Shown: positions 1-64,000 of the stretch, piece after piece | How the letters are laid out: each line of letters begins with the position of its first letter | How positions within the stretch are numbered: the stretch's first letter is position 1 | DNA from: an uncultured Acidobacteriaceae bacterium | Lineage (GTDB): Bacteria > Acidobacteriota > Terriglobia > Terriglobales > Acidobacteriaceae | Assembly (NCBI GenBank): GCA_963758505.1 | Contig: CAVWVJ010000002.1 | Location: 3,237 to 67,236, forward strand | Reading direction: 5' to 3' | Length of the DNA stretch: 64,000 nt | Made by a program: the position numbers and the translations under genes | Notes under the pieces: generated by a model | Told to the model about the DNA's origin: nothing | What the model saw: only the letters and a program-made list of their open reading frames with translations | The model's database searches: none

Positions 1-126
1 GTTTTCGTAAGGAGTTGCGGCGTAGTCAGGGTCGTCTCGGTGCTCATAACATTCGCGGCGTAATCTGCTTAGTCTACCGGAATATGACGCGCAGAAGCAC
101 CCGGCGGCGACAAATCCGCGCATGCT

Positions 127-1636
127 ATGCTGGCTGCTCCAGTCATGGCGTCCCTGCGGGTCATCCTTCTTTGGCATCAACACCAGCCGTTTTACAAGGA
201 TCTGGTTACCGGCCAGTACCGTTTGCCCTGGGTGCGCCTGCACGCGCTGAAAGACTACTACGGGATGGTCAAACTGCTGGACGAATTCCCTAATGTTCAT
301 CAGAACTTCAATCTTGTGCCCTCTCTGATGGTTCAAATTCAGGATTATGTGGAAGGCACCGCCCAGGATCCATTCCTCAGCGTGGCAGCGAAGCCAGCAA
401 AAGATTTGACGGAAGAAGAGCGCCGCTTCGCACTCCGATATCTGTTTCAAGCAAATCCGCAGAACGTGATTGGCCGATATCCCCGATACCGAGAGTTGTG
501 GTACTATTTCGCGCTCACGAAAATAATCCGGAGCGAGCCGAGCGCTATTTTCAGGCGCAGGATTTTACTGATCTACAGGTCTTGTCGCAGCTTGCATGGT
601 TCGATGAATTCTTCCTGGAAGAGAAAGACATTGCTGCGCTGGTCACGAAGGGCCACTACTTTTCACTTGATGATCAAACAGCTGTGATCGCGCGGGAACG
701 AGAACTGTTGGGTCGCGTCCTGTGCCCATGCTGAGGCGGCGAAGAAAGGCTCGATCGAGATCTCGGCCACTCCGTTTTATCATCCGATCCTTCCGTTAAT
801 TTGCGATACGAACGCGGGGGCAGTGTCGTCCCCAGGATTGCCGTTACCGCAAAATCGATTTCGCCATCCGGAAGACGCTCGGGAACAGATCACGAAAGGC
901 CTCGATCTCCACGAACGGGTTTTCGGTATTCGGCCCAAAGGAATCTGGCCCTCGGAAGGCAGCGTCTCCGAGGAAGTGCTGGCCCTCGCGCATAGCGTGG
1001 GTGTGCAGTGGATGGCGACAGATGAAGGCGTACTCGGGCGCAGCGCCGGAATGTTCTTCGCACGGGACGGCAACGGCCGGTTGCCCTCGCACATGGCGGA
1101 CAAGCTCTACAACATCCATCGCTATGAAAACGGGCCGGCCACCATGAACCTGGTATTTCGGGATCACCAGATTTCGGATCTGATCGGCTTCGTCTATTCC
1201 GGCATGCCTCCAGCGGATGCGGCCCGTCACTTGATTAACAACATCAAAGAAGCTGCGCGGCCGGTGCTATCAAGGGGCAGGGACGCTGTCGTCTCAATCA
1301 TTCTCGATGGCGAGAACGCCTGGGAATACTATCCAAAATCCGGCCGGGAATTTCTGCGACGCTTTTATGACGTGCTGCAGCATGAACCGGGACTTGAAGC
1401 GGTGACAATTTCTGAGGCGATCGCCCGTCATAAAGATTTCAGCCCTATGTCATCACTCGTGCCAGGTTCGTGGATCAGCGCAAATTTCAACGTGTGGATC
1501 GGCGCTCCCGAAGACAATCGCGCGTGGGACTATTTGAATCACGCGCGCCAGTTTTACGAACTGAATGCACCGCGAGCAACGGAAGAGCAACGCAAGTTAG
1601 CATTCGACGAAATCTTGATCGCCGAGGGTAGCGATT
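127..1636 (+). pseudogene. Glycoside hydrolase family 57 (alpha-amylase/branching-enzyme-like), disrupted by two frame changes and 3' truncation
   Basis: N-terminus [24 protein letters not shown] is typical GH57. The homologous reading runs in frame 1 (127-~497), frame 3 (~498-~720, ..[17 protein letters not shown]..) and frame 1 again (~721-1636, ..EISATPFYHPILPLICD..). It ends at AEGSD|C, where GH57 proteins have AEGSDWFWWYG. Confidence 0.75.
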
Positions 1637-1915
1637 GTATATTGTTTAGATCCGTTAAATTTTCGGTGTGATCTCCTATCATATAAACCAGTGCTCTGTT
1701 ACGAGGTCTTTAAAAAATGGCCGCTTCTAAGCCTATTTCCTGATTGTATTTGGAGGCACATCCTTTATTTCACTTAACAATAATTTTGGAACCTTATTAA
1801 CTCTTGTTTAGGGCTGTTTCCCTTTAGACATACAACCTTAGCGTTCTATGTCCGATTATTTAATATTCATCTTAACCCTTTCGAGTGCAAATACTCTCCG
1901 ATAAAATCTTCACGA
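1637..1915 (-). rRNA. Fragment of an AT-rich LSU (23S-like) rRNA, domain II including the GTPase-associated centre (H42-44); not a functional rRNA gene
   Basis: The reverse complement contains GGGAAACAGCCC...GGCTTAGAAGCGGCCATTTTTTAAAGACCTCGTAACAGAGCACTGGT...AACGGATCTAAAC. This is collinear with E. coli 23S ~990-1230 (GGCUUAGAAGCAGCCAUCAUUUAAAGAAAGCGUAAUAGCUCACUGGU). Composition is strongly AT-rich compared with the flanks. Confidence 0.6.
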
Positions 1916-1916
1916 T

Positions 1917-2555
1917 CCCCACGGTAATGCGCAGCCGGAGGTGCTCGCACAGCTTGCAGGGGCTAAAGCCCAATTTTTTAGCAGACGATTTCGGCACGAC
2001 TGAAGTCGTGCCCTGATACGAGCTAGATGGGATGCGACGGACGATTCGGTACGACTGCAGTCGTGCCCCGATACAAGTGGCACCTGCACGAAGATTGATG
2101 TGGACGTAGGGGTCCTTCGACTACGAACGCTTTGCGTTCTTCGCTCAGGATGACAAAGTTGGGGATGCGCAGCCGGAGGTGCTCGCACAGATTGCAGGGG
2201 CTAAAGCCCAACTCTTCCGCAGACGATTTCGGCACGACTGAAGTCGTGCCCTGATACGAGTGGCACCTGCACGAAGATTGATGTGGACGTAGGGGTCCTT
2301 CGGCTTCGAACGCTGCGCGTTCTTCGCTCAGGATGACAAAGCTGGGGATGCGCAGCCGGAGGTGCTCGCACAGATTGCAGGGGCTAAAGCCCAACTCTTC
2401 CGCAGACGATTTCGGCACGACTGCAGTCGTGCCCTGATACAAGTGGCACCTGCACGAAGATTGATGTGGACGTAGGGGTCCTTCGACTACGAACGCTTTC
2501 GCGTTCTTCGCTCAGGATGACAGACCTGCGCTTCTTCGCTCAGGATGACAAGTAG
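1917..2555. repeat. Tandem composite intergenic repeat, three units starting at 1927, 2165 and 2348 (periods 238 and 183 bp), plus a partial fourth end
   Basis: Near-identical units. Each contains atgcgcagccggaggtgctcgcacag, aggggctaaagccc, the hairpin ggcacgactgaagtcgtgcc and ttcttcgctcaggatgaca. Confidence 0.9.
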
Positions 2556-4289
2556 CTAGTTGCGGACGCGGCGCTGGTGGGTGCTGGGAATGCGCATATC
2601 TTCGCGGTATTTCGCGACGGTGCGGCGGGTGACCTGGATTCCCTGCGACTGCAGGATGCGGGTGATCTGCTCGTCGGTCAGCGGACGGGCGGGATCTTCT
2701 TCTTCGATCAGCTTTTTCACGCGGCGCTTGAGGATGAGCAGCGAAGTGGCTCCGCCTTCGGGGCCGTTGACGCTTTCACTGAAGAAGTAACGCAGCTCGT
2801 ACACGCCTTGCGAGGTGTGGACGTATTTGTTGGCTACGGCGCGGCTGACGGTCGAGGGGTGGACGCCGATTTCCTCGGCGACCTCTTTGATCATCATCGG
2901 CTTGAGCTGGTCGATACCCTGGTCGAGGAAGTCGCGCTGGCGGTTGATGATCGAGTAGCAGACTTTCAAGATCGTCTGCTTGCGCTGCTCGATGTTCTTG
3001 ATGAGCTGGATCGCCGACTTGTAGCGCTCTTTGACGTAATTGCGAACGTCTTTTTCCGCGGCGTCGCGGTTCAGCAGACGTTTATAGCCGGGATTCACGC
3101 GAAGCTGCGGGATCTCTTCGTCGTTCATCACCACGATGTACTCGTCGCCCTGCTTGACGAAGGCCACATCGGGCTCGATGAGGCGGGTTTCCTGCTTGTT
3201 GTAGCGGAGACCCGGCTTGGGATCGAGGGTGCGGACGAAGTCGAGGGCGGCAGTGACGGCTTCGAGCGGACGGCCTAGCGCCTTCGCGATTTCCTTATAT
3301 TGTTTGTTCTGCAGCTCGCGCATGTGGTCGGTGACCATGTTGATGGCGTCATCGATGGCCTGGGCGATGTGTCCGTTGCCGTTCTTGTGCGGCATGGACT
3401 CGAAGTAGCGGAGCTGGATGAGGAGGCATTCGCGCAGGTCGCGGGCGGCGATGCCGATCGGGTCCAGGTTCTGGAGGATGTGAATGGCTTCCTGGAGAGC
3501 GTCGCGGCTGAAAGGGACGGCGGCGGGCGTTGTGCGCCGCGGAACCAGGCTCGGGCGCGGGGTTTCGATGGTCTGCACCTGAACGGGCGTATGCTCTTCC
3601 GCTTCCCGCTCGAGGCCGTCGGATGGCGTGTTGGTGGTTGCAAAGACCGCCATATCCAAAGCCGCAATCTGCTCATCGACATCGGAGGCGAGCACGAGGG
3701 CGGAATCAAGAACGTCTTTGGGGTCTGGATCGCTGGACAGTTCAACAGGCTCTTCCGAGACGATTCCGAGAAGTTCGTCGTCGCTCGCGGTCAGGTAGCC
3801 TTCGTCGTTCAGATTGCCGATGATGAGGTCGGCGGCAGCCGCGACATCGTCTTTCAGGTGCATCGAGCCAAGCTGCCACATGAGGTGGTCGGTCAGAGTG
3901 GTGGGCTTGGAGAGGAAATTCTCGAAGGAGGGGCGTTCGACGTCTTCGATTTCGCTGGTACTACGGTAGCCCGGGTCGAGATATTCCTGAAAAAACGAGC
4001 CAAAATCGATCTCTTCGAACGGGTCCTTGGCTTCCGGAGTAGCGGGTGTCTCTTCGGTGGCAACGGCGGAATCCCGCTCACGTTGCTCCTCTTTGGCCGA
4101 AACATCGTCCAGAAGGGGGACATTTTCGTCCAGTTCCTCCAGGACCGGGTTCTCAATCATCTCCTCATTGATCATCTCCTTGAGCTCCATCTTATTGAGC
4201 GCAAGGACGCTGACCATCTGAACCAGACCCGGCGTGAGGATCTGTTTCTGAGAGACCTTCAGATTGAGCTTTGGCTGGAGCAGCACCAT
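2556..4289 (-). CDS. rpoN: RNA polymerase sigma-54 factor
   Basis: N-terminal MVLLQPKLNLKVSQKQILTPGL..ENPVLEE (region I), HTH, and the C-terminal RpoN box RRTVAKYRE. Lies downstream of lptB as in many Gram-negatives. Start placed at the conserved MVLLQ rather than the ORF-maximal 4370. Confidence 0.9.
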   Translation of the reverse strand: MVLLQPKLNLKVSQKQILTPGLVQMVSVLALNKMELKEMINEEMIENPVLEELDENVPLLDDVSAKEEQRERDSAVATEETPATPEAKDPFEEIDFGSFFQEYLDPGYRSTSEIEDVERPSFENFLSKPTTLTDHLMWQLGSMHLKDDVAAAADLIIGNLNDEGYLTASDDELLGIVSEEPVELSSDPDPKDVLDSALVLASDVDEQIAALDMAVFATTNTPSDGLEREAEEHTPVQVQTIETPRPSLVPRRTTPAAVPFSRDALQEAIHILQNLDPIGIAARDLRECLLIQLRYFESMPHKNGNGHIAQAIDDAINMVTDHMRELQNKQYKEIAKALGRPLEAVTAALDFVRTLDPKPGLRYNKQETRLIEPDVAFVKQGDEYIVVMNDEEIPQLRVNPGYKRLLNRDAAEKDVRNYVKERYKSAIQLIKNIEQRKQTILKVCYSIINRQRDFLDQGIDQLKPMMIKEVAEEIGVHPSTVSRAVANKYVHTSQGVYELRYFFSESVNGPEGGATSLLILKRRVKKLIEEEDPARPLTDEQITRILQSQGIQVTRRTVAKYREDMRIPSTHQRRVRN

Positions 4290-4440
4290 AAATGTCTTTT
4301 GGAGGCGACCTTTAGATTTTAAACCAGAAGTGGACGATTTCATTTGCACATAAGTTACTTTCGGAACCATACCAAGGAGAATTGGTGAAGGAAATGCTTA
4401 GGGATTTGTGGGTCAAAAACGGTGGTCACAGGTTGCGGAG

Positions 4441-5169
4441 TTAAACGAGGGTGAAACTTTCGCCGAGATAAACGCGCTTGACCTCGGGATCGCTGCCGAG
4501 TTCTTCGGGGGTGCCGGCGCGGAAGATGCGGCCTTCATTAATGATGTACGCGCGATCGGTGACAGAGAGGGTTTCGCGGACGTTGTGGTCGGTGATGAGC
4601 ACGCCGATGCCGCTGGCCTTGAGATCGAAGATGATCTTTTGAATATCGAGAACGGCAATGGGATCGATGCCGGAGAAGGGCTCGTCGAGGAGGATGAACG
4701 CCGGGGAGATGCAGAGACACCGGGCGATCTCGACACGGCGGCGTTCGCCACCGGAGAGTGAATAACCTTTGCTTTTGCGAATGTGCCCGAGACCGAGCTG
4801 GTCGATGAGGCGCTCCATGCGTTCGCGGCGCTCATGCCACGAGATCGGTTGTGCTTCGAGCACCGCCAGGATATTTTCTTCGACCGTGAGCTTGCGAAAT
4901 ACGGAGGGTTCCTGGGGCAGGTAGCTGATGCCGTAATTGCGCGCGCGGAGATACATCGGAACGTCGGTGATCTCTTTGTCGTCGATGACCACGCGGCCGG
5001 TATCGAGGGGGATGAGGCCCACGATCATGTAGAAGCTGGTAGTTTTGCCGGCGCCGTTGGGACCGAGGAGGCCGACGACCTCGCCCTGCTCCACATGGAT
5101 GTTGACGCCGTTCACCACACGTCGGCCGCGGTAGGTTTTCCCCAGTTCTTCAGCCGAAAGGATACTCAT
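4441..5169 (-). CDS. lptB: LPS export ABC transporter ATP-binding protein
   Basis: Walker [13 protein letters not shown] signature LSGGERRR, Walker B ILLDEPF. Synteny lptA/C-lptB-rpoN. Confidence 0.9.
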
Positions 5170-7442
5170 TATCTGCTTACTCTGGTGTGAGTTACGGTGG
5201 GGGCGGCGTTGGAGCCTTCCACCAGCACCCTATCATCCTTACTAAAGAAGGTCAACGTAGTGCCCCGTACCGTACCGTGTTCGGCGTCCGAGATGAGGGG
5301 TGCGCCGCCGGACAAAACGAATCGTCCGTCGTCCTGGTAATAAATCAGCTGGTCTCCGCTGCCACGACGCCCAGGTTGGGTGATGACAACATTGCCCTGG
5401 GCGATGATGCGATCCAGTTGACTCGGCGTGGGTTGGGGAGCCGTTGCGGTGCCGGATTGTTTCAAGTAGATGTCGAGGTGGTCGGCAGTAAGGACACCGT
5501 CGGCGGTGCGGGCGGTGACTCCGCCTTCGTAACGGGCGCGACGCTCGGCATCGACGTAGGTGAGCTTGCGCGCATGAACATTCACCGGCGTCACCTTGCC
5601 GTCCTTATCTTTTTGGACGAAGACGCTGGAGACCGGAGAAGCGGCTTGCGGGCTACCTTGCGCCACCAGGCTGCGGTTATCGCGATTGAACTCGATGGTT
5701 GGCGCTTGCACGATGTTGGCGCCCTGCCAGAGTCGCGAGCCACCGGTGTAGAGCGCGATGCCGGAATCCTCGTGGGCCACCATTTTCTTTGCGGTGACGT
5801 GGATCGGATCGCTGGAGGCCAGCATGGCGCCGCTGGGTTGCGCTTTTAGATCGCTGTAGGTGGATTTCACGTCGCCTTCAGCGACGGCTTCGCCGGTGTG
5901 GCGGTTGATGTGGATCACATTGGCGGTCATGCTCATGCCGGCTTCCGTAATGCGAGGCGAGCCGGTGAGGTGCAAGGTTTCGTCGGCGGGCGTGTAGTGT
6001 GCGATACGGGAATTGGCGGTCCGTTCGCCGCCCTTGGCGAGTTTCTCGCGATAGGTGAAGTTGCCTTCCTGCACCACGCTTTCCAGATTGCCTTCCGCGT
6101 TGTAGAAAACCTCGAGTTTGTCGCTGGTGGAGACTTTGTCATCCTGGCCCGCGGCGCGGGAAACCACCTTCGCATCGGGCAACGCCAAGATGTGCTGGAT
6201 ATGGCCTCCCTGGTTGAAGTCAGCAAAGAATCTGCCCGCGTTGACCACGGTCGAGGTAACGGATTGGCTGCCATTCGCGGGTTGATCGATCACGACATGA
6301 GCGGCGCCGCTGGTGTTTGCCTTGGAGGGAGTTTTCCCGTCGCGGACGTCGACGTCCAGAACGTCGGCAACGATCTCGGTGCGCTGCTGCTGGCTGGCCG
6401 GACCGGAGGCGGCAGGGTCCTGGATGACATGCGCGTTGTCGGCCAGGCGGATGGTGCGCGGCTGGGTATCGGGACCGAAATGAACAAAGATACGATCCGC
6501 GAAGCCGTGCATCGGGCGCTCCCCGCTGGAACGGAAGCGGGAGCCCTCGGAGAGGACTGCGAGTTGCAGATCGTTGGAGGCGCCGAATTGCAGATCGCCT
6601 TTCGCAGCCTGGACTTCGTAGCTACTGGCGCCATGGCTTGCCGCCTGCACGTGGCCATTGGCGAGAATCTGGCTGATGTTGTTATCGGGGCGGAACAGAA
6701 TCGTCACGACGTCAGAGACAATCGTGCTGTCGGGCTGGGTGACCCTTACGGATTCAAGCACCGCCTCGCGCGGCTCCTTGGTCACAACTCCGTGCCGCGC
6801 GACAAGGGTACGGGGAACGGGGCCGATGGTGGTGATATGAATGTCGGAATTGAGGGTAAGGCGATTGGTGTGCGAATCGTAGAGGACGCCGCGCGCCGTG
6901 CCATTGGCCTCGGGCACATGAAACTCGATCTGCTGGTCGGTTTGGGCAAGCCCCGTTTTCTGGTTAAAGACCAGACCGCTGGTCTTGAGATGAATAGGAT
7001 TTTTTAATTCGGAGGGCGCCGCCTGATCGGGACGATTGGGACCTTGCGTGTTGGCTTCCAGATCGAAATCGACCTCTCCTTTCGCGACTACGTTTCCGGT
7101 TTTGGCGTCATATTCAAAATCGGAACCATAGATCTGGTCGAAACGGGAAGCATCGCGTCCATAGACGATGATATTGACGTCTTCCAGCAGCGCTTTCCCC
7201 GTGTCTTTGTATTGCGTGGCCTTCTTAGCGCTGATTTTGAATAAAGTTCTGCCTCCCTCCGATTTAGAAAGCGAAAACCCTTCCGTGCTTTGCTGAATCT
7301 CGACTCCCAGTTTCTTCGCGACCATGTGCTGCATGATGCGGAACTGGTAACGGCGAACCAGGTAGAAGCCGCTGACGACGAGGAGCAGCGCCACCGCGAG
7401 CACGGCGAACCAGGTTCGAAGACGGGCAATGGAGAGGGACAT
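5169..7442 (-). CDS. Large membrane-anchored LptC/LptA (OstA)-like protein, 757 aa
   Basis: N-terminal TM helix followed by an LptC-like segment. The C-terminus has OstA-like beta-jellyroll motifs ([30 protein letters not shown]..). Start overlaps the lptB region by 1 nt. Confidence 0.6.
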
Positions 7443-7625
7443 CTAAAGAGATATTACGCGAACGATGGTGCTCCTCGCGCTTTTGGCCCACCTCAGGATG
7501 GAGTACCCATTTGTGGGATCACCCATCTTTCGCTGCGCTTCGAATGGCGAAGAAATTGCAAAAGTCTTATGCGAGCGGTCGCTGAAAAGCGCTTCCGATG
7601 AGCAGACACTAACGAAAGAGGCGAG

Positions 7626-8810
7626 ATGTTGGATTTTGAACTCGATTGTCCGCGGGGATACGAGGTATGGCGGCGGGGGCCCCACGATTTGTTCGAGCAT
7701 GCTCCGGATGCCATCCTGATTTTCGACGATGCCCTGACCTATGTGGATGCGAACCCGCGGGCGTGCGAGGTATTGCGATGCTCACGAGAGGAGATCAAGG
7801 GCAGACACCTGGACGCGCTTTTCGTGGAAAAGGATGCGGTTTCGCGTCGCATACGCACGGCTGGCGGGGAGCCGTTACGCGAGAACCATCTGACCGTCGC
7901 GCTGCCCGAGGGGGAAGCTCTCTACGTTGAATTCGCCGTCCGGCGAAACGTGCTCCCGGGAATTCATGTTCTCTTTCTTCACGACGTGACCGATCAGCAC
8001 CAGATGCAATGCGAATTGGAACACCACACACGGTTGGAGACGATCGGGAAGGTTGCTGGCGGCGTGGCGCACGATTTCAACAACATGATCACCGCGATCC
8101 TCAGCTACACCGATCTGCAGATTCAGCGAGCGCCCCAGGATGAGACGATTCGACGCTACGCGCTCGGCATCCAGGCGGCGGCGGAACGTGCGGCGGAGAC
8201 GGCGCAGCAGCTATTGACATTTTGCCGCCGCCACACCACCCAGGCTTCCGAGGTGGATGTGAACGCGGTCTTGCGAGAAGCCGTGACTTTCGTCGGGCGA
8301 CTGATCGGAGAAGACATTCAGTTAGTCCTGGAACTGGATCCGGATCTTCCGAACGTGCTGGCAGATCCCGGCCAATTGAGCCAGGTAATCGTAAACCTGG
8401 CGGTGAACGCCCGCGATGCGATGCCGAAAGGGGGAAAGCTGCTGCTGGGGACGGCGAAACGGGGGCCGGCACACGGAAGAGAGCGCAGGGCCCGTGAGTC
8501 GTGCGGGAATACTCACGTAGCAATTTTCGTGCATGACACCGGATCGGGAATCAGTGCTGAGGTATTGCCGCACATTTTCGACCCTTTCTTCACCACAAAG
8601 CCGCAGGGGAAGGGTACCGGATTGGGACTGGCGACCGCTTACAGGATTGTGCAGCAATGCGGGGGACAGATCCTCGTGAGCAGCGAGCCCAACCGTGGTA
8701 CGACATTCGAGATCGTGCTGCCAGCGTGCGGATTCCCTCTGCCCGATGGGCCCGAGATGGCAGCTATGCAAGCGGCGCCGCTGGAAGAGCACGGGCAGAT
8801 CCTGGATTGA
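7626..8810 (+). CDS. PAS-domain sensor histidine kinase
   Basis: PAS-like N-terminus, HisKA H-box (VAHDFNNMITAI), and HATPase N/G boxes (NLAVNARDAM, DTGSGI, GKGTGLGLA). Confidence 0.85.
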   Translation: MLDFELDCPRGYEVWRRGPHDLFEHAPDAILIFDDALTYVDANPRACEVLRCSREEIKGRHLDALFVEKDAVSRRIRTAGGEPLRENHLTVALPEGEALYVEFAVRRNVLPGIHVLFLHDVTDQHQMQCELEHHTRLETIGKVAGGVAHDFNNMITAILSYTDLQIQRAPQDETIRRYALGIQAAAERAAETAQQLLTFCRRHTTQASEVDVNAVLREAVTFVGRLIGEDIQLVLELDPDLPNVLADPGQLSQVIVNLAVNARDAMPKGGKLLLGTAKRGPAHGRERRARESCGNTHVAIFVHDTGSGISAEVLPHIFDPFFTTKPQGKGTGLGLATAYRIVQQCGGQILVSSEPNRGTTFEIVLPACGFPLPDGPEMAAMQAAPLEEHGQILD

Positions 8811-8819
8811 GGTAGGCGA

Positions 8820-9488
8820 ATGAGAATTCTGATAGTGGAAGACGACGTGGCGCTAGCGAGGTTCATCGGCAAGGGCCTGGAAGAGGAGCACTACGCCATC
8901 GACATTGTGCACGACGGCGAGCAAGCGCGAACAATGGCATGCGAGAGCGACTACGACCTGGTAATTCTGGACCTCAATCTTCCGAAGCTGGATGGAATCA
9001 CCGTGTTGCAGCACTTGCGAGACCGTAAACGGTTACCGGTGCTCATCCTGACTGGAAGGACAAGGCTCGAAGAGAGGATCCGCGTGCTCGATGCCGGCGC
9101 TGACGATTACGTCTTGAAGCCATTCTCTTTCGCGGAACTCTCAGCCAGGGTGCGGGCATTACTGCGGCGTGGCGGATCGGCGCAGCAACTGAAGCTGCGC
9201 GTCGGCGACCTGGAACTGGACCGCGTGCAGAGAACCGTCGCGCGCGGCGGGAAGCGCATCGATCTGACTTCGAAAGAATTCGCCCTGCTGGAATACCTGA
9301 TGCGCAATGCCGGCAGGCGGGTGACGCGAACCATGATTATCGAGCATGTGTGGAACCTCAAGTTCGATACCGGCACCAACGTCGTGGACGTGTACGTGAA
9401 TAACTGACCACCAGAAGACGACCCTGACTCCCTGCGGGAGTTCCTGGAACGAGTTCGCAACGCCTATCGGCTGAATCTGCGATTTTGA
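8820..9488 (+). pseudogene. OmpR-family response regulator interrupted by a TGA at 9405-9407; remnant of the winged helix continues to 9488
   Basis: Intact REC domain (ILIVEDD, DLVILDLNLP, LKPF) and the start of the wHTH (FALLEYL..VDVYVNN*). After the stop, the same frame still reads DDPDSLREFLERVRNAYRL, resembling the ..TVRGVGYRL wing. Confidence 0.6.
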
Positions 9489-9499
9489 GGAGGAAATGC

Positions 9500-10861
9500 G
9501 TGACCGTCACGCTCAACACGACTTCGCTTTACAACGGCCAGGGCTTTGACGTGCAAAGCATGGTGAGCCAGATCATCGATTCCAAGCGCGGCCAGGAGAA
9601 CCAGTGGAAGGCGCAACAGACGACGTTGCAGAACCAGACTACCGCGCTCAATCAACTCGAAACGCAGATTGCAACGTTGTACACGGATTCGAACAATCTC
9701 ACCGATTTTACCGGTGTAATGGCTTCGAAGACGGCCAGTTCGTCGCAACCGGGAGTCGTGGTGGCGACCGCCACAAGTGCAGCAGCCAACGCTACCCACG
9801 TCCTCCAGGTGCAAAGCCTTGCTTCGACCGGCGCAGCCTATTCGACATCGATTGCCTCCGATGCCACGCTCGATACGGGATCCTTCACCATCAAGGTGGG
9901 AACCAACACCCAGACCCTCGACATCGGGACTACCAACAAGTCTCTCTCTGACATCGCCTCCGCCATTAACAACCTGCAGATGGGAGTGACTGCCAGCGTG
10001 CAAAGTGACGCCTCCGGCGACCGGCTGACAATTCTAAGCGACACGCAGGGAGCTGCCGGAAGCGTCGATGTCGAAGGAGGAACCGACCAGCTCTCGTTCA
10101 CCAACGTAGCCGGATCGGATGCGGTGGTAAATATCGATGGCGTTCCTTATCAGAACAGCACGAACACAATCTCCGGAGCGATTTCCGGAGTCACGCTCAA
10201 CCTGGCAAGCGCGGCGCCGAACACCGACGTTACTCTAAGCGTGTCTCCCGATGCGAGTTCGGTGGCCACCGCCTTGAATACCTTTGTCACCGACTATAAC
10301 GCGATCGTCACTTCGGTCAATGCGCAGTTTACCTACAGCGCTTCCACGAACTCGGCTGGTGTGCTCTCCGGGGACAGTTCTGTGCGCCTGGTGCAGGACG
10401 CACTGCTCTCTCTCACTTCGTTTTCCATGAGCGGCAACGGCAGCATCGACTCCCTGCAATCGATGGGAATCAGCATGAATGACGACGGCACGCTTGCCAT
10501 CGACAGCAGCTCGTTGAACACGGCGCTCACCAGCAACTTCTCCGACCTTGCTAACTTCTTCCAGTCGGGCACAGGCAGCTTCGGCGAGGCCCTGAGCACC
10601 ACGATGACTTCCCTTAACAATCCGATCGACGGGCCGCTGGCGCTGGACCTCAGCAGCATTCAGCAAACGAACCAGGACCTGACAAATAACATCAACGACT
10701 TCGAAGCCAATCTGGCGGTGCAGGAGCAACAACTCACAACCCAGTACAGCCAGATTAATGCTGAGTTGCAACAGTTGCCAATGTTGCAGAGCCAACTATC
10801 GCAGGAGCTGGGCAGCCTGGATCCTTACCTCAGCTCTTCCTCCGGTTCATCCTCTTCCTAG
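9500..10861 (+). CDS. fliD: Flagellar filament capping protein (hook-associated protein 2)
   Basis: N-terminal FDVQSMVSQIIDSKRGQEN..L.NQ..ALN.L and a C-terminal coiled-coil (QEQQLTTQYSQINAELQQL) are typical of FliD. GTG at 9500 follows GAGGAGG (9487-9493). Confidence 0.85.
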   Translation: MTVTLNTTSLYNGQGFDVQSMVSQIIDSKRGQENQWKAQQTTLQNQTTALNQLETQIATLYTDSNNLTDFTGVMASKTASSSQPGVVVATATSAAANATHVLQVQSLASTGAAYSTSIASDATLDTGSFTIKVGTNTQTLDIGTTNKSLSDIASAINNLQMGVTASVQSDASGDRLTILSDTQGAAGSVDVEGGTDQLSFTNVAGSDAVVNIDGVPYQNSTNTISGAISGVTLNLASAAPNTDVTLSVSPDASSVATALNTFVTDYNAIVTSVNAQFTYSASTNSAGVLSGDSSVRLVQDALLSLTSFSMSGNGSIDSLQSMGISMNDDGTLAIDSSSLNTALTSNFSDLANFFQSGTGSFGEALSTTMTSLNNPIDGPLALDLSSIQQTNQDLTNNINDFEANLAVQEQQLTTQYSQINAELQQLPMLQSQLSQELGSLDPYLSSSSGSSSS

Positions 10862-10863
10862 CC

Positions 10864-11328
10864 ATGACAAACGAAGCGAACTTTGCCTACCGTGAATCGG
10901 AAGCTCTCACGACCGACCCTATCGGGCTGGTGGTGGTTCTTTACGACATGTTGCTGAAAGACCTACACGAAGCGATTGCGGCGCTAGCAGGGGGCGACGT
11001 GGAGCGTCGCACACGGGCAATCGGCCACAGCTTGCTGGTGCTGCAGCAACTCCAGGGGACGCTGGATCGGGACAAAGGCGGCGTTGTGGCGGCCAATCTC
11101 GATCGCTTCTATAACTTCACGCGGGCGAAGCTGCTGGAGGGCCAGATCAAGGCATCCTCCGAGATCTTCGAACACCAGGTCATCTTCGTCGCGTCCATTC
11201 GCGATGCCTGGAAGCAAGTACGAGCGGAGCAGCAGGCCGGATCGCAGACAGTGTCGTTCCCAGAAGCCTCAGCCATCCCTACTCTTTCTGCGAATACATC
11301 GGCCACTCCCGCCGAATGGAGCGCCTGA
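10864..11328 (+). CDS. fliS: Flagellar export chaperone FliS
   Basis: LVVVLYDMLLKDL..A...G.......I.....VLQQLQGTLD...GG..A.NL..FY is the FliS four-helix signature. Lies immediately after fliD. Confidence 0.85.
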   Translation: MTNEANFAYRESEALTTDPIGLVVVLYDMLLKDLHEAIAALAGGDVERRTRAIGHSLLVLQQLQGTLDRDKGGVVAANLDRFYNFTRAKLLEGQIKASSEIFEHQVIFVASIRDAWKQVRAEQQAGSQTVSFPEASAIPTLSANTSATPAEWSA

Positions 11329-11329
11329 G

Positions 11330-11677
11330 ATGGAACTCGCCGAACGTTCCATTCGGGAAGCCGTCGAGATCATTGATGATTTTCTTGCACAGACTGCCAA
11401 CGGTAAATCGCAGATCGCCGGCGATACCTTCCGTGAACTCTCTCGTCGCATAGAGATTGCACGATCAGCTCGCAATCTGCATGTCGGAAGACCCGCAGCG
11501 GATTCGGCTTTCGCCGCCGTATGCGGAGACTATCGCCAAAAGCTGGAACTTCTGAGAGTGCGTCTCGGAGAGCTCGAAATCATTTTCAAGAACGAGCGCA
11601 GCCGGCTCCTCGAAGAACACGGACGAATCGCAAGCACTCGTGCGTGGCACGACCTACTCGGCACGACTCAGCGATAA
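11330..11677 (+). CDS. Hypothetical helical protein downstream of fliS (possible flagellar accessory/chaperone, by position only)
   Basis: ATG lies 2 nt after the fliS stop. 115 aa with a predicted all-helical composition. No recognisable motif. Confidence 0.45.
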   Translation: MELAERSIREAVEIIDDFLAQTANGKSQIAGDTFRELSRRIEIARSARNLHVGRPAADSAFAAVCGDYRQKLELLRVRLGELEIIFKNERSRLLEEHGRIASTRAWHDLLGTTQR

Positions 11678-12540
11678 ACCTCTGCAGTGAACCTTGGCTC
11701 GACGACCCGCTGCGCCACTGGCCGATGATAGACCTCTAAGGAACGTCGAATCACTGCCAACAAAGCGGCCGAGTGATAGGGCTTCGCCAGATAAAAAATG
11801 CGGCGCAACAGATCCTCCTTGATGGGCGTTTGGTAGCCGGACGTGAGCACGATGGGCACCGTGGCCAGCCGGACGTGCAATGCGCGGGCAAGCTCTCCCC
11901 CGCTCTTTCCCGGAAGAGTCACATCGGAAAGCACCGCGCAGATCGTATTTTCCTGCCGCTCGAAAACTTCCAATGCCTCCTCCGCACTCGCCGTCTCCAG
12001 CACCCTGTATCCCGCAGCCTCGAGCACCTCGCGGGTGGCGCCGCGCACACAACCGTCATCCTCCACCAGCAGGATGGCATCGCGATGATTTCGGCGCTTG
12101 TACCCCTGCCGGTGCACCGGAAAGCGGAAATCGAAGGTCAGTTGACCATTCCCGGCGGCCATCGAGAGAGCCACGTCGCTCGACAGCAGCTCCTGGGTGA
12201 CCGTTGCAGACTCTTGGGCGAAGAAATTCTCAACCGCGAAGCCGTTCTCTGCGCCGGATCGACGAAGTTCCAGCGACAGCACCACGCAGCATTCCGCAGG
12301 GTCCCGGCGATCTTCATAATAGGCAGAAACGAAGAATGTATCGTGCGGCAAGGCGCAACTCGCCAGGCAGGCAACCGCCCGGCATACGCCCTCTTCGCCT
12401 GCCTTGCACAAAATAAAGGGCGGAAGATATTCGGGGAACTTCGCAGTGATCGCGCCTGCGGTCAGCCCTGCAAAAGCGACGGATTTCATCCTGTCGAGAA
12501 GTTCTCCTGCTCGCCTGAGTCTCGTTCCAGCTTCCATCAT
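11668..12540 (-). CDS. Response-regulator receiver protein with an uncharacterised N-terminal domain
   Basis: C-terminal REC domain (ILLVEDD, VLSDVTLPG, VLTSGY). N-terminal ~160 aa have no recognised motif. GGAGG lies 4-7 nt before the ATGATG at 12540/12537. Confidence 0.7.
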   Translation of the reverse strand: MMEAGTRLRRAGELLDRMKSVAFAGLTAGAITAKFPEYLPPFILCKAGEEGVCRAVACLASCALPHDTFFVSAYYEDRRDPAECCVVLSLELRRSGAENGFAVENFFAQESATVTQELLSSDVALSMAAGNGQLTFDFRFPVHRQGYKRRNHRDAILLVEDDGCVRGATREVLEAAGYRVLETASAEEALEVFERQENTICAVLSDVTLPGKSGGELARALHVRLATVPIVLTSGYQTPIKEDLLRRIFYLAKPYHSAALLAVIRRSLEVYHRPVAQRVVEPRFTAEVYR

Positions 12541-12735
12541 TGGGCCTCCGGTCACATAACAGTGCAAGAACAATGCCAAAGGCCGCATGCCCAGATTCGA
12601 CTGCTTACCTCTCGTTTGCGCGCTTCTGGCAGGGCGAAGAACCGAATTGGTCTCCGATTTTGAACTTCTCTCCGTTATTGGGATTCAATTCGATTCAGGT
12701 ATGATCCTCCTTTCAAATCTGCTGGAGGACGCTCT

Positions 12736-14394
12736 TTGTCGAAACGCATCCCACACTTCATCTTCCCTGCCTTGCTTTGTGCCGTTCTTGCAGTGACTAC
12801 TTCCGGCCTCGCTGCCGAACCCTCCGAAACCGACGGCGTCGATTTGGGAGTGGTGACCCAGATTCGACAGGAAGGATTTCATGACTCGCAGGTCATGAAA
12901 ACCGCCAGCGCGATTGTCGACGGGATCGGCGAACGCCTCACCGGATCCCCCAATGCGAAGCGCGCCAGCGAATGGACGCGCGATCAATTCGCCACATGGG
13001 GACTCCAGAACGCTCACCTGGAGCCTTTTACCTTCGGCCGTGGCTGGCAGAACGAGTTCACCTCGGTACGGATGACCGCTCCGGATTACATGGAACTGAT
13101 TGCCTATCCCAAAGCCTGGAGCGAGGGCACGAATGGCGTGATCAAAGCATCCGCGATCCGGGTCATCGCCAGGCGCCCCGAAGACTTCGATAAGTACAAG
13201 GGTCAACTCACGGGAAAAATCGTAATCTTTGGCGACATGCCCGATGTGAAACCGCAAACGGAAGCGGCCATGTCGCGTTATGACGAAAAGTCACTTGCCG
13301 ACATCTCCAATTTCGAAATTCCCAGTGAAAAGCCACGCTATAGTCCGGAAGAGATCAAGCAGCGCATCGCGCTTCGCAAAGCGGCCGAAAAGTTCTTCGC
13401 GAGCGAAAAGGCCGCAGCTGTCATCGATGCCAGCCACGGCGATGGAGGAACGGTATTCGTCCAGTCGGCCGGCTCTTACAAAGAAGGAGAACCGCGCGCG
13501 ATCCCATCTCTGGCCATGGCGGCGGAGCACTTCGGCCGTATCGCCCGATTACTGGATCGTGGGACGCCGGTCGAACTGGAGTTGGACATTCGCAACAAGT
13601 TCTACGATGCCGACCCGAAATCCTTTGACACTGTTGCCGAGATACCAGGCACCGACAAGAAGGACGAACTTGTGATGGTCGGCGCCCATCTCGATTCCTG
13701 GCACGCCGGTACCGGTGCTACTGACAATGCTGCGGGATGCGCCATCACCATGGAAGCCATGCGTATCCTTCAGGCACTCGGATTGAAACCGAGGCGAACC
13801 ATCCGCATCGTTCTGTGGACGGGCGAAGAAGAAGGACTGCTCGGATCGAAAGCCTATGTCGCGGAACACTTCGGCTCGCGTCCTGAGAACACGGATCCGG
13901 CAGAGAAGGATTTGCCTTCCTACCTGCGGAAGCCAGGGACGCCTCTCACGCTCAAGCCCGACCAGAAGAAGGTGTCGGCTTATTTCAATATCGATAATGG
14001 AACCGGAAAGCTTCGCGGCATCTACTTACAGGAAAACGCCGCCGTCGCACCGATCTTCAAGCAATGGATCGAGCCGTTCCGCGATCTTGGGGTCAACACC
14101 ATTACCTACCGCAATACGGGAGGCACCGATCACCTTTCATTCGATGCTGTCGGCATTCCTGGTTTCCAATTCATCCAGGACCCCATCGAGTATGAAACCC
14201 GAACCCATCACTCCAATATGGATCTTTACGAGCGTCTGCAGCGCGACGACATGATGCAAGCCTCTGTCGTGCTCGCATCCTTCCTCTATAACGCCGCGAT
14301 GCGGGACGAGATGCTTCCACGCAAACCGTTGCCGAAAGATGCCGTCCTGCCGGAGGCAAGCGCTCCCGCGCCGAAGCCTACGAAGAAAAAGTAA
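12736..14394 (+). CDS. Secreted M28-family metallopeptidase (aminopeptidase-like)
   Basis: Signal peptide. M28 zinc-ligand motifs GAHLDSW, TGATDNAAG, WTGEEEGLLGS and GGTDH. TTG start follows GGAGGA. Confidence 0.85.
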   Translation: MSKRIPHFIFPALLCAVLAVTTSGLAAEPSETDGVDLGVVTQIRQEGFHDSQVMKTASAIVDGIGERLTGSPNAKRASEWTRDQFATWGLQNAHLEPFTFGRGWQNEFTSVRMTAPDYMELIAYPKAWSEGTNGVIKASAIRVIARRPEDFDKYKGQLTGKIVIFGDMPDVKPQTEAAMSRYDEKSLADISNFEIPSEKPRYSPEEIKQRIALRKAAEKFFASEKAAAVIDASHGDGGTVFVQSAGSYKEGEPRAIPSLAMAAEHFGRIARLLDRGTPVELELDIRNKFYDADPKSFDTVAEIPGTDKKDELVMVGAHLDSWHAGTGATDNAAGCAITMEAMRILQALGLKPRRTIRIVLWTGEEEGLLGSKAYVAEHFGSRPENTDPAEKDLPSYLRKPGTPLTLKPDQKKVSAYFNIDNGTGKLRGIYLQENAAVAPIFKQWIEPFRDLGVNTITYRNTGGTDHLSFDAVGIPGFQFIQDPIEYETRTHHSNMDLYERLQRDDMMQASVVLASFLYNAAMRDEMLPRKPLPKDAVLPEASAPAPKPTKKK

Positions 14395-14407
14395 ACGGTC
14401 ACGTACG

Positions 14408-14437
14408 AAAAGGCGGACCTCAAAAGGTCCGCCTTTT
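14408..14437. terminator. Bidirectional intrinsic terminator between convergent genes
   Basis: aaaaGGCGGACCtcaaaaGGTCCGCCtttt: 8-bp GC stem flanked by an A-tract and a T-tract. Confidence 0.8.
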
Positions 14438-14449
14438 ATCCCACAGATA

Positions 14450-15340
14450 TTACTGGCCGCCACGCACGGTCAGCACCGGACATCGCGCGTGCGCGAGCAC
14501 GTAGCTCGCGACCGTCCAAGGCAGATGCGATGTCGCGTGCCGCCCTGCATGGACTCCCATTACGATCAGGTCGGCTTCCATCTCCGTCGCGATGCGCACG
14601 ATGTCCGGACCGGGAGCGCCGAAGCGGGCCACAAATTCCGTCGTATCGCCTTCCATTCCCTCAGGCACGAACTCTTTCATCCGCGAAATGCTTTCGTGGA
14701 TCAACGCATCGCCGGTGTCCAACGGTAGCGTGCCCACATGGCTGATAACGTGAAGGAAAGTGACCTTCGAGCGATCTTCCTGGGCAAACATCAACGCATA
14801 GGGCAGGGCGTGCGTCGATCCATCGGAGAAATCGGTGGCGAACACGATCCGCCACATCTTCTGCCTCGGCAGCACCGGCGGCATCACCTCCGGACCTATC
14901 GTCATCACTGGACACTTCACCGTGCGGTAGATCTCTTCCGCAACCGAGCCGACGATCAGTTTGTGCAGCACGCCCCGGCCATGGGTACCGAGAATCACGA
15001 GATCGATCCGCTTATCGGCTACCACCTGGCGGATGACGTCCCACACTTCACCATCCATCACGATCGACTGGTGGGCCACATCCCGTAATGGGGCGGCGTT
15101 GAGAAAGTTCTCCATCTCCCGCTCTGCCCCTTTATGCAGCATTTCGCTCTGGTCCGGAACCGGCTCTACTGGAACAACGGCAGGCATCGGCGGCACGGCG
15201 TGAGCCAGAAACAAGGTAGCGTTGTAGCGGTTCGTGAATTCCAGCGCGAAGGGTAAAGCCCGCTCTGACGCCGAGGAAAAATCAGTGGCGAACAGAACGC
15301 TGCGAATCGCGATAATTGAGGGCCGTTCGGTAATCAGCAT
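14450..15340 (-). CDS. Tandem-domain universal stress protein
   Basis: Two Usp domains, each ending in a G..G...........GS(V/T) ATP-binding-like motif (VILGTHGRG..GSVAEE; VMGVHAGRH). Confidence 0.85.
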   Translation of the reverse strand: MLITERPSIIAIRSVLFATDFSSASERALPFALEFTNRYNATLFLAHAVPPMPAVVPVEPVPDQSEMLHKGAEREMENFLNAAPLRDVAHQSIVMDGEVWDVIRQVVADKRIDLVILGTHGRGVLHKLIVGSVAEEIYRTVKCPVMTIGPEVMPPVLPRQKMWRIVFATDFSDGSTHALPYALMFAQEDRSKVTFLHVISHVGTLPLDTGDALIHESISRMKEFVPEGMEGDTTEFVARFGAPGPDIVRIATEMEADLIVMGVHAGRHATSHLPWTVASYVLAHARCPVLTVRGGQ

Positions 15341-15434
15341 AGCGAACCCCCGGGCCGAGTGGACCTCGGCGAACTTAATCCTAGGTCGCGCGCAAAACCC
15401 GTGCAGTGACCGTCGTCACAGGGGAGGGGCAGCT

Positions 15435-16661
15435 TCAGGGACGGGAGCTTCTCTCCCTCTGGGCAAATCTTTGCAGGGCCAATGTTAACGCGGCTGCATG
15501 CAGGGAGAGCTGGTAGTTTCTTGCGACTTTGCGAATACTTTCCCACATCGAGGCGAGTTCCGCATTCAGGTTTGCATGCCTCTCCTTCGAGGAGAAGCCG
15601 CTCTGGCGGGCCGTGAGTTCCGCCCGTATCGAACCTGCCCCCAGGATCGTCCCGTCAACCAGGCACACCTCGTGTTCCATCAACCAGTCCTCTGCGTCGG
15701 ACCGAAGGAATGCATCAACCACATCTACGACGATCGTCGATCTCCCAAGCGCACGCAAGCCTTGGGCGAAGTCCGCAACCGGAGCGCAGAGTAGCAGCAC
15801 ATCGGCCGGAAACGTGAAAGCATCGGCATGCAACCCATGCGTCGCGCCGGGGTATTCCGCCGCAAATCCTCCTGCAGTGATGTGGCGCAGCAGATCAGGA
15901 ATATTGAGCCCGCCGGCATCCAGCAGAGAACCGGACTCATCGGCTGCTGCTACGATTCGCGCGCCACCCGCGACCAGATTCTGCACGCACGCGCGCGCCA
16001 GCGGTCCCGTTCCGACGACGGAAACCGCTGATCCTCTCAGCTTCTTGCTGCATTCCTCCAAGGCGAGTGAAGTCAGGCAGACAACCGACTCGGCATACAG
16101 CTCATTGCGCGAGGCGCAATAGTCTTCCGCCGGGACGGCAGGCATCCTAAGCTTGTGCCCCAGCTGTACTGCAGCTTCCGACGTCCATCGCGCAAATGCC
16201 GCGGAGGCGAGGTCCTCGGGGAGCAGGAGTGCGTCGTTCCCAAGCATCCTTACGATGACCGGTGCACACTCGCGGGCGAGATGCCACAAATCCTGCTCGC
16301 TGATCGAAGATGTTGCGAGCTGCAATCCCAGCGCCGCTCCCGCATACTCACACCCGGCGAGTGCCGCTCTCAATTGCAACTCCTGCGCCGCAGATGCCAC
16401 GCTGGGAGCAAAACAATTCACTCCCACCGCAACCTTCAGCAGAGTGCCTTCGCAACCCGGCGACATCGTCGCCATATGCAGCGAGGCCACTCCTCCGGAG
16501 TTGCTTCCAGATCCATGCCTCGACACGCATTCGAGCTGTGGTGTTCGCAAGCAGCGTGCCAGTTCCGGCGAGATATCGAGGATCTGCGCTGCTCGCTCCC
16601 ATGCAGCCGAACGCTGAAGATCGCTGCCGTCGACCCGCATCGGTATTTCCGAGGTGACCAT
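15435..16661 (-). CDS. Glu/Leu/Phe/Val dehydrogenase-like protein, apparently degenerate active site
   Basis: N-terminus and Rossmann region (VSVVGTGPLA..GARIVAAADESG) align by eye with the GDH family. The GG[SAG]KGG catalytic motif position reads YAGAALGL. Confidence 0.65.
   Translation of the reverse strand: MVTSEIPMRVDGSDLQRSAAWERAAQILDISPELARCLRTPQLECVSRHGSGSNSGGVASLHMATMSPGCEGTLLKVAVGVNCFAPSVASAAQELQLRAALAGCEYAGAALGLQLATSSISEQDLWHLARECAPVIVRMLGNDALLLPEDLASAAFARWTSEAAVQLGHKLRMPAVPAEDYCASRNELYAESVVCLTSLALEECSKKLRGSAVSVVGTGPLARACVQNLVAGGARIVAAADESGSLLDAGGLNIPDLLRHITAGGFAAEYPGATHGLHADAFTFPADVLLLCAPVADFAQGLRALGRSTIVVDVVDAFLRSDAEDWLMEHEVCLVDGTILGAGSIRAELTARQSGFSSKERHANLNAELASMWESIRKVARNYQLSLHAAALTLALQRFAQRERSSRP
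16547..16561 (-). promoter_or_regulatory. Sigma-54 -24/-12 consensus match (TGGCACGctgcTTGC) inside the GDH-like ORF
   Basis: The minus strand reads TGGCACGCTGCTTGC with exact consensus spacing. The location is intragenic (codons ELARCLR), so function is uncertain. Confidence 0.3.
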
Positions 16662-16708
16662 AGCCTCTCCTCAAGGCGCCTTGGGCCGGAAGGTAAATCC
16701 GTATCTCC

Positions 16709-17893
16709 TTACGCCTGCGCCACGGCTCCGCCGTTCGCCAGCCATCGCTTGGGCTGTGTCACGCGAACCACCCGCGGCACGATGTCGAGATATAGCACCG
16801 CATACCGGAACGCAATCACGCACCCCGCGATCAGCAGCAAGGTCGACGAAATCTCCGACCACTTCGGCGTGTAGAACACGTTCATCGACCGTTCGAAGCC
16901 GGTGATGCACACGTTTAGCCGGTTAATCACGAAGCCCGCCACCACCGAGCAGCAGGTCCAATACAGGTAAAGCGGCGTGTTGAGCACCTTCTCGAACTGC
17001 AGCAGAAGGATGGGCGCCACGGCGAGCAGAACTACTTCCAGCCAGAAATATCCGGTCTCGCGCACCGGCAGGAAGAGATAGTGCGCGCCGCCGTGGGAAA
17101 GCAGGTCGAGGCCGCGGAAGAAGACGTAGACGACCAGCAGCAGCGAGATCACTCGCGCGAGCTCGCGCAGGATTCCATAATCGATGCGCGCATCCAGAGA
17201 GCGCATGCTCAGGTAGAGCGCGATGATAGTCATCGCCAATCCAGCGGCAATCGCCGACAGGAAAAAGAGCGCGTGGATGTTATGGGTGTACCAAAGCGGA
17301 TACAGCTTGCCCGGTGAAAGCAGGAACAACCCGCCCAGGAAAGACTGGTGCATGGAGGATAGCAACACGCCCGCCATCACTACCCCTACCGTCACCCGAT
17401 GATGCCAGTGCAGAACCAGTTCCCGCGCACGCTGCCATGGAATCTTCTCGATCAGCGCTGGACAGAACTCAAGCGTCAGCACCGTCGTGTACGTCATCAC
17501 GCACATCGCTACATCGAACAGCATCGATGCATGGTTCCAGTAGATGAAGATGTGCCAGAAGCGCCACGGCAACCCGATCTCGTACATATAGCCGAACATC
17601 ACGCTGACATATCCGAGAAATCCGATCAGCACCGCTGCGCGCACGATGGGCCGGTAGCGCTCCATTCCCAGCACATATACGGCGCCGGAGAGCGCGAAGG
17701 CGCCCGCCGAGAGTCCAACTCCGCACAGTGTTCCGAAGCCTACCCACATACCCCAGGGCATCTGGTCAGAGAGGTTCGTGCTGGCATGCAGCCCGTGAAA
17801 GAAACGCAGGTAGGTCGCATAAGCGCCGGCCGCAAAGATGATCAGCGTAATCACGCGCCACACTGTGAGTTTAGGAACCTTGGTCGCTGTCAT
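16709..17893 (-). CDS. NrfD/PsrC-family polytopic membrane (quinone-interacting) subunit
   Basis: 394 aa with ~10 predicted TM helices. Abuts the 4Fe-4S subunit gene with a 2-nt gap, a typical NrfC-NrfD arrangement. Confidence 0.8.
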   Translation of the reverse strand: MTATKVPKLTVWRVITLIIFAAGAYATYLRFFHGLHASTNLSDQMPWGMWVGFGTLCGVGLSAGAFALSGAVYVLGMERYRPIVRAAVLIGFLGYVSVMFGYMYEIGLPWRFWHIFIYWNHASMLFDVAMCVMTYTTVLTLEFCPALIEKIPWQRARELVLHWHHRVTVGVVMAGVLLSSMHQSFLGGLFLLSPGKLYPLWYTHNIHALFFLSAIAAGLAMTIIALYLSMRSLDARIDYGILRELARVISLLLVVYVFFRGLDLLSHGGAHYLFLPVRETGYFWLEVVLLAVAPILLLQFEKVLNTPLYLYWTCCSVVAGFVINRLNVCITGFERSMNVFYTPKWSEISSTLLLIAGCVIAFRYAVLYLDIVPRVVRVTQPKRWLANGGAVAQA

Positions 17894-17895
17894 GG

Positions 17896-18663
17896 CTATC
17901 GGCCTCCCTTTGGATTATTTGCTTCCCGCTCCTGCGCCTCGGCCAGAGCCACTTCCCGCCGTCGCTGCGTGATCCAGTACAACCCCGCCAGGATCGATCC
18001 GCCGACCATGACTACCGTCGGTGCATCGCCCATGGCGGTAGCCGTTAAAGTGCGCAGCGGCTGCGCGTCTTTCGTAGTGGGCTTGAACCCGATCTTCTCG
18101 AACTCCACATCGGAGATGTAGAAGACCGAAGTGCCGCCCAGTTCATCCGTGCCATAAATCCGCTGTACGTAGGCTGGATCGTCGCGCAGCCGCTTCCATG
18201 CCTCAGCAAGGATCTCCGAGCGCGTTCCGAACACCGTGGCGCCGACCGGGCAAGCTTCCGCGCACGCCGTCTGCTGCCCTTTCTTCACCCGTTCCGCGCA
18301 CATATCGCATTTCTTCACGAAAGGCGCCAGTTTCGTCCACTCATAACGCGGCACCGAATACGGGCACGCCACCATGCAGTAGCGGCACCCGATGCACTTA
18401 TCGGCGTTGTACGTCACCGGGCCGAAGGAGTTCTTGTTCAACGCTCCCACCGGGCACGCCGAGACGCACGCCGGATCCTGGCAGTGCATACACACCCGCC
18501 GCACATGCCGGTCTGCTTTGTCCTGCACCACCGTCAGCGCCGTGTAAGAAAGCTCCGGCTCATGCTCCATCGGGTAGTGGTGCAGCGTCTTGCACGCCTG
18601 CTCGCAACTCTGGCACCCGATGCATTGCTTCACGTCGATCAACATCGCAAATTGTTTTTCCAT
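17896..18663 (-). CDS. 4Fe-4S dicluster (NrfC/HybA/PsrB-like) iron-sulfur subunit with a C-terminal TM anchor
   Basis: Four Cys clusters (CIGCQSCEQAC, CMHCQDPACVSACP, CIGCRYCMVACP, CDMC..CAEACP). C-terminal hydrophobic helix. No twin-arginine motif seen. Confidence 0.85.
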   Translation of the reverse strand: MEKQFAMLIDVKQCIGCQSCEQACKTLHHYPMEHEPELSYTALTVVQDKADRHVRRVCMHCQDPACVSACPVGALNKNSFGPVTYNADKCIGCRYCMVACPYSVPRYEWTKLAPFVKKCDMCAERVKKGQQTACAEACPVGATVFGTRSEILAEAWKRLRDDPAYVQRIYGTDELGGTSVFYISDVEFEKIGFKPTTKDAQPLRTLTATAMGDAPTVVMVGGSILAGLYWITQRRREVALAEAQEREANNPKGGR

Positions 18664-18705
18664 GGTTTTCGTCTCCTCTTCGGCTCAAGTTGCGAATCGG
18701 GTTCT

Positions 18706-19374
18706 CTATGTGAGGAAGAACTCCTTCACAATCCGCTCCTGAGTTGCGGGATCCATTTGCATCAGCAGACCGCTTATCGGAATGCCGCCGTCCTGCGCCA
18801 TGGCGGGCGCATACTGTGAAGCCAACGCGCCCATGCGGTTCAACGTGTTCTGCATCCAGGGCGCCACCAGCGGCCCCTGAATCAGGTTCTTCAGGTTGGT
18901 CTGCATATCAGGCGACTTCACCACGCAGATCCATCCATCTTTATAGGGATCACTGTTCAACAGCGCCGGGTTCTTGATGACCTGATGGTTGAGAGAGACC
19001 ACCACGCCTTCCACCGGCGAAAGCATCTCTACCGATTTGCCTTCACGCGTGACCGTCCAGAGCTTCTGCCCCTGGCGCACCCAGCGGTTCAACTCGACGG
19101 TTTCCACCCGGTCGACCTTGCCGAACAATTGCGCGGCAAAAGCGTCCATGCCGACGCGCGCATTCTGGTGTCCCTCGTCACATACCCAGGCATGCCCCGG
19201 ATGAAACGAGTAGCCAGTCGGAATCTCGAACCCGGCAGTCTTAGTCATGACTGGCGCAGGGGTGCGCAGCCGCGGCGATACCTCCGATTGTGCCTGGAGT
19301 GCCTCGGTGGGACGACGAAAGTACGTGACCGTGATGATCAGTAAGAAGGTAAGAAGTACGAATAAGATCGACAT
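18706..19374 (-). CDS. Membrane-anchored glycine-cleavage H (GcvH)-like domain protein
   Basis: N-terminal TM helix, then HPGHAWV....ARVGMDAFAAQLFG....VEL and EGKSVEMLSPVEGVVVSLN, which resembles the lipoyl-carrier fold. GGAGGG lies 5 nt before the ATG at 19374. Confidence 0.7.
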   Translation of the reverse strand: MSILFVLLTFLLIITVTYFRRPTEALQAQSEVSPRLRTPAPVMTKTAGFEIPTGYSFHPGHAWVCDEGHQNARVGMDAFAAQLFGKVDRVETVELNRWVRQGQKLWTVTREGKSVEMLSPVEGVVVSLNHQVIKNPALLNSDPYKDGWICVVKSPDMQTNLKNLIQGPLVAPWMQNTLNRMGALASQYAPAMAQDGGIPISGLLMQMDPATQERIVKEFFLT

Positions 19375-19699
19375 CGCGCCCTCCTCGATTCTGCGAGGGC
19401 GGTCGCGCCTCACTGCAGAAACCACCTGGCTTGGACCGCGCTCACCTTCTTTCTATGCAGTCACAAGGCCATGTGCGCTTCGATTGCGCTTCATTGAAAA
19501 CAAAGCTGTTGCTGGAGTTTGGTCGAAAATTTTCCCGATTTGGACCACTGCGTTTCGCTCCACCACTGCATTTTGCAGCGGTGCAAACCCGCAGATTGCG
19601 ATAGCACGCAATGCGGACGACGAATCGCTTATCGGAAGACGAGGAATTACGCTAGGAGAATAGCGCTCCACCAGACGACGCTTTGATCAGTGCAGACGT

Positions 19700-20830
19700 T
19701 TACTTGTGGTCCACCGCGCGGACCATGTCATACATCGCATCGAGCAGGTCCTGGGATTTGCCGTCATAATCGCCGCTCAGATCCCACATGAACATGCCGC
19801 CGAAATCCCGCTTCCCGACGACATAGTAGGTCTTCAGTGCCGTGGAGTACGGATCGTCGTAGGTGATGAATCCGTCCTTGCCGCCCGGTCCCTGGTAGAG
19901 CAAATAAGGCTCAGCGGCGGCAGAATCCCAGTGGCGCGCCCATCCCTTTGCGTTCACCCGCTGCTTGATGTACGTCCCGTAATTCCAGGAACCCGCCGCG
20001 CTGCAATCGCCCTTGGGACAGTAGTTCCACAAGTTCTGCACGTTATCGAATTCGTATCCATAAAATGCAGTTCCGATGTTGAGTTTCGCGCGCGGCACGC
20101 CATAGATTTTGTTGTAGAGGTCCATGGAAGTCTTCAGGCTCCCCGCCTGCTCGGGATCCGCGGGATCCTGCAGCAGCGGGGAGTTGAGTCCCGCGTAATC
20201 CATCCATGGTCCCGAGAAGTCGTACGTCATCACGTTAAAGAAATCGACGATCGGCGCCAGTGCCGGCACATCGAACCCCGTGCCGTAGTTTCGAGGATCG
20301 GCGGAAATTGCCATCGAGATCAGCCAGCGTGGCCGCGGCATTTCGCGCCGCAACGCCTCCATCAACATCGTGCAATGGTTCGTATCCTCAGGAGCGTTCG
20401 GAACCTCCCAATCGATATCGATGCCGTCATAGTCATGCGCTACCAGGAACGCATGAATGTTCTTCGCCAGCACGGAGCGCAGGTGAGCACTCCCCGCGAT
20501 CTTGGCAAACGCAGCCGCCTGCGCCGAATCGGCTCCGCCCATCGAGAGGATCACCTTTACCCCTGCTTTATGCGCGTTGCGGTTCAAGGCCGGTTCGATA
20601 AGCTCGGCATCGACCTGCAGCGCACCATTGCCCGACGGGTCGAGCAACAAGAAGGCGTGCAGGATGTGGGTGAGCTTATCGTAAGGAATCTTCTCGGCGT
20701 TGTAAGCCGGCGTCTGATCTTTCGCCCAATCCGGGTAATAGGCCAGCAGCCGTTTGTGACTCTCCGCCAGCGCCGGAACAGCCAACCCAACCAAAAGGAC
20801 GTAAGCGAAGAACCGTTTTGCCAGACCCAT
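19700..20830 (-). CDS. Secreted GH18 chitinase-like glycosidase
   Basis: Signal peptide MGLAKRFFAYVLLVGLAVPALA. GH18 catalytic motif DGIDIDWE. Confidence 0.85.
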   Translation of the reverse strand: MGLAKRFFAYVLLVGLAVPALAESHKRLLAYYPDWAKDQTPAYNAEKIPYDKLTHILHAFLLLDPSGNGALQVDAELIEPALNRNAHKAGVKVILSMGGADSAQAAAFAKIAGSAHLRSVLAKNIHAFLVAHDYDGIDIDWEVPNAPEDTNHCTMLMEALRREMPRPRWLISMAISADPRNYGTGFDVPALAPIVDFFNVMTYDFSGPWMDYAGLNSPLLQDPADPEQAGSLKTSMDLYNKIYGVPRAKLNIGTAFYGYEFDNVQNLWNYCPKGDCSAAGSWNYGTYIKQRVNAKGWARHWDSAAAEPYLLYQGPGGKDGFITYDDPYSTALKTYYVVGKRDFGGMFMWDLSGDYDGKSQDLLDAMYDMVRAVDHK

Positions 20831-21050
20831 CGAAAAGACTCCCTTCCACCGAGTGCGCGCCAGTTTATCGCTGGTTTTAAAACGGTTCAAATAAATTCGA
20901 GAGTTCCTAATTTCGAGGGAACGGCGGTCAATCTCAGTTGCCCTGTCCCTGCGCTCCAGCAAACTGCGCCGCTGCCCTTGACAACTCTTCGGAAAAGAGA
21001 TTTCATCGACAGGATCTTCTATTAATTCGATTTAGTTGAGGGTAAGACCA

Positions 21051-22553
21051 ATGTTGCTCCGTCGCTGCGTTCCCGCCCTGCTCGCACTGTTTTCGCTCGT
21101 CACCCCGGTTTTTTCACAAGCCTCGCCCGAGAAGATCGTTATCAACGTCCAGGCTCCACGGCATCCCTTCCCTCATTTCTGGGAAGAGACCTTCGGTTCC
21201 GGCCGCGCCATTCTTACTTTGCGTGAGGGATATCGCAGCGACCTCCAGGAAGTCAAGAAAGTCACCGATTTCCAATACGTCCGCTTCCACGCCATCCTGC
21301 ACGACGAAGTCGGCGTCTATGACGAGGACAAGAGCGGCAACCCCATCTACAACTTCTCCTACATCGACCAGATCTACGATGGCTTGCTCAAGAACGGGGT
21401 ACGGCCCTTTGTCGAAATCAGCTTCATGCCGAAAAAACTCGCCCTGCGCCAGGACGTACACCCCTTCTGGTACAAGCAGATCGTCTCCCCTCCCAAGGAC
21501 TACAAGAAATGGGACGACCTGATGCATGCCTTTGCACAGCACCTTGTCGATCGCTATGGCATCGATGAAGTGGCACAGTGGTATTTCGAAGTCTGGAACG
21601 AACCCAACATAGACTTCTGGTCCGGCGTTCCAAAGCAGGCTACTTACTTCGAACTGTATGACCATACGGCACGCGCGTTGAAGGCAGTGAGTCCGCGTCT
21701 GCGCGTCGGCGGTCCGGCTACCGCTGCCGCCCACTGGATTCCCGAATTTCTCCAGCACACCTCCGCGGAAAACGTGCCTCTCGACTTCGTCTCCACCCAC
21801 GGCTACGCCGACGACACCGTGCAGGACCTCTTCGGCACGGACGAGGACATTCCCTTGGACCGCCGTGTCTGCGCTGCAATCAAGAAGGTGCACGATGAGA
21901 TCGGAGCCTCCAGGCGTCCGCATTTGCCCCTGATGTGGACAGAATGGAATGTCCCGTCTTTCGATAAGCTCAACGCCCGCGACACCATCTACGTCGGAGC
22001 CGCGCTCGCCGACGATATCCAGCAGTGTGACGGCCTCGTGAACATGATGTCGTTCTGGACCTTCAGCGACGTCTTCGAAGAGAACGGTCCCGGCAAGGAA
22101 CCTTTCGATGGCAGCTTCGGCTTGATGGCGCTCGGTGGAATCAAGAAGCCGAGCTACGCCGACTTCGCCCTGCTGCACAAACTTGGGAACGAACGCGTTG
22201 AGCAGAACACTCCCGGCATCCTGGTTACCCGCCGCACGGACGGTTCCCTTGCGATCGCGCTTTGGAACCTGGTCGACCCTGATAAGCAAGGCGCCACGCG
22301 CAGCGTGCAGCTCGATCTGCACGGTATCTCGGCCGACAGTCGTGTGCGCTTAAGCCGCGTCGATGCGGAGCACGGCAACACTCTGGCTGCCTATAAGAAG
22401 ATGGGAAGTCCCCGCTATCCCACACCGCCGCAGGTCAAAGAATTGAACCGCGTCGCCGACGCTGACAGCTCTGAAACTCTGACGCTCTCGCATGGAACGA
22501 TCAAGCTGGAACTGCCGGTAAATGCGGTGTTTCTGCTGGAGATCGGCAAATAA
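21051..22553 (+). CDS. Secreted GH39-like glycoside hydrolase (beta-xylosidase family)
   Basis: Signal peptide. WYFEVWNEPN acid/base motif and a later TEWN nucleophile-like motif. Confidence 0.8.
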   Translation: MLLRRCVPALLALFSLVTPVFSQASPEKIVINVQAPRHPFPHFWEETFGSGRAILTLREGYRSDLQEVKKVTDFQYVRFHAILHDEVGVYDEDKSGNPIYNFSYIDQIYDGLLKNGVRPFVEISFMPKKLALRQDVHPFWYKQIVSPPKDYKKWDDLMHAFAQHLVDRYGIDEVAQWYFEVWNEPNIDFWSGVPKQATYFELYDHTARALKAVSPRLRVGGPATAAAHWIPEFLQHTSAENVPLDFVSTHGYADDTVQDLFGTDEDIPLDRRVCAAIKKVHDEIGASRRPHLPLMWTEWNVPSFDKLNARDTIYVGAALADDIQQCDGLVNMMSFWTFSDVFEENGPGKEPFDGSFGLMALGGIKKPSYADFALLHKLGNERVEQNTPGILVTRRTDGSLAIALWNLVDPDKQGATRSVQLDLHGISADSRVRLSRVDAEHGNTLAAYKKMGSPRYPTPPQVKELNRVADADSSETLTLSHGTIKLELPVNAVFLLEIGK

Positions 22554-22683
22554 GCGTCGTCCCTCGGGTCTCCGCTTTTCGGGATCTCCGCGCTTTGCCC
22601 GCTCCGTCTTGTGCGCCGGGCGACGTTGGTATCGAGGCTCGACTTCAATCACGCATCCTGCGTTTCTGTCCAAGGACAGAGTT

Positions 22684-22750
22684 TTGTATCAGGACACGAC
22701 TTTAGTCGTGCCGCCACGAGCACTCAAAATCGGGCTTTAGCCCCTGCAGG
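22684..22750. repeat. Intergenic repeat: hairpin module plus gggct(t)tagcccctgca module
   Basis: ttgtatcaggacacgactttagtcgtgcc ... gggctttagcccctgcagg. The same modules occur at 1917-2555, 44703-44935 and 56900-57280. Confidence 0.85.
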
Positions 22751-22796
22751 CCCGCGAGGGCGCACGAGGAGATGCGTCAACCGATCGAAATTCGTT

Positions 22797-24185
22797 TTAG
22801 TGTGCGACCGCGCTCTCTTCCGGAATGCGCTTCAACCTTCGCGCCAGCGAAGTTGGATGGATCCCGAGAATCCGTGCGGCATGCGTTTTGTTATTCCCAG
22901 TCGCGGTGAGTACTTCCAGGATGTACCGGTCTTCCAACTCTTCGAGCGTGACGAACGGCGTGTTTAACGACGAGATCTCGATCTCCGGCGGAGCTTCCGG
23001 AGGCGCCTCGAATTCGCGAATCTCCTGCGGCAGATCGTTGATATCGATCTCTCCCTCGTTGGCAAGGATCATGGTCCGTTCAATCACGTTACGAAGTTCG
23101 CGAATGTTTCCCGGCCACGCATAGGCGCGCAACGAATCGGCAGCCGCCGGCGTCATCCCGGTGAAATTCTTCTTCAGGTCCTTGTTGAAGCGCTTCATGA
23201 TGTCGAGCGCCAGGGGCACGATGTCTTCCTTGCGTTCGCGCAGCGCCGGAATAAAAATCGGCATCACGTTCAAACGATAGAACAGGTCATCGCGAAACTC
23301 GCCACGGGACACGGCGTCCTTGAGCACCTTGTTCGTCGCCGCGATGATGCGTACGTCCACCTGGATTGTCCGCGTCCCCCCCAGGCGCATGAAGTTCCCT
23401 TCTTCCAGAACGCGCAATAGCTTCGCCTGCACGCTGAACGACATGTTGCCGATCTCGTCGAGAAACAACGTCCCCGAGCTCGCCTTTTCCAGCAGGCCTT
23501 CCTTGCGGCGCCGTGCATCCGTAAATGCACCCGGCTCGTAGCCAAAGAGTTCGCTCTCCAGCAAGTTGTCGGGTAGCGCGGCGCAATTCAGCGAGAGCAG
23601 CGGCGCCTGCGCGCGCGGGCTGTAATAGTGAATGGTCTTCGCCATCACCTCTTTGCCGGTGCCGCTTTCGCCCTGGATCAGGATGGTTGTCTTGTCCGAC
23701 TCGGCGGCCTTCTTCGCCTGCTCCAACATCGCGGCCAGCGCCGGATTTCGCGTAACAACTCGTCCGAAGTCATAACGGCCGCGCGCATCCTGCACCGATT
23801 CGCGAACCCTCAGGCGCAGTGCCAGCACCTCGCTGGCACGTCCGATCGTGTTCACCATGTCGGTCACGTGGAACGGCTTGGTCAGGTAATCGTAGGCGCC
23901 GAGTTTTATTGCCTCTACCGCGCGTTCTACCACTCGATACGCGCTCATCATCACGACGACAATCGACGAGTCCTGGCGCTTTAGTTGACGCAGTACTTCT
24001 ACGCCATCGATGCCCGGGAGCACCACGTCGAGCAGCGCAATATCCGGATGCTCTTTGGCTGCGATCTCCAGCGCCTGCTCTCCGCTCTGCGCCAGGAAAA
24101 TTTCATATCCCTCGGCCTCCAGCGCCCGGCTGATCGTGCGCAGGGTTAGCGCCTCATCATCGACGATCAGGATCGAATACGCCAT
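22797..24185 (-). CDS. Sigma-54-dependent response regulator (NtrC family)
   Basis: REC domain, AAA+ domain (GESGTGKE, GAFTDA variant of GAFTGA, ESELFG) and a C-terminal Fis-type HTH. Confidence 0.9.
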   Translation of the reverse strand: MAYSILIVDDEALTLRTISRALEAEGYEIFLAQSGEQALEIAAKEHPDIALLDVVLPGIDGVEVLRQLKRQDSSIVVVMMSAYRVVERAVEAIKLGAYDYLTKPFHVTDMVNTIGRASEVLALRLRVRESVQDARGRYDFGRVVTRNPALAAMLEQAKKAAESDKTTILIQGESGTGKEVMAKTIHYYSPRAQAPLLSLNCAALPDNLLESELFGYEPGAFTDARRRKEGLLEKASSGTLFLDEIGNMSFSVQAKLLRVLEEGNFMRLGGTRTIQVDVRIIAATNKVLKDAVSRGEFRDDLFYRLNVMPIFIPALRERKEDIVPLALDIMKRFNKDLKKNFTGMTPAAADSLRAYAWPGNIRELRNVIERTMILANEGEIDINDLPQEIREFEAPPEAPPEIEISSLNTPFVTLEELEDRYILEVLTATGNNKTHAARILGIHPTSLARRLKRIPEESAVAH

Positions 24186-25228
24186 CAGACCACCACCTCT
24201 TCGTCCACCGATACTGCGCGGCCCTCCTGGTGGATCGGCAGCACGATGCGTATCGTCGTGCCGCGGTTCGGCAGGCTCTCCACGTGGATGGCCCCGTTGT
24301 GGCTACGCACATAAGCCTGGCTGATGCTCAGCCCGAGGCCGGTGCCTTGATTGCGCTTGGTGGTGAAGAATGGCTCAAAGACATGCGGCAGGATGTCGGC
24401 TGGAATCCCGCAGCCCGTATCGCTCACCCGCAATTCGATCTTGTCGTTGAACTTCACTTTCTCCGCGGCGATCGTCACCGTTCCACCGGGAGGCGTGGCC
24501 TGCGCGGCATTGAGCAGCAGGTTCATCAGGACCTGCGAGATCTGGTTCGCATCCGCCGTAATGGCCGGCAGCTCCGAGGGAACTCGATTCTCGAGCCGTA
24601 TGGCGCGAAACATCGGCTGATGAGCGATAAACGCCACCGTTTCCGCAACCAGGTGATCGAGATGAATCCGGCCGAGCAACAACGGCCCGGGACGCGCATA
24701 ATTCAGCAGCCCCCGCACCGCCGACGAAATGCGCTTTGCGCCCTCGATGCATTGATCGATCTCCTCGCGAGCGTTGGAATCGATCGCGCTCTTCCTCTCC
24801 CATTCCAGGTGCGAGAGAATTCCCAGCAGTGGGTTATTGATTTCGTGTGCCGCGCCTAACGCAAGTTGCGCCAGCGCGGCATATTTCTCGTAGTCCGCCA
24901 GTTGCGCTTCGAACTGAATCTTCTCCTTCGCCAGCTCGCGCTCTTCCTCCAGGCGCCGGACCAGTTCCTGCTGCGCGAGATCGCGTTCGTGCTCGCTGTG
25001 TTCCGCCAGTTCGAAGGTGATGTTCATCTGGCGAAAAAGCCGCCGATACTGCTTTCGCGCCAAGACGTAAAGCACCAGGCCGCCCAGGAGTCCGGCAGCT
25101 AAGCCAAACAGTACGGTTTTCAGGGTTGGAGCGAATATCGAGTCGTGATCGAAAACCGCGAACAGTCCTAGGAGCGGAGCGCTACTGCTGTCTCCGTGAA
25201 GGCCGAGCGCGTTGGAGACCCGGTCCAT
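24185..25228 (-). CDS. Sensor histidine kinase (cognate of the NtrC-type regulator)
   Basis: TM helix, coiled-coil, H-box AAHEINNPL and HATPase motifs (DTGCGI, GTGLGLS). The stop overlaps the regulator start by 1 nt. Confidence 0.85.
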   Translation of the reverse strand: MDRVSNALGLHGDSSSAPLLGLFAVFDHDSIFAPTLKTVLFGLAAGLLGGLVLYVLARKQYRRLFRQMNITFELAEHSEHERDLAQQELVRRLEEERELAKEKIQFEAQLADYEKYAALAQLALGAAHEINNPLLGILSHLEWERKSAIDSNAREEIDQCIEGAKRISSAVRGLLNYARPGPLLLGRIHLDHLVAETVAFIAHQPMFRAIRLENRVPSELPAITADANQISQVLMNLLLNAAQATPPGGTVTIAAEKVKFNDKIELRVSDTGCGIPADILPHVFEPFFTTKRNQGTGLGLSISQAYVRSHNGAIHVESLPNRGTTIRIVLPIHQEGRAVSVDEEVVV

Positions 25229-25321
25229 GGCTTCTGGCTAAAACGTAGATGGAGTGGGAGTTCTCGGCAGTGACTGGGGTCACCCAGAGCTGTGCGCCAG
25301 GTCGGTCAGGGTTTTCAGCAG

Positions 25322-25360
25322 GCACAAAAGGTAAAGGGCTAGAGCATTTCGCTCTAGCCC
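25322..25360 (-). terminator. Intrinsic terminator (minus strand) ~315 nt downstream of the methyltransferase gene
   Basis: The minus strand reads GGGCTAGAGCgaaatGCTCTAGCCCtttacctttt: perfect 10-bp stem followed by a T-rich tail. Confidence 0.65.
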
Positions 25361-25676
25361 TACCTATGGCTTGTACCCTCCCCCGAGTACTTGCCTTTGC
25401 ACGGGATGTCCCGGTCCCGTGTTGCCACTAAACTCTGTGGCTCGCTCGAATGCTCTTGATAATGCAAGGGCCTTGCCAAACTCGATGAGAATCGTTTCGC
25501 TCCGTAGAATCAGCCACTTACATCGTCACCCAAAAGTAGTAAGAGAAACGAAAATTGGGATACTGACAAAATCCGTCAGTTTGAGATGACGAAAAATGGC
25601 AGCAGCAGCACTGGTTGACTCGGAAAATGAGAAAGTTTCGCGATAACCGCAACCGACGGGGAATCCAAATTAAGGC

Positions 25677-26345
25677 TTAGCGAACCACGAGGACTTCGCG
25701 GATGTTGTCACGGCCCAGGAAGAACTTAATCGAAGCATAGTCCCGGAACAGGTTCTCGATGTTGCGGTTGTTGAAGACCCTTTGCAGAGAAAAGTTCGGC
25801 CCGCGCTGCAATTCCAGCGTCTCCGGATCTCCCACATGATAGCGATAATACGGGGCGTCGGCGCCCGCATCCTTAGTGTGAAAGAACGCCAACAAGATCC
25901 CTCCCGGCTTCATGATGGTATGCAGGCGCTCGATCGTCGGCTTAACCACTTCTTCCGGAAGATAATCCAGGACGTCCCACGCCATCACCGCATCGAACTT
26001 TTCCCGCTCATGACGTAGGTTTTCGCCCACATAACGGCTCAGGTCCACGACTTTCTGGCCCTCTTTGCCGGGCTCCTCCGACGGGATCTTGAGCTCCGGG
26101 CGGCCGGCCTCGGTGAGGAGATCTTCGTTGTAGATCCGGTGGCCGCGTTCCGTGATGTGCTTAATGTTATCGGGCGAGGTCGGGCCGAGATCGAGAACCC
26201 AGATGTTTTCTTCCCGGCCGATCGTCTTCATGAACTGCTGGAAGCCAGTCGAGCGTCTCTGAATACGCTCCTTGGAGGAGTGCCCTCCGCCGTTAGCGGA
26301 TTTCTCCCCGCGCCCAAAGAGCCTTTCTAGGAATCCAGAAGCCAC
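25677..26345 (-). CDS. Class I SAM-dependent methyltransferase
   Basis: Motif I-like VLDLGPTSP and a downstream acidic loop (IYNEDL), with motif post-I/II spacing typical of the Methyltransf_11/23 type. Confidence 0.75.
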   Translation of the reverse strand: MASGFLERLFGRGEKSANGGGHSSKERIQRRSTGFQQFMKTIGREENIWVLDLGPTSPDNIKHITERGHRIYNEDLLTEAGRPELKIPSEEPGKEGQKVVDLSRYVGENLRHEREKFDAVMAWDVLDYLPEEVVKPTIERLHTIMKPGGILLAFFHTKDAGADAPYYRYHVGDPETLELQRGPNFSLQRVFNNRNIENLFRDYASIKFFLGRDNIREVLVVR

Positions 26346-26433
26346 ACGACCATTGTAAATGGTCAGAGTAGATCATGCTCCTCTCGATAGACCATAGACT
26401 TCGGAGGCCTTCAACGCTACGAAGGCTGGCGTC

Positions 26434-26871
26434 CTATTTGGGTCCGGTAAAGGGCGGGTTTGTTCCTGGATTGCTGGCCGGTGGATGCGCGGCAGCGGCT
26501 GCCGCTTCCTTCGGTGGCTCAGGCGTCGCCTCCACCCTCGGCTCCGGCTCCGGCTTTTGAACGTCAACCGCCCCCTTGAAGAAGGCTCCATCCTCAATCC
26601 GCACGCGTTGGGTGACAATGTCCCCATTGAGCACTCCCGACTGCTTCAGCTCCACGCGTGCCGAACCGCGGATGTTCCCATCCACCCGGCCATGAATGAT
26701 CACTTCCTTGGCGTTCACATTGGCGCGAATACGGCCATGCGGACCAATGGTCAGCGAATGGTGGTGCAGCTCGATGCTGCCTTCGACCTCTCCGTCAACA
26801 TAGAGGTCTTCGCTGCCTGAAAGCTCGCCGCGAATCATCACGGACTTTCCAATATTGGCGATATCGGCCAT
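26434..26871 (-). CDS. Bactofilin-family cytoskeletal protein
   Basis: Repetitive beta-helix motif (IRGELSGSEDLYVDGEVEGSI..IHGRVDGNI..VLNGDIV) and a Pro/Ala-rich C-terminal tail. GGAGG lies 10 nt upstream of the ATG at 26871. Confidence 0.85.
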   Translation of the reverse strand: MADIANIGKSVMIRGELSGSEDLYVDGEVEGSIELHHHSLTIGPHGRIRANVNAKEVIIHGRVDGNIRGSARVELKQSGVLNGDIVTQRVRIEDGAFFKGAVDVQKPEPEPRVEATPEPPKEAAAAAAHPPASNPGTNPPFTGPK

Positions 26872-27183
26872 TTCGGGAGGACCTCCGTCTTTCAATTACC
26901 TGAATGAAGGATCGAGCGGCGCTGTTAGCTTAGGCGAGTGTTTTGCGGCGCGCAAGAGCAAACCCTCGTATCTCAATGAATCCCCTCACCTTTTGAACCT
27001 CAGCCCAGGCGCACCACAAAATCTGAGCGCCATTTCCTCTGCCCATCGGGAACTCAAGTACGCAGGGATGGTATCGCGAGGGACACCTTTCAGCACGGCG
27101 ATGGCACTTCCGACATTCTTTTCCTCGAAAGACAAAAATAGAAAACTAAGTCATTGATTCCAATATCTTTCTTGCGGGAGTTC

Positions 27184-27403
27184 GGAGCTGAGTGGCTGCC
27201 CTGCTTTGGCCCCGGATGTGCTGTAGAGAAGTTCATCGGCTGGCTGGAAGGTCGCACGCCGGAACGGAACCGAAAACCAGGGGAACAGCGGTTTTGTTCA
27301 GTGGCATGCGAATGCAAAACTAATGGGACTGCCTTCTTCCGGCCAGCCGACTCAGTTTGCTCTTCTCCGCTGAACGGCCGACGCTTGTCGGCCATTTTTT
27401 TTT
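27184..27403 (+). ncRNA. Candidate structured RNA or attenuator leader ending in a strong terminator (class unknown)
   Basis: Long-range pairing 27188-27198 with 27344-27355. A competing pairing 27236-27251 with 27332-27350 uses the same 3' segment. Internal hairpins are present, followed by the terminator at 27376-27403. Confidence 0.35.
27376..27403 (+). terminator. Rho-independent terminator
   Basis: GGCCGACgcttGTCGGCC, then A and a run of nine T. Confidence 0.85.
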
Positions 27404-27541
27404 GCTCTGTTGCGCTGGAGAAGGTCCGAGCCTCGGCGCGTACCGAATCTCTAACCTCTAGGCTACATTCGAAAAGCAACGACGGAAGAGGCATTACCGT
27501 CTAACCATGCAGAGTAGAATCTCACTAGGAGCCGCATCGGG

Positions 27542-28426
27542 GTGAGGAAGGCAGCAACAGAACTGCTAAGACTTACGGTTTTGTGCGGCGTGGCCCTAGC
27601 TACGACGTTCTCGGCATGGTCGCAGCCACCCGAGTATGAGGCCCATCCCAGGGATTTCGTTCGCGTCGCCATTTATAACGAACTGCACGCCCACGCCAAT
27701 GGCGAACACTTCATGTGGAAGGACACGGACAAGAAGCCGAAGGCGACTACCACCAAGCTGATGATCGAAACCAAGCAAGGCGTCATCAGCCGATTGATTT
27801 CCTTGAACGGTCGGCCGCTCACCGCACAAGAGCGTGCCCAGGATGATGTCCGCGTCAACCGGTTGCTCTCTGATCCCAGTGCTTTGCGCAAAAAGCAGCA
27901 GGAACAACGGGACGACGAAGCCCACGTGCAGAAGCTGCTGGCGGCCATCCCCGACGCCTTTATTTTCAAGTATGACGGGGTAGAGAACAGCCCGAGCGGC
28001 AAGCTCGTGCACTACACCTTCCAGCCCGACCCCAATTTCGATGCCCCCAACCATGAGGCGCGTGTGTTCGAAGGCATGAAGGGCGATTTGCTGATCGATC
28101 TCGACGCCAAGCGAATTTCGAAGATCGATGCCACGCTGTTTCAGCCGGTGGACTTCGGCTGGGGGATTCTGGGCCGCCTCGATCGCGGGGGACGTTTCCT
28201 GATCGAACAACGCTGTATCGGAGGAACTCGTTGGGAAACCACGCATTCTGTCCTCCACTTCACCGGCAAAGCCCTGATGTTCAAGCCCATCAACATCCAG
28301 GAAGATGAGACGCTCTTCGATTTCCAGCGCGTCGACAACGGTCTCAGCGTCGCGCAAGGCATCGAAGCCATGAAAAAGGCCGACGACATAGTTGCCGAAA
28401 ATAGCGGCGGCAACGGCCAGAAGTAA
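27542..28426 (+). CDS. Hypothetical secreted protein
   Basis: GTG start after AGGAG. Signal peptide ..ATTFSAWSQ. 294 aa with no recognised catalytic motif. Confidence 0.6.
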   Translation: MRKAATELLRLTVLCGVALATTFSAWSQPPEYEAHPRDFVRVAIYNELHAHANGEHFMWKDTDKKPKATTTKLMIETKQGVISRLISLNGRPLTAQERAQDDVRVNRLLSDPSALRKKQQEQRDDEAHVQKLLAAIPDAFIFKYDGVENSPSGKLVHYTFQPDPNFDAPNHEARVFEGMKGDLLIDLDAKRISKIDATLFQPVDFGWGILGRLDRGGRFLIEQRCIGGTRWETTHSVLHFTGKALMFKPINIQEDETLFDFQRVDNGLSVAQGIEAMKKADDIVAENSGGNGQK

Positions 28427-28502
28427 TCCTGTACGAATTGCTAGACTGTTGAGCGGACGGCATCCCCCTTGCCGTAATTCCCTTCTGCTAAACTTCCCTC
28501 CA

Positions 28503-29897
28503 ATGGCAGAAAATTTTGCGATCGCGATCCTGGCTGCAGGCAAGGGCACGCGCCTCAAATCGAAACTCCCAAAAGTACTGCATGAGATCGCGGGCAGGCC
28601 ATTGCTGGGCCACGTCGTCACCGCGGCAAAACAGGTGGTTCCCGCAAATCGGATCTTCGCCATCATCGGCCACGAAGCCGAACGAGTTCGCGAAGCGATG
28701 CAAGCGACCGGCATCCACTTCGTCGAGCAGAGAGAGCAGCGCGGAACTGGCCACGCCATCCTGCAAACGCGCGAGGCACTAAAAGATTTCGACGACGTGC
28801 TCGTGCTCTCCGGAGACGTCCCCCTGATTCGTCCGGAAACCATGCAGCGCGTGATCAAGTTTCATCTCCGCATGCAGGCGGCGATGACCATCCTGACCAC
28901 TGAGCCGAAAGATCCTTTTGGCTATGGGCGAGTCTTCCGCAAGGGCGGCGGCGATGAAGTCGAGAGCATCATCGAGCAGAAGCAGCTCTCCGGCGCCCAA
29001 CTTACGCACGCAGAAATCAACAGCGGCATCTACGCTTTTCGCGTGAAGCCTTTGTTCGCGAACCTGGACAAGGTGACTACCGACAATCCGCACGGCGAGT
29101 ATTACCTCACGGACGTCGCTGCCATCCTCTCCAAGGCCGGAGAAAAGGTAGTTGCCTTGCGTTCGGACGATCCGACCGAAGTGCTTGGCGTGAATACCCG
29201 CAACGAATTAGCCGAACTCGACGCCCATCTCCGATTGCGAAAAACCCAAGAGTTAATGGCCGCGGGAGTTAGCATTTTCAAGCCGGAGAGCTGTGTCATC
29301 GATGCCGACGTGGAGATCGGCACTGATACGGTCATCGAACCCTTCGTGCAGCTTCTCGGACAAACCAGGATCGGCTCCGAATGCCGCATTCGCTCGTACT
29401 CTGTCGTCTCGAACTCCACGCTGGGCAACGGCGTTCTTTTACGCCACGGGTCGATCGTGGACCAGGCCAAGGTCGCCGACGGAGCACTGCTCGGCCCATA
29501 CTGCCATTTGCGTCCGGGAAGCGATATCGGCGACGGCGCGCACATCGGCAACTTCGTCGAAACGAAAAAGACGAAGCTCGGCAGAGGATCGAAGGCCAAT
29601 CACCTCACCTATCTCGGCGACGCGGAAATCGGCGAAGGAGTTAACATCGGCGCCGGAACGATCACCTGTAACTACGATGGCGTGAATAAATTCGGCACCG
29701 TCATTGGGGATGGAGTCTTCGTCGGGAGCGACACCACTCTCGTGGCTCCCATCGAGATTGGCCAAGGTGCCTACATCGGGGCCGCTTCGTGCATCACGGA
29801 AAATGTCCCGCAAGACGCCCTGGCGGTCGCGCGTGCACGCCAGACGAACAAAGAAGGTTGGGCCAAAAAGAAACGCGAAGAACGCAAGAAAAGGTAA
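28503..29897 (+). CDS. glmU: Bifunctional UDP-N-acetylglucosamine pyrophosphorylase / glucosamine-1-phosphate N-acetyltransferase
   Basis: N-terminal AILAAGKGTRLKS nucleotidyltransferase motif and C-terminal left-handed beta-helix hexapeptide repeats (NYDG..K..T.IGD..FVGS). Confidence 0.9.
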   Translation: MAENFAIAILAAGKGTRLKSKLPKVLHEIAGRPLLGHVVTAAKQVVPANRIFAIIGHEAERVREAMQATGIHFVEQREQRGTGHAILQTREALKDFDDVLVLSGDVPLIRPETMQRVIKFHLRMQAAMTILTTEPKDPFGYGRVFRKGGGDEVESIIEQKQLSGAQLTHAEINSGIYAFRVKPLFANLDKVTTDNPHGEYYLTDVAAILSKAGEKVVALRSDDPTEVLGVNTRNELAELDAHLRLRKTQELMAAGVSIFKPESCVIDADVEIGTDTVIEPFVQLLGQTRIGSECRIRSYSVVSNSTLGNGVLLRHGSIVDQAKVADGALLGPYCHLRPGSDIGDGAHIGNFVETKKTKLGRGSKANHLTYLGDAEIGEGVNIGAGTITCNYDGVNKFGTVIGDGVFVGSDTTLVAPIEIGQGAYIGAASCITENVPQDALAVARARQTNKEGWAKKKREERKKR

Positions 29898-30010
29898 TCC
29901 TTCCTGTTCCGCCCTGCCCTTCCAGGCAACCCCAAACAGCAGCCCACGAAATCGCGCCGCAGCTTTCGATTCCGTCCCATCCTGCTCTGGATGTGCGCGA
30001 CCATGGACTT

Positions 30011-30358
30011 ATGGAAAACGACGCAGCGAACAGCATCTTTCCGAAAACAGCGGGTAGCTCGAAGCGAGACGCCGACCAGACCCACGGACAGCGGGAGATC
30101 GATACGCCCGCCGAAGGCGCTGATGTGGTCAACCCGGGATCGGTGCCGAGTGGCTCCGGCGACCGCGTAAATCCTTCGGGTCCCAGCACGGGAACGGAAG
30201 GATGGGGTACGGGGCCGGGCGAACAGAACATCGCAATGACCAACGTAGCCGCCAATAATCCACCCGGCAGCGGAAGCAAGCACAATCCGGAACCGGGGCA
30301 GCCGAAAGATATCCGTCACGATGACGTTCGCAAACGAAGCGACAAGATGGCGAGTTGA
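30011..30358 (+). CDS. Hypothetical Gly/Pro/Ser/Asn-rich hydrophilic protein (uncertain)
   Basis: 115-codon ORF ending 11 nt before the DUF1059-like gene. Low complexity and no clear SD sequence. Confidence 0.3.
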   Translation: MENDAANSIFPKTAGSSKRDADQTHGQREIDTPAEGADVVNPGSVPSGSGDRVNPSGPSTGTEGWGTGPGEQNIAMTNVAANNPPGSGSKHNPEPGQPKDIRHDDVRKRSDKMAS

Positions 30359-30369
30359 ATGGAGGTACG

Positions 30370-30582
30370 ATGACTGACAATCCGAAGAACGGGCAAGAGC
30401 GAACATTCCGATGCGCCGATGCCGGCTATAAGCAATGCAACTGGCAGGTCACCGGCCATAATGACAACGAGATCCTGGATCGCGTGCGGCAGCACGGGCA
30501 GGAAGCGCACGGCATCACCAACTTCGACGACAACATGAAGCGCAAGGTCCAGGAAAACATTCACGATCGCCAAGTGGCATAA
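30370..30582 (+). CDS. DUF1059-like small protein
   Basis: FRCADAGYKQCNWQVTGHNDNEILDRVRQHGQEAHG matches the F.C.D.G..C.....G....E......H....HG pattern. GGAGG lies 4 nt upstream. Confidence 0.7.
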   Translation: MTDNPKNGQERTFRCADAGYKQCNWQVTGHNDNEILDRVRQHGQEAHGITNFDDNMKRKVQENIHDRQVA

Positions 30583-30629
30583 CTCGCAAACGCCAGTTTG
30601 CGGGGACACACAAGCTCCCTCCTGACGCA

Positions 30630-30667
30630 GCAAAGGACGGCCTCTTCGGGGTCGTCCTTTGCTTTTG
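30630..30667 (+). terminator. Intrinsic terminator between convergent genes
   Basis: GCAAAGGACGgcctcttcggggtCGTCCTTTGC followed by TTTTG. Confidence 0.75.
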
Positions 30668-30678
30668 TGCAGGCAAAC

Positions 30679-31758
30679 TTATCGCGTGAGATGTGGGGTG
30701 GCCAGTTCTTCCGTGCGCGCGCGCCGCTCCATCGCCTGGCGTTTGGAAAACACGCCCGGGATGTGTGCGCCACAGTGGCGGCAGTTGCCTTCCGCAACGT
30801 CGTTACTCGTCACGGAGTGCCACGAGCGGCGGATAATCCGCTCCTGGCATCCGGGACAAATCGTGTCCCCGCCATCGGAGAAAATGTTGCCCTCGTAAAC
30901 GTATTTCAGCCCCATCTGCAGGGCGAGCTTCCGGGCACGGTGCAGCGTCTCCGGCGGCGTAGCCGGTTTATCGACCAGTTTGAAATCCGGATGGAACGCC
31001 GTGAAATGCAGCGGAACATCGTCGCCAAGGTTTTCCAGGATCCAGTGCACCAGTTGCCGGAACTCTTCCTGCTCATCGTTGAGAGTAGGAATGATCAGGT
31101 TCGTGATCTCGAACCACACGCCGCTCTCGTGCCGCAGCCACCGCAGCGTGTCAAGCACGGGCTGTAGATGCGTCAGCGTGATCTTGGAGTAAAACTTTTC
31201 CGTGAAGCCCTTGAGATCGATATTGGCTGCGTCGATATGTTGATAAACATCGAAGAAGGCCTCGCGCGTGATGTAGCCGTTCGAAACCATCACGTTGTTC
31301 AATCCCGCGGAATGCGCCTCGCGCGCGATGTCGATCACGTACTCACCCCAGATCGTCGGCTCATTGTAAGTAAACGCGAGATGCGGGATGCGCCGCTCGA
31401 CTGCAAGTTCCACCACATCGCTCGGCGAAAGATCGACGGCCTGTATCTGGTCGGACTTAGCCTTGGAAATATCCCAGTTCTGGCAGAAAAAGCAGCCCAT
31501 ATTGCAGCCCGCTGTGCCCATCGAGAGAATCCGTGTACCCGGAAAGAAATGGTTCAGCGGCTTTTTCTCGACCGGGTCCACGTTGACCGCTGCCGGCCGC
31601 CCATAGCCCAACTGATATAGACGACCATCCATGTTCTTGCGGATGAAGCAGAAACCGGTCTGGTCTTTCCCGATGTGGCAGTGACGCGGACAGAGATAGC
31701 AGTGGAGACGGCCGTCGGCCATGGTCTCCCACCAGCGTGCCTCGTGTAACTCAGGCAT
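30679..31758 (-). CDS. AmmeMemoRadiSam-system-type radical SAM enzyme
   Basis: CYLCPRHCHI..G..GFC..R, DPVEKKPLNHFFPG and the radical SAM cluster GCNMGCFFCQNW. The C-terminal CPGC...C..CG cluster is typical of this subfamily. Confidence 0.85.
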   Translation of the reverse strand: MPELHEARWWETMADGRLHCYLCPRHCHIGKDQTGFCFIRKNMDGRLYQLGYGRPAAVNVDPVEKKPLNHFFPGTRILSMGTAGCNMGCFFCQNWDISKAKSDQIQAVDLSPSDVVELAVERRIPHLAFTYNEPTIWGEYVIDIAREAHSAGLNNVMVSNGYITREAFFDVYQHIDAANIDLKGFTEKFYSKITLTHLQPVLDTLRWLRHESGVWFEITNLIIPTLNDEQEEFRQLVHWILENLGDDVPLHFTAFHPDFKLVDKPATPPETLHRARKLALQMGLKYVYEGNIFSDGGDTICPGCQERIIRRSWHSVTSNDVAEGNCRHCGAHIPGVFSKRQAMERRARTEELATPHLTR

Positions 31759-31987
31759 AGTAACTTCCGAGTAACTAGCTGACTCCATTTTACAACGATG
31801 CGTGGAATGGGAAACGGGGCGCCAACGCAGTTTTTTGCGCTTTGGGGAGGCGCCCCGGGTTGTGGATTTGGGTCTAGTTAATCAGATAGACGATGGCTTC
31901 TAGTAAACGTCACGGCTGGCTCTGGGAAATTCCAGAGTCAATGCCGAGGCTTGTTCATACCGCGTTGCCTGTATCCACCGCGCGGAG

Positions 31988-32863
31988 TTATTGCTTGGTC
32001 GCCAACGGATTTTTCGTCTTCTCGAAATATTCGTTTTGCAGGCGGATCGTATCCTGGTCGGCTTTTACCGCACGGAATGCGTCAGCGACACTGTTGATCC
32101 AGGTATTCATGTCGAACTCCCCCAGCTCCTTCGTGGCCTGCGAAGGATCGCCCGCGAAGTGATCGGGAAACTTCGCGTACCACCAGATCCCGGTATAGAG
32201 ACTGTCCGGCAGCTTCAGCCGGTTCTGGTCCACGCCGGATTCCTGGTGAATGCGATCCATGCGCAGCAGGTCGGGATGGGTCACCATCATGTGCGACGTC
32301 TCGGTGGCTCCGGCATGCATATCGGTTCCACTACGCTTGGCGGGACGGCCCGGCACGTCGAGATGCGGCAAGCCATAGATGAAAACCGCAAAATCGCGCG
32401 GCGACGCAAGCTGCGACTGCGCGAACAGCGGCAGCAGACTCTCGTTGCCTCCATGGCCGTTCACGATCACGATCTTCTTGCAGCCATTGCGAGCCATTTC
32501 GTTCACCGTCTCCTGCAAGAGTTTCAATTGCAGTTCGAGACTGTAGGCGACCGTCCCCGGCTCCTGGCGCGCTTCGAAAATCTGGCTGAAGTAATACTGC
32601 GGGAATACGACGACAAACTCCTTCTCTGCGGCGGCAAGACTTGCATATCGCACATTGAGCAGGTCGGTCCCAATCGGCATATGCGGTCCATGTTTCTCGA
32701 GAATTCCGATCGGAAGCGCGCAGGTGTTGTGTGCCTGGTCGATGGCCTTCACGAAATCGGAGGCTGTCAGTTCCTCCCACTTCACGGAAAGTTTTTCCTG
32801 TGCGGCAGCGCCGAGGGAGAAAAGCAAGAATGTTGAGAACACCATACGACAGAAGTTTTTCAT
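31988..32863 (-). CDS. Creatininase-family amidohydrolase with a signal peptide
   Basis: LEKHGPHMPIGTD, VIVNGHGGN and HAGATETS motifs. N-terminal signal peptide MKNFCRMVFSTFLLFSLGAAAQ. Confidence 0.8.
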   Translation of the reverse strand: MKNFCRMVFSTFLLFSLGAAAQEKLSVKWEELTASDFVKAIDQAHNTCALPIGILEKHGPHMPIGTDLLNVRYASLAAAEKEFVVVFPQYYFSQIFEARQEPGTVAYSLELQLKLLQETVNEMARNGCKKIVIVNGHGGNESLLPLFAQSQLASPRDFAVFIYGLPHLDVPGRPAKRSGTDMHAGATETSHMMVTHPDLLRMDRIHQESGVDQNRLKLPDSLYTGIWWYAKFPDHFAGDPSQATKELGEFDMNTWINSVADAFRAVKADQDTIRLQNEYFEKTKNPLATKQ

Positions 32864-32983
32864 AGGGCCTCCGGGTAGGGATTGCTGAACGCCCCCACAC
32901 GATAACACTCTCCGCCCTGTCAAGTGCTGTTCCGCGGCCATCGCGCTCCGCCGACAGAGATGATTGCAGTTTCATTACTTCTT

Positions 32984-33030
32984 CTTGTCATCCCGAGGAG
33001 CGCAGCGACGTGGGGATCTGCTGTTTTGTC
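32984..33030. repeat. Single copy of the cttgtcatcc(n)gaggagcgcagcgacgt.gggatctgctg repeat module
   Basis: cttgtcatcccgaggagcgcagcgacgtggggatctgctgtttt. The same module appears in the 56.6-57.6 kb array. Confidence 0.85.
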
Positions 33031-33200
33031 GGGGTTCAGGAGAACAGCCGGTGCCACGTCGGCTGTCGTTGCGCGATAAGAAAAACATCGCTAGTCTCCC
33101 TGCCATGAACGCGGCTCCGATCCTCGAGTGGCACACATTGCTAGCGGTGCAGGCCGGCGCCGCTGCCACGCCCATGCTGGTGGAAATTCTTCGCTAAAAC

Positions 33201-34289
33201 TCAGTCGGAGTTGGACGACGCAACCGCTCGTGTGGACTCACGAACCACCAGCTCCGGCATCATCTTGCGATGAACGACAGAGATCTCTCCCGGGCTCAGG
33301 TCTGCGGTGAGAGACTCGACTACGATTTCCACCGCCGTCGACCCCATCGCCTCCATCGGCTGCCGGATCGTGGTAAGTGCGGGAACCGACAGCGCCGCAG
33401 GCGCCACGTCGTCGAAGCCGATCACCGAACATTGATCCGGAACTTTGATGCCCCGCTCCGCCAGCCCGCGCATCACGCCGAGAGCCGTCATATCGTCGAA
33501 AGCCAGCACGGCGGTAAAAGGCTTCTTGCGCTGCACCAGCTCTTCGACCGCGCGATATCCGCCCTCGAAACTCGAGTTCGGTTCCTTGCGATCCGGAAGT
33601 TCCACCACCAGCTTCGGATCGATGCTCAAGCCTACCGATTGTGCAAACGCGGTAATACCTGCCCAGCGGATCGGACTGTCCACTACCATCTTCGGTCCCC
33701 GCACAAAGGCAATCTTCCGATGCTGCAACGAATGGAGATGCTGCAGGGCGAGGCGCCCGCCGTTCTCGTTATCCACGAGAATGGAATTGATCGAATCGTT
33801 TTCCAGTTCGCGTCCGATGAGTACGGTCGGAACGTTGCGCTTCTCAAGATCGGCAAGGAGGTTGATATCCACGACCGTCCAGTTGGCGACAACGATCATC
33901 CCCTCCACCCGGTGCTCGAGCAGCATTTCGAGATAACGCTCGAAGCGGCTCAGCTCGTTGTGCGCATCGGCCAGCACCGAGACGTATGAGGAGTGATACA
34001 GGCTGTTCTCGATGCCGCGCAGGATCGGAGTGCAGAATGGGTCGGTGAGATCGAAGACCACGACCCCGATCGTGTTGTTGCGGCGGCTCCGCAAAGAGCG
34101 CGCCAGCTGATTCGGCTGGTAGCCGAGCTTGCGCGCAGCCTTGATGATGCGCTCTTTGGTCGTCGCCTGGATGTAGCGCGACAGCGGCGCATTGTTAAGA
34201 ACAATCGAAACCGTGGCCGGGGAAAACCCACTCTCGGCGGCAACATCGCGGATCGTCGAAGCGCGCTTCGCGCCTTTCTTCGCATTCAT
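33201..34289 (-). CDS. LacI-family transcriptional regulator
   Basis: N-terminal HTH STIRDVAAESGFSPATVSIVLNN and a periplasmic-binding-protein-like sugar-binding core. Start at MNAKKG. The longer ORF extension to 34835 overlaps the next gene in another frame. Confidence 0.85.
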   Translation of the reverse strand: MNAKKGAKRASTIRDVAAESGFSPATVSIVLNNAPLSRYIQATTKERIIKAARKLGYQPNQLARSLRSRRNNTIGVVVFDLTDPFCTPILRGIENSLYHSSYVSVLADAHNELSRFERYLEMLLEHRVEGMIVVANWTVVDINLLADLEKRNVPTVLIGRELENDSINSILVDNENGGRLALQHLHSLQHRKIAFVRGPKMVVDSPIRWAGITAFAQSVGLSIDPKLVVELPDRKEPNSSFEGGYRAVEELVQRKKPFTAVLAFDDMTALGVMRGLAERGIKVPDQCSVIGFDDVAPAALSVPALTTIRQPMEAMGSTAVEIVVESLTADLSPGEISVVHRKMMPELVVRESTRAVASSNSD

Positions 34290-34335
34290 AACAGGCTCAT
34301 GTGATAGTCCATTCCCGCTCGGAAAGCAACCACTG

Positions 34336-35115
34336 TCATCGCCCGTCAGCTTCCGCACGAAGAGCGTGGTCCAGCTTCTCCTTTTCCTCCGGAAGCAATT
34401 CCCGGCAATCGCCCTTCGCCAAATCGCCCAGCAGGAGCGGCCCGATCGCGACCCGGACGAGGCGCAACACCTCCACCTGTAAGCTCGCCAGCATGCGCCG
34501 GATCTGCCGGTTGCGGCCCTCGTCCAGAACGATCTCCAGCCAGCAATTTTTCGCGCCCGTTCGCAACAACAATGCCTTGCGCGCGTGCAACAACTCCCCG
34601 TCGGCGCGGATCCCGCTCTCCAGGCGGCTGAGTAAACTAGCTTCCGGCTGTCCCGTAACCTGCACGTGATAGGTCTTCGGCAAATGCGATCGCGGATCGG
34701 TGATGCGCGCCGCCCATTCCGAGTCGTTGGTGAGCAGCAGCAGTCCTTCACTCGCCTTGTCCAGTCGTCCGACCGGCGCAACCCAGGGCAACTCCTCCGG
34801 CAACAGGGAATACACCGTGTCTCTTCCCTTCTCATCGGAAGCCGTAGTCACGATGCCCCGCGGTTTGTTCAGGACCAGGTAGAGGTTGCTGGCTCTTTCC
34901 ACCTTCCGCTCGCCGACCGCAATGCGGTCGTGCTCCAGGCTGACGGGAAATTCAGGATCGCGACGAACCTTGCCATTCACCGTAACATTGCCGGCGCGAA
35001 TGATCTCGAAGGCGCGCGAACGCGAGCAGTAGCCAAGCTTGGAGAGCGCTCGAGCGAGCCCTACCCGACGCTGCGTCGCTATCTTTTCGTTTTCGTAGGC
35101 CGCAGCACTCTGCAA
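34336..35115 (-). CDS. Pseudouridine synthase (RsuA/RluB family)
   Basis: S4 domain (LSKLGYCSRSRAFEIIRAGNVTVNG) and the catalytic GRLDKASEGLLLLTND motif. Confidence 0.85.
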   Translation of the reverse strand: MQSAAAYENEKIATQRRVGLARALSKLGYCSRSRAFEIIRAGNVTVNGKVRRDPEFPVSLEHDRIAVGERKVERASNLYLVLNKPRGIVTTASDEKGRDTVYSLLPEELPWVAPVGRLDKASEGLLLLTNDSEWAARITDPRSHLPKTYHVQVTGQPEASLLSRLESGIRADGELLHARKALLLRTGAKNCWLEIVLDEGRNRQIRRMLASLQVEVLRLVRVAIGPLLLGDLAKGDCRELLPEEKEKLDHALRAEADGR

Positions 35116-35553
35116 TCAGACGCGCCAGTCGTCGGCGCGCCACTGTTGAATCGCCTTCTTGATATCGGCGTTGGTCATTTTCTCATCGAGCGCCTGTTCC
35201 ACCAGCCTCGGGCACTCACCGTCGGAAGCGAACCGGAGCGCGACGATCTGGCTCTCTCGCAGTTCCGGGATCCTCGAGCGCAACGGCTCGGAAAGTATTT
35301 CATGCAGGCGAAGCCTCTCCTCCAGCCGAATCACGCGGGTCTGGACTTTAAGAGCGTACAACCGGGTCTTGAATGCCAGGATCAGCACTGCGAGGAAAAA
35401 AATCACCATCGCCCAGCGGTGGATCCCCGGATGCCGCACCGCGTAAACAATCGACCACACCACCGCCGTGCTAAAGACCGGAAGTAGTCCAAAGTGAAAG
35501 AGAGGGTCGTAACGGACATGGTTCTGCAGCGACTGCGGGACTGGGTCACTCAT
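35116..35553 (-). CDS. Hypothetical two-TM membrane protein
   Basis: Two hydrophobic helices followed by a helical soluble tail. The stop abuts the start of the pseudouridine synthase gene. Confidence 0.55.
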   Translation of the reverse strand: MSDPVPQSLQNHVRYDPLFHFGLLPVFSTAVVWSIVYAVRHPGIHRWAMVIFFLAVLILAFKTRLYALKVQTRVIRLEERLRLHEILSEPLRSRIPELRESQIVALRFASDGECPRLVEQALDEKMTNADIKKAIQQWRADDWRV

Positions 35554-35712
35554 AGTGTTTCGCCCTCCAGAGTAGGCGCCATGGTAACGCATGTACCTGT
35601 TTCGCACAGGGCTAAGGTAAGAAACCCATTCGAAATCAGCAGCAGTTCACATCCAGCAGCAGTACTCTTCCATTAACACTGGCATCCAACAGGCTAGTAT
35701 TGGGAGTACCCC

Positions 35713-38391
35713 GTGGAGACACGCATTATCCCCCCGTCGACCCGGCAAGTTGTGGTCATCGGCCTCTTCTTCTGCTTCTTCTTCCTGCTATTTGCGAGTG
35801 CCCAGGCCTTTGCGGCTCCATGCGCCTTGAACCCTGCCTCCCCTTCGGTAACCATCTGTACTCCGGCGAATGGGGCGACCGTGAGCTCGCCGGTGTCGGT
35901 CGTCGCCGGAACCACGGATAACGCACATCCAGTTACCGCGATGATCGTTTATCTGGACAACAAGAACGTCCTTAAGGTGAACGCCAGCCAGTTGAGCACA
36001 ACGCTGACGCTGACCGGCGGCCAGCACAACATTACGGTCAATGCGTGGGATTCCGGCGGCGGACCTGCCTTCAAGAGCACCGTGATCGTCACCGCCACCG
36101 GAAGCGGCACCGCTCCCGTCTCCGTCGCTGTCTCCCCTTCCTCGGTGACATTGGCGCCCGCGGGTGTGCAGCAGTTCACCGCCAAGGTGTTGAATACCAC
36201 CAACACCACGGTGTCTTGGACGGTGGACGGAATCGCCAACGGGAACTCCACCGTGGGCACGATTACGACCTCGGGCTCTTATACAGCCCCGGCCACGAAT
36301 GGAACCCACCAGGTGGTGGCGACCAGCCAGGCCGACCCGACCAAGAGCGATACCGCCGTCGTCACCGTAACCAGCACGAGCAGCGGTTGTACCGCGAAGT
36401 CTGCGCCGCCTTCCATCACCATCTGCAGCCCGACCCCAGGCTCAACCGTATCGAATCCCGTGCAACTATCCGCAGCCGGAGAGTCCAACACCACCATCAC
36501 AAAGTTCGAGATCTACGCGAACAACGCGTTGAAGTACGCGGTCGATGGCAGCAGCGTCAATACGTCATTGACTCTTTCGAGCGGCCATAACAATGTTGTC
36601 TTCCAGTTCTATTCCAACGGTGCGTGGACCAAAGCTTCGGACAGCATCACAGTAACGGCCGGCGTCAGCATCAGCGTGAATCCAACCTCGGCCTCGGTGG
36701 CTCCCGATGCGACCCAGCAATTCACCGCAACTGTCACCGGCAGCACCAACACCGCCGCGAGTTGGACGGTAGATGGCACGCCAGGCGGCAATTCCAGCAT
36801 CGGCACCATCGACGCAACCGGCCTCTATACCGCGCCCTCCGCTACCGGAACGCATACCGTAACGGCGACCAGCGCGGCCGACCCGACCAGGAGCGCGAAC
36901 GCCACCGTGAACGTGCAGAACCCGCCCCCGCCGGGCATCGTGCCGGTCACCACGTACCACAACGACATCTCCCGCACCGGAGCCAATACCAACGAAACGA
37001 TCCTGAATCCCTCGAATGTCAACCAGTCCACGTTCGGGAAGAAGTATTCCTTCGCGGTCGATGGGCAGATCTATGCGCAGCCCCTCTACCTTCCCAACCT
37101 GACCATTGGCGGCCAGCCGCACAATGTTGTTTTCGTTGCGACCGAGAACAACAGCCTCTATGCCTTTGACGCCGACAATCTCACTTCTTCAGCGCTGTGG
37201 CACGTCAACTTCGGCACCGCTCCCAGTTCAAGCGATTCCGAAGGGATCAGCCCGATCATCGGCGTCACCAGCACGCCTGTCATCGACACGGCAACCAGCA
37301 CGATCTATGTCCTCTCCGACACACTCGAGTCTTCGAAACGAATCTACCGGTTGCACGCGCTGGATATCGCAACCGGGACGGAAAAGTTCGGCGGCTCCAA
37401 GATTGTCACGGCAACCGTGAGCGGCACCGGCTACGGCAGCTCCGGCGGCAAGATCACCATGCAGTCCTCTTGCTACCAGCGCTCAGCACTCGCTCTGGAT
37501 GGCAACAACATCTATGTCGCCTTCGGACACTGCAACCACGGCTGGATGATCTCTTACGACAAGACCACCCTCGCCCAGGTCAACGTCCTCAACACCACCC
37601 CCGACGGCGGCGGCGGAGCCTTCTGGAATGGCGGCGGCGGTCCCGCAATCGATTCGTCAGGCAACCTCTTCATCATCTCGGCGACCGACCAGAACGACCC
37701 GGGCTCCGGCTACAACGACAGCTTCCTGAAACTGTCCAGTAGCCTCTCCATCACCGACTTCTTCATGCCCTCGAATGACGCCTTCCTGCGCGCCAACGAC
37801 GCCGACCTCGGCAGCGGAGACGACGTCATCATGCCCGACAACTCTTCCAGCACCCCGCACGAGGTCATCGGCGGCGGAAAAGACGGTCGCATCTTCGTCG
37901 TCAATCGGGACAACATGGGCATGTTCGTCTCCAATGCCAACCATGTCATCCAGACCGTCCAGACCGGCACCCAGCAGTTCGATAACATCTTCTCGACTCC
38001 CGGCTTCTGGGACGGCCACCTTTACATCCATTGCGAGCAGGATGTGCTGAAGTCCTTTAGCTGGTCGAGTACTACCGGCTTGTTGTCCACCACCTACAAC
38101 TCGAAGGGCGCTTATAAGTTCGGCGTGCACGGCGCAACGGTTTCCATCTCTTCGAATGGCAGCAGCGACGGCATCGTCTGGGAGATCGAGTCCACCGCCC
38201 AGCCCACCGGCGGACCTGCCATTCTCCGCGCCTACGACGCCACCAACGTAGCCACCGAGCTCTATGACAGTTCGCAGGCGGGTTCCCGCGATACCGCCGG
38301 CCCCGCGGTGAAGTTCACCGTCCCCACCGTCACCGATGGCAAGGTCTTCGTGGGCACCGGAACCGAGTTGGATGTGTACGGACTGCTCTAA
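35713..38391 (+). CDS. Large secreted protein: Ig-like (BIG2-type) repeats plus a C-terminal beta-propeller (PQQ-like) region
   Basis: Signal peptide. Duplicated ..V.P.S..(L/V)AP...QQFTA.V.....T..SWTVDG..GG....GTI...G.YTAP units. Then a long Gly/Asp-rich beta region ending in VTDGKVFVGTG. Confidence 0.75.
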   Translation: METRIIPPSTRQVVVIGLFFCFFFLLFASAQAFAAPCALNPASPSVTICTPANGATVSSPVSVVAGTTDNAHPVTAMIVYLDNKNVLKVNASQLSTTLTLTGGQHNITVNAWDSGGGPAFKSTVIVTATGSGTAPVSVAVSPSSVTLAPAGVQQFTAKVLNTTNTTVSWTVDGIANGNSTVGTITTSGSYTAPATNGTHQVVATSQADPTKSDTAVVTVTSTSSGCTAKSAPPSITICSPTPGSTVSNPVQLSAAGESNTTITKFEIYANNALKYAVDGSSVNTSLTLSSGHNNVVFQFYSNGAWTKASDSITVTAGVSISVNPTSASVAPDATQQFTATVTGSTNTAASWTVDGTPGGNSSIGTIDATGLYTAPSATGTHTVTATSAADPTRSANATVNVQNPPPPGIVPVTTYHNDISRTGANTNETILNPSNVNQSTFGKKYSFAVDGQIYAQPLYLPNLTIGGQPHNVVFVATENNSLYAFDADNLTSSALWHVNFGTAPSSSDSEGISPIIGVTSTPVIDTATSTIYVLSDTLESSKRIYRLHALDIATGTEKFGGSKIVTATVSGTGYGSSGGKITMQSSCYQRSALALDGNNIYVAFGHCNHGWMISYDKTTLAQVNVLNTTPDGGGGAFWNGGGGPAIDSSGNLFIISATDQNDPGSGYNDSFLKLSSSLSITDFFMPSNDAFLRANDADLGSGDDVIMPDNSSSTPHEVIGGGKDGRIFVVNRDNMGMFVSNANHVIQTVQTGTQQFDNIFSTPGFWDGHLYIHCEQDVLKSFSWSSTTGLLSTTYNSKGAYKFGVHGATVSISSNGSSDGIVWEIESTAQPTGGPAILRAYDATNVATELYDSSQAGSRDTAGPAVKFTVPTVTDGKVFVGTGTELDVYGLL

Positions 38392-38412
38392 CGGCAACGA
38401 CACCAGAGTACC

Positions 38413-38446
38413 TGCCCGGGTGACCTCCTTGCCCGGGCATTCTTAT
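38413..38446 (+). terminator. Probable intrinsic terminator
   Basis: TGCCCGGGtgacctccttgCCCGGGCA followed by ttcttat. Confidence 0.5.
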
Positions 38447-38778
38447 GCTCGGACGACAGCGGTATGCACTTTTAACAAGCTTACCCAGTGACTTGTCTGG
38501 AAGCCTGTGGTATGAATCTCAGATCAATTTCGTCCTTGCGCTCTGCTTGGACCTGGATCCCTGGTTTCTTTCGTCAATCGTTCCAAAGAAGTGGGTTTTA
38601 CAACGAGGAGATAGCAAGAGGATCGGCCGGATACCGCTCGCCACGATGCACGTGGTTTGTTTCTGGTCTCACCCGCTTGCCGGTGAAAACCGGGCTGCTC
38701 CTTCGGCAACTGCGCCGTAAAGTACATGCTCGCGTACCGTTGCAGCAACCAATGAATCCTGGGACAGAGAGGATTGCC

Positions 38779-40254
38779 ATGGCAAACACCGCAGAACTGA
38801 CACAAATGCCCCAAGCCGACTACAGCATCTGGCGCGTCATCATGGCCTCATCCGTGGGCACCATGATCGAGTGGTACGACTTCTACATTTTCGGCAGCCT
38901 CGCCGCCATCCTCGGCCCCAAGTTTTATCCTCCCGGCAACGACACCTTTGCTTACATCGCCTATCTCGCCACCTTCGCCGTCGGCTTCCTCGTTCGTCCC
39001 TTCGGCGCCCTGTTCTTCGGACGTATCGGCGACCTCGTCGGACGTAAGTATGCTTTTCTCGTCACCCTCTCCATCATGGGGTTCTCCACCTTCGTCATCG
39101 GCCTCTTGCCGTCGTTTGCCGCCGCAGGCTGGTTCGCGCCCATCGCCTTGCTGGTGATCCGCATCCTCCAGGGCCTGGCCCTCGGTGGCGAGTACGGCGG
39201 CGCTGCCGTCTACGTTGGCGAGCACGTTCCCGACAACAAACGCGGCTTTTACACCAGCTTCATCCAGATCACCGCGACCCTCGGCCTGTTCGTTTCCTTG
39301 ATCGTGATCCTCGTAACCCAAGCCTCCATGTCGAAGGAAGACTTCTCGGCCTACGGCTGGCGCATCCCCTTCCTCATCTCCATCGTCCTCGTCGCGATCT
39401 CGCTCTACATCCGCATGAAGATGAAGGAATCGCCCATCTTCACCCAGCTCAAGAGCGCGGGCATGACTTCCACCCAGCCTTTAAAAGATGCCTTCACCAA
39501 GTGGCCCAACCTGAAGAACGTTCTCATCTCGCTCTTCGGAGCCACTGCCGGCCAGGGCGTCATCTGGTACACCGGACAGTTCTATGCCCTGTTCTACCTC
39601 CAGACCATCCTCAAGGTGAACGTGAAGACCGCGAACATCATCGTGGCTATCGCCTTGCTCCTCGCGATGCCCTTCTTCACCGTCGCCGGCGCTCTCTCCG
39701 ATCGCATCGGCCGCAAGAAGTTGATGATGTCCGCTTGCCTCCTGGCGGTGCTCACCTATATCCCCATCTACAAAGGCATGCAATCGGCCGTGGGTAACAA
39801 CGTCGTCACCGTAAAATCCACGCGCAACAAGATCACCGGCGCTATCGCGCTCACCGCACTCACCAAGGACGCGACCGGCGCGCTCGTCCCCGCCAAGGAA
39901 GCTCCGGCACCGAATATTCCCATGCTGGTGGCGCTCGTCTTCGTGCAGGTTCTCTATGTCTGCCTGATCTACGGTCCGATTGCCGCTTACCTGATTGAGG
40001 CCTTCCCCGCCAAGGTGCGGTATACCTCGCTTTCGTTGCCGTATCACATAGGCAACGGCGTTTTCGGAGGACTCCTGCCGCTCATTGGCTTGTCCTCCGT
40101 GGCAGAGACCGGCAACATCTACGCCGGGCTCTATTACCCGATGATCGTCGCCGCCGTTACCCTCGTGATCGGCAGCATTTTCCTGAAGGAAACCCACGGC
40201 AACCGTATCTGGGCGGAAGCAAGCGTCGGAAAGCTGGCTACCGAGGAAACCTAA
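38779..40254 (+). CDS. MFS metabolite:H+ symporter (ProP/KgtP-like)
   Basis: IEWYDFYIFGSLA, GRIGDLVGRK and 12 TM-like segments. Start at MANTAEL after a 386-nt leader. Confidence 0.85.
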   Translation: MANTAELTQMPQADYSIWRVIMASSVGTMIEWYDFYIFGSLAAILGPKFYPPGNDTFAYIAYLATFAVGFLVRPFGALFFGRIGDLVGRKYAFLVTLSIMGFSTFVIGLLPSFAAAGWFAPIALLVIRILQGLALGGEYGGAAVYVGEHVPDNKRGFYTSFIQITATLGLFVSLIVILVTQASMSKEDFSAYGWRIPFLISIVLVAISLYIRMKMKESPIFTQLKSAGMTSTQPLKDAFTKWPNLKNVLISLFGATAGQGVIWYTGQFYALFYLQTILKVNVKTANIIVAIALLLAMPFFTVAGALSDRIGRKKLMMSACLLAVLTYIPIYKGMQSAVGNNVVTVKSTRNKITGAIALTALTKDATGALVPAKEAPAPNIPMLVALVFVQVLYVCLIYGPIAAYLIEAFPAKVRYTSLSLPYHIGNGVFGGLLPLIGLSSVAETGNIYAGLYYPMIVAAVTLVIGSIFLKETHGNRIWAEASVGKLATEET

Positions 40255-40273
40255 TCCCCTGGAACGCTTCCCT

Positions 40274-40327
40274 ACCGGGCCCGTTCGCTGCTCATCATGA
40301 GCCACGCGCGGGCCCGGTTTTTGTTTG
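40274..40327 (+). terminator. Intrinsic terminator
   Basis: ACCGGGCCC...GGGCCCGGT stem followed by TTTTTGTTTG. Confidence 0.65.
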
Positions 40328-40517
40328 CTCGCTTTGTCTTCCCTTGTACGAAGCCCTGTGATCGAGGTCACAGATTTATTCCCATCGATCCACCAGAATC
40401 CCTCCCCACCTGCTGAGTGGGGCATGGGGATGGATCGCGCCTTCTTCTGGATCCTTCATTCCTTGCTGAACATCGGCATTCACGGTGCGTGTGGTTTTGA
40501 TTCAAGGAGAGTACCGG

Positions 40518-40904
40518 ATGGCATCTTCGACCGCCTCGCAAGCTGATACTGCGCGGACCAATGGCAAGACTCAATGGGACCGCGTCGCCGAGATGGACGA
40601 ATTCCGATTGCTGCTGCTGGCAAAAATCGGTTTCGTTGTCCCCGCAACCATTTTTTTCGTCGTGTATTACTTTGCTCTACCCATCCTGGTGGGCTACGCG
40701 CCGGCCTTCATGAGCAGGAAAGTATGGGGACAGGTCAACCTCGCCTACCTCTTCGCGCTCTCTCAATTTTTCATGGCCTGGGCCATCGCTGCCCTCTACG
40801 TGAATGCCGCGCAGAAGTTCGACATGTACGGACGCCACATCATGGAACACCTGCGGCGCGAAGGCTGGTTCCACCCCAATGAAAACGGAGGCGAACAGAA
40901 ATGA
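40518..40904 (+). CDS. DUF485 (YjcH-like) inner-membrane protein
   Basis: Two TM helices with F.....Y......L..Y...FM....G..N.A.......F..W.....Y. Overlaps the start of the following SSS symporter by 4 nt, as in yjcH-actP. Confidence 0.8.
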
Positions 40905-42511
40905 ACGCCACCCTGATGCTGTTTCTCGGATTCATCGTGATTACCCTCGGCATTACTGCGTGGGCCTCGCGCCGCTCCGGTTCGTCCGCTTCGTACTTCG
41001 CCGCCAACCGTCAAATCACCGCCTGGCAGAACGGCGTCGCCGTCGCCGGCGACTACATGAGCGCCGCCTCCTTCCTCGGAATCGCGGGCCTCATCGCCTT
41101 CTTCGGCTACGACGGCTTCATGTATTCCGTCGGCTGGCTGGTCGCTTATCTCACCGTGCTGCTCATCGTCGCCGAACCCCTGCGCAACGCCGGCAAATAC
41201 ACCATGGCCGACGTGCTCGCTTACCGGCTCAGTCCGAAACCGGTCCGGGCCATGGCCTCGCTCAGTACCCTCACCGTCAGCACTTTCTACATGATCGCGC
41301 AGATGGTCGGCGCCGGCGCGCTCGTGGCCCTGCTGCTCAAAGGCAGCAACATCAGCTACCACACCGCCGTCATCGGTGTCGGCATATTGATGATCGTCTA
41401 TGTCGTCTTCGGCGGCATGATCGCCACCACCTGGGTCCAGATCGTTAAGGCCATTTTGCTCATCTGCGGGACCATCCTGCTCAGCACCCTCGTGCTCGCT
41501 CACTTCCACTTCAGCTTTGCAGAATTCTTTAATGCGGTCTCGCAGGTGAAGTATCACGACGCCGCCGGCAAAGAAGTCGTCAAGGATTTCCTCACTCCCG
41601 GCTTGCGCTTCAAGCCGCCTTATGGAGCGCTCGACCTGATCTCGCTCGGCATGGCGCTCATTCTCGGCACCGCCGGCTTGCCCCACATCCTCGTCCGCTT
41701 CTACACCGTGCCCGATGCCAAAACCGCCCGCAATAGCGTCGTATGGGCGATGGTCCTCATCGGCGTCTTCTATATCATGACGACCTTCCTCGGCTTCGGC
41801 GCCGCCACCATCGTCGGCCGCGACTTCATTGCCAAGAATGGCGGGAACAACATGAGCGCCCCGCTGCTCGCCCAGGCCCTCGGCGGCAACGTCTTCTTCG
41901 CCTTCATCTCCGCGATCGCCTTTGCCACGATTCTCGCAGTCGTCGCCGGGCTCACCATCAGCGCTTCCACCTCGTTCGCGCACGATGTCTGGACCAACGT
42001 CATTCATAACGGCGTGGAACGCAAAGCCGGCGAAGAACGCACCGTCGCCCGTATCACCGCCTTCGTCGTCGGCGCCATCGCCATGGCCATCGCCATCGTC
42101 CTCGGACCCAAGGCAAACGTCGCCTTCCTGGTGGCGCTCGCCTTCGCCGTCGCCGCCTCGGCCAACCTCCCGGTGATCGTCTTCTCGATTTTCTGGAAGC
42201 GCTTCAATACCACCGGCGCGGTGATGGGACTCGCCTTCGGACTGCTCGGTTCGATCGCGCTGATCTTTATCGGTCCCAGCATCATGGGCATCGATCCGCC
42301 CACCGTAGTCGGAGCGGCACGCCATGCCATCCAACGAGCGCCCATCTTCCCGCTGGAGAACCCGGGGATCCTCAGCATCCCGATCGGGTTCATCGGCGCT
42401 GTTCTCGGAACTTTCCTCGGCAAGGAAGATCACCAGGCTGAAGAAAAATTCCTCGAACTGCAGGTCCGCGCCAATACCGGTCTAGGCGCGGAAAAAGCTA
42501 CCGCGCACTAA
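40901..42511 (+). CDS. actP: Cation/acetate symporter (solute:sodium symporter family)
   Basis: 536 aa, ~13 TM helices, SSS-family motifs ([22 protein letters not shown]). Preceded by a yjcH-like gene. Confidence 0.8.
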
Positions 42512-42565
42512 AACTGTGAGACCCCACCCTCGTGGCTCTCGCCGCAGGGTGGGCACTTCTCGCAA

Positions 42566-44257
42566 TTATTCCTTCGGCGGTGCTTCCGGCTCCGCTGCGC
42601 CATCGGCACGCGGGTCCGAAGCACCGTAGTGAATCTGGGTAGCTGCATCGTCCAGCACCGCTTGCCCCCTTCCCATGGCGGTCGAATATTGCTGCTTTAC
42701 ATCGAGCACATGTCCCATTCCGACGAGTTGCTGCAGGCTTTCGGCAGGAACGCGCGACTCGATCACGATGTTGCAGCCAAGCTTCCCGCTTACCGTGAAC
42801 CGCGCTTCCTCGAGCGCCGCCTGGATGTTCATGTGATAGTCAACAATGTTCGAAACAAATTGCGCATGCGCGAGAGGCTGATTCATGCCGCCCATGATCC
42901 CGAAGCCGATGTGGTCGGTGCCATGTTCCATGAATCCCGGAATGATGGTGTGAAACGGCCGCTTCCTCCCGGCCAGCGCGTTCGGAGACTTCGGATCCAT
43001 TGAAAACAGCCCTCCCCGGTCCTGCAGCACAAAGCCCTTGCCTCGCACCGTGATCCCGGAGCCAAACGCCTCGTAGTTGCTTTGGATAAGCGACAGAATA
43101 TTGCCCTCCCGGTCGATCACGGTGAGATAGGTCGTATCGCTGCCGGAGAGTGCGCCCGGAGCCACGGTGCAATTTGCCTTCTTAGGATCGATAAGCTTGG
43201 CGCGTTTCGCGGCAAAACCCTTCGATAGCAATTCGCCCACCGGAATCGAACTGAAACGCGGGTCGCCGTCATAGGCCTTGATATCCGCATACGCGAGCTT
43301 CATCGCCTCGATCCGCGTATGCAGTTCGGCGGCACTCGTCGGCCCACCCGGCGCCGGCTCCGATTGCTCCATGATGTTCAGCATCTCCAGCGCCGCCGTG
43401 CCGTCACCATTGGGCGGCAGCTCGTACACCTTCCAGCCGCGATAGGTCGTCGAGACCGGCTCTACCCACTCCGCCGAAAATTCGCTCAGATCTTCGGCTG
43501 TCATCGTTCCGCCCAACTCGGCGGAAGTCTTCAGGATCGCTTGCGCAATCGCACCTTTGTAAAACGCATCTCGCCCCTGGTTCGCGACCACCGTGAGCGT
43601 CTCCGCCAGCTCCGGATTGCGAAACACTTGTCCCAGCGCCGGCGCTTTGCCGTTGGGCAAATAGACGCGTTGGCTCTCCGCATCCGCCGCCAGCCACGGA
43701 ACCGCCGCCTCCCAATAGCCGTGAATCATCTCCGGCACGGGATATCCGTTGCGGGCATAGCCAATTGCAGATGTGAAAAGTTGCGCCCACGGAAGCTTGC
43801 CGAAGCGGTTGTGCAGCTTCGACCATCCCTCCACCGCCCCCGGCACGGTGACGGAATCGATGCCCGCTTGCGGCATCTTCGTGATCTCCTTGGATTGCAG
43901 ATGCTCGATCGTCAGCCCTCGCGGCGCCCAACCGCTGGCATTGAGCCCATAGAGCTTTCCGGTCTTCGCCTCCCAATAAATCGCGAACAGGTCCCCGCCC
44001 ATCCCGTTCATCATCGGTTCAGCCACGCCCAGCACTGCATTCGCGGCAATCCCCGCATCCACCGCCGACCCTCCCTGCGCCAGCACTCGCGCACCCGCCT
44101 GCGATGCCTGCACGTAGCTCGTCGCCACGATGCCGTATTGCGTCACCACCATGGACCGCCCGTACGCCCGGCCCGGATGGTCATCGCCCAAAGCGCTGCT
44201 CATCCCAAGGGTGAGCACGAAACAGAAAATCGCTGCCTTCATCGAACGAGCATGCAT
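42566..44257 (-). CDS. ggt: Gamma-glutamyltransferase
   Basis: Signal peptide. Autoprocessing and nucleophile region GSDTTYLTVIDREGN, and the C-terminal GGMNQP..H motif. Confidence 0.85.
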   Translation of the reverse strand: MHARSMKAAIFCFVLTLGMSSALGDDHPGRAYGRSMVVTQYGIVATSYVQASQAGARVLAQGGSAVDAGIAANAVLGVAEPMMNGMGGDLFAIYWEAKTGKLYGLNASGWAPRGLTIEHLQSKEITKMPQAGIDSVTVPGAVEGWSKLHNRFGKLPWAQLFTSAIGYARNGYPVPEMIHGYWEAAVPWLAADAESQRVYLPNGKAPALGQVFRNPELAETLTVVANQGRDAFYKGAIAQAILKTSAELGGTMTAEDLSEFSAEWVEPVSTTYRGWKVYELPPNGDGTAALEMLNIMEQSEPAPGGPTSAAELHTRIEAMKLAYADIKAYDGDPRFSSIPVGELLSKGFAAKRAKLIDPKKANCTVAPGALSGSDTTYLTVIDREGNILSLIQSNYEAFGSGITVRGKGFVLQDRGGLFSMDPKSPNALAGRKRPFHTIIPGFMEHGTDHIGFGIMGGMNQPLAHAQFVSNIVDYHMNIQAALEEARFTVSGKLGCNIVIESRVPAESLQQLVGMGHVLDVKQQYSTAMGRGQAVLDDAATQIHYGASDPRADGAAEPEAPPKE

Positions 44258-44448
44258 CACTGGCGCTCCTTGAGAACAAGTGCAGAAACAGCTCCGCATC
44301 ATACGCGATCCAACCGCGGGTGCCCTGCCCCTGCGGCTTCCGCCGCAGGATGGGCCCCATTTCGCTTCGGCCCGTTAAACACGAGTGGCTCAAACGAAAA
44401 ATTCCGGCTACAATCCCGTCGATCGCGAACCCGCGTCGGGAGCGGTGC

Positions 44449-44679
44449 ATGTTCCTTCTAAGAAGGTTTTTTGCCGGATGTTTCGCAGGGATCGTCTTTG
44501 CCGTTCTCGCGACCCTGGCTTATCTGATTTATGTGACCGTGGAGGCGAGATCCCTTCCCCCTGGCCAGACCATCGGAATAGACATGGACGGGCTGGTTCG
44601 CCACTCCCTCTTCCCGTGGCTGGCCTCGATCTGCTTCGCCATCGGCTTCATCTGGGAATTTCGCCGGGCCGCGCGCTAA
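44449..44679 (+). CDS. Hypothetical small two-TM protein
   Basis: 76 aa with two hydrophobic helices. No SD evaluated. Weak call. Confidence 0.35.
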   Translation: MFLLRRFFAGCFAGIVFAVLATLAYLIYVTVEARSLPPGQTIGIDMDGLVRHSLFPWLASICFAIGFIWEFRRAAR

Positions 44680-44702
44680 ACGAAACCGCCAAGCGGAAAT
44701 AA

Positions 44703-44935
44703 ACCGCCCCGCGGTCAGCCCCACAACTCGCTCCGTTCCACATCTCTCTCCTGTTGTCATCCAGAGGAGGGCGTCTGCCCGACGTAAGGATCTGCTGTTT
44801 CACCGCCCGCAGCAGAATTTCGTGAAGCCACGAATTCGCTCGGGAACGATAGTTTGTATCAGGCCACGACTTCAGTCGTGCCGCTCGTCGGCCCTGGAAA
44901 CAGGGCTTCAGCCCCTGCAAACCGCCCCGCGGTCA
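44703..44935. repeat. Composite intergenic repeat (all three modules)
   Basis: ccgccccgcggtcagccccacaactc.., ttgtcatccagaggag.., gtttgtatcaggccacgacttcagtcgtgcc, gggcttcagcccctgcaaa. Confidence 0.85.
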
Positions 44936-44944
44936 ACGCCGCGC

Positions 44945-45652
44945 TTACAACGACCGCACCATTCCACCATCCACCAGCAGATTCTGTCCCGTTATATATG
45001 ACGCCTCGTCCGACGCCAACCACGCCACTATGTTCGCCAACTCCGCCACCCTTCCGATTCGTTGCATCGGGATGGTCGCAAGCACCTCTGCCGGCACCTC
45101 GTAACTGTCCACGAATCCCGGCATCACCGCGTTTACCCGGATCCCTTTCGGCGCGCAATACTCCGCGTGCAGCTTCGTCCACGCTCCCAGCGCCGCCCGC
45201 ATGACGCTTGACACCGGCCGCGCTAACTCCGGCCGCACCGCCGCATAGCTGGAAATGGTCACAAAGGCTCCCGCGCGTTGCCGCTCCATAATCGGCGTCA
45301 CCAGCCGCGCCATTCGCATCGCGCTCTCGAGGATCAGCGCGTACCCGTCACGCCAGGCCTCTTCGCTTATCTCGAGAAGACCGCCTTTCGCAGGATGGCC
45401 CGTGTTGTTGACCGCCACGTCAATCCGTCCCCACGTATCCATCGCGACAGACACCAATCGCTCCACGCTCGCCGCTTCTGTGATCGAGCCCGTCACCGCA
45501 ATGCCGCCCAACTCCTCGGCCAATGCGTGAACCCCCTCGGAACGCGCCAGCAGCGCCACGCGACATCCGCGACCGGCAAACTCGCGCGCAATGCCGGCCC
45601 CAATCCCTCTACTGGCGGCCGTAACCAAAACAACTTTTTCCTTTGCGTTCAC
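44945..45652 (-). CDS. SDR-family oxidoreductase
   Basis: TAASRGIGAG cofactor motif, NNTG, and a catalytic Y...K-like region (SSYAAVRPE). Confidence 0.8.
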   Translation of the reverse strand: MNAKEKVVLVTAASRGIGAGIAREFAGRGCRVALLARSEGVHALAEELGGIAVTGSITEAASVERLVSVAMDTWGRIDVAVNNTGHPAKGGLLEISEEAWRDGYALILESAMRMARLVTPIMERQRAGAFVTISSYAAVRPELARPVSSVMRAALGAWTKLHAEYCAPKGIRVNAVMPGFVDSYEVPAEVLATIPMQRIGRVAELANIVAWLASDEASYITGQNLLVDGGMVRSL

Positions 45653-45668
45653 CTGGATTCCTCAAGCA

Positions 45669-46550
45669 TCACTTTAATGGTTCAGCCCAGCACTCCCAGA
45701 GCTCGTGTGCGATTCCCGCTATTACCGAATTGCGGGTCGCGACATCCGTCTTCGCGTCGCTCACAAAGATCGCAATCGCCATCGTCCGGCCATCGGGAAA
45801 TGTCACCAGGCCAACATCGTTCGTCGCCGGCGTCAGCCCTTCATAGGTCGCCGAACTTCCGGTCTTATCGGCGACGACCGTTCCCGCCGGAAGCTTCGCC
45901 CGGATTCTTTCCCGCCCTGTATCGGTCTCTCTCATCCAGCCCAGCAGCAGCGCGGTGTGCGATGGGTTCAGTAGTTCGCCTTTCTCCAATCGTTCAAGAA
46001 GATCAACGATTCCATCCGGCTTGGCGCTGTCTTGATATTGCGCCTGCGTGTCGTCGATGAGCTGCGCCTCGGTGTGCACTACGTGGATCGCCTTCAGATC
46101 TACATCCTTCATGAACCGCCGAACCCCGCGCGCTCCGCCCAGCAATCGCAGCAGCACATCGGACGCCGACCCATCGCTGTCCACGATCGCTCTGCGCAGT
46201 AAGTCTTCAAGGGTGAACTCGCCTCCCTTGCGGTACTTGTCGCGCAGGGGACTGTGACCTGCCGGAGGAATCAAATCGCCTTCCTCCACCGTCACACTCT
46301 GGTCGAGCTGCAGCTTCCCCTCTTCCACCCGATGCAGCACCGCAAGCGCGATCGGAAGCTTGTAAACGCTTTGCATGGGAAAATGCCGGTTGCCGTGGAA
46401 CTGGAACGACTGCGGCGAATCGAGCACTGCCGCGCTCACGCCCACCTTGCCCTTTACCGTGCGCGCCGCGCTCTTCACATCGGATGTCAGCGTCTTCGGC
46501 GAGCAGCTTGCCGCCGTCGCCATCCAGAGAACAATTGCGGGAACCAGCAT
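45669..46550 (-). CDS. Class A beta-lactamase-like serine hydrolase
   Basis: S-x-x-K (QSVYK), an SDG(S) loop in the SDN position, and a KTG motif (DKTGSS). N-terminal lipoprotein-like signal. Confidence 0.7.
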   Translation of the reverse strand: MLVPAIVLWMATAASCSPKTLTSDVKSAARTVKGKVGVSAAVLDSPQSFQFHGNRHFPMQSVYKLPIALAVLHRVEEGKLQLDQSVTVEEGDLIPPAGHSPLRDKYRKGGEFTLEDLLRRAIVDSDGSASDVLLRLLGGARGVRRFMKDVDLKAIHVVHTEAQLIDDTQAQYQDSAKPDGIVDLLERLEKGELLNPSHTALLLGWMRETDTGRERIRAKLPAGTVVADKTGSSATYEGLTPATNDVGLVTFPDGRTMAIAIFVSDAKTDVATRNSVIAGIAHELWECWAEPLK

Positions 46551-46705
46551 GGCAGCCGAGTATAACGGAATACCTCAACCTCGAATTGGCCGTGCCCTCT
46601 CGGGCAAAAAACCTTCTAAGGCTTCATTTACTCGTGTTTACGCAGTCCTGGGCGATCCCGCGCCGCGTCCCTGCCATCAGATAGGTACTTTCAGGAGAAC
46701 AATCA

Positions 46706-47044
46706 ATGTCAACCAAGCTTCTTGCAATTGCCACTGCAGCCCTGTTCTCGATCGGCATCGCGGTTGCCCAGCAATCCGGAACTTCCTCTCCGGGTACCGG
46801 AACCTCACCGCAGGGTTCCCAGTCCTCGTCCTCGCCAAGTAGCACCTCGAGCGGCACGGGCTCCGGCGACATGAGCGGCACCAACTCCGGGAACTCCGGC
46901 ACCGGCACCGACCAGAGCAGCACAACGACCGGAAAGAAGAAGCATAAGAAGAACAAGAACAACTCCAACGGTACAGGTTCAAATGACACGACCACCGGTA
47001 CCTCTTCGGACCAGAGCCCGAACAGCAACTCGAACCCTCACTAG
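46706..47044 (+). CDS. Small secreted Ser/Thr/Gly-rich low-complexity protein
   Basis: Signal peptide MSTKLLAIATAALFSIGIAVAQ, then an S/T/G/N-rich sequence with a KKKHKKNKNN patch. Confidence 0.5.
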   Translation: MSTKLLAIATAALFSIGIAVAQQSGTSSPGTGTSPQGSQSSSSPSSTSSGTGSGDMSGTNSGNSGTGTDQSSTTTGKKKHKKNKNNSNGTGSNDTTTGTSSDQSPNSNSNPH

Positions 47045-47062
47045 AAACACTCTGCAAACAGA

Positions 47063-47093
47063 AACGGCAGGAACCCGCTCGGCTCCTGCCGTT
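47063..47093. terminator. Hairpin between convergent genes (possible bidirectional terminator)
   Basis: AACGGCAGGAacccgctcggcTCCTGCCGTT: 10-bp stem with weak T-tracts. Confidence 0.45.
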
Positions 47094-47109
47094 GCTTCAC
47101 TCTCGCTGG

Positions 47110-47571
47110 TTATTGGCGGGTGAATAAAACCGATCCGCCCGTGCTGGGGCAGGCGGGATTGCTCCCATTGGCCCCGAAGGTCGCATTGAACGTGCCGTTG
47201 ATCTGGGTCACCGCCGAATCTGCCGTACCGCTGATCGTAAAACTCGAGTGGGTGCTCGGGTCGGTCACAACCAGCGTGATCAGCGAACCGCCATTGGTGT
47301 TCCCGGTCGCCGTTAACCCGCCGTAATTGATGCAGCCCACGTTGTACTGCGTCCCGCCGGTGTAGGCAATCTCCGAGCCATAGATGTTCGAAGTATTCTT
47401 CGTGAACTGCATCCCGAAGGCATACGACGGCGTGGTCTGTCCCGATTCCACCAGCACCGCATTCCAATTGCCCGTTACGTTCGCGCCGGGAGGAGATTGC
47501 GATTGCGATCCGCAACTCGTCCATGCGAGCAGCAGAAGCGCCACGGAAAAGATCGTGAAGAAAGATTTCAT
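47110..47571 (-). CDS. Hypothetical lipoprotein
   Basis: MKSFFTIFSVALLLLAWTSC lipobox-like signal. Mature part is beta-rich and Gly/Thr/Asn-rich. Confidence 0.6.
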   Translation of the reverse strand: MKSFFTIFSVALLLLAWTSCGSQSQSPPGANVTGNWNAVLVESGQTTPSYAFGMQFTKNTSNIYGSEIAYTGGTQYNVGCINYGGLTATGNTNGGSLITLVVTDPSTHSSFTISGTADSAVTQINGTFNATFGANGSNPACPSTGGSVLFTRQ

Positions 47572-47715
47572 TGCCTGCAATCCGGTATTCGAGCTTGTTC
47601 TCCGCACTATAGCAGAGCTGTTGCGTCTACCCCGGCCGGGCGAATCGCACCTAAGTGTTGGCCAAAGCAAAAGGAGGCATGCTAGCCTCCCTGATTTGTC
47701 CGGGATGGTGGAAGC

Positions 47716-47985
47716 CTAGGAGAGATCCTCGAAATCTTCGTCCTGGAAGATATACGGTGCGGTGCGCACGATTCGGAAGCGAACGCTCTCATTGCAGGTT
47801 TCGCAACTGGGAAACTGGTTTCCTATGATCATCACCGCATCGTGCGCCTGCCGATGATCGCCCTCGTGCACTACCTCGTATATACCCGACTCGGGAACCG
47901 TTTCCCCCGGCCGGAAAAACAGTGTCGCACCATCGCGTTGCCCGCCTCTTTCGCCACGCATTCCGCAGCTATGGCGCGAGAACAT
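47716..47985 (-). CDS. Small conserved hypothetical protein with a PGE.VP.SG.Y...H / FP.C..C..VRF motif (paralog 1); start uncertain (47961/47985/48075)
   Basis: Shares an aligned ~50-aa core with the adjacent ORF 48105..48341. A single CxxC plus conserved His residues. Confidence 0.5.
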   Translation of the reverse strand: MFSRHSCGMRGERGGQRDGATLFFRPGETVPESGIYEVVHEGDHRQAHDAVMIIGNQFPSCETCNESVRFRIVRTAPYIFQDEDFEDLS

Positions 47986-48104
47986 CTGCGCGCGGCGTCC
48001 TGTTCTGCGTGGAAATTCCTTGCCTGCTCTTCGATCGAACTCTCGCCGTGGAAATCTTGCCTGCCACTTGTTCATTCAGCAACTCCGATCCGCTTCGCCG
48101 TCAT

Positions 48105-48341
48105 CTATGGCTTCCCAAAATCCGGCTGATGTTCAATAGGATTTGAGGCCTGTAACAGCTGAAATCTAACTTTCTCTCCGCACCCCGCGCAGCGCGGAAA
48201 GTTCTGCCCTTTGAGCAATATCCCATCGTGATCTTCACGATGTGCCGCATGGCTGATCCGGTAAACGCCAGAACAGGGTACTACCTCGCCAGGTAAGAAC
48301 TGGCTCTCCGCCATCCGCGCGCTGCTGTCCTGGGACGCCAT
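48105..48341 (-). CDS. Small conserved hypothetical protein (paralog 2 of 47716..47985)
   Basis: FLPGEVVPCSGVYRISHAAHREDHDGILLKGQNFPRCAGCGEKVRFQLL aligns with paralog 1. Confidence 0.5.
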   Translation of the reverse strand: MASQDSSARMAESQFLPGEVVPCSGVYRISHAAHREDHDGILLKGQNFPRCAGCGEKVRFQLLQASNPIEHQPDFGKP

Positions 48342-48379
48342 TCCGCGACATTCTACTCTGGCGAATGCCTGTGAATGGC

Positions 48380-49177
48380 TTACTTTTTCTTTTCCTGGAG
48401 CCTGCGGGCCACCTTGGTCACGAGATTCCTTGGCGAGACGCGCAACATCTGCACGCCAATCTTATTCAGCTTGCCTGCAATCACGACTCGCTTGCCCTCT
48501 TGCAGTCCCTCGTACCCGATCTCCGCCACCGTCGCCGCATCCAGCACCCCGGGCGATTTCATCAGCGGCGATCCCTGCAGGTTTGCCCGCTCCTGGAATC
48601 CGCTCGGCACCGGTCCCGGACACAGCACGCTTACCCGCACACCCTGTGCCGCAAGCTCCTCCGCCAGCGCTTCGCTGAAGCTCAATACGTATGCCTTCGT
48701 CGCGTAATACACCGCCATCAGCGGCCCCGGCTGAAACGCCGCCGTCGAAGCCACGTTCAACACCGCGCCTTTTGCCTGGATGATCTGCGGCAAAAACAGC
48801 TTCGTCAGGTAGGTGAGCGACACCATGTTGAGCTGCATCATCTCCAGCTCGGCTTGCAGGTCGGAAGTCGCAAACTCCCCATAGCTGCCAAACCCCGCAT
48901 TGTTGACCAGCGTATGGATCTTTACTCCTGCTTCGGTCAGGTCTTCAAAGAGTTCCTGTGGCGCCTTGCTGTGCGACAGGTCTTTCGGAGAGATCCGCAC
49001 GTTCACGCCGTAGGTCTTCTGGAACTCTTCGCCGAGTTCGATCAGCCGCGCCCGGCTGCGTGCCACCAGCACCAGGTCATAATGATCCATCGCGAATCGC
49101 CGCGCCAACTCAAGCCCAATGCCGCTCGAGGCGCCCGTAACCAACGCGATACGTCCGGCTGTGTTTTCCATATTCAT
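48380..49177 (-). CDS. SDR-family oxidoreductase
   Basis: TGASSGIGLELA, NNAG, and the catalytic Y...K (YYATKAY). Start ambiguous among 49171, 49177 and 49195. Confidence 0.85.
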   Translation of the reverse strand: MNMENTAGRIALVTGASSGIGLELARRFAMDHYDLVLVARSRARLIELGEEFQKTYGVNVRISPKDLSHSKAPQELFEDLTEAGVKIHTLVNNAGFGSYGEFATSDLQAELEMMQLNMVSLTYLTKLFLPQIIQAKGAVLNVASTAAFQPGPLMAVYYATKAYVLSFSEALAEELAAQGVRVSVLCPGPVPSGFQERANLQGSPLMKSPGVLDAATVAEIGYEGLQEGKRVVIAGKLNKIGVQMLRVSPRNLVTKVARRLQEKKK

Positions 49178-49357
49178 TACTTTCGTTCCAGGCACTTGGC
49201 ATCAGAATAGCAAAGTCTCTCCCATGACCACCGTAACTTGTGGCCCGGAGACGCCCGGCCGAAGATGGTGCATCCCGCGGCAAAACCGAATCTATGGAAT
49301 TACCGCAGAGGAACTAAATCCCTGAGCGGCACCCGGTCCGCAAGGAGAGCGTCGATT

Positions 49358-49519
49358 ATGACACTCGCAAACTCGATCACCACCAGTCCGCAAGCGCTGG
49401 CGACGACCGCCAACTCGCGTACTACCAGCAAACTTTCGACTTCTATCGTCGCTCGCTCGACAACGTCGAACGCTGTCTCCGCGCAGGCAGCCAACTCCGC
49501 CACCAGCATTAAGCTGTAA
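49358..49519 (+). CDS. Stand-alone 53-codon Ser/Thr/Ala/Asn-rich ORF (hypothetical small protein or peptide)
   Basis: AGGAG lies 10 nt upstream of the ATG. A terminator follows 20 nt after the stop. No Cys and no hydrophobic segment. Confidence 0.35.
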   Translation: MTLANSITTSPQALATTANSRTTSKLSTSIVARSTTSNAVSAQAANSATSIKL

Positions 49520-49538
49520 AGCAGCAGCACAAGACAAA

Positions 49539-49570
49539 GGCGGCGATATCCTCGCCGCCCTTTTCTTTCC
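49539..49570 (+). terminator. Rho-independent terminator
   Basis: GGCGGCGAtatccTCGCCGCC followed by cttttctttcc. Confidence 0.75.
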
Positions 49571-49735
49571 CTCTTGTCATCCTGAGCGAAGAACGCGAAG
49601 CGTTCGCAGTCGAAGGACCTCTACCGCCAGAAGACTGCCCCGCGTTCAGCCCACTTTGCTCTTACTCACTCCAACATTTCTCTTGTTGTCATCCAGAGGA
49701 GCGAAGCGACGTAGGGATCTGCTGTTCTGCTAGAG
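49566..49735. repeat. Two copies of the tgtcatcc(t/a)gag... repeat module
   Basis: cttgtcatcctgagcgaagaacgcgaagcgttcgcagtcgaaggacc and ttgttgtcatccagaggagcgaagcgacgtagggatctgctg. Confidence 0.8.
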
Positions 49736-49747
49736 CCTCGGTGTCCT

Positions 49748-50743
49748 TTACCGCGCCGCTCCCACTTCCTGCACCCCGTAAATCGGGAACCACGAACTCG
49801 CCGACTCCAACGCCTTATTCACGTTGTCGATGTTCTTCAGCCCGTCGCTCGTGATCCACTTCCGGAACGCATCCGGTCCCTGCGTCGCATACACCGAGAT
49901 GCCGTCTTTCCAGGTCGCGCGCCCGCAGAGCACGCCGTTGTACTTCACCCCGCTCGCCGCCACCAGCTCCAGCGTCTCGATGAACTCCGGATTGCTCACG
50001 CCCGCCGACAAATAAATGAACGGCAAGGTCGTGCACTTCGCCGACTCCTGGAAGTGCTTCTTTGCCTCGTCCATCGTGTAGGCCTTCTGCCCTTTGAACG
50101 ACTTTGCGCCTTCCACGAACTGCATGTTGACGGGTACTTCGAGCTTGAGCACATCCACGCCGTACCGCGGATTCGTGAACTCGCGCATGTACGCCTTCAC
50201 GATCTCCGGCTTCTTCTTCGCGTACTCCAATCCCTTTTCGTCCATGCCTTCTTCGTATCCCACGATCTCGAGGAAGAAGGGAATGTCATTCGCCTTGCAC
50301 TCGTCGCCGATCCGCTCCGTCCAGGCATGCTTATGATCGTTGATGTGCTTTGGGTCCGCCGGCGCGTAGTACAGCAGGATCTTCACGCAATCTGCTCCCG
50401 CGTCCTTCAATCGCTGCACCGACCACACATCCAGCAAGTCCGGCAACCGTCCCGGCGTCTGCTTGTCGTAGCCGGTCTTCTCATAGGCCAGCAGCAGCCC
50501 CGAATTCTTCGACCGCTTCTTCGCCGCCGACAAGCCAAACTCCGGATCGAGCAAAATCGCGCTCGCCCGCTGCGTCAGCACCTCGGTCACAATTTCCTTG
50601 AACTCTTCCAGTTGGCGGTCGGTCGCATTCGCCCCCAGCGCCTTCTTCAGCGACCCGCGCTGGTCCATCGCGGCGGCAGCAATCACGCCACGATCGTTCG
50701 AGACAGCCTTCATTCCGGCAAGCTTTCCGGGTGTCAATTTCAC
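49748..50743 (-). CDS. Tagatose-1,6-bisphosphate aldolase (LacD-type class I aldolase family)
   Basis: AMDQRGSLKK, ILLDPEFG and VKILLYY motifs, with a length typical of the LacD family. Confidence 0.75.
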   Translation of the reverse strand: MKLTPGKLAGMKAVSNDRGVIAAAAMDQRGSLKKALGANATDRQLEEFKEIVTEVLTQRASAILLDPEFGLSAAKKRSKNSGLLLAYEKTGYDKQTPGRLPDLLDVWSVQRLKDAGADCVKILLYYAPADPKHINDHKHAWTERIGDECKANDIPFFLEIVGYEEGMDEKGLEYAKKKPEIVKAYMREFTNPRYGVDVLKLEVPVNMQFVEGAKSFKGQKAYTMDEAKKHFQESAKCTTLPFIYLSAGVSNPEFIETLELVAASGVKYNGVLCGRATWKDGISVYATQGPDAFRKWITSDGLKNIDNVNKALESASSWFPIYGVQEVGAAR

Positions 50744-50794
50744 AGTCTTCCTCCCTGCAACATCATTCTGATATCTCGTTGATTACGAATTGCT

Positions 50795-50960
50795 GGCTTA
50801 AGAATTGTCGTGCTGAGCCTGACGAGGCACATCGCATTTCGCTCGCGTCACCAGTTCGCGTTCGGAAGTTGCTGACCCCTCTTCCTACCTGCACCCTTCA
50901 GGAATTGTCATGCTGAGCATGGCGAAGCATCTTGCGCCTTGCTCGCGTCACCGAAGGTTC
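50795..50960. repeat. Two copies of a gaattgtc(g/a)tgctgagc...gctcgcgtcacc repeat
   Basis: aagaattgtcgtgctgagcctgacgaggcacatcgcatttcgctcgcgtcacc and ggaattgtcatgctgagcatggcgaagcatcttgcgccttgctcgcgtcacc. Confidence 0.8.
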
Positions 50961-51183
50961 GGCCACCTGCAAGCCCGCATCGCGGGCGTCCGTTGATAGC
51001 CCAGCGCGTAACCGCTGGGTAGATGCGGCCGGAAATCCGAGTCCCCTTTAGGAACGCCACCTTGGCCCGATAACAAGTATTCCCAAAACGAACCAGCCCA
51101 TTTTATCCGATTTACGCTTTCCTCGCAGACCCGCCCCCGCCGCCCATTACGATGAAATTGCAATCATTTCATAGGAGTTGGTC

Positions 51184-52221
51184 ATGCCATTAGTCTCAAT
51201 GCGGCAAGTGCTCGACGAAGCGGCAAAAGGCAACTACGGCGTCGGCGCTTTCAACGTCAATAACATGGAGCAGATCCAGGCGATCATGGAGGCGGCCCGC
51301 GAAACTCAGTCTCCCGTCATCATTCAGGCCAGCCGCGGCGCCCGCTCCTACTCGCAGGACAAGTACCTGTACCACCTCATGCTCGCGGCTGCGGAGCTCT
51401 ATCCCGAGATCCCGCTCGTCATGCACCTCGACCACGGCAACTCCGTCGAGACCTGCAAGTCTGCCATCGACCTCGGCTTCACCTCCGTCATGATGGACGG
51501 CTCCCTCATGCCCGACGGCAAAACTCCTTCCAGCTTCGACTACAACGTGAAGTGCACCCGCGAAGTCGTTGAAATGGCTCACGCTAAGGGCGTCACCGTG
51601 GAAGGCGAGATTGGCGTCCTCGGCGGCATCGAAGACGGCCACGGCGCCGGCGGCACCGGCCTCGAACACATCACCGATCCCGACCAGGCCGTCGAGTTCG
51701 TCGAAAAAACCGGCCTCGACGCCCTGGCCATCGCCATCGGCACCAGCCACGGCGCTTACAAGTTTTCCAAGAAGCCAGACGGCTCTGTTCTCAAGATGCA
51801 GCGCCTCCTCGAGATTCACAAGCGCCTGCCCAACGTCCATCTCGTCATGCACGGCTCCTCGAGCGTTCCTAAGGATCTGCAGGACGTCATCAATCAATAT
51901 GGCGGCAAACTGAAGCCCACCTGGGGCGTGCCCGTCGAAGAGATTCAACTCGGCATTCGCAACGGCGTGCGCAAGATCAACGTCGATACCGACAACCGTC
52001 TCGCGATCACCGGCGCCATCCGCAAGGTCTTCACCGAGTCGCCCGAAAAGTTCGATCCCCGCGACTATCTCAAACCAGCCCGCGAAGCCATGAAGAAGGT
52101 TGTCGCCCTGCGCATGACGCAATTCGGCCAGGCCGGCCATGCCGGTGACTACGCTCCGATTCCGCTCAGCGAAATCGCCAAACAGTACGCGGCCAAGGAA
52201 CTCGTCGCTGCCGCGAAGTAA
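51184..52221 (+). CDS. fba: Class II fructose-bisphosphate aldolase
   Basis: [22 protein letters not shown] and GTSHGAYKF motifs. AGGAG lies 6 nt before the ATG. Confidence 0.9.
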
Positions 52222-52241
52222 AGTTGCCCTCCCCACCCACG

Positions 52242-52268
52242 AGGCCGGATGAAAGTCCGGCCTTTTCC
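52242..52268 (+). terminator. Rho-independent terminator
   Basis: AGGCCGGAtgaaagTCCGGCCT followed by tttcc. Confidence 0.7.
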
Positions 52269-52344
52269 GCCCACAAAATCACCCCGCCGACACCAAACTC
52301 GTCGCCGAGCAGATCGGAATCTGATTCCCCGTTTGCGGGGGGCG

Positions 52345-55300
52345 CTAAAACTCTACTCTGGCCTGGAACGCAATCATTCTCGGACTGCTATCTCCACCGA
52401 GTCCCACACCCAGCAGTCCCGTGGGCGGCGCCGTCGTGTAAGTCAACGCTCCAAAACCGGTCTGGGTCGCCGCCTTTCCAGGAATTCCCGCCAGCACGTT
52501 GCTAGGCAGCCCAAAGTTGGGATGGTTGAAGACGTTGAAGAACTGCCCCTCGAAACGAAGTTTGACCCGTTCGTTCAGTTGAAACCATTTCGTCAGGTAA
52601 AAATCGCTCCAGAAAAAATTGGGACCCCGCAATGCATTGCGGCCAAGATCCCCGAACTGGCAATGCGCCGCGTTGTCACCTCCGGCGCAGGCACCCGTGC
52701 TCGGATCAACCGCCGATTGAAACGCATTCGGATTCAACCACTGGATCGTGCCGGGCTGGGTCACGCCGGCGATCTCACAATTCCTGCAGTAGGGATCTGA
52801 CCCCGGAACGAGGCTCGCGAATTGCGGTCCGGCACCCTGAACAATGCCATTGCCATCCGCCGAATACGGAGTGCTCAGCACGGAAAAGGGCACACCGCTA
52901 TGGAAGAAAACGCTTCCGGAAATCTGCCACCCGTTTACCGCATATCCAAGCGCTCGGCTCTTCGCCTTGATCGGTAACTCGTATACATACTGCCCTGTGA
53001 GGTTATGGCGGATGTCATAGTCGCATGGGCCATAATCCCGGCGAAGGTCTCCGGGAAGAGGAGAAAGCAGCGCGCCGGCGGAGAACTGTAAAAACCCGCC
53101 ATTTGAAACTTCGTCGAGGCAATGGCTCCACGTGTAATTAATTTGTCCTTGCAACCCATGTCCCATCCGCTTCGACGCCGTGAGTTGCAGCCCGTTGTAA
53201 TTGCTGCCGGCCCCCGTCTCCAGTTGCGTGACCGCCGCAAACCTCGGATCCACCGGCTGCATGTAAGGAAATGGAGCGAAGCATCCCGCACACACCGTCT
53301 GGTATCCGTTCACCTGCGTAAGGTAGGGCTGGTCCACGGCTCGTGTCCCGACGTACTGCGCCTGCACGCTGCCGGTCTGGCCAAACTGGTGTTCGATCCC
53401 CAGGCTCCACTGCATGAAATACGGTGCGTGCAGTTCACCACTCGGCACTGCGGTCATCCCCACGGGAGCCAGGCACGTTGCGGGATTTGCCATGGCCGAC
53501 CCGCACGAAAGCTCTCCTTGTGCGAAGCCGCTGGCGAATTGCTGATGCGCCGCGACCGTCGCATCCACCGCACTGTTCGGAACTCCCGGCGCGATGGCAC
53601 TCCCGCCCGCCGACCCCAGCAGCCCGCCCTGAAATGTCTGCACGTAGGGCGGGTTCGCGCCTATCAGGTCGGCCACGCTTCCCGGCATGATATCGCTGAA
53701 CAGGCCGAAGCCCGCGCGCAGCACCGTGTTGTGCTCGACTTGCCACGCGATCGCCATCCTCGGCTGCAGGATGGCCATGGGAGTGGAGGAAAACAGGTGC
53801 CCGAGGTTGGTCTGAATCACAGCGTTCAGCGGCTGGTTCAAATCGTGCGAAATCGAATCGAAAGCTCCCTTCAGCCGTGCCACGTGATCGTGCGGATTGA
53901 GCGGATTCGAGTTCAGGGTGTCGCGAATGCCAAAGGTCCACGTGAGGTTGGGCGTGATCTTCCACGTGTCCTGGGCATACAGATCCAGGTTCAGGAAGTT
54001 GAATGGCTCATTGGCAGTTGCCGGAAACGTCTCGGTCGCGGTGGACGCCACTCCGTAGATGAACTGCGGCAGTGTCGCGTAACTTACCGTTGGGGTTGTG
54101 CCTTCGCCGAAATCGAAATCGTTCAGACGAAAAATTCGCGTGTTCGTGCCGAACCGCAGCTCGTGCGCCCCGTGGCTCCACGCGAGGTTGTCGTTGAGAA
54201 ACAATCGCCCGGCGCGCCGTCCCTGGACCCAGGTGTTGTCCAGCCCTCCGAGTGTCGTAAACGGGGCGTTCCCCCCGCCGCCCTGCAGCACGATCGGAAA
54301 TGCTGCCAGCGTTTGTTGCAGATCGCCTGGCCCGAACAGGCTCTCGTACCAGGAAAACGCGGGGTTAAAGTAATTGACCAGGTTTTGCGAAAACACGTGC
54401 GAATGTCCCGCCGCGAACGAATACAGCGGCTGCGAAGAGATCGCGTTGAACACCGGATTGATCGCGTCCGTATAGGCCGCTTGTAAGCCCGTGTCCGATT
54501 GAAAACGAAACCAGGCGGTATCCTTCGGCCCAATGTTGTAGTCGATCCGCGCCGTCTGCACCTGCTCTTTGTCGTCGCTGGAGTGCGAAACGCCTCTGCG
54601 GTTCGCACAACCATTGCCGTTCGCTGGAGATCCCGTTGCGGAACTGCCATCCGCATTGAATGGGCACCCGAGCACCGCGAGTGGCGTTCCGCTGGTGGCC
54701 CCATACAACGAAAACAACTTCCTGTAGAACGGCACCAGTTCGGGTGCGGGCGCATAGTGTGCCCCCGTGAGTGCATCCGTCCCGCCCTGCGGAAGCTGCT
54801 GTAACACGTAGTTCTGGAATGCTGCGCTCGGAACGGTGATGGTGTTGAAGATGGGCAGCGCAATCCGCACCCACTCGCTGTCGAAGAAGAAGAAAAGCTT
54901 GTCGTGCAGAATCGGTCCCCCGAGGCTCCCCCCGAAGTGGTTCACCGTCGAGCGTGGCTTGTGGTTCTCTGATGTGGTATTCGCGAAGTAGTTCGCTGCA
55001 TCCAGCAGCGATCCGTTCCACAATTCATAAAGGTTTCCGTGAAACCGGTTCGTGCCCGACTTCGTCACGTAGTTCACTTGCGACGCGCCGTAGCGCCCCT
55101 GGTCCACTGCGTAGGAAAGCGTATTTACGGTTACTTCCGATATCGAATTCAGGCCGAGGACCAGGTTCGTCGCCAACCCGCTGTTCAGGTTCGTGAGTGG
55201 ATCGTTCGTTTCCAGCCCGTCGACGATATATCCGTTCGAAAGCGCAGGGAGCCCGTTGAACTCCACGTTGCCATAGCCGTTCGTGCCTCCGACGAAGTCG

Positions 55301-55833
55301 TTGCCGCTGCCCGCCGTATTGATCAGCGCTCCCGGCGCGAACTGCAGCGGGTACGTCAGGTCGCCGCCCGGATTCGGCAGATCTTCCAGCGCAGGCGAAC
55401 TTAAGGTCGTCGTGGTGTTCGCGTTTCCTGGATTCAAAATCGGAGCCTCCGCGCTGACCTTGATCACCGTCTTCGATTGCGCCGGATGAAGCCTGAAATT
55501 CACCGTCTGTTTTTGCCCGAGCCCGGCAGGTACCGTCTCTGCAACCTGCCGATCAAAGCCGGGCGCTGTCGCTTCCACCCGGTAGGAACCGGACTTCAAC
55601 TGCGGAAAATCGAAGCGCCCAGCGCGATCGGCAACCGCGGTGCGCTGTAACCCGGTATCGCGGTTCACGATCGTTACCGTCGCGCCTGGCAGCGCCGCAT
55701 CGCTTGCGTCCCGTACCTCTCCAACGATGGCGCTGGTTGTCTCTCCCTGCGCCCATGCGCCAGGCGGATACGCGAGTACGGCCGCGGAAATAAGCATGCC
55801 GATGCACCAGGTAACGAAATGGCCATTGGCCAA
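52345..55833 (-). CDS. TonB-dependent receptor with an N-terminal carboxypeptidase-regulatory-like domain (1162 aa)
   Basis: Signal peptide. GEVRDASDAALPGATVTIVN..G...T......G.F.F..L..G.Y (CarbopepD_reg fold). Plug and a long beta-barrel ending in ..FQARVEF (aromatic terminal residue). Confidence 0.85.
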   Translation of the reverse strand: MANGHFVTWCIGMLISAAVLAYPPGAWAQGETTSAIVGEVRDASDAALPGATVTIVNRDTGLQRTAVADRAGRFDFPQLKSGSYRVEATAPGFDRQVAETVPAGLGQKQTVNFRLHPAQSKTVIKVSAEAPILNPGNANTTTTLSSPALEDLPNPGGDLTYPLQFAPGALINTAGSGNDFVGGTNGYGNVEFNGLPALSNGYIVDGLETNDPLTNLNSGLATNLVLGLNSISEVTVNTLSYAVDQGRYGASQVNYVTKSGTNRFHGNLYELWNGSLLDAANYFANTTSENHKPRSTVNHFGGSLGGPILHDKLFFFFDSEWVRIALPIFNTITVPSAAFQNYVLQQLPQGGTDALTGAHYAPAPELVPFYRKLFSLYGATSGTPLAVLGCPFNADGSSATGSPANGNGCANRRGVSHSSDDKEQVQTARIDYNIGPKDTAWFRFQSDTGLQAAYTDAINPVFNAISSQPLYSFAAGHSHVFSQNLVNYFNPAFSWYESLFGPGDLQQTLAAFPIVLQGGGGNAPFTTLGGLDNTWVQGRRAGRLFLNDNLAWSHGAHELRFGTNTRIFRLNDFDFGEGTTPTVSYATLPQFIYGVASTATETFPATANEPFNFLNLDLYAQDTWKITPNLTWTFGIRDTLNSNPLNPHDHVARLKGAFDSISHDLNQPLNAVIQTNLGHLFSSTPMAILQPRMAIAWQVEHNTVLRAGFGLFSDIMPGSVADLIGANPPYVQTFQGGLLGSAGGSAIAPGVPNSAVDATVAAHQQFASGFAQGELSCGSAMANPATCLAPVGMTAVPSGELHAPYFMQWSLGIEHQFGQTGSVQAQYVGTRAVDQPYLTQVNGYQTVCAGCFAPFPYMQPVDPRFAAVTQLETGAGSNYNGLQLTASKRMGHGLQGQINYTWSHCLDEVSNGGFLQFSAGALLSPLPGDLRRDYGPCDYDIRHNLTGQYVYELPIKAKSRALGYAVNGWQISGSVFFHSGVPFSVLSTPYSADGNGIVQGAGPQFASLVPGSDPYCRNCEIAGVTQPGTIQWLNPNAFQSAVDPSTGACAGGDNAAHCQFGDLGRNALRGPNFFWSDFYLTKWFQLNERVKLRFEGQFFNVFNHPNFGLPSNVLAGIPGKAATQTGFGALTYTTAPPTGLLGVGLGGDSSPRMIAFQARVEF

Positions 55834-55905
55834 GTAACACCTCCTGCCGTTCGGCGCACAAGCGGTCGCACCCCCTCCGGAGGTTATTACAATACACCAA
55901 GTTGG

Positions 55906-55922
55906 TTAACTATGATTAACTA
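55906..55922. promoter_or_regulatory. Direct repeat TTAACTA-n3-TTAACTA in the receptor upstream region (candidate operator)
   Basis: ttggTTAACTAtgaTTAACTAcc lies 73-89 nt upstream of the receptor start, downstream of the DtxR/MntR-family gene. Confidence 0.25.
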
Positions 55923-55933
55923 CCGGGAAGAGA

Positions 55934-56587
55934 TTATGATTTACGAATCCAGACCTTTTCGGCGGCCGCCGCGCCGAGCCGGCTGGGTCGTCCCTGGATC
56001 GCCACCGAAATCGTGCCGTCGTAGTTGCGCGCCTCGACCGCAATGCGCGCGCCAGGCCTGATGCCCTCCGCCGCGAAAAACTGCAGCAGCTTGCGGTCCC
56101 GCTCGTAAACGCTTGCCACCGTGTACTTGGTGCCGCCCTCAGCTTCGCTCAACAGGCGCAGCCCGCGCTTTCGCCGCTCCGCCGGACTCCGCATTCCCAG
56201 TCCATTGCCATGCGGACAGGTATCCTTGCGCCCCAACTTCTCCAGCAGTTTCTTTTCGAACGCGGGCGACACGGCATGTTCCAGCCGCTCCGCCTCATCG
56301 TGAATCTCGTCCCACGGCATGTTGAACATCTCGGCCAGCATCCGCTCGATCAAGTGATGGCGGACGATCGTCCGCTCGGCGATGGCCCGTCCTTCGGCTG
56401 TCAGGGAAATCTGTCCGTCGGCTTTGGTCGAAACGAACCCATCTTTTCGCAGACGCTTCAACGCGAACGTGACCGCCGGCCGGCTTACCGACAGCCAGTG
56501 AGCGAGGGTAGCCGGAATTACGCTCACTCCCTCGGCCGCCGCTTCGGCGATTGCCTTCAGATAATCCTCTTTGGAAATGGTGATCAT
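55934..56587 (-). CDS. DtxR/MntR-family metal-dependent transcriptional regulator with a C-terminal FeoA/SH3-like domain
   Basis: EDYLKAI, HTH ..LAHWLSVSRPAVTFALKRL, metal-site helix HHLIERML and a C-terminal FeoA-like segment. Confidence 0.8.
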   Translation of the reverse strand: MITISKEDYLKAIAEAAAEGVSVIPATLAHWLSVSRPAVTFALKRLRKDGFVSTKADGQISLTAEGRAIAERTIVRHHLIERMLAEMFNMPWDEIHDEAERLEHAVSPAFEKKLLEKLGRKDTCPHGNGLGMRSPAERRKRGLRLLSEAEGGTKYTVASVYERDRKLLQFFAAEGIRPGARIAVEARNYDGTISVAIQGRPSRLGAAAAEKVWIRKS

Positions 56588-56618
56588 GTCGGTAAGCAAC
56601 AAACCGCTGCAGTCTACC

Positions 56619-57560
56619 ACTCTGCACTCCGTTGCTCTCTCTTGTCATCCAGAGGAGCGCAGCGACGTAGGGACCTGCTGTCCTGCCCCGCGGCCAGCCC
56701 ACAACTCTCTCCGCGCTCCATCGCTCTCTCTTGTCATCCAGAGGAGCGCAGCGACGTAGGGACCTGCTGTCCTGCCCCGCGGCCAGCCCACAACTCTCTC
56801 CGCACTCCATTGCTCTCTCTTGTCATCCAGAGGAGCGCAGCGACGTAGGGACCTGCTGTTCACGGCCCGCCGCGGAAGAGCACGACCTCACTCCTGCAAA
56901 ACCGAAAAGTTTGTATCAGGGCACGACTTCAGTCGTGCCGCTCGCCGCCCACAGAACCGGGCTTCAGCCCCTGCAAACAGCTCCGCGGCCAGCCCACAAC
57001 TCTCTCCGCACTCCATTGCTCTCTCTTGTCATCCAGAGGAGCGCAGCGACGTAGGGACCTGCTGTCCTGCTCCGCGGCCAGCCCACAAACTCTCTCCGCC
57101 CTCCGTTGCTCTCTCTTGTCATCCAGAGGAGCGCAGCGACGTAGGGACCTGCTGTTCACGGCGCGCTGCAGAAGAGCACGACCTCTCCTGTAAAACCGAA
57201 AAGTTTGTATCAGGGCACGACTTCAGTCGTGCCGCTCGTCGCCCACAGAACCGGGCTTCAGCCCCTGCAAACAGCCCCGCGGCCAGCCCACAACTCTCTC
57301 CGCCCTCCATTGCTCTCTCTTGTCATCCAGAGGAGCGCAGCGACGTAGGGACCTGCTGTCCTGCTCCGCGGCCAGCCCACAACTCTCTCCGCACTCCATT
57401 GCTCTCTCTTGTCATCCAGAGGAGCGCAGCAACGTAGGGACCTGCTCTCCTGCCCCGCGGCCAGCCCACAAACTCTCTCCGCACTCCATTGCTCTCTCTT
57501 GTCATCCAGAGGAGCGCAGCGACGTAGGGACCTGCTGTCCACGGCGCGCTGCAGAAAAGC
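56619..57560. repeat. Higher-order tandem array: 8 copies of an 89-90-bp unit (starts 56641, 56730, 56819, 57025, 57115, 57319, 57408, 57498), interrupted twice by a ~115-bp hairpin-containing module
   Basis: Unit: cttgtcatccagaggagcgcagcgacgtagggacctgctgtcctgccccgcggccagcccacaactctctccgcactccattgctctct. Inserts carry gtttgtatcagggcacgacttcagtcgtgcc and gggcttcagcccctgcaaacag. Confidence 0.95.
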
Positions 57561-57806
57561 CCACCATCACACCCACCCCGTACACCCGTCACATACTTCG
57601 TGACACGATCCGCCTATTCTGCGCATGTGGGGCATTCCCACCAGGAATTGTTCTTTGTTAACAAATGCGGTAAACTCCCGAGAAAGCGCATGGTCGCGAA
57701 TTCTCGTAACTATGCCGCCTAACTCCAATTTCCGGCATATTTTACCCGCAACTCATCCGGAATCTATATTTTGCGCAGATTGCATAGCCTAAAGGCAATA
57801 AAACGC

Positions 57807-57835
57807 TTGACACACATGTGTTCCAAGTGTACTAT
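57807..57835 (+). promoter_or_regulatory. Sigma-70-like promoter inside IRL (TTGACA-17 nt-TACTAT) for the transposase
   Basis: TTGACA at 57807-57812, a 17-nt spacer and TACTAT at 57830-57835. The ATG at 57843 implies a near-leaderless mRNA. Confidence 0.5.
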
Positions 57836-57842
57836 TTTAGGC

Positions 57843-58844
57843 ATGGAAACACCTCGTACCTTGCAAGCTGCGATTGGCTACTTTGCCCATCCACAAAGGG
57901 CCTTTGAAGCCGCTGTTGAGTTCCGCTGGCCCGGTGGCAACGTGACTTGCCCTCGCTGCGGCAAGGCGAAGCATTCGTTCATCAAGACTCGCCGCATCTG
58001 GTTCTGCTACGAGTGCAAGAAGCAGTTCACCGTCAAAGTTGGAACCATCATGGAAGATTCGCCCATCACTCTCGACAAGTGGATGGTCGCTCTTTGGATG
58101 TTGGCGAACTGCAAAAACGGAATCAGCAGCTACGAACTGGCGAAGGTTATCGGCATCCGTCAGAACTCGGCATGGTTCATGCTGCACCGTATTCGCGAAG
58201 CGATGAAAGAACCGAACCTTGGCCGGAAAATGGGCGGTGGCCCCGGTAGCGAGTGCGAAGTGGATGAAACGTACATCGGCGGGAAAGCCATCAATATGCA
58301 CAAGGGTCGCCGCATTCGTGCCATGGCTCAGGGCCACAAGGGAAAGACTATTGTGCAGGGTTTCTATGACCGCGAAGTGCGCAAGGTTCGCGCACAGGTA
58401 GTTCCCAACATCAAGCGGGAGACTTTGCAGAATGCGGTTTTGAATAACATCAAATACGGTTCCACCGTCTACACCGACGACGCAGTAGGTTACGACAAGT
58501 TGAAGAACCGTTTCGTGCATGACGTGGTGAACCACAGCTTGCAGTATGTCAAGGGTCGGGTGAGCACGAACGGATGCGAAAATTTCTGGGCGCTTTTGAA
58601 GCGAACACTGCACGGAACATATGTGAGCGTCGAACCTTTTCACCTTGACGCTTACATTGACGAGCAGGTTTTCCGCTTCAATAACCGTGCGACGAAAGAC
58701 AACAAACTCACGGACGCGGATCGCTTCGCATTCTTGATGGCACAGGTCGCCGGAAAGCGACTGACTTATGCGGAATTGACGGGGAAGGACGCAGACTCGC
58801 TCCACCAGCAAACGGCAGAGACGGGGATGGAAGAGCCGTTCTAG
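57843..58844 (+). CDS. IS1595-family (ISXO2-like) transposase
   Basis: N-terminal zinc ribbon CPRCG...CYECKKQFTVKVGTIMEDS, an HTH region (ISSYELAKVIG) and a DDE-type core (VDETYIGGK ... VYTDD ... NGCENFW). Confidence 0.9.
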   Translation: METPRTLQAAIGYFAHPQRAFEAAVEFRWPGGNVTCPRCGKAKHSFIKTRRIWFCYECKKQFTVKVGTIMEDSPITLDKWMVALWMLANCKNGISSYELAKVIGIRQNSAWFMLHRIREAMKEPNLGRKMGGGPGSECEVDETYIGGKAINMHKGRRIRAMAQGHKGKTIVQGFYDREVRKVRAQVVPNIKRETLQNAVLNNIKYGSTVYTDDAVGYDKLKNRFVHDVVNHSLQYVKGRVSTNGCENFWALLKRTLHGTYVSVEPFHLDAYIDEQVFRFNNRATKDNKLTDADRFAFLMAQVAGKRLTYAELTGKDADSLHQQTAETGMEEPF

Positions 58845-59013
58845 TCCCTGCCGCTGCCGGATGGCTTGCGTGTGGTAACTTTTCTCTTGGGCTGTTTCTT
58901 GGAGTTCTCGACCCTGGGAGCTTTGAAAACAGCCCTCGCCAATTGCTCGAAATTCTCCCCCGCCTTTTGTCCTTCTCGATATTCGTGCTTCACGCAGTCT
59001 CCAGTTCATAATT

Positions 59014-59826
59014 CTAATCCAAGTCGAACCTACAAACGATATCGGCTCCTTCGTATGTCACCGTCATCAGGAATGGTTCTGTCGGAGTCCAAGGGGGACT
59101 CTGGATAAAAAATCGAAGCGCATTAGGAGCTAGCTTAACCGGAGATCCCCCCATCGTGGCTGGCGCTCCAATGGGCTGAAGGAAGCCCGAAGAGAGGGCC
59201 TGATTGCATATGACGTGGCTAGCGACCGGGTTCACATCCTTGTTCGTAATCATGATGAAACGAGATTTGTGGGGAGTCGCTTGCATGTCGGTATCTAATA
59301 ACACCACTGTGGTCTTTTGCGCTGCTGGCGTTAGTAGCTTTAGAGCCTGCGTTTGGCAGTTATTAATCGTATTCTGCTGGTCGCGGTTCTGAGTGCTTAA
59401 TGTCTTATTCTCGCCATCCATATGTGCCTTTTGAACTCCGCAGTCACCGAGCTGACGAGTAAATTCTCCGGTCGTATTCTGAAGTGTGGCTGCGTTAGCT
59501 GTAATAGTCAGACGTTGCGCTTTCGACCGCCCGACTAGCCCTTCATGGTCTTCGTAGACGGCCTTCCCAACTGACCAAATAACGACTGGTCCATAGATCA
59601 CCAGTGAGCACCAAAGCGCGAAGCGCATGGGGCCTTTATATTCCTCCCGCCACTGGCTCAGCATGGCGCGCAATCCTGATTTGCGATGGGTCTTAAGTAG
59701 GAGCACGAGCGCAAGCGACACGGCGAATGCGACATCGATAACCCTTCCCAAAAGGGTCGTGCCGATCGCGTAAAAGAAGATGGAACCCGCCGACGCGAGA
59801 AGGTTGAGTAAGTGACGCAGCCACAT
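59014..59826 (-). CDS. Hypothetical membrane protein (IS passenger gene): three N-terminal TM helices, a Gln/Asn/Thr-rich linker and a beta-rich C-terminal domain
   Basis: 270-aa ORF lying entirely inside the IR-bounded element, convergent with the transposase. No recognisable motif. Confidence 0.6.
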   Translation of the reverse strand: MWLRHLLNLLASAGSIFFYAIGTTLLGRVIDVAFAVSLALVLLLKTHRKSGLRAMLSQWREEYKGPMRFALWCSLVIYGPVVIWSVGKAVYEDHEGLVGRSKAQRLTITANAATLQNTTGEFTRQLGDCGVQKAHMDGENKTLSTQNRDQQNTINNCQTQALKLLTPAAQKTTVVLLDTDMQATPHKSRFIMITNKDVNPVASHVICNQALSSGFLQPIGAPATMGGSPVKLAPNALRFFIQSPPWTPTEPFLMTVTYEGADIVCRFDLD

Positions 59827-59979
59827 GGCGAAAGGGTACTCCCCTCTAATATGGGAACCCCATGCAAATACAACATTACATGCCCCACATGTGCGTCAAC
59901 CGTTTTATTGCCAGCCTAAACTGCTGAAACGGCAGGAGGGTGGGGGAGGGGGGTGAGAGTACGAATCAGTAAACAGCGA

Positions 59980-60717
59980 TCATTGGCTCAGTACCATCGT
60001 TCCCAGCACCGCCTTCTGCTTCACGATGAGCTGATCGATCCCCGCTTTTGCCAGCGCGAGCATCTCGGCCAACTGCTGATCGTCGAAGGGATGCTGTTCC
60101 GCGGTCCCCTGGATCTCGACCATCTTCCGGCTTCCCGTCATCACGATGTTCATGTCCACCTCGGCGCGCGAATCCTCTTCGTACGCCAGGTCGAGCAGCG
60201 CGGCGCCATCGACGATGCCGACGCTGGTCGCGGCCACGTAATCGCGCAGCGGCGAGACCGTCAGTGTGCCCGCTTCGGTCAGCTTCTGCACTGCAAGCGC
60301 AACCGCCACGAACGCTCCGGTGATGGACGCGGTCCGCGTTCCGCCATCGGCCTGGATCACGTCGCAATCCACCCATACGGTGCGTTCGCCGAGCTTGGTC
60401 AGATCGGTCACCGCCCGGATGGAGCGGCCGATGAGCCGTTGGATCTCATGGGTGCGTCCCGACTGCCGTCCCTTGGACACCTCGCGCGTGGTGCGCGTCA
60501 GGGTGGCGCGAGGCAGCATGCCGTACTCGCTCGTCACCCATCCCTTACCGCTGTTACGCAGGAAGGGTGGGACCGTCTCCTCGATCGATGCGGTGCAGAT
60601 CACGCGCGTGTTGCCGATCTCGATGAGACACGAGCCTTCGGCCGTAGAGATGTAATCAGGCAGGATGTTGACGGGACGCATCTGGTCGGGAGCGCGATTG
60701 TCCGAGCGGTAGATCAT
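59980..60717 (-). CDS. rph: Ribonuclease PH
   Basis: R.DGR...Q.R-like N-terminus ([13 protein letters not shown]), [12 protein letters not shown] and [13 protein letters not shown] motifs. Confidence 0.9.
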
Positions 60718-60777
60718 CTCCCGATTGTAATCGCGGGAGCCCTGGAGTGAGTTCCGGGGCTCCCGCTCTGTGTGAGC

Positions 60778-61626
60778 TTAGAAGACGTCGAAATCCGGTG
60801 CGCTGGGAGCGGAGCCCGGATCCGGGGTGGCCTTCACCGCATTCAGCACCGTCTTCAGCGTGGATTGGTGCTGGAAGAACATCGTCGAACGGTATCCGCG
60901 TTTCACCCCCGGGCCGACCACGATCGCCGCAACGTGTCCACCCCCGTGGGCCTTGTCGCTGTCGTACGATTCGTCGAAGACGATGATGAGGATACCGTCT
61001 TTCTTGAATTCGGCGTTGTTGAGAAGAGGCGCTATGTTGGTCTTCAGCCACGCGTCCGCTGCCTGCAGGCTGCCGCTATGTGCGTCGTGAATGATGTTCG
61101 GCGCGATGAAAGAAAATGTCGGCAAGGCTCCGCTCGCCAGGTCCTTAGAGAACTGCGTGAACGGAACAAGATGCTGCTTCTGGACGGAGCTGTTTGCCAC
61201 ATCGGTGAAATAGGCGAGCGGATTGTGATGCTTCAGATAGTAGCCGGTGTTACCGCCCGTGTATCCGACGTACGGCAGCCCCTCGGCATACGATTTCCAG
61301 GTCTTTCCGATCAGCAGAAGTTCACGAACCACGTTGTCCGCGTTGACGGTTCCGGAATAATTGTCGTTGTTGGTGATGACCTGGCCGGCGGTCATCTCCA
61401 TGTAGTTGCCAATCGACGGATGGGAGTTGGCATAGTAGTTGGTGAGCAGAGCATAACTTTTGGCGAGCGAGTTCAAATACGGCATCGCCGAGCTGCCGAT
61501 GACGCTGGAGTAGCTATGATTCTCTTCGACAAGGACGACTACGTGATTGGAAGGAGGAACTGCGGCCAACATCGAAGCGCTGCAAATTCCGAGCAGTACG
61601 GCGACACGAACGACTTTCACGAACAT
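60778..61626 (-). CDS. Secreted phosphoesterase-family protein (acid phosphatase/phospholipase C-like)
   Basis: Signal peptide. HVVVLVEENHSY, PS..NY, NIIHDAH and IVFDES motifs. Confidence 0.75.
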   Translation of the reverse strand: MFVKVVRVAVLLGICSASMLAAVPPSNHVVVLVEENHSYSSVIGSSAMPYLNSLAKSYALLTNYYANSHPSIGNYMEMTAGQVITNNDNYSGTVNADNVVRELLLIGKTWKSYAEGLPYVGYTGGNTGYYLKHHNPLAYFTDVANSSVQKQHLVPFTQFSKDLASGALPTFSFIAPNIIHDAHSGSLQAADAWLKTNIAPLLNNAEFKKDGILIIVFDESYDSDKAHGGGHVAAIVVGPGVKRGYRSTMFFQHQSTLKTVLNAVKATPDPGSAPSAPDFDVF

Positions 61627-61765
61627 CCTTTACCTCGATTGGGGGAGTTATCGAAGGGCGTACTTGTAGGATGCCTGCTGATCAACTCAGGCTGAATAGG
61701 AAATGGGTGTCGTAGAGACACCCATTTGAACTAGGGCGAATTGGGAGTTGCCGCGGGTTTTTAAC

Positions 61766-62935
61766 TCACAATTCACGCAGCGCAACCGCGATGCGGGCGC
61801 GCGCGGCGCGTACGGCAGGAGGAACTCCGCCCGCGATGCCCATGATTACGGAGAAGATAATGCCTCCGATCACGAGTTGCGGCGTGACCTGGAAGGCGAA
61901 TGCGAGATGGGAAAATGTCTGAAAGTTCATTGTTCCCGTGGTGAGCCCGTTCACCGGCAAAACAGCAATACAGCCCAGAACACCTCCAATGACCGCAATG
62001 CAGATCGCCTCGATCATGAACGACATCACGACACTGCCGGCGCCGAAGCCGAGTGCGCGCATGGTGGCGATCTCACGTCCGCGCTCCGAAACAGCGGAGT
62101 ACATGGTATTGAGCGCGCCGAGAATCGCACCTACCGCCATCACTGCCGCGACCAGCCCCCCAAGCACCGTGATGAGCGTCGTCATGGTTCGTGATTGCTT
62201 TTCGTAGTAGTCGCGCTCGCGCTGCACTTGCACTGTCAAACGCGGATCGGTCGTGACCGCATCCTTAAACTTGTCGAACGCACTCGCGGATTCGAGATGT
62301 ACGGTCAGCGACTGGAAGCTGTTTTGCGGACGCTTGTACACCTGGTCAAGAATTGCACTGTCGCACCAGAGCTCGGAATCGAACGCGCTGCCGCCGGCGT
62401 CGAAGACGCCAACGACGGTCCACTCGCCGCCACCAAAGCGGACCGTGTTGCCGAGTTCGAAGCCGCTGTAGGTCGCTGCAACGTTACGGCCGACAATCAG
62501 CTCATTTTTCCCGGGCTCGAACGCACGGCCACGGCTCATGTGAACATTTGGACGCACATCGAAGATCTGCGGTGAGACTCCGCGTACCTGGACGTTGGCA
62601 TCGGTTCCGGTGCTCTTCAGCGGGAAAGCCGCGATCACCACAACTTCCGGGCTGACGACCGGCTGTCCATTCTTGCGCGCGACGCCCGGGGCATCCTCGA
62701 TCACCTTTACCTGGTCGAGTCCCATGCCACTCATCATCTCCGAAGTCGCGCCACCGCGCAGAACGATGGCATTGTCGGGCAGCCCGCTGTGGACGAGAGT
62801 CGCCTGGAACCCGTGCGCCAGGGCGAGCATGGCAACAAAAACACCTACCGTGCCCGCGATGCCGATGACAGCGACCAGGGTGGAGGTCCAGCGCACACCC
62901 AGGCTGCGAACGTTGTAAGAAAGAGGAATGGCCAT
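61766..62935 (-). CDS. ABC transporter permease, FtsX/MacB-like
   Basis: N-terminal TM helix, a large periplasmic domain and a C-terminal FtsX 3-TM bundle (RGREIATMRALGF). Confidence 0.8.
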   Translation of the reverse strand: MAIPLSYNVRSLGVRWTSTLVAVIGIAGTVGVFVAMLALAHGFQATLVHSGLPDNAIVLRGGATSEMMSGMGLDQVKVIEDAPGVARKNGQPVVSPEVVVIAAFPLKSTGTDANVQVRGVSPQIFDVRPNVHMSRGRAFEPGKNELIVGRNVAATYSGFELGNTVRFGGGEWTVVGVFDAGGSAFDSELWCDSAILDQVYKRPQNSFQSLTVHLESASAFDKFKDAVTTDPRLTVQVQRERDYYEKQSRTMTTLITVLGGLVAAVMAVGAILGALNTMYSAVSERGREIATMRALGFGAGSVVMSFMIEAICIAVIGGVLGCIAVLPVNGLTTGTMNFQTFSHLAFAFQVTPQLVIGGIIFSVIMGIAGGVPPAVRAARARIAVALREL

Positions 62936-62936
62936 C

Positions 62937-64000
62937 TCACACTCTCCGAATCGCGTCCACGACGCGCAGACGGCTTGCATTGATTGCTGGAATGATGCCC
63001 GCGAGGAATGCGATCGCAAGGGTGATGACGACGCCTTCGATCGCCTTATCCATGGGCAAGAAGACAAACTGCAGGAAGCTGCCGAGAGCTTTCTCGATTC
63101 CCGGCAACATGAGCATAAGGAGAACCAGACCGATGATCACGCCGATGGAAGCGACCAACAACGCCTCGGCGATGATCAGCACGAGGACAAAGGTATCGGT
63201 GTAGCCAATCGCTTTGAGGACCGCGAGCTCGCGCACACGCTCACGAATCGACATCGCCATGGTGTTCCCGATGACCAGCAGCAGGGTGAAGAAGACGATG
63301 CTGCCGATGATGGTAATCATGAGACCGATGTTTCCGGTCTGCTTGGCCCATCCGGCGAGCATCTCCTTTTCCGTTTGGGTCTTGGTTTCGGTCGAAGAAT
63401 TGGCAAACATCGTATCGATTTCTTTACTGATGCGAACCGCGTCGTCGGGATTATCGATACGAACGATGTACCAGCCGACCGTGCCTTTTCCGAAACCGCG
63501 GCGTTCGTCGAAGAGCTTCCAATGCAGCCAGAACTGGCTGGTATCCTCGTCGGGCTTGTCGGCGTGGTAAATGCCACGGATGTTGAACGACCACGATTGG
63601 CCGCCGCCCCAGAGCACTCCGGTGAGGGGAACGCGGTCGCCCACTTTGAAGCCGTAGCGCTTCGCCGTCTTCTCGCCGACGATTGCGCCTTCCCGGTCTT
63701 CGAGCCATGCCTTCCACTCGGCGTCGCTGATCTTGAACTCGGGATACATCTGCCGGTACCCCACCTCATCGATGGCGTACTGCGGGAAGAAGTTCTTCTC
63801 GTCCTGGTAGACCGCGCCGAACCAGTTCGCGTAGGTCACGGCCTTTACTCCCCGGATCTGCTCGATCTTTTCCTTGTAAGCCTGCGGCACCGGCTGAATG
63901 ATGGAGACGCGGTTCTGCACCATGAGGCGATCGACACCCGCCATGCTGTTCAGCGCGCCGTTGAATGAATTGTTCACGATCGCCAGGATGCCGAACAGGA
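62937..64000 (-). CDS. ABC transporter permease, FtsX/MacB-like (5' end outside the window)
   Basis: FtsX motif RVRELAVLKAIGY and C-terminal TM helices. The ORF is open at the window edge. Confidence 0.75.
   Translation of the reverse strand, partial: LFGILAIVNNSFNGALNSMAGVDRLMVQNRVSIIQPVPQAYKEKIEQIRGVKAVTYANWFGAVYQDEKNFFPQYAIDEVGYRQMYPEFKISDAEWKAWLEDREGAIVGEKTAKRYGFKVGDRVPLTGVLWGGGQSWSFNIRGIYHADKPDEDTSQFWLHWKLFDERRGFGKGTVGWYIVRIDNPDDAVRISKEIDTMFANSSTETKTQTEKEMLAGWAKQTGNIGLMITIIGSIVFFTLLLVIGNTMAMSIRERVRELAVLKAIGYTDTFVLVLIIAEALLVASIGVIIGLVLLMLMLPGIEKALGSFLQFVFLPMDKAIEGVVITLAIAFLAGIIPAINASRLRVVDAIRRV

Follow-up and report, generated by a model that had tools for sequence, protein, structure and literature searches.

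A fungal-type mitochondrial rRNA fragment between two acidobacterial segments of a metagenomic contig

The stretch of acidobacterial DNA analysed here (64 kb, referred to as the window) carries close to its left end a short AT-rich block that resembles large subunit (LSU) rRNA and that begins just where a gene for a GH57 glycoside hydrolase breaks off. What is this block, which organism did it come from, and was it joined to its two neighbours inside a living cell or outside of it? The features that are needed to follow the argument are the following, with all positions given in window coordinates:

127 to 1636, plus strand: GH57 glycoside hydrolase gene, 5' two-thirds, cut after ...AEGSD (open reading frames, Pfam PF03065, orthologue alignment)
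1636 to 1637, no strand: left junction from GH57 to the mitochondrial fragment, at most 1 nt shared (G1637) (base-level alignment to contig L163 and to host orthologues)
1637 to 1920, minus strand: fungal-type mitochondrial LSU rRNA, internal fragment of 284 nt from domain II with a short H38 (RF02541 and alignment to L163)
1687 to 1733, minus strand: GTPase-associated centre (GAC), H43-H44, the L11/thiostrepton-binding region (cmscan alignment, model positions ~1100-1150)
1811 to 1822, minus strand: conserved GGGAAACAGCCC hairpin of LSU domain II (cmscan alignment and sequence)
1921 to 1926, no strand: ACGGTA, six bases that match neither L163 nor the repeat unit (alignment and repeat search)
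1927 to 2556, no strand: tandem array, ~3.4 copies of a 183-nt unit with palindromic REP-like sub-elements (repeat search)
2556 to 4289, minus strand: rpoN (sigma-54), intact (Pfam; 100% identical to P0001; syntenic with L202, L203 and L206)
4441 to 5169, minus strand: lptB (open reading frame and Pfam)
5169 to 7442, minus strand: lptC/lptD_N, a protein of 757 amino acids (open reading frame and Pfam)

Identity and source of the rRNA fragment

When the whole 64-kb window was scanned with cmscan, the bacterial LSU rRNA model (LSU_rRNA_bacteria, RF02541; clan CL00112) matched the minus strand at 1568-1911 with 103.2 bits (E=1.5e-29; the gathering threshold is 50 bits) and spanned model positions 861-1230; a rerun on the sub-region gave 94.7 bits for the same model. 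The first-pass annotation, made from the sequence without database searches, had proposed an Infernal search of Rfam as a check of its reading as an LSU rRNA fragment with the L11/thiostrepton region, and this significant match bears the reading out. RF02541 was the sole Rfam match above its gathering score in the window, in agreement with the earlier claim that no other part of an rRNA operon is present: of a complete LSU gene of ~2.9 kb within an rRNA operon, the 64 kb hold model positions ~861-1190 alone, and cmscan found no further rRNA match. The part of the alignment from 1568 to 1636 was rejected as rRNA, as it is a spurious extension into the GH57 coding sequence.

The limits of the block (1637-1920) were set by base-level alignment to the mitochondrial contig L163 and by 95 metagenome matches that share one query start; BLAST of the region against metagenome contigs gave sharp common boundaries equivalent to these two positions. 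The block had initially been taken to end at 1915; it does adjoin the host-type repeats closely, as was then noticed, and ends at 1920, seven positions before the first repeat unit. Both ends fall at arbitrary points within domain II helices, and the fragment covers roughly helices H37-H44. All three motifs recognised at first sight are present on the minus strand and in the right order, with coordinates that needed slight correction: the GAC string spans 1687-1733 and not 1687-1745, the GGGAAACAGCCC motif lies at 1811-1822 and not 1811-1823, and the AACGGATCTAAAC motif is found at 1644-1656 and not 1650-1670. In the cmscan alignment, the A-site-finger helix H38 is shortened from ~93 to 27 nt, and H44 holds a compensatory exchange of a G-C for a U-A pair, so that the helix is kept. 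The ordered motifs, the reduced H38 and the compensatory pair in H44 together indicate that the sequence derives from a working but divergent rRNA. With 35.5% GC in a window of 58.4% GC, the fragment forms the one strong AT island within the 64 kb, as had been noted for an AT-rich block in a GC-rich genome.

The fragment is 97.9% identical to positions 12646-12929 of L163 over the full 284 nt, with six mismatches and no indels. L163 is a soil-metagenome contig (Ga0209805_1000257) of 32 kb and 25% GC that carries a near-full LSU rRNA (641 bits), a tRNA-Cys and, all on one strand, open reading frames for nad4, nad2, cox3, cox2, nad1, nad5, cob and nad3, followed by rnl. These reading frames are fragmented under translation table 11 and continuous under table 4 (TGA=Trp), which gives a Nad5 of 667 amino acids. 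This Nad5 scores 536 bits against chain 7zm7_5 of 7ZM7, confirmed to be complex I of Chaetomium thermophilum, versus ~290 bits against plant chains and 269 bits against 6gcs, which is presumably from Yarrowia; Nad5 homologues sit on contigs of ~25-33 kb. Since the Nad5 of L163 is closest to that of Chaetomium thermophilum, the donor is a mitochondrion of the filamentous-ascomycete type, and judged by its sequence the fragment is of fungal (Pezizomycotina)-type mitochondrial rnl. The foreign source first suspected was thus correct in being organellar and not in the alternative of an AT-rich bacterial symbiont.

All six differences from L163 are at positions that vary among 28 mitochondrial homologues, and for five of the six the base found in the window occurs in other homologues; measured against these homologues, no decay of the rRNA piece after insertion was found. 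The differences are natural variation of the donor, and the insert is 'fresh'. A 28-mer from the mitochondrial GAC, AGGCTTAGAAGCGGCCATTTTTTAAAGA, is common to >120 metagenome contigs (L081-L200), whose identity to the fragment across its 284 nt is only 80-98%, and might be used as a convenient marker of such mitochondrial LSU rRNAs.

The two flanks and their junctions

To the left of the fragment, the GH57 gene lies in three frame pieces (open reading frames 127-687, 498-734 and 823-1671), the first and third of which match PF03065; alignment with six orthologues shows that one base is deleted near 506 (-1) and two are deleted near 722 (-2). The -1 frameshift is situated in a locally AT-enriched stretch (window 495-535: TACTA-TTTCGCGCTCACGAAAATAATCC versus the consensus GAGCGCTTTCGCGAGCACGGCGACCATCC) that is also variable among GH57 orthologues. 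Nucleotide identity to the eight closest orthologous loci is 77-78% and for all eight the homology stops at exactly 1637, which confirms that the block starts where GH57 homology ends after AEGSD. In intact genes, ...AEGSD is followed by WNWWYGPEHH... and altogether ~290 more residues (the intact orthologue in L060 is an open reading frame of 811 amino acids), and in 43 of the 80 relatives the next gene encodes an enolase.

The GH57 sequence itself has no signature of an old pseudogene: the 271-amino-acid piece has two unique replacements, both conservative, at 93 invariant positions, where intact orthologues have between none and four. This absence of amino-acid decay indicates that selection acted on the gene until a very short time ago, or continues to act on it in its true genome. 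The GC content at third codon positions (GC3) is 0.05-0.13 lower in both GH57 pieces than in all eight orthologues; within the window, the absolute GC3 of GH57 deviates by only z = -1.4 to -1.7. A GC3 deficit without amino-acid decay suggests that the gene evolved in a genome with a lower GC content.

To the right, the tandem array is, from the distribution of its sequence elements, native to the right-hand genome. Its REP-like sub-elements (e.g. GGCACGACTGAAGTCGTGCC and GAACGCTTTGCGTTC) recur singly at 22686-22748, 44856-44920, 49574-49624, 56913-56976 and 57207-57270, and the same elements are found downstream of an identical rpoN in L201, an independent short-read contig of 2.5 kb that is 99.2% identical across rpoN and lptB; they were not found in the rpoN-clade relatives L202-L208. 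L201 ends at the equivalent of window position 1965, inside the array and 45 nt before the mitochondrial junction: a short-read assembly that breaks inside the array marks it as a difficult spot for assembly. L201 holds ~1.4 repeat units versus ~3.4 in the window, which could be copy-number variation or short-read collapse. The leftmost unit of the window reads AATTTTTTAGC at 1965-1985, where L201 and the other units read AACTCTTCCGC, a difference of three C-to-T changes and one C-to-A change in 7 nt, 40-50 nt from the mitochondrial junction; this could be variation between units, damage, or error near a fragment end. The primary metagenome of GCA_019702715.1 contains both the 99.2% identical strain (L201) and, on a 104-kb contig (L207), a relative with an RpoN of 88% identity, and the RpoN of the latter is also present in Logan SRR11310430.

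The right-hand sequence is of good quality. Differences between the window and L201 within coding sequence are at codon position 3 in 13 of 13 cases and the three indels are all non-coding, five genes are intact over 6.8 kb of synteny with L202 and L203, and adjacent pairs of open reading frames elsewhere in the window are ordinary separate genes. With the right-hand 62 kb being accurate, two frameshifts within the 1.5 kb of GH57 do not reflect a general error rate. Nucleotide identity of the right side to its nearest relatives is 78-79%, and the GC3 of its genes differs from that of their orthologues by -0.06 to +0.07. A 1.7-kb block with fliD, which would split a response regulator, was considered as another foreign insertion and rejected: the window has an intact order of response regulator, complete fliD and fliS-like gene (8811-11400), the Trans_reg_C domain of its response regulator is short by nature, with 51 of 77 profile positions, and it is L202 that has a clean deletion of 1699 nt (at 4743-5438) fusing the end of the regulator to the 3' part of fliS.

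Do the two flanks belong next to each other? Among 80 GH57 loci, rpoN and lptB are never found within 10 kb of GH57, and the two flanks are non-adjacent in these 80 loci as well as in five rpoN-clade loci; downstream of rpoN, the rpoN-clade relatives have an amine-oxidase gene in convergent orientation and LMF1 genes. The rRNA block is absent from all of these GH57 and rpoN-clade loci. As the loci of the flanks are not neighbours in any relative examined, the fragment sits at a join between separate loci. The first-pass annotation had the fragment replace the 3' end of GH57: the gene is indeed cut at this point, but this is not a simple replacement in situ, given the origin of the flanks from loci that are non-adjacent in every relative. 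The C-terminus of GH57, glgB, the enolase, the amine oxidase and LMF1 are all missing from the window, and on these grounds an inversion or translocation within the window was rejected.

The mitochondrial piece is clearly from a different organism than the flanks; whether the flanks come from one genome or two is a more delicate question. The window falls into a GH57 clade with 83-88% mutual identity and into an RpoN clade with 84-89%. Several members of the GH57 clade are metagenome-assembled genomes (MAGs) labelled Ca. Sulfotelmatobacter, with 83-85% identity to the GH57 piece. The MAG SMAG_U4889, labelled Ca. Korobacter, matches the right side of the window with its RpoN (85%), methyltransferase (84%) and bactofilin (73%), while its GH57, which is on the same contig as its methyltransferase, is only 59-66% identical to that of the window. 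This hints at different lineages for the left and right pieces, on the basis of this one MAG; a search for further links between the GH57 and RpoN clades via shared genes, cluster members or REP elements returned none that was usable beyond SMAG_U4889. The GH57 of SMAG_U4889 is an isolated lineage with 64-68% identity to everything, and its rpoN is without the usual upstream context of lptC-lptB (contigs L044, DASYAU010000172.1, and L205, DASYAU010000075.1); this could reflect a composite bin or a rearranged genome. Taken together, the shift in GC3 and the discordance of SMAG_U4889 suggest different genomes for left and right, whereas the clade identities are compatible with a single one.

The junctions are blunt on both sides. 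On the left, the host sequence runs to ...AGC GAT TG and the mitochondrial sequence starts from G1637; on the right, the homology to the mitochondrial sequence breaks off sharply after C1920, and the six bases ACGGTA that follow are either filler or a remnant of the native flank. Adapter remnants (ONT, PacBio and Illumina) were searched for at both junctions and at the start of the window, and no match exceeded those of shuffled controls. Blunt direct joins exclude a misjoin by k-mer overlap, and direct joins without adapter exclude simple concatenated reads that were left unsplit, so that a physically ligated molecule of three pieces is needed. Such junctions fit ligation of fragments in vitro as well as end-joining in vivo.

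Joined outside the cell or inside

We consider it probable, with some reservation, that three unrelated pieces of the soil DNA pool were joined outside the cell, be it in a chimeric molecule, a read or the assembly. Of the two explanations raised at the outset by the first-pass annotation, an assembly chimera and a genuine relic of foreign rDNA, the new evidence leans towards the chimera, and we infer a join in vitro or in silico rather than in a cell. The 284-nt fragment is a non-functional, blunt-ended spacer between acidobacterial segments that do not belong together, namely the 1.6-kb GH57 piece and rpoN-lptB with the array. While the library was being prepared, fragments from an acidobacterium A, from abundant fungal mitochondrial DNA (mtDNA) and from an acidobacterium B may have ended up in a single molecule or read; the assembler may then have used this chimeric molecule to extend or bridge a contig at the tandem-repeat array, where the true path is hard to follow. 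Misassembled contigs that result from single chimeric long reads are documented, and their breakpoints show no sequence bias (PMC7500977).

A chimera is favoured by the origin of the flanks from non-adjacent loci with the native neighbours of both missing, by the break in quality between the left 1.5 kb with its two frameshifting deletions and the accurate right side, by the break in composition at the junction, with a low GC3 of GH57 without decay, by the freshness of the insert, by the abundance of the donor template in soil DNA (as seen from the many metagenome contigs that share the 28-mer of the fragment), by the location of the join at a repeat array in which the independent assembly L201 also breaks and, as a hint, by the lineage discordance of SMAG_U4889. 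On the other side, ligated three-piece molecules should be rare and usually be out-voted by true reads, a truncated and frameshifted gene also looks like a real disrupted gene, and the arguments from lineage and composition come from one MAG and from a GH57 whose absolute GC3 is low by only z = -1.4 to -1.7.

The rarity of a three-piece ligation product that survives assembly is at the same time an argument for the main alternative, a capture of the fragment in vivo, which we regard as possible but rather unlikely. Breaks in GH57 and in the palindrome-rich array, arising during an inversion or translocation, would have been sealed by end-joining of the Ku/LigD type with a 284-bp filler of fungal mtDNA, and the truncated GH57 would then have begun to decay; the outcome would correspond to a NUMT, but in a bacterium. 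In its full form, a free-living soil acidobacterium with 284 bp of fungal mitochondrial rDNA as filler at the end-joining junction of a chromosomal rearrangement, the proposal is doubtful. Much of the sequence agrees with it: blunt junctions with 0-1 nt of microhomology and no adapters are expected for non-homologous end-joining (NHEJ), GH57 is both truncated and twice frameshifted, the palindrome-rich array at the right junction could be a fragile site, and the geometry fits a single inversion, with the 5' part of GH57 pointing towards rpoN. The nucleotide identity to the nearest relatives is also alike on both sides (77-78% and 78-79%), making one genome possible, and the window does not stand out in either the GH57 or the RpoN clade. 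The literature adds further support: in Sinorhizobium, experiments showed that NHEJ can place heterologous DNA in a broken chromosome (PMC6379672), Acidobacteria as a phylum are enriched in conventional NHEJ (PMC7719229), and the fixation of a useless piece of eukaryotic DNA in bacteria has a precedent in the 685-bp piece of human L1 that is present in 11% of Neisseria gonorrhoeae strains (PMC3042738, PMC3087451).

Several points weigh against such a capture. No second assembly or strain shows the junction, with L201 stopping 45 nt short of it; the open reading frame across the junction had no 100% match in a search of records from which those of the source appear to be masked. A large rearrangement would have to coincide with the capture of foreign DNA, the enolase would be lost in a simple deletion, and uptake of double-stranded DNA from fungi by this organism would have to be assumed. 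The low GC3 of GH57, with no decay at the amino-acid level, argues for a different genome, as does the discordance of SMAG_U4889, and two frameshifts without an excess of substitutions are odd for real decay. We know of no case of fungal mtDNA in a bacterial chromosome.

Far less probable is a function of the rRNA piece as a decoy, a regulator or a fragmented rRNA gene, for example as a GAC mimic that binds L10/L11. The secondary structure of the rRNA is kept, including the compensatory pair in H44; however, with 97.9% identity to a fungal mitochondrial gene this structure is inherited and not selected here. Moreover, the ends are arbitrary and inside domain II helices, and none of the 80 GH57 loci or of the rpoN-clade loci contains the block. 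There are no genes for ribosomal proteins and no other parts of rRNA nearby: a mimic of a ribosomal protein leader would be positioned upstream of rplK/rplA/rplJ and conserved in relatives, and neither was found. A functional role is effectively excluded.

So is, at a probability close to nil, the idea that the block is left over from the rDNA of an AT-rich bacterial endosymbiont or is a native 23S rRNA pseudogene in decay: the bacterial LSU model does score best in Rfam, but of the models in the LSU clan only the top one is retained there, and a match to the bacterial model is what one expects for mitochondrial LSU rRNA, H38 is shortened to 27 nt, and the nearest full-length relative is on a contig of 25% GC with nad, cox and cob genes that use TGA for Trp and with a Chaetomium-like Nad5.

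Significance and comparison with known systems

If the join is an artefact, as we think probable, the window offers a clean and well-characterised case of three pieces joined into a chimera within a long metagenomic contig, and one that passes the ordinary checks: it has no Ns, no adapters and no k-mer overlap. In MAG catalogues, chimeric joins of this kind can give rise to spurious pseudogenes, synteny and eukaryote-to-bacterium transfers, and short organellar rRNA matches in bacterial contigs could be a cheap screen for them. A real join would show directly, and in nature, that bacteria can take up eukaryotic DNA from their environment by end-joining with no need of homology, which has so far been seen in the laboratory only or been argued from genome statistics.

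The fragment resembles rnl of the fungal (Pezizomycotina) type in its 97.9% identity over 284 nt, its shortened H38 and its conserved GAC; it differs in representing only ~10% of the gene, with no mitochondrial sequence flanking it. The likeness to NUMTs and to filler captured by NHEJ consists of a short, non-functional foreign fragment with a blunt or 1-nt junction that is associated with a rearrangement, here in a phylum enriched in Ku/LigD (PMC7719229). NUMTs, however, arise within one cell, whereas the donor here is the organelle of another organism, and in the capture described for S. meliloti, electroporated DNA was inserted at an engineered I-SceI break (PMC6379672). The L1 fragment of Neisseria gonorrhoeae (nL1) is likewise a non-coding eukaryotic fragment in a bacterial chromosome, with 98-100% identity to its donor (PMC3042738, PMC3087451); PCR and sequencing verified it in numerous isolates of a pathogen with natural competence, while the join described here is on a single metagenomic contig. 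The chimeric contigs known, for example, from Canu and Flye misassemblies resemble the window in their unrelated segments, in breakpoints with no signature, in a repeat at the join and in a change in integrity across it (PMC7500977); they differ in that the window would need two joins 284 nt apart in one molecule, with no adapter.

Follow-up and report, generated by a model that had tools for sequence, protein, structure and literature searches.

Passenger-carrying insertion sequences and the present locus

Insertion sequences that carry passenger genes are usually regarded as sporadic oddities. An N-terminal zinc ribbon (Zn_Tnp_IS1595) is found in all IS1595 subgroups except IS1016, and the mobilisers ISEcp1 (IS1380 family) and ISCR capture neighbouring genes through read-through at one of their ends. 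Classical IS1595 members possess one gene, that of the transposase (PMC8101967), and passenger-carrying members of the family are known as “transporter IS” (tIS), a term that goes back to Siguier, Gagnevin and Chandler 2009 as cited in PMC3129680, PMC9330008 and PMC8101967.

The segment described here lies in the window, by which we mean the whole 64-kb stretch of DNA that was analysed. We read it as an intact, autonomous tIS of the IS1595 family that was inserted near rph and is built of a constant backbone and a variable slot, and we assign this reading a probability of about 0.8. The likeness to tIS elements consists in a transposase combining a zinc ribbon with a DDE_Tnp_IS1595 domain, inverted repeats (IRs) that begin in GG, target duplications of 8 bp, and the presence of further genes between the IRs. 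In contrast to the descriptions of the IS1595 family, which hold a single gene, the clade to which the segment belongs adds a constant convergent gene of ~50 aa whose stop codon overlaps that of the transposase gene, and the content of its slot differs between near-identical backbones.

The arrangement of one transposase module with diverse genes on one fixed side recalls ISEcp1 and ISCR. Here, however, two regular IRs enclose the cargo, the entire unit is flanked by the 8-bp duplications, and no relic of an internal right end separates backbone from cargo in 48 elements. An ISEcp1-like capture by a surrogate end is rejected on the latter ground, and the window itself holds only the two terminal IRs. 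Conserved flanks around a variable, mostly single-gene payload, with many unrelated payloads in one position, are features that the present elements share with integron cassettes and with the IS231-related mobile insertion cassettes (MICs) cited in PMC3129680. The elements differ from these systems in three respects: neither an integrase gene nor an attC-like site is seen here, each element has its own transposase unlike MICs, and the payloads are nearly all predicted to be membrane-anchored.

Boundaries and insertion site

Features of the element are collected in Table 1.

Table 1. Positions of the features of the element within the window
Feature	Position	Strand	Basis or remark
IS1595-family element, 2,119 bp	57794-59912		27-bp inverted repeats at both ends
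Left 8-bp target-site duplication, AGCCTAAA	57786-57793	.	read directly
Left 27-bp terminal inverted repeat (IRL), GGCAATAAAACGCTTGACACACATGTG	57794-57820	+	holds -35 box of transposase promoter
Transposase promoter, TTGACA-17 nt-TACTAT	57807-57835	+	10/12 matches
Transposase gene, 333 aa	57843-58844	+	Pfam and NCBIfam matches
Transposase candidate catalytic residues	D141 (58263-58265), D212 (58476-58478), N247 (58581-58583), with K253	+	
Small conserved gene, 50 aa, GTG start, VKHEYREGQKAGENFEQLARAVFKAPRVENSKKQPKRKVTTRKPSGSGRD	58841-58993	-	tail-to-tail with transposase gene
Cargo gene, 270 aa	59014-59826	-	ORF, homolog alignment, AlphaFold2 model
Cargo predicted membrane helices, residues 1-87	59566-59826	-	
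Cargo long stalk helix, residues 88-165	59332-59565	-	ends in conserved motif QNRDQQNTINNCQTQALKLL (59332-59391)
Cargo beta-sandwich, residues 172-269	59020-59313	-	predicted
Right 27-bp terminal inverted repeat (IRR)	59886-59912	-	reads GGCAATAAAACGGTTGACGCACATGTG inward
Right 8-bp target-site duplication, AGCCTAAA	59913-59920	.	

An earlier note on this DNA had proposed 27-bp inverted repeats agreeing at 25 positions around a 2,119-bp segment, the same octamer outside both ends, an ISXO2-like or IS1595-type transposase with a promoter in IRL and a nearly leaderless ATG, a convergent 270-aa ORF of no known function, a G+C content below that of the surroundings, and rph as the right-hand neighbour. 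All of this was borne out. IRL and IRR are complementary at 25 of 27 nt, and a search of the 64 kb for the repeat with up to three mismatches returns IRL and IRR only. The repeats disagree at positions 13 and 19; judging by the comparison of ends, the two mismatches are native asymmetry of IRL and IRR rather than decay, because the two ends differ at these same positions throughout the clade. The IRL terminus is of the GGCAAT...CTTGACACACATGTG type that is also seen in relatives. Several relatives have termini beginning GGCAATTAT that fit ggnnatTAT, the end consensus of the ISNwi1 / ISNwi1+ subgroup in the ISfinder tables, and the GGCAATAAA of the window fits it partly; this resemblance to the subgroup is no more than a lead. 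The G+C content is 0.527 within the element, compared with 0.601 and 0.591 in the flanks, and the drop spans the whole segment.

The octamer AGCCTAAA occurs just twice within the window, each time directly outside one IR, and carries the TAA at positions 5-7 that is preferred by the clade as a target. The reading of the octamer as a duplication, and not as part of the local repeat sequence, holds as well: the adjacent array of 89-bp repeats ends at 57540 and does not contain it. The array shows no significant fold, and a connection between it and the insertion site was considered and rejected. No Rfam family is matched between 54000 and 64000. The right-hand flanking gene encodes RNase PH, and the insertion point is intergenic DNA 59 bp downstream of it.

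Three genes lie between the IRs, encoding the transposase, the 50-aa small protein and the 270-aa cargo. The element therefore is a passenger-carrying (tIS) derivative rather than a simple IS of the classical single-gene kind, and its cargo gene, which varies independently of the backbone, answers to the definition of a tIS as an otherwise IS-like element with genes unrelated to transposition between its IRs. The earlier view of one passenger gene stands as far as the cargo is concerned; it missed the 50-aa ORF, so that two genes other than the transposase gene are present.

Transposase and promoter

The transposase matches both IS1595 domains in Pfam, Zn_ribbon_IS1595 (PF12760, E 9.8e-13; zinc ribbon at residues 20-61) and DDE_Tnp_IS1595 (PF12762, E 2.3e-37, with 149 of the 153 profile positions aligned; DDE domain at residues 137-280), and scores 172.7 bits against the NCBIfam IS1595 model NF033547, for which the cutoff is 75. 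It is of full length when compared with its relatives. No substitution is seen at C36, C39, C55, C58, D141, D212, N247, K253 or R254 among 67 distinct intact relatives. The ATG begins 7 nt after the -10 box. Across 66 distinct relatives the 17-nt spacer is retained in 65, with a -10 box of the form TAnnnT and the ATG mostly 6-7 nt downstream. The mRNA is thus probably leaderless or nearly so, as far as a transcription start can be placed from the spacing between promoter and ATG. We also note that the transposase shares <40% identity with each of the IS1595 transposases encoded on 72,556 plasmids; the clade, a large one of soil bacteria, is Acidobacteria-associated and apparently undescribed.

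The small convergent gene

The stop codons of the transposase gene and the small gene overlap within CTAG, and the GTG start is preceded, at a distance of 5 nt, by a GGAG. An ORF in the same tail-to-tail position occurs in about 74 of 80 relatives, and in further contexts as well. Pairwise differences at codon positions 1, 2 and 3 amount to 0.33, 0.27 and 0.54 (62 sequences); because third positions vary most, the substitution pattern indicates that the small ORF is under protein-level constraint and evolves as a coding gene. By its conservation, it is a constant hallmark of the clade. The family comprises 1,519 clusters at 90% identity, recorded throughout merely as “hypothetical”, and searches of Pfam, NCBIfam, PADLOC and PHROGs with the small protein were empty; neither these nor fold searches assign a function to it. 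A tblastn search of plasmids with the small ORF gave no match, and its motif is absent from the two plasmid IS1595 loci that are nearest. The structural model shows a single helix over residues 11-23 followed by a disordered basic tail. The minimal element found, L079, measures 1,414 bp and consists of transposase gene and small ORF with a perfect duplication and no large cargo gene. The small ORF is also kept where the transposase has decayed (L004, L014, L114, L123), a persistence equally compatible with a role tied to the cargo and with one tied to the transposase.

The cargo protein

The AlphaFold2 model of the cargo (mean pLDDT 88.4) comprises three N-terminal helices, a helix of ~100 residues over residues 64-165, and the beta-sandwich at residues 172-269. 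Homologs share three conserved cysteines, and a loop rich in K and R (residues 45-68) precedes the last membrane helix. A periplasmic location of the sandwich is suggested by the positive-inside rule and the conserved cysteines, on which the proposed topology entirely depends. Searches of Pfam, NCBIfam, PADLOC and PHROGs with the cargo of the window gave no match. Foldseek comparison with the PDB and viral models yielded weak, generic beta-sandwich matches only, for example to carbohydrate-binding and adhesin-type modules, with no PDB match at E <= 0.001, and sequence searches of the PDB were empty or spurious. The family forms 1,294 clusters at 50% identity. The cargo of the window is recorded in the database with a truncated start, as a protein of 216 aa.

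A gene of the cargo family occurs in L003 with no transposase nearby, and intact cargo genes and small ORFs stand beside transposases that are nonsense-mutated (L004), frameshifted (L114) or deleted (L014). Because the cargo stays intact next to a dead or missing transposase, it is probably useful to the host.

Relatives and the variable slot

The survey set consists of 80 metagenomic relatives whose transposases are 54-73% identical to that of the window. The finder used for their IRs was anchored on the TTGAC core, so the apparent invariance of IRL positions 14-18 is partly circular. Perfect 8-bp duplications surround 37 of the 57 elements that have both ends, the window's own included, which validates the boundaries assigned in the window: homologs show the same kind of ends, as the boundaries first proposed would predict. 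Half of the duplications compared (17/34) carry TTA at positions 2-4 or TAA at positions 5-7, against a background of 1.4%.

The slot lies between the small ORF and IRR. Unrelated cargo is found beside transposases that are 90-97% identical to each other, and in paired elements a DNA identity of 80-95% is lost exactly at the start codon of the small ORF and regained only in the ~27-bp IRR. The number of unrelated cargo families at this position exceeds 15, and they occur in two orientations; both major families are present in all subclades of the backbone. The payload is usually one gene and nearly always encodes a predicted membrane-anchored protein. A crAss001_48 domain, itself of unknown function, is carried by just two of 46 cargo proteins. 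Several long minus-strand frames with a start within IRR (MTHMC...) resembled cargo genes and were discarded as antisense artefacts, since only plus-strand frames are conserved between elements. The cargo of the window had been described as a single passenger, and an uncharacterised cargo does lie inside the IRs; its slot, however, is variable across the whole clade rather than a one-off.

Proposed mode of action and alternative explanations

In the proposed explanation, the element inserted into intergenic DNA and duplicated its 8-bp target. The constant backbone comprises IRL, the transposase with its zinc ribbon and DDE(N) domain, expressed from the promoter whose -35 box lies inside IRL, and the convergent gene for the basic 50-aa protein. 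This protein may be an accessory factor of the element; we prefer a role as partner or regulator of the transposase or its DNA ends, with a cargo-linked role as the alternative. Transposase expression may in addition be dampened by convergent transcription that runs from the small gene into the 3' end of its neighbour. The cargo gene in the slot of the window is apparently co-transcribed with the small gene. Three helices would fix its product in the inner membrane, and a coiled stalk of ~11 nm would carry a beta-sandwich with disulfide bonding into the periplasm. The protein may act for the host cell envelope, in binding or exclusion and under diversifying selection, rather than in transposition.

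A bolder extension is that the clade as a whole is a self-mobilising shuttle for single genes, in which a fixed module of transposase and a hitherto undescribed, basic 50-aa cofactor or regulator is combined with an exchangeable slot of diverse inner-membrane-anchored periplasmic beta-sandwich proteins, kept by hosts and diversifying under selection, for example for exclusion of phages or competitors. We offer this speculatively and judge it somewhat unlikely as a whole.

The strongest competing account attributes the cargo mosaic not to cassette replacement but to gene conversion within shared genomes, by which the 1.2-kb backbones of old, separate elements would have been homogenised. The conserved block, ~1,200 bp at 80-95% identity, has sufficient length for homologous recombination, with only the ~27 bp of IRR on the other side, and the elements surveyed show neither relics of internal ends nor attC-like sites nor genes for a recombinase or integrase. 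A copy of the IR core between small ORF and cargo is absent from 48 elements, where the only extra matches abut IRR itself. Yet homogenisation leaves unexplained why so many unrelated families, in both orientations, should occupy exactly the same slot, and the occurrence of both major families in every backbone subclade also speaks against it. We regard it as a serious contender, at somewhat less than even odds.

It is unlikely that the segment is a fixed, immobile insertion, kept for a useful cargo and small gene, whose transposase is merely not yet broken. Such a reading would accommodate the relatives in which cargo and small ORF have outlived the transposase, and the several relatives that are fixed at a single site across many samples. 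The 64-kb window holds no second copy of the element, and a 23-mer joining both flanks across a single AGCCTAAA has 0 matches in metagenome contigs. Against it, both IRs of the window have the native asymmetric form, and the duplication is perfect, the promoter present and the transposase full-length with all invariant residues, whereas decayed relatives have decayed in their IRs and duplications too (21/27 and 6/8, respectively, in L004). The earlier suggestion of a recent, probably mobile insertion is thus consistent with the intact parts, but neither an empty site in the metagenomes nor a second copy in the window backs it. In the reading that we prefer, the element may still be able to move, and its current mobility is plausible.

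The small protein and the cargo could also form a two-component module, such as a toxin-antitoxin-like addiction or defence pair, that is unrelated to transposition and merely IS-borne. The two genes of window-type elements lie side by side in one direction, separated by 20 nt in the window and with an ATGA overlap in L104, and L004, L014 and L114 have kept the pair after losing their transposase. Specific partners would be expected to co-vary; the small protein, however, remains 40-80% conserved while the cargo changes family and even strand, and in L079 it persists with no large cargo gene. Neither protein matches known type II toxin-antitoxin or anti-phage defence families, and PADLOC returned just two isolated weak matches among the 46 cargo proteins. 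We judge such a module improbable.

That the IRs and octamers came to surround an old transposase gene by chance, with the 270-aa ORF an ordinary chromosomal gene, has a probability close to nil and is refuted, for although a doubled 8-mer alone is not rare in 64 kb (26 of 100 shuffles), so that the weight of the octamer evidence is its exact abutment to both IRs and not mere doubling, a 27-nt repeat with <=3 mismatches is expected 0.00 times, dozens of relatives share the termini, the gene order and 8-bp duplications of their own, and the G+C drop coincides with the whole segment.

Significance

The passenger position described here is a regular, sharply bounded slot in a very large element family. 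Gene callers mis-annotate these elements, and recognition of the unit would help the annotation of Acidobacteria genomes. With the conserved 50-aa protein, a family that has been described as transposase-only would gain a new factor encoded by the IS. If exchange of the slot is active, the elements would be a simple vehicle by which genes for envelope proteins are shuffled singly among Acidobacteria abundant in soil and peat; if the shuttle reading is true, the clade would represent a cassette-bearing IS of a new type, from which new families of envelope proteins could be drawn.

Boundaries and insertion site

The element is bounded by the 27-bp repeats and the abutting octamer described in the earlier note, and the left (IRL) and right (IRR) repeats are identical at 25 of 27 positions. 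These are the only two matches to the inverted repeat in the 64-kb window at three or fewer mismatches, where chance predicts none, and no third copy of the octamer AGCCTAAA occurs anywhere in the window. The lower G+C noted earlier is also borne out (0.527 vs 0.601 and 0.591 in the flanks). A gene for a DtxR-type metal regulator flanks the element on the left, and genes for RNase PH (rph) and a phosphoesterase on the right, with 59 bp between the rph stop codon and the element.

Features of the element and of the neighbouring array in the window
Feature	Position	Strand	Details
Tandem array, 89-90-bp units	56620-57540		294-bp higher-order period, 95-96% matches
Target duplication AGCCTAAA	57786-57793 and 59913-59920		Abuts outer edge of each repeat
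IRL	57794-57820		27 nt
Transposase promoter	57807-57835		TTGACA-17-TACTAT, -35 box within IRL
Transposase gene, 333 aa	57843-58844	+	Both IS1595 Pfam domains and NCBIfam IS1595 model, well over threshold
Small ORF, 50 aa	58841-58993	-	GTG start, GGAG 5 nt upstream
Cargo ORF, 270 aa	59014-59826	-	Convergent with transposase
IRR	59886-59912		27 nt

The octamer could instead have been part of the local repeat, as the earlier note had cautioned, but the array ends ~245 bp away and does not contain it. The 37-nt array core GTCATCCAGAGGAGCGCAGCGACGTAGGGACCTGCTG has further single copies at 32987-33023 and 49688-49724, and the array is thus apparently a dispersed REP- or MITE-like repeat that was amplified locally. 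It has no Rfam match, folds no better than shuffled sequence (z = -0.8), and yields many spurious overlapping ORFs.

Searching genomes with the cargo protein led to locus L001 of a Terracidiphilus MAG, which has the layout and inverted repeat sequence of the window's element. The survey rests on the best 80 of 140 confirmed loci, which a metagenome search with a transposase alignment recovered from samples of peat and forest soil; their transposases and the window's share 54-73% identity. The survey contigs are metagenomic and may include chimeras; the E-values of the local tblastn were lenient, and positional consistency was strong. Ends were located by anchoring IRL on the conserved TTGAC (repeat positions 14-18) and seeking its inverted partner, which makes the invariance of these positions partly circular. 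Both ends were located in 57 elements from the best 80 of 140 loci, the window's included, and perfect 8-bp duplications flank 37 of them. These relatives validate the boundaries of the window's element. Element lengths are 1.83-3.34 kb, besides one of 1,414 bp, and element GC is below that of the flanks in 39/39 loci. The window's repeats mismatch at positions 13 and 19; IRL and IRR differ at both positions throughout the clade, so the mismatches reflect the native state and not decay. The ends of the window's element presumably resemble the ISNwi1 subgroup consensus.

The choice of target is non-random, with a marked preference. In a set of 34 distinct insertions in loci L024-L103 plus the window site at 57786-57793, positions 2-4 read TTA or positions 5-7 read TAA in 17/34 distinct duplications, against a background of 1.4%. 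By position, the counts come close to the palindrome CTTA-TAAG, whose right half AGCCTAAA fits.

Two unusual arrangements were encountered among the relatives. In loci L115 (3159-5896) and L116 (518-3255), IS1595-type transposase genes of 378 aa and 336 aa stand in opposite orientation within 600 bp, suggesting that related elements inserted side by side or one within another. In locus L097 (1388-1435 and 3622-3669), the inverted repeat runs ~25 nt past the normal IS terminus (CCCTTGGGTGGCCCTTGGGTG...) and a clean duplication is absent, suggesting that the element inserted into another palindromic repeat or recombined within one.

Transposase and the constant small gene

The IS1595-type transposase and its promoter are as the earlier note described them, with the ATG 7 nt past the -10 box. 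The relatives share this layout: the spacer is 17 nt in 65/66 elements, the -10 box is TAnnnT, and the ATG is mostly 6-7 nt downstream. Four zinc-ribbon cysteines, D141, D212, N247, K253 and R254 are common to 67 distinct intact transposases. Since residue 246 (Glu in the window) is variable among them, N247 is the likely third catalytic residue.

The convergent 270-aa ORF of the earlier note is present, but it is accompanied by a second minus-strand gene of 50 aa, located 20 nt downstream of it. The stop codons of this small ORF and the transposase overlap within the palindrome CTAG. A homolog occupies the same place, convergent and abutting the transposase stop, in ~74/80 loci (best 80 of 140), and independent look-ups recovered this arrangement again. 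Pairwise differences among 62 distinct sequences are 0.33/0.27/0.54 at codon positions 1/2/3; the excess at third positions indicates that the small ORF evolves as a constrained protein. Its consensus is MK..EY.EGP.A.ENFE....A.F..PK followed by a K/R-rich tail, usually ending SDKD/G. A profile search collected 1,519 clusters at 90% identity, all unnamed, with Terriglobales as the sole taxon label, and no match was found in Pfam, PHROGs, PDB sequences or plasmids. The model of the small protein (pLDDT 68) has one helix, residues 11-23, with the remainder extended or disordered, which suggests that it acts by binding a partner. The motif is absent from the two nearest annotated IS1595 elements (alphaproteobacterial plasmids; transposases ~38% identical); as far as tested on these two outgroup elements, the small gene would be specific to this clade. 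We also note that in locus L123 a 53-aa ORF (4765-4926, -), a possible member of the small-protein family, closely precedes an IS1595 transposase gene (3737-4732, -), on the same strand rather than in the usual convergent position.

The cargo protein of the window

Homologs of the window's cargo are at most 49% identical, and a profile search gave 1,294 clusters at 50% identity. In the public protein collection, the cargo appears only as a 216-aa product from Met55. Homologs conserve the first 54 residues, including the N-terminal MWL.HL, which supports the upstream ATG at 59826 as the start of the 270-aa form. Also conserved are the nearly invariant motif QNRDQQNTINNCQTQALKLL (residues 146-165), C157, C207, C265 and a SPAWTP motif. 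The AlphaFold2 model (mean pLDDT 88.4) places helices at residues 2-21 and 25-62, then a single helix at 64-165 and an eight-stranded beta-sandwich at 172-269 (pLDDT 95-98). Fold searches returned nothing better than weak matches to generic sandwich modules. From the K/R-rich residues 45-68 preceding the last hydrophobic segment (69-87), and from the conserved cysteines, we infer that stalk and sandwich face the periplasm.

A constant backbone and a variable slot

Backbone (IRL, transposase and small ORF) and cargo are uncoupled. DNA identity is 80-95% from IRL to ~position 1,200, the start codon of the small ORF, beyond which it drops sharply and stays at background up to the last ~27 bp. Transposases 90-97% identical stand beside cargo without detectable similarity, e.g. 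L091/L092, L092/L101 and L039/L042. The slot between small ORF and IRR holds one or two larger genes, sometimes more, in every complete element but L079. Slot genes comprise many families and numerous singletons; nearly every one is predicted to contain membrane helices, and hardly any carries a known domain. The window's cargo family, encoded on the strand of the small ORF, recurs in L001/L029, L004-L009, L031 and L059; ~20 elements carry members of a second broad family (25-35% identity), encoded on the opposite strand. Two second-family genes stand in tandem in L047 (3,342 bp), L058 (3,215 bp) and L068 (3,147 bp), showing that one slot has room for several cassettes.

Two explanations of this mosaic remain: either the cargo was replaced, or gene conversion among co-resident copies homogenised the 1.2-kb backbone. 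No relic internal ends were found in the elements examined, and no integrase in their ORF lists or Pfam scans.

The 1,414-bp relative (L079, 2748-4161; perfect duplication CTTACTTG) has the transposase and small ORF alone, then ~200 bp of unassigned sequence up to IRR, and either represents the ancestral form or arose by deletion of the cargo. Among 46 cargo proteins just one known domain recurs, a phage-associated crAss001_48-related Pfam domain of unknown function, which two of them carry (best E 9e-12). The scan names no members; blastp clustering and a common LINEKTQLDNRI... stretch indicate L042 1331-2368 (-) and L099 1752-2732 (-) as the probable carriers.

Relation to known elements, mobility and retention of cargo

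IS1595 elements are characterized, according to PMC8101967, by both transposase domains, inverted repeats, an 8-bp duplication and a single transposase gene. The window's element shares all of these except the last, and fits the transporter IS concept as outlined in PMC3129680 and PMC9330008. Neither a constant convergent small gene nor a sharply bounded, highly variable slot was found in the literature searched, which did not include the founding family paper.

The earlier note considered the element intact, recent and probably still mobile. Every part is indeed intact, consistent with an element that is still active, but no empty site was found in the metagenome contigs and no second copy in the 64-kb window. 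Intact cargo and small ORF persist beside dead transposases in four relatives: L004 (nonsense codon at the invariant W249; repeats 21/27, duplication 6/8), L114 (frameshift), L014 (transposase lost but for ~30 bp at its 3' end) and L123 (an 80-aa remnant). The cases are few and the small ORF offers little target for mutation, but they suggest that the cargo is retained at the level of the host.
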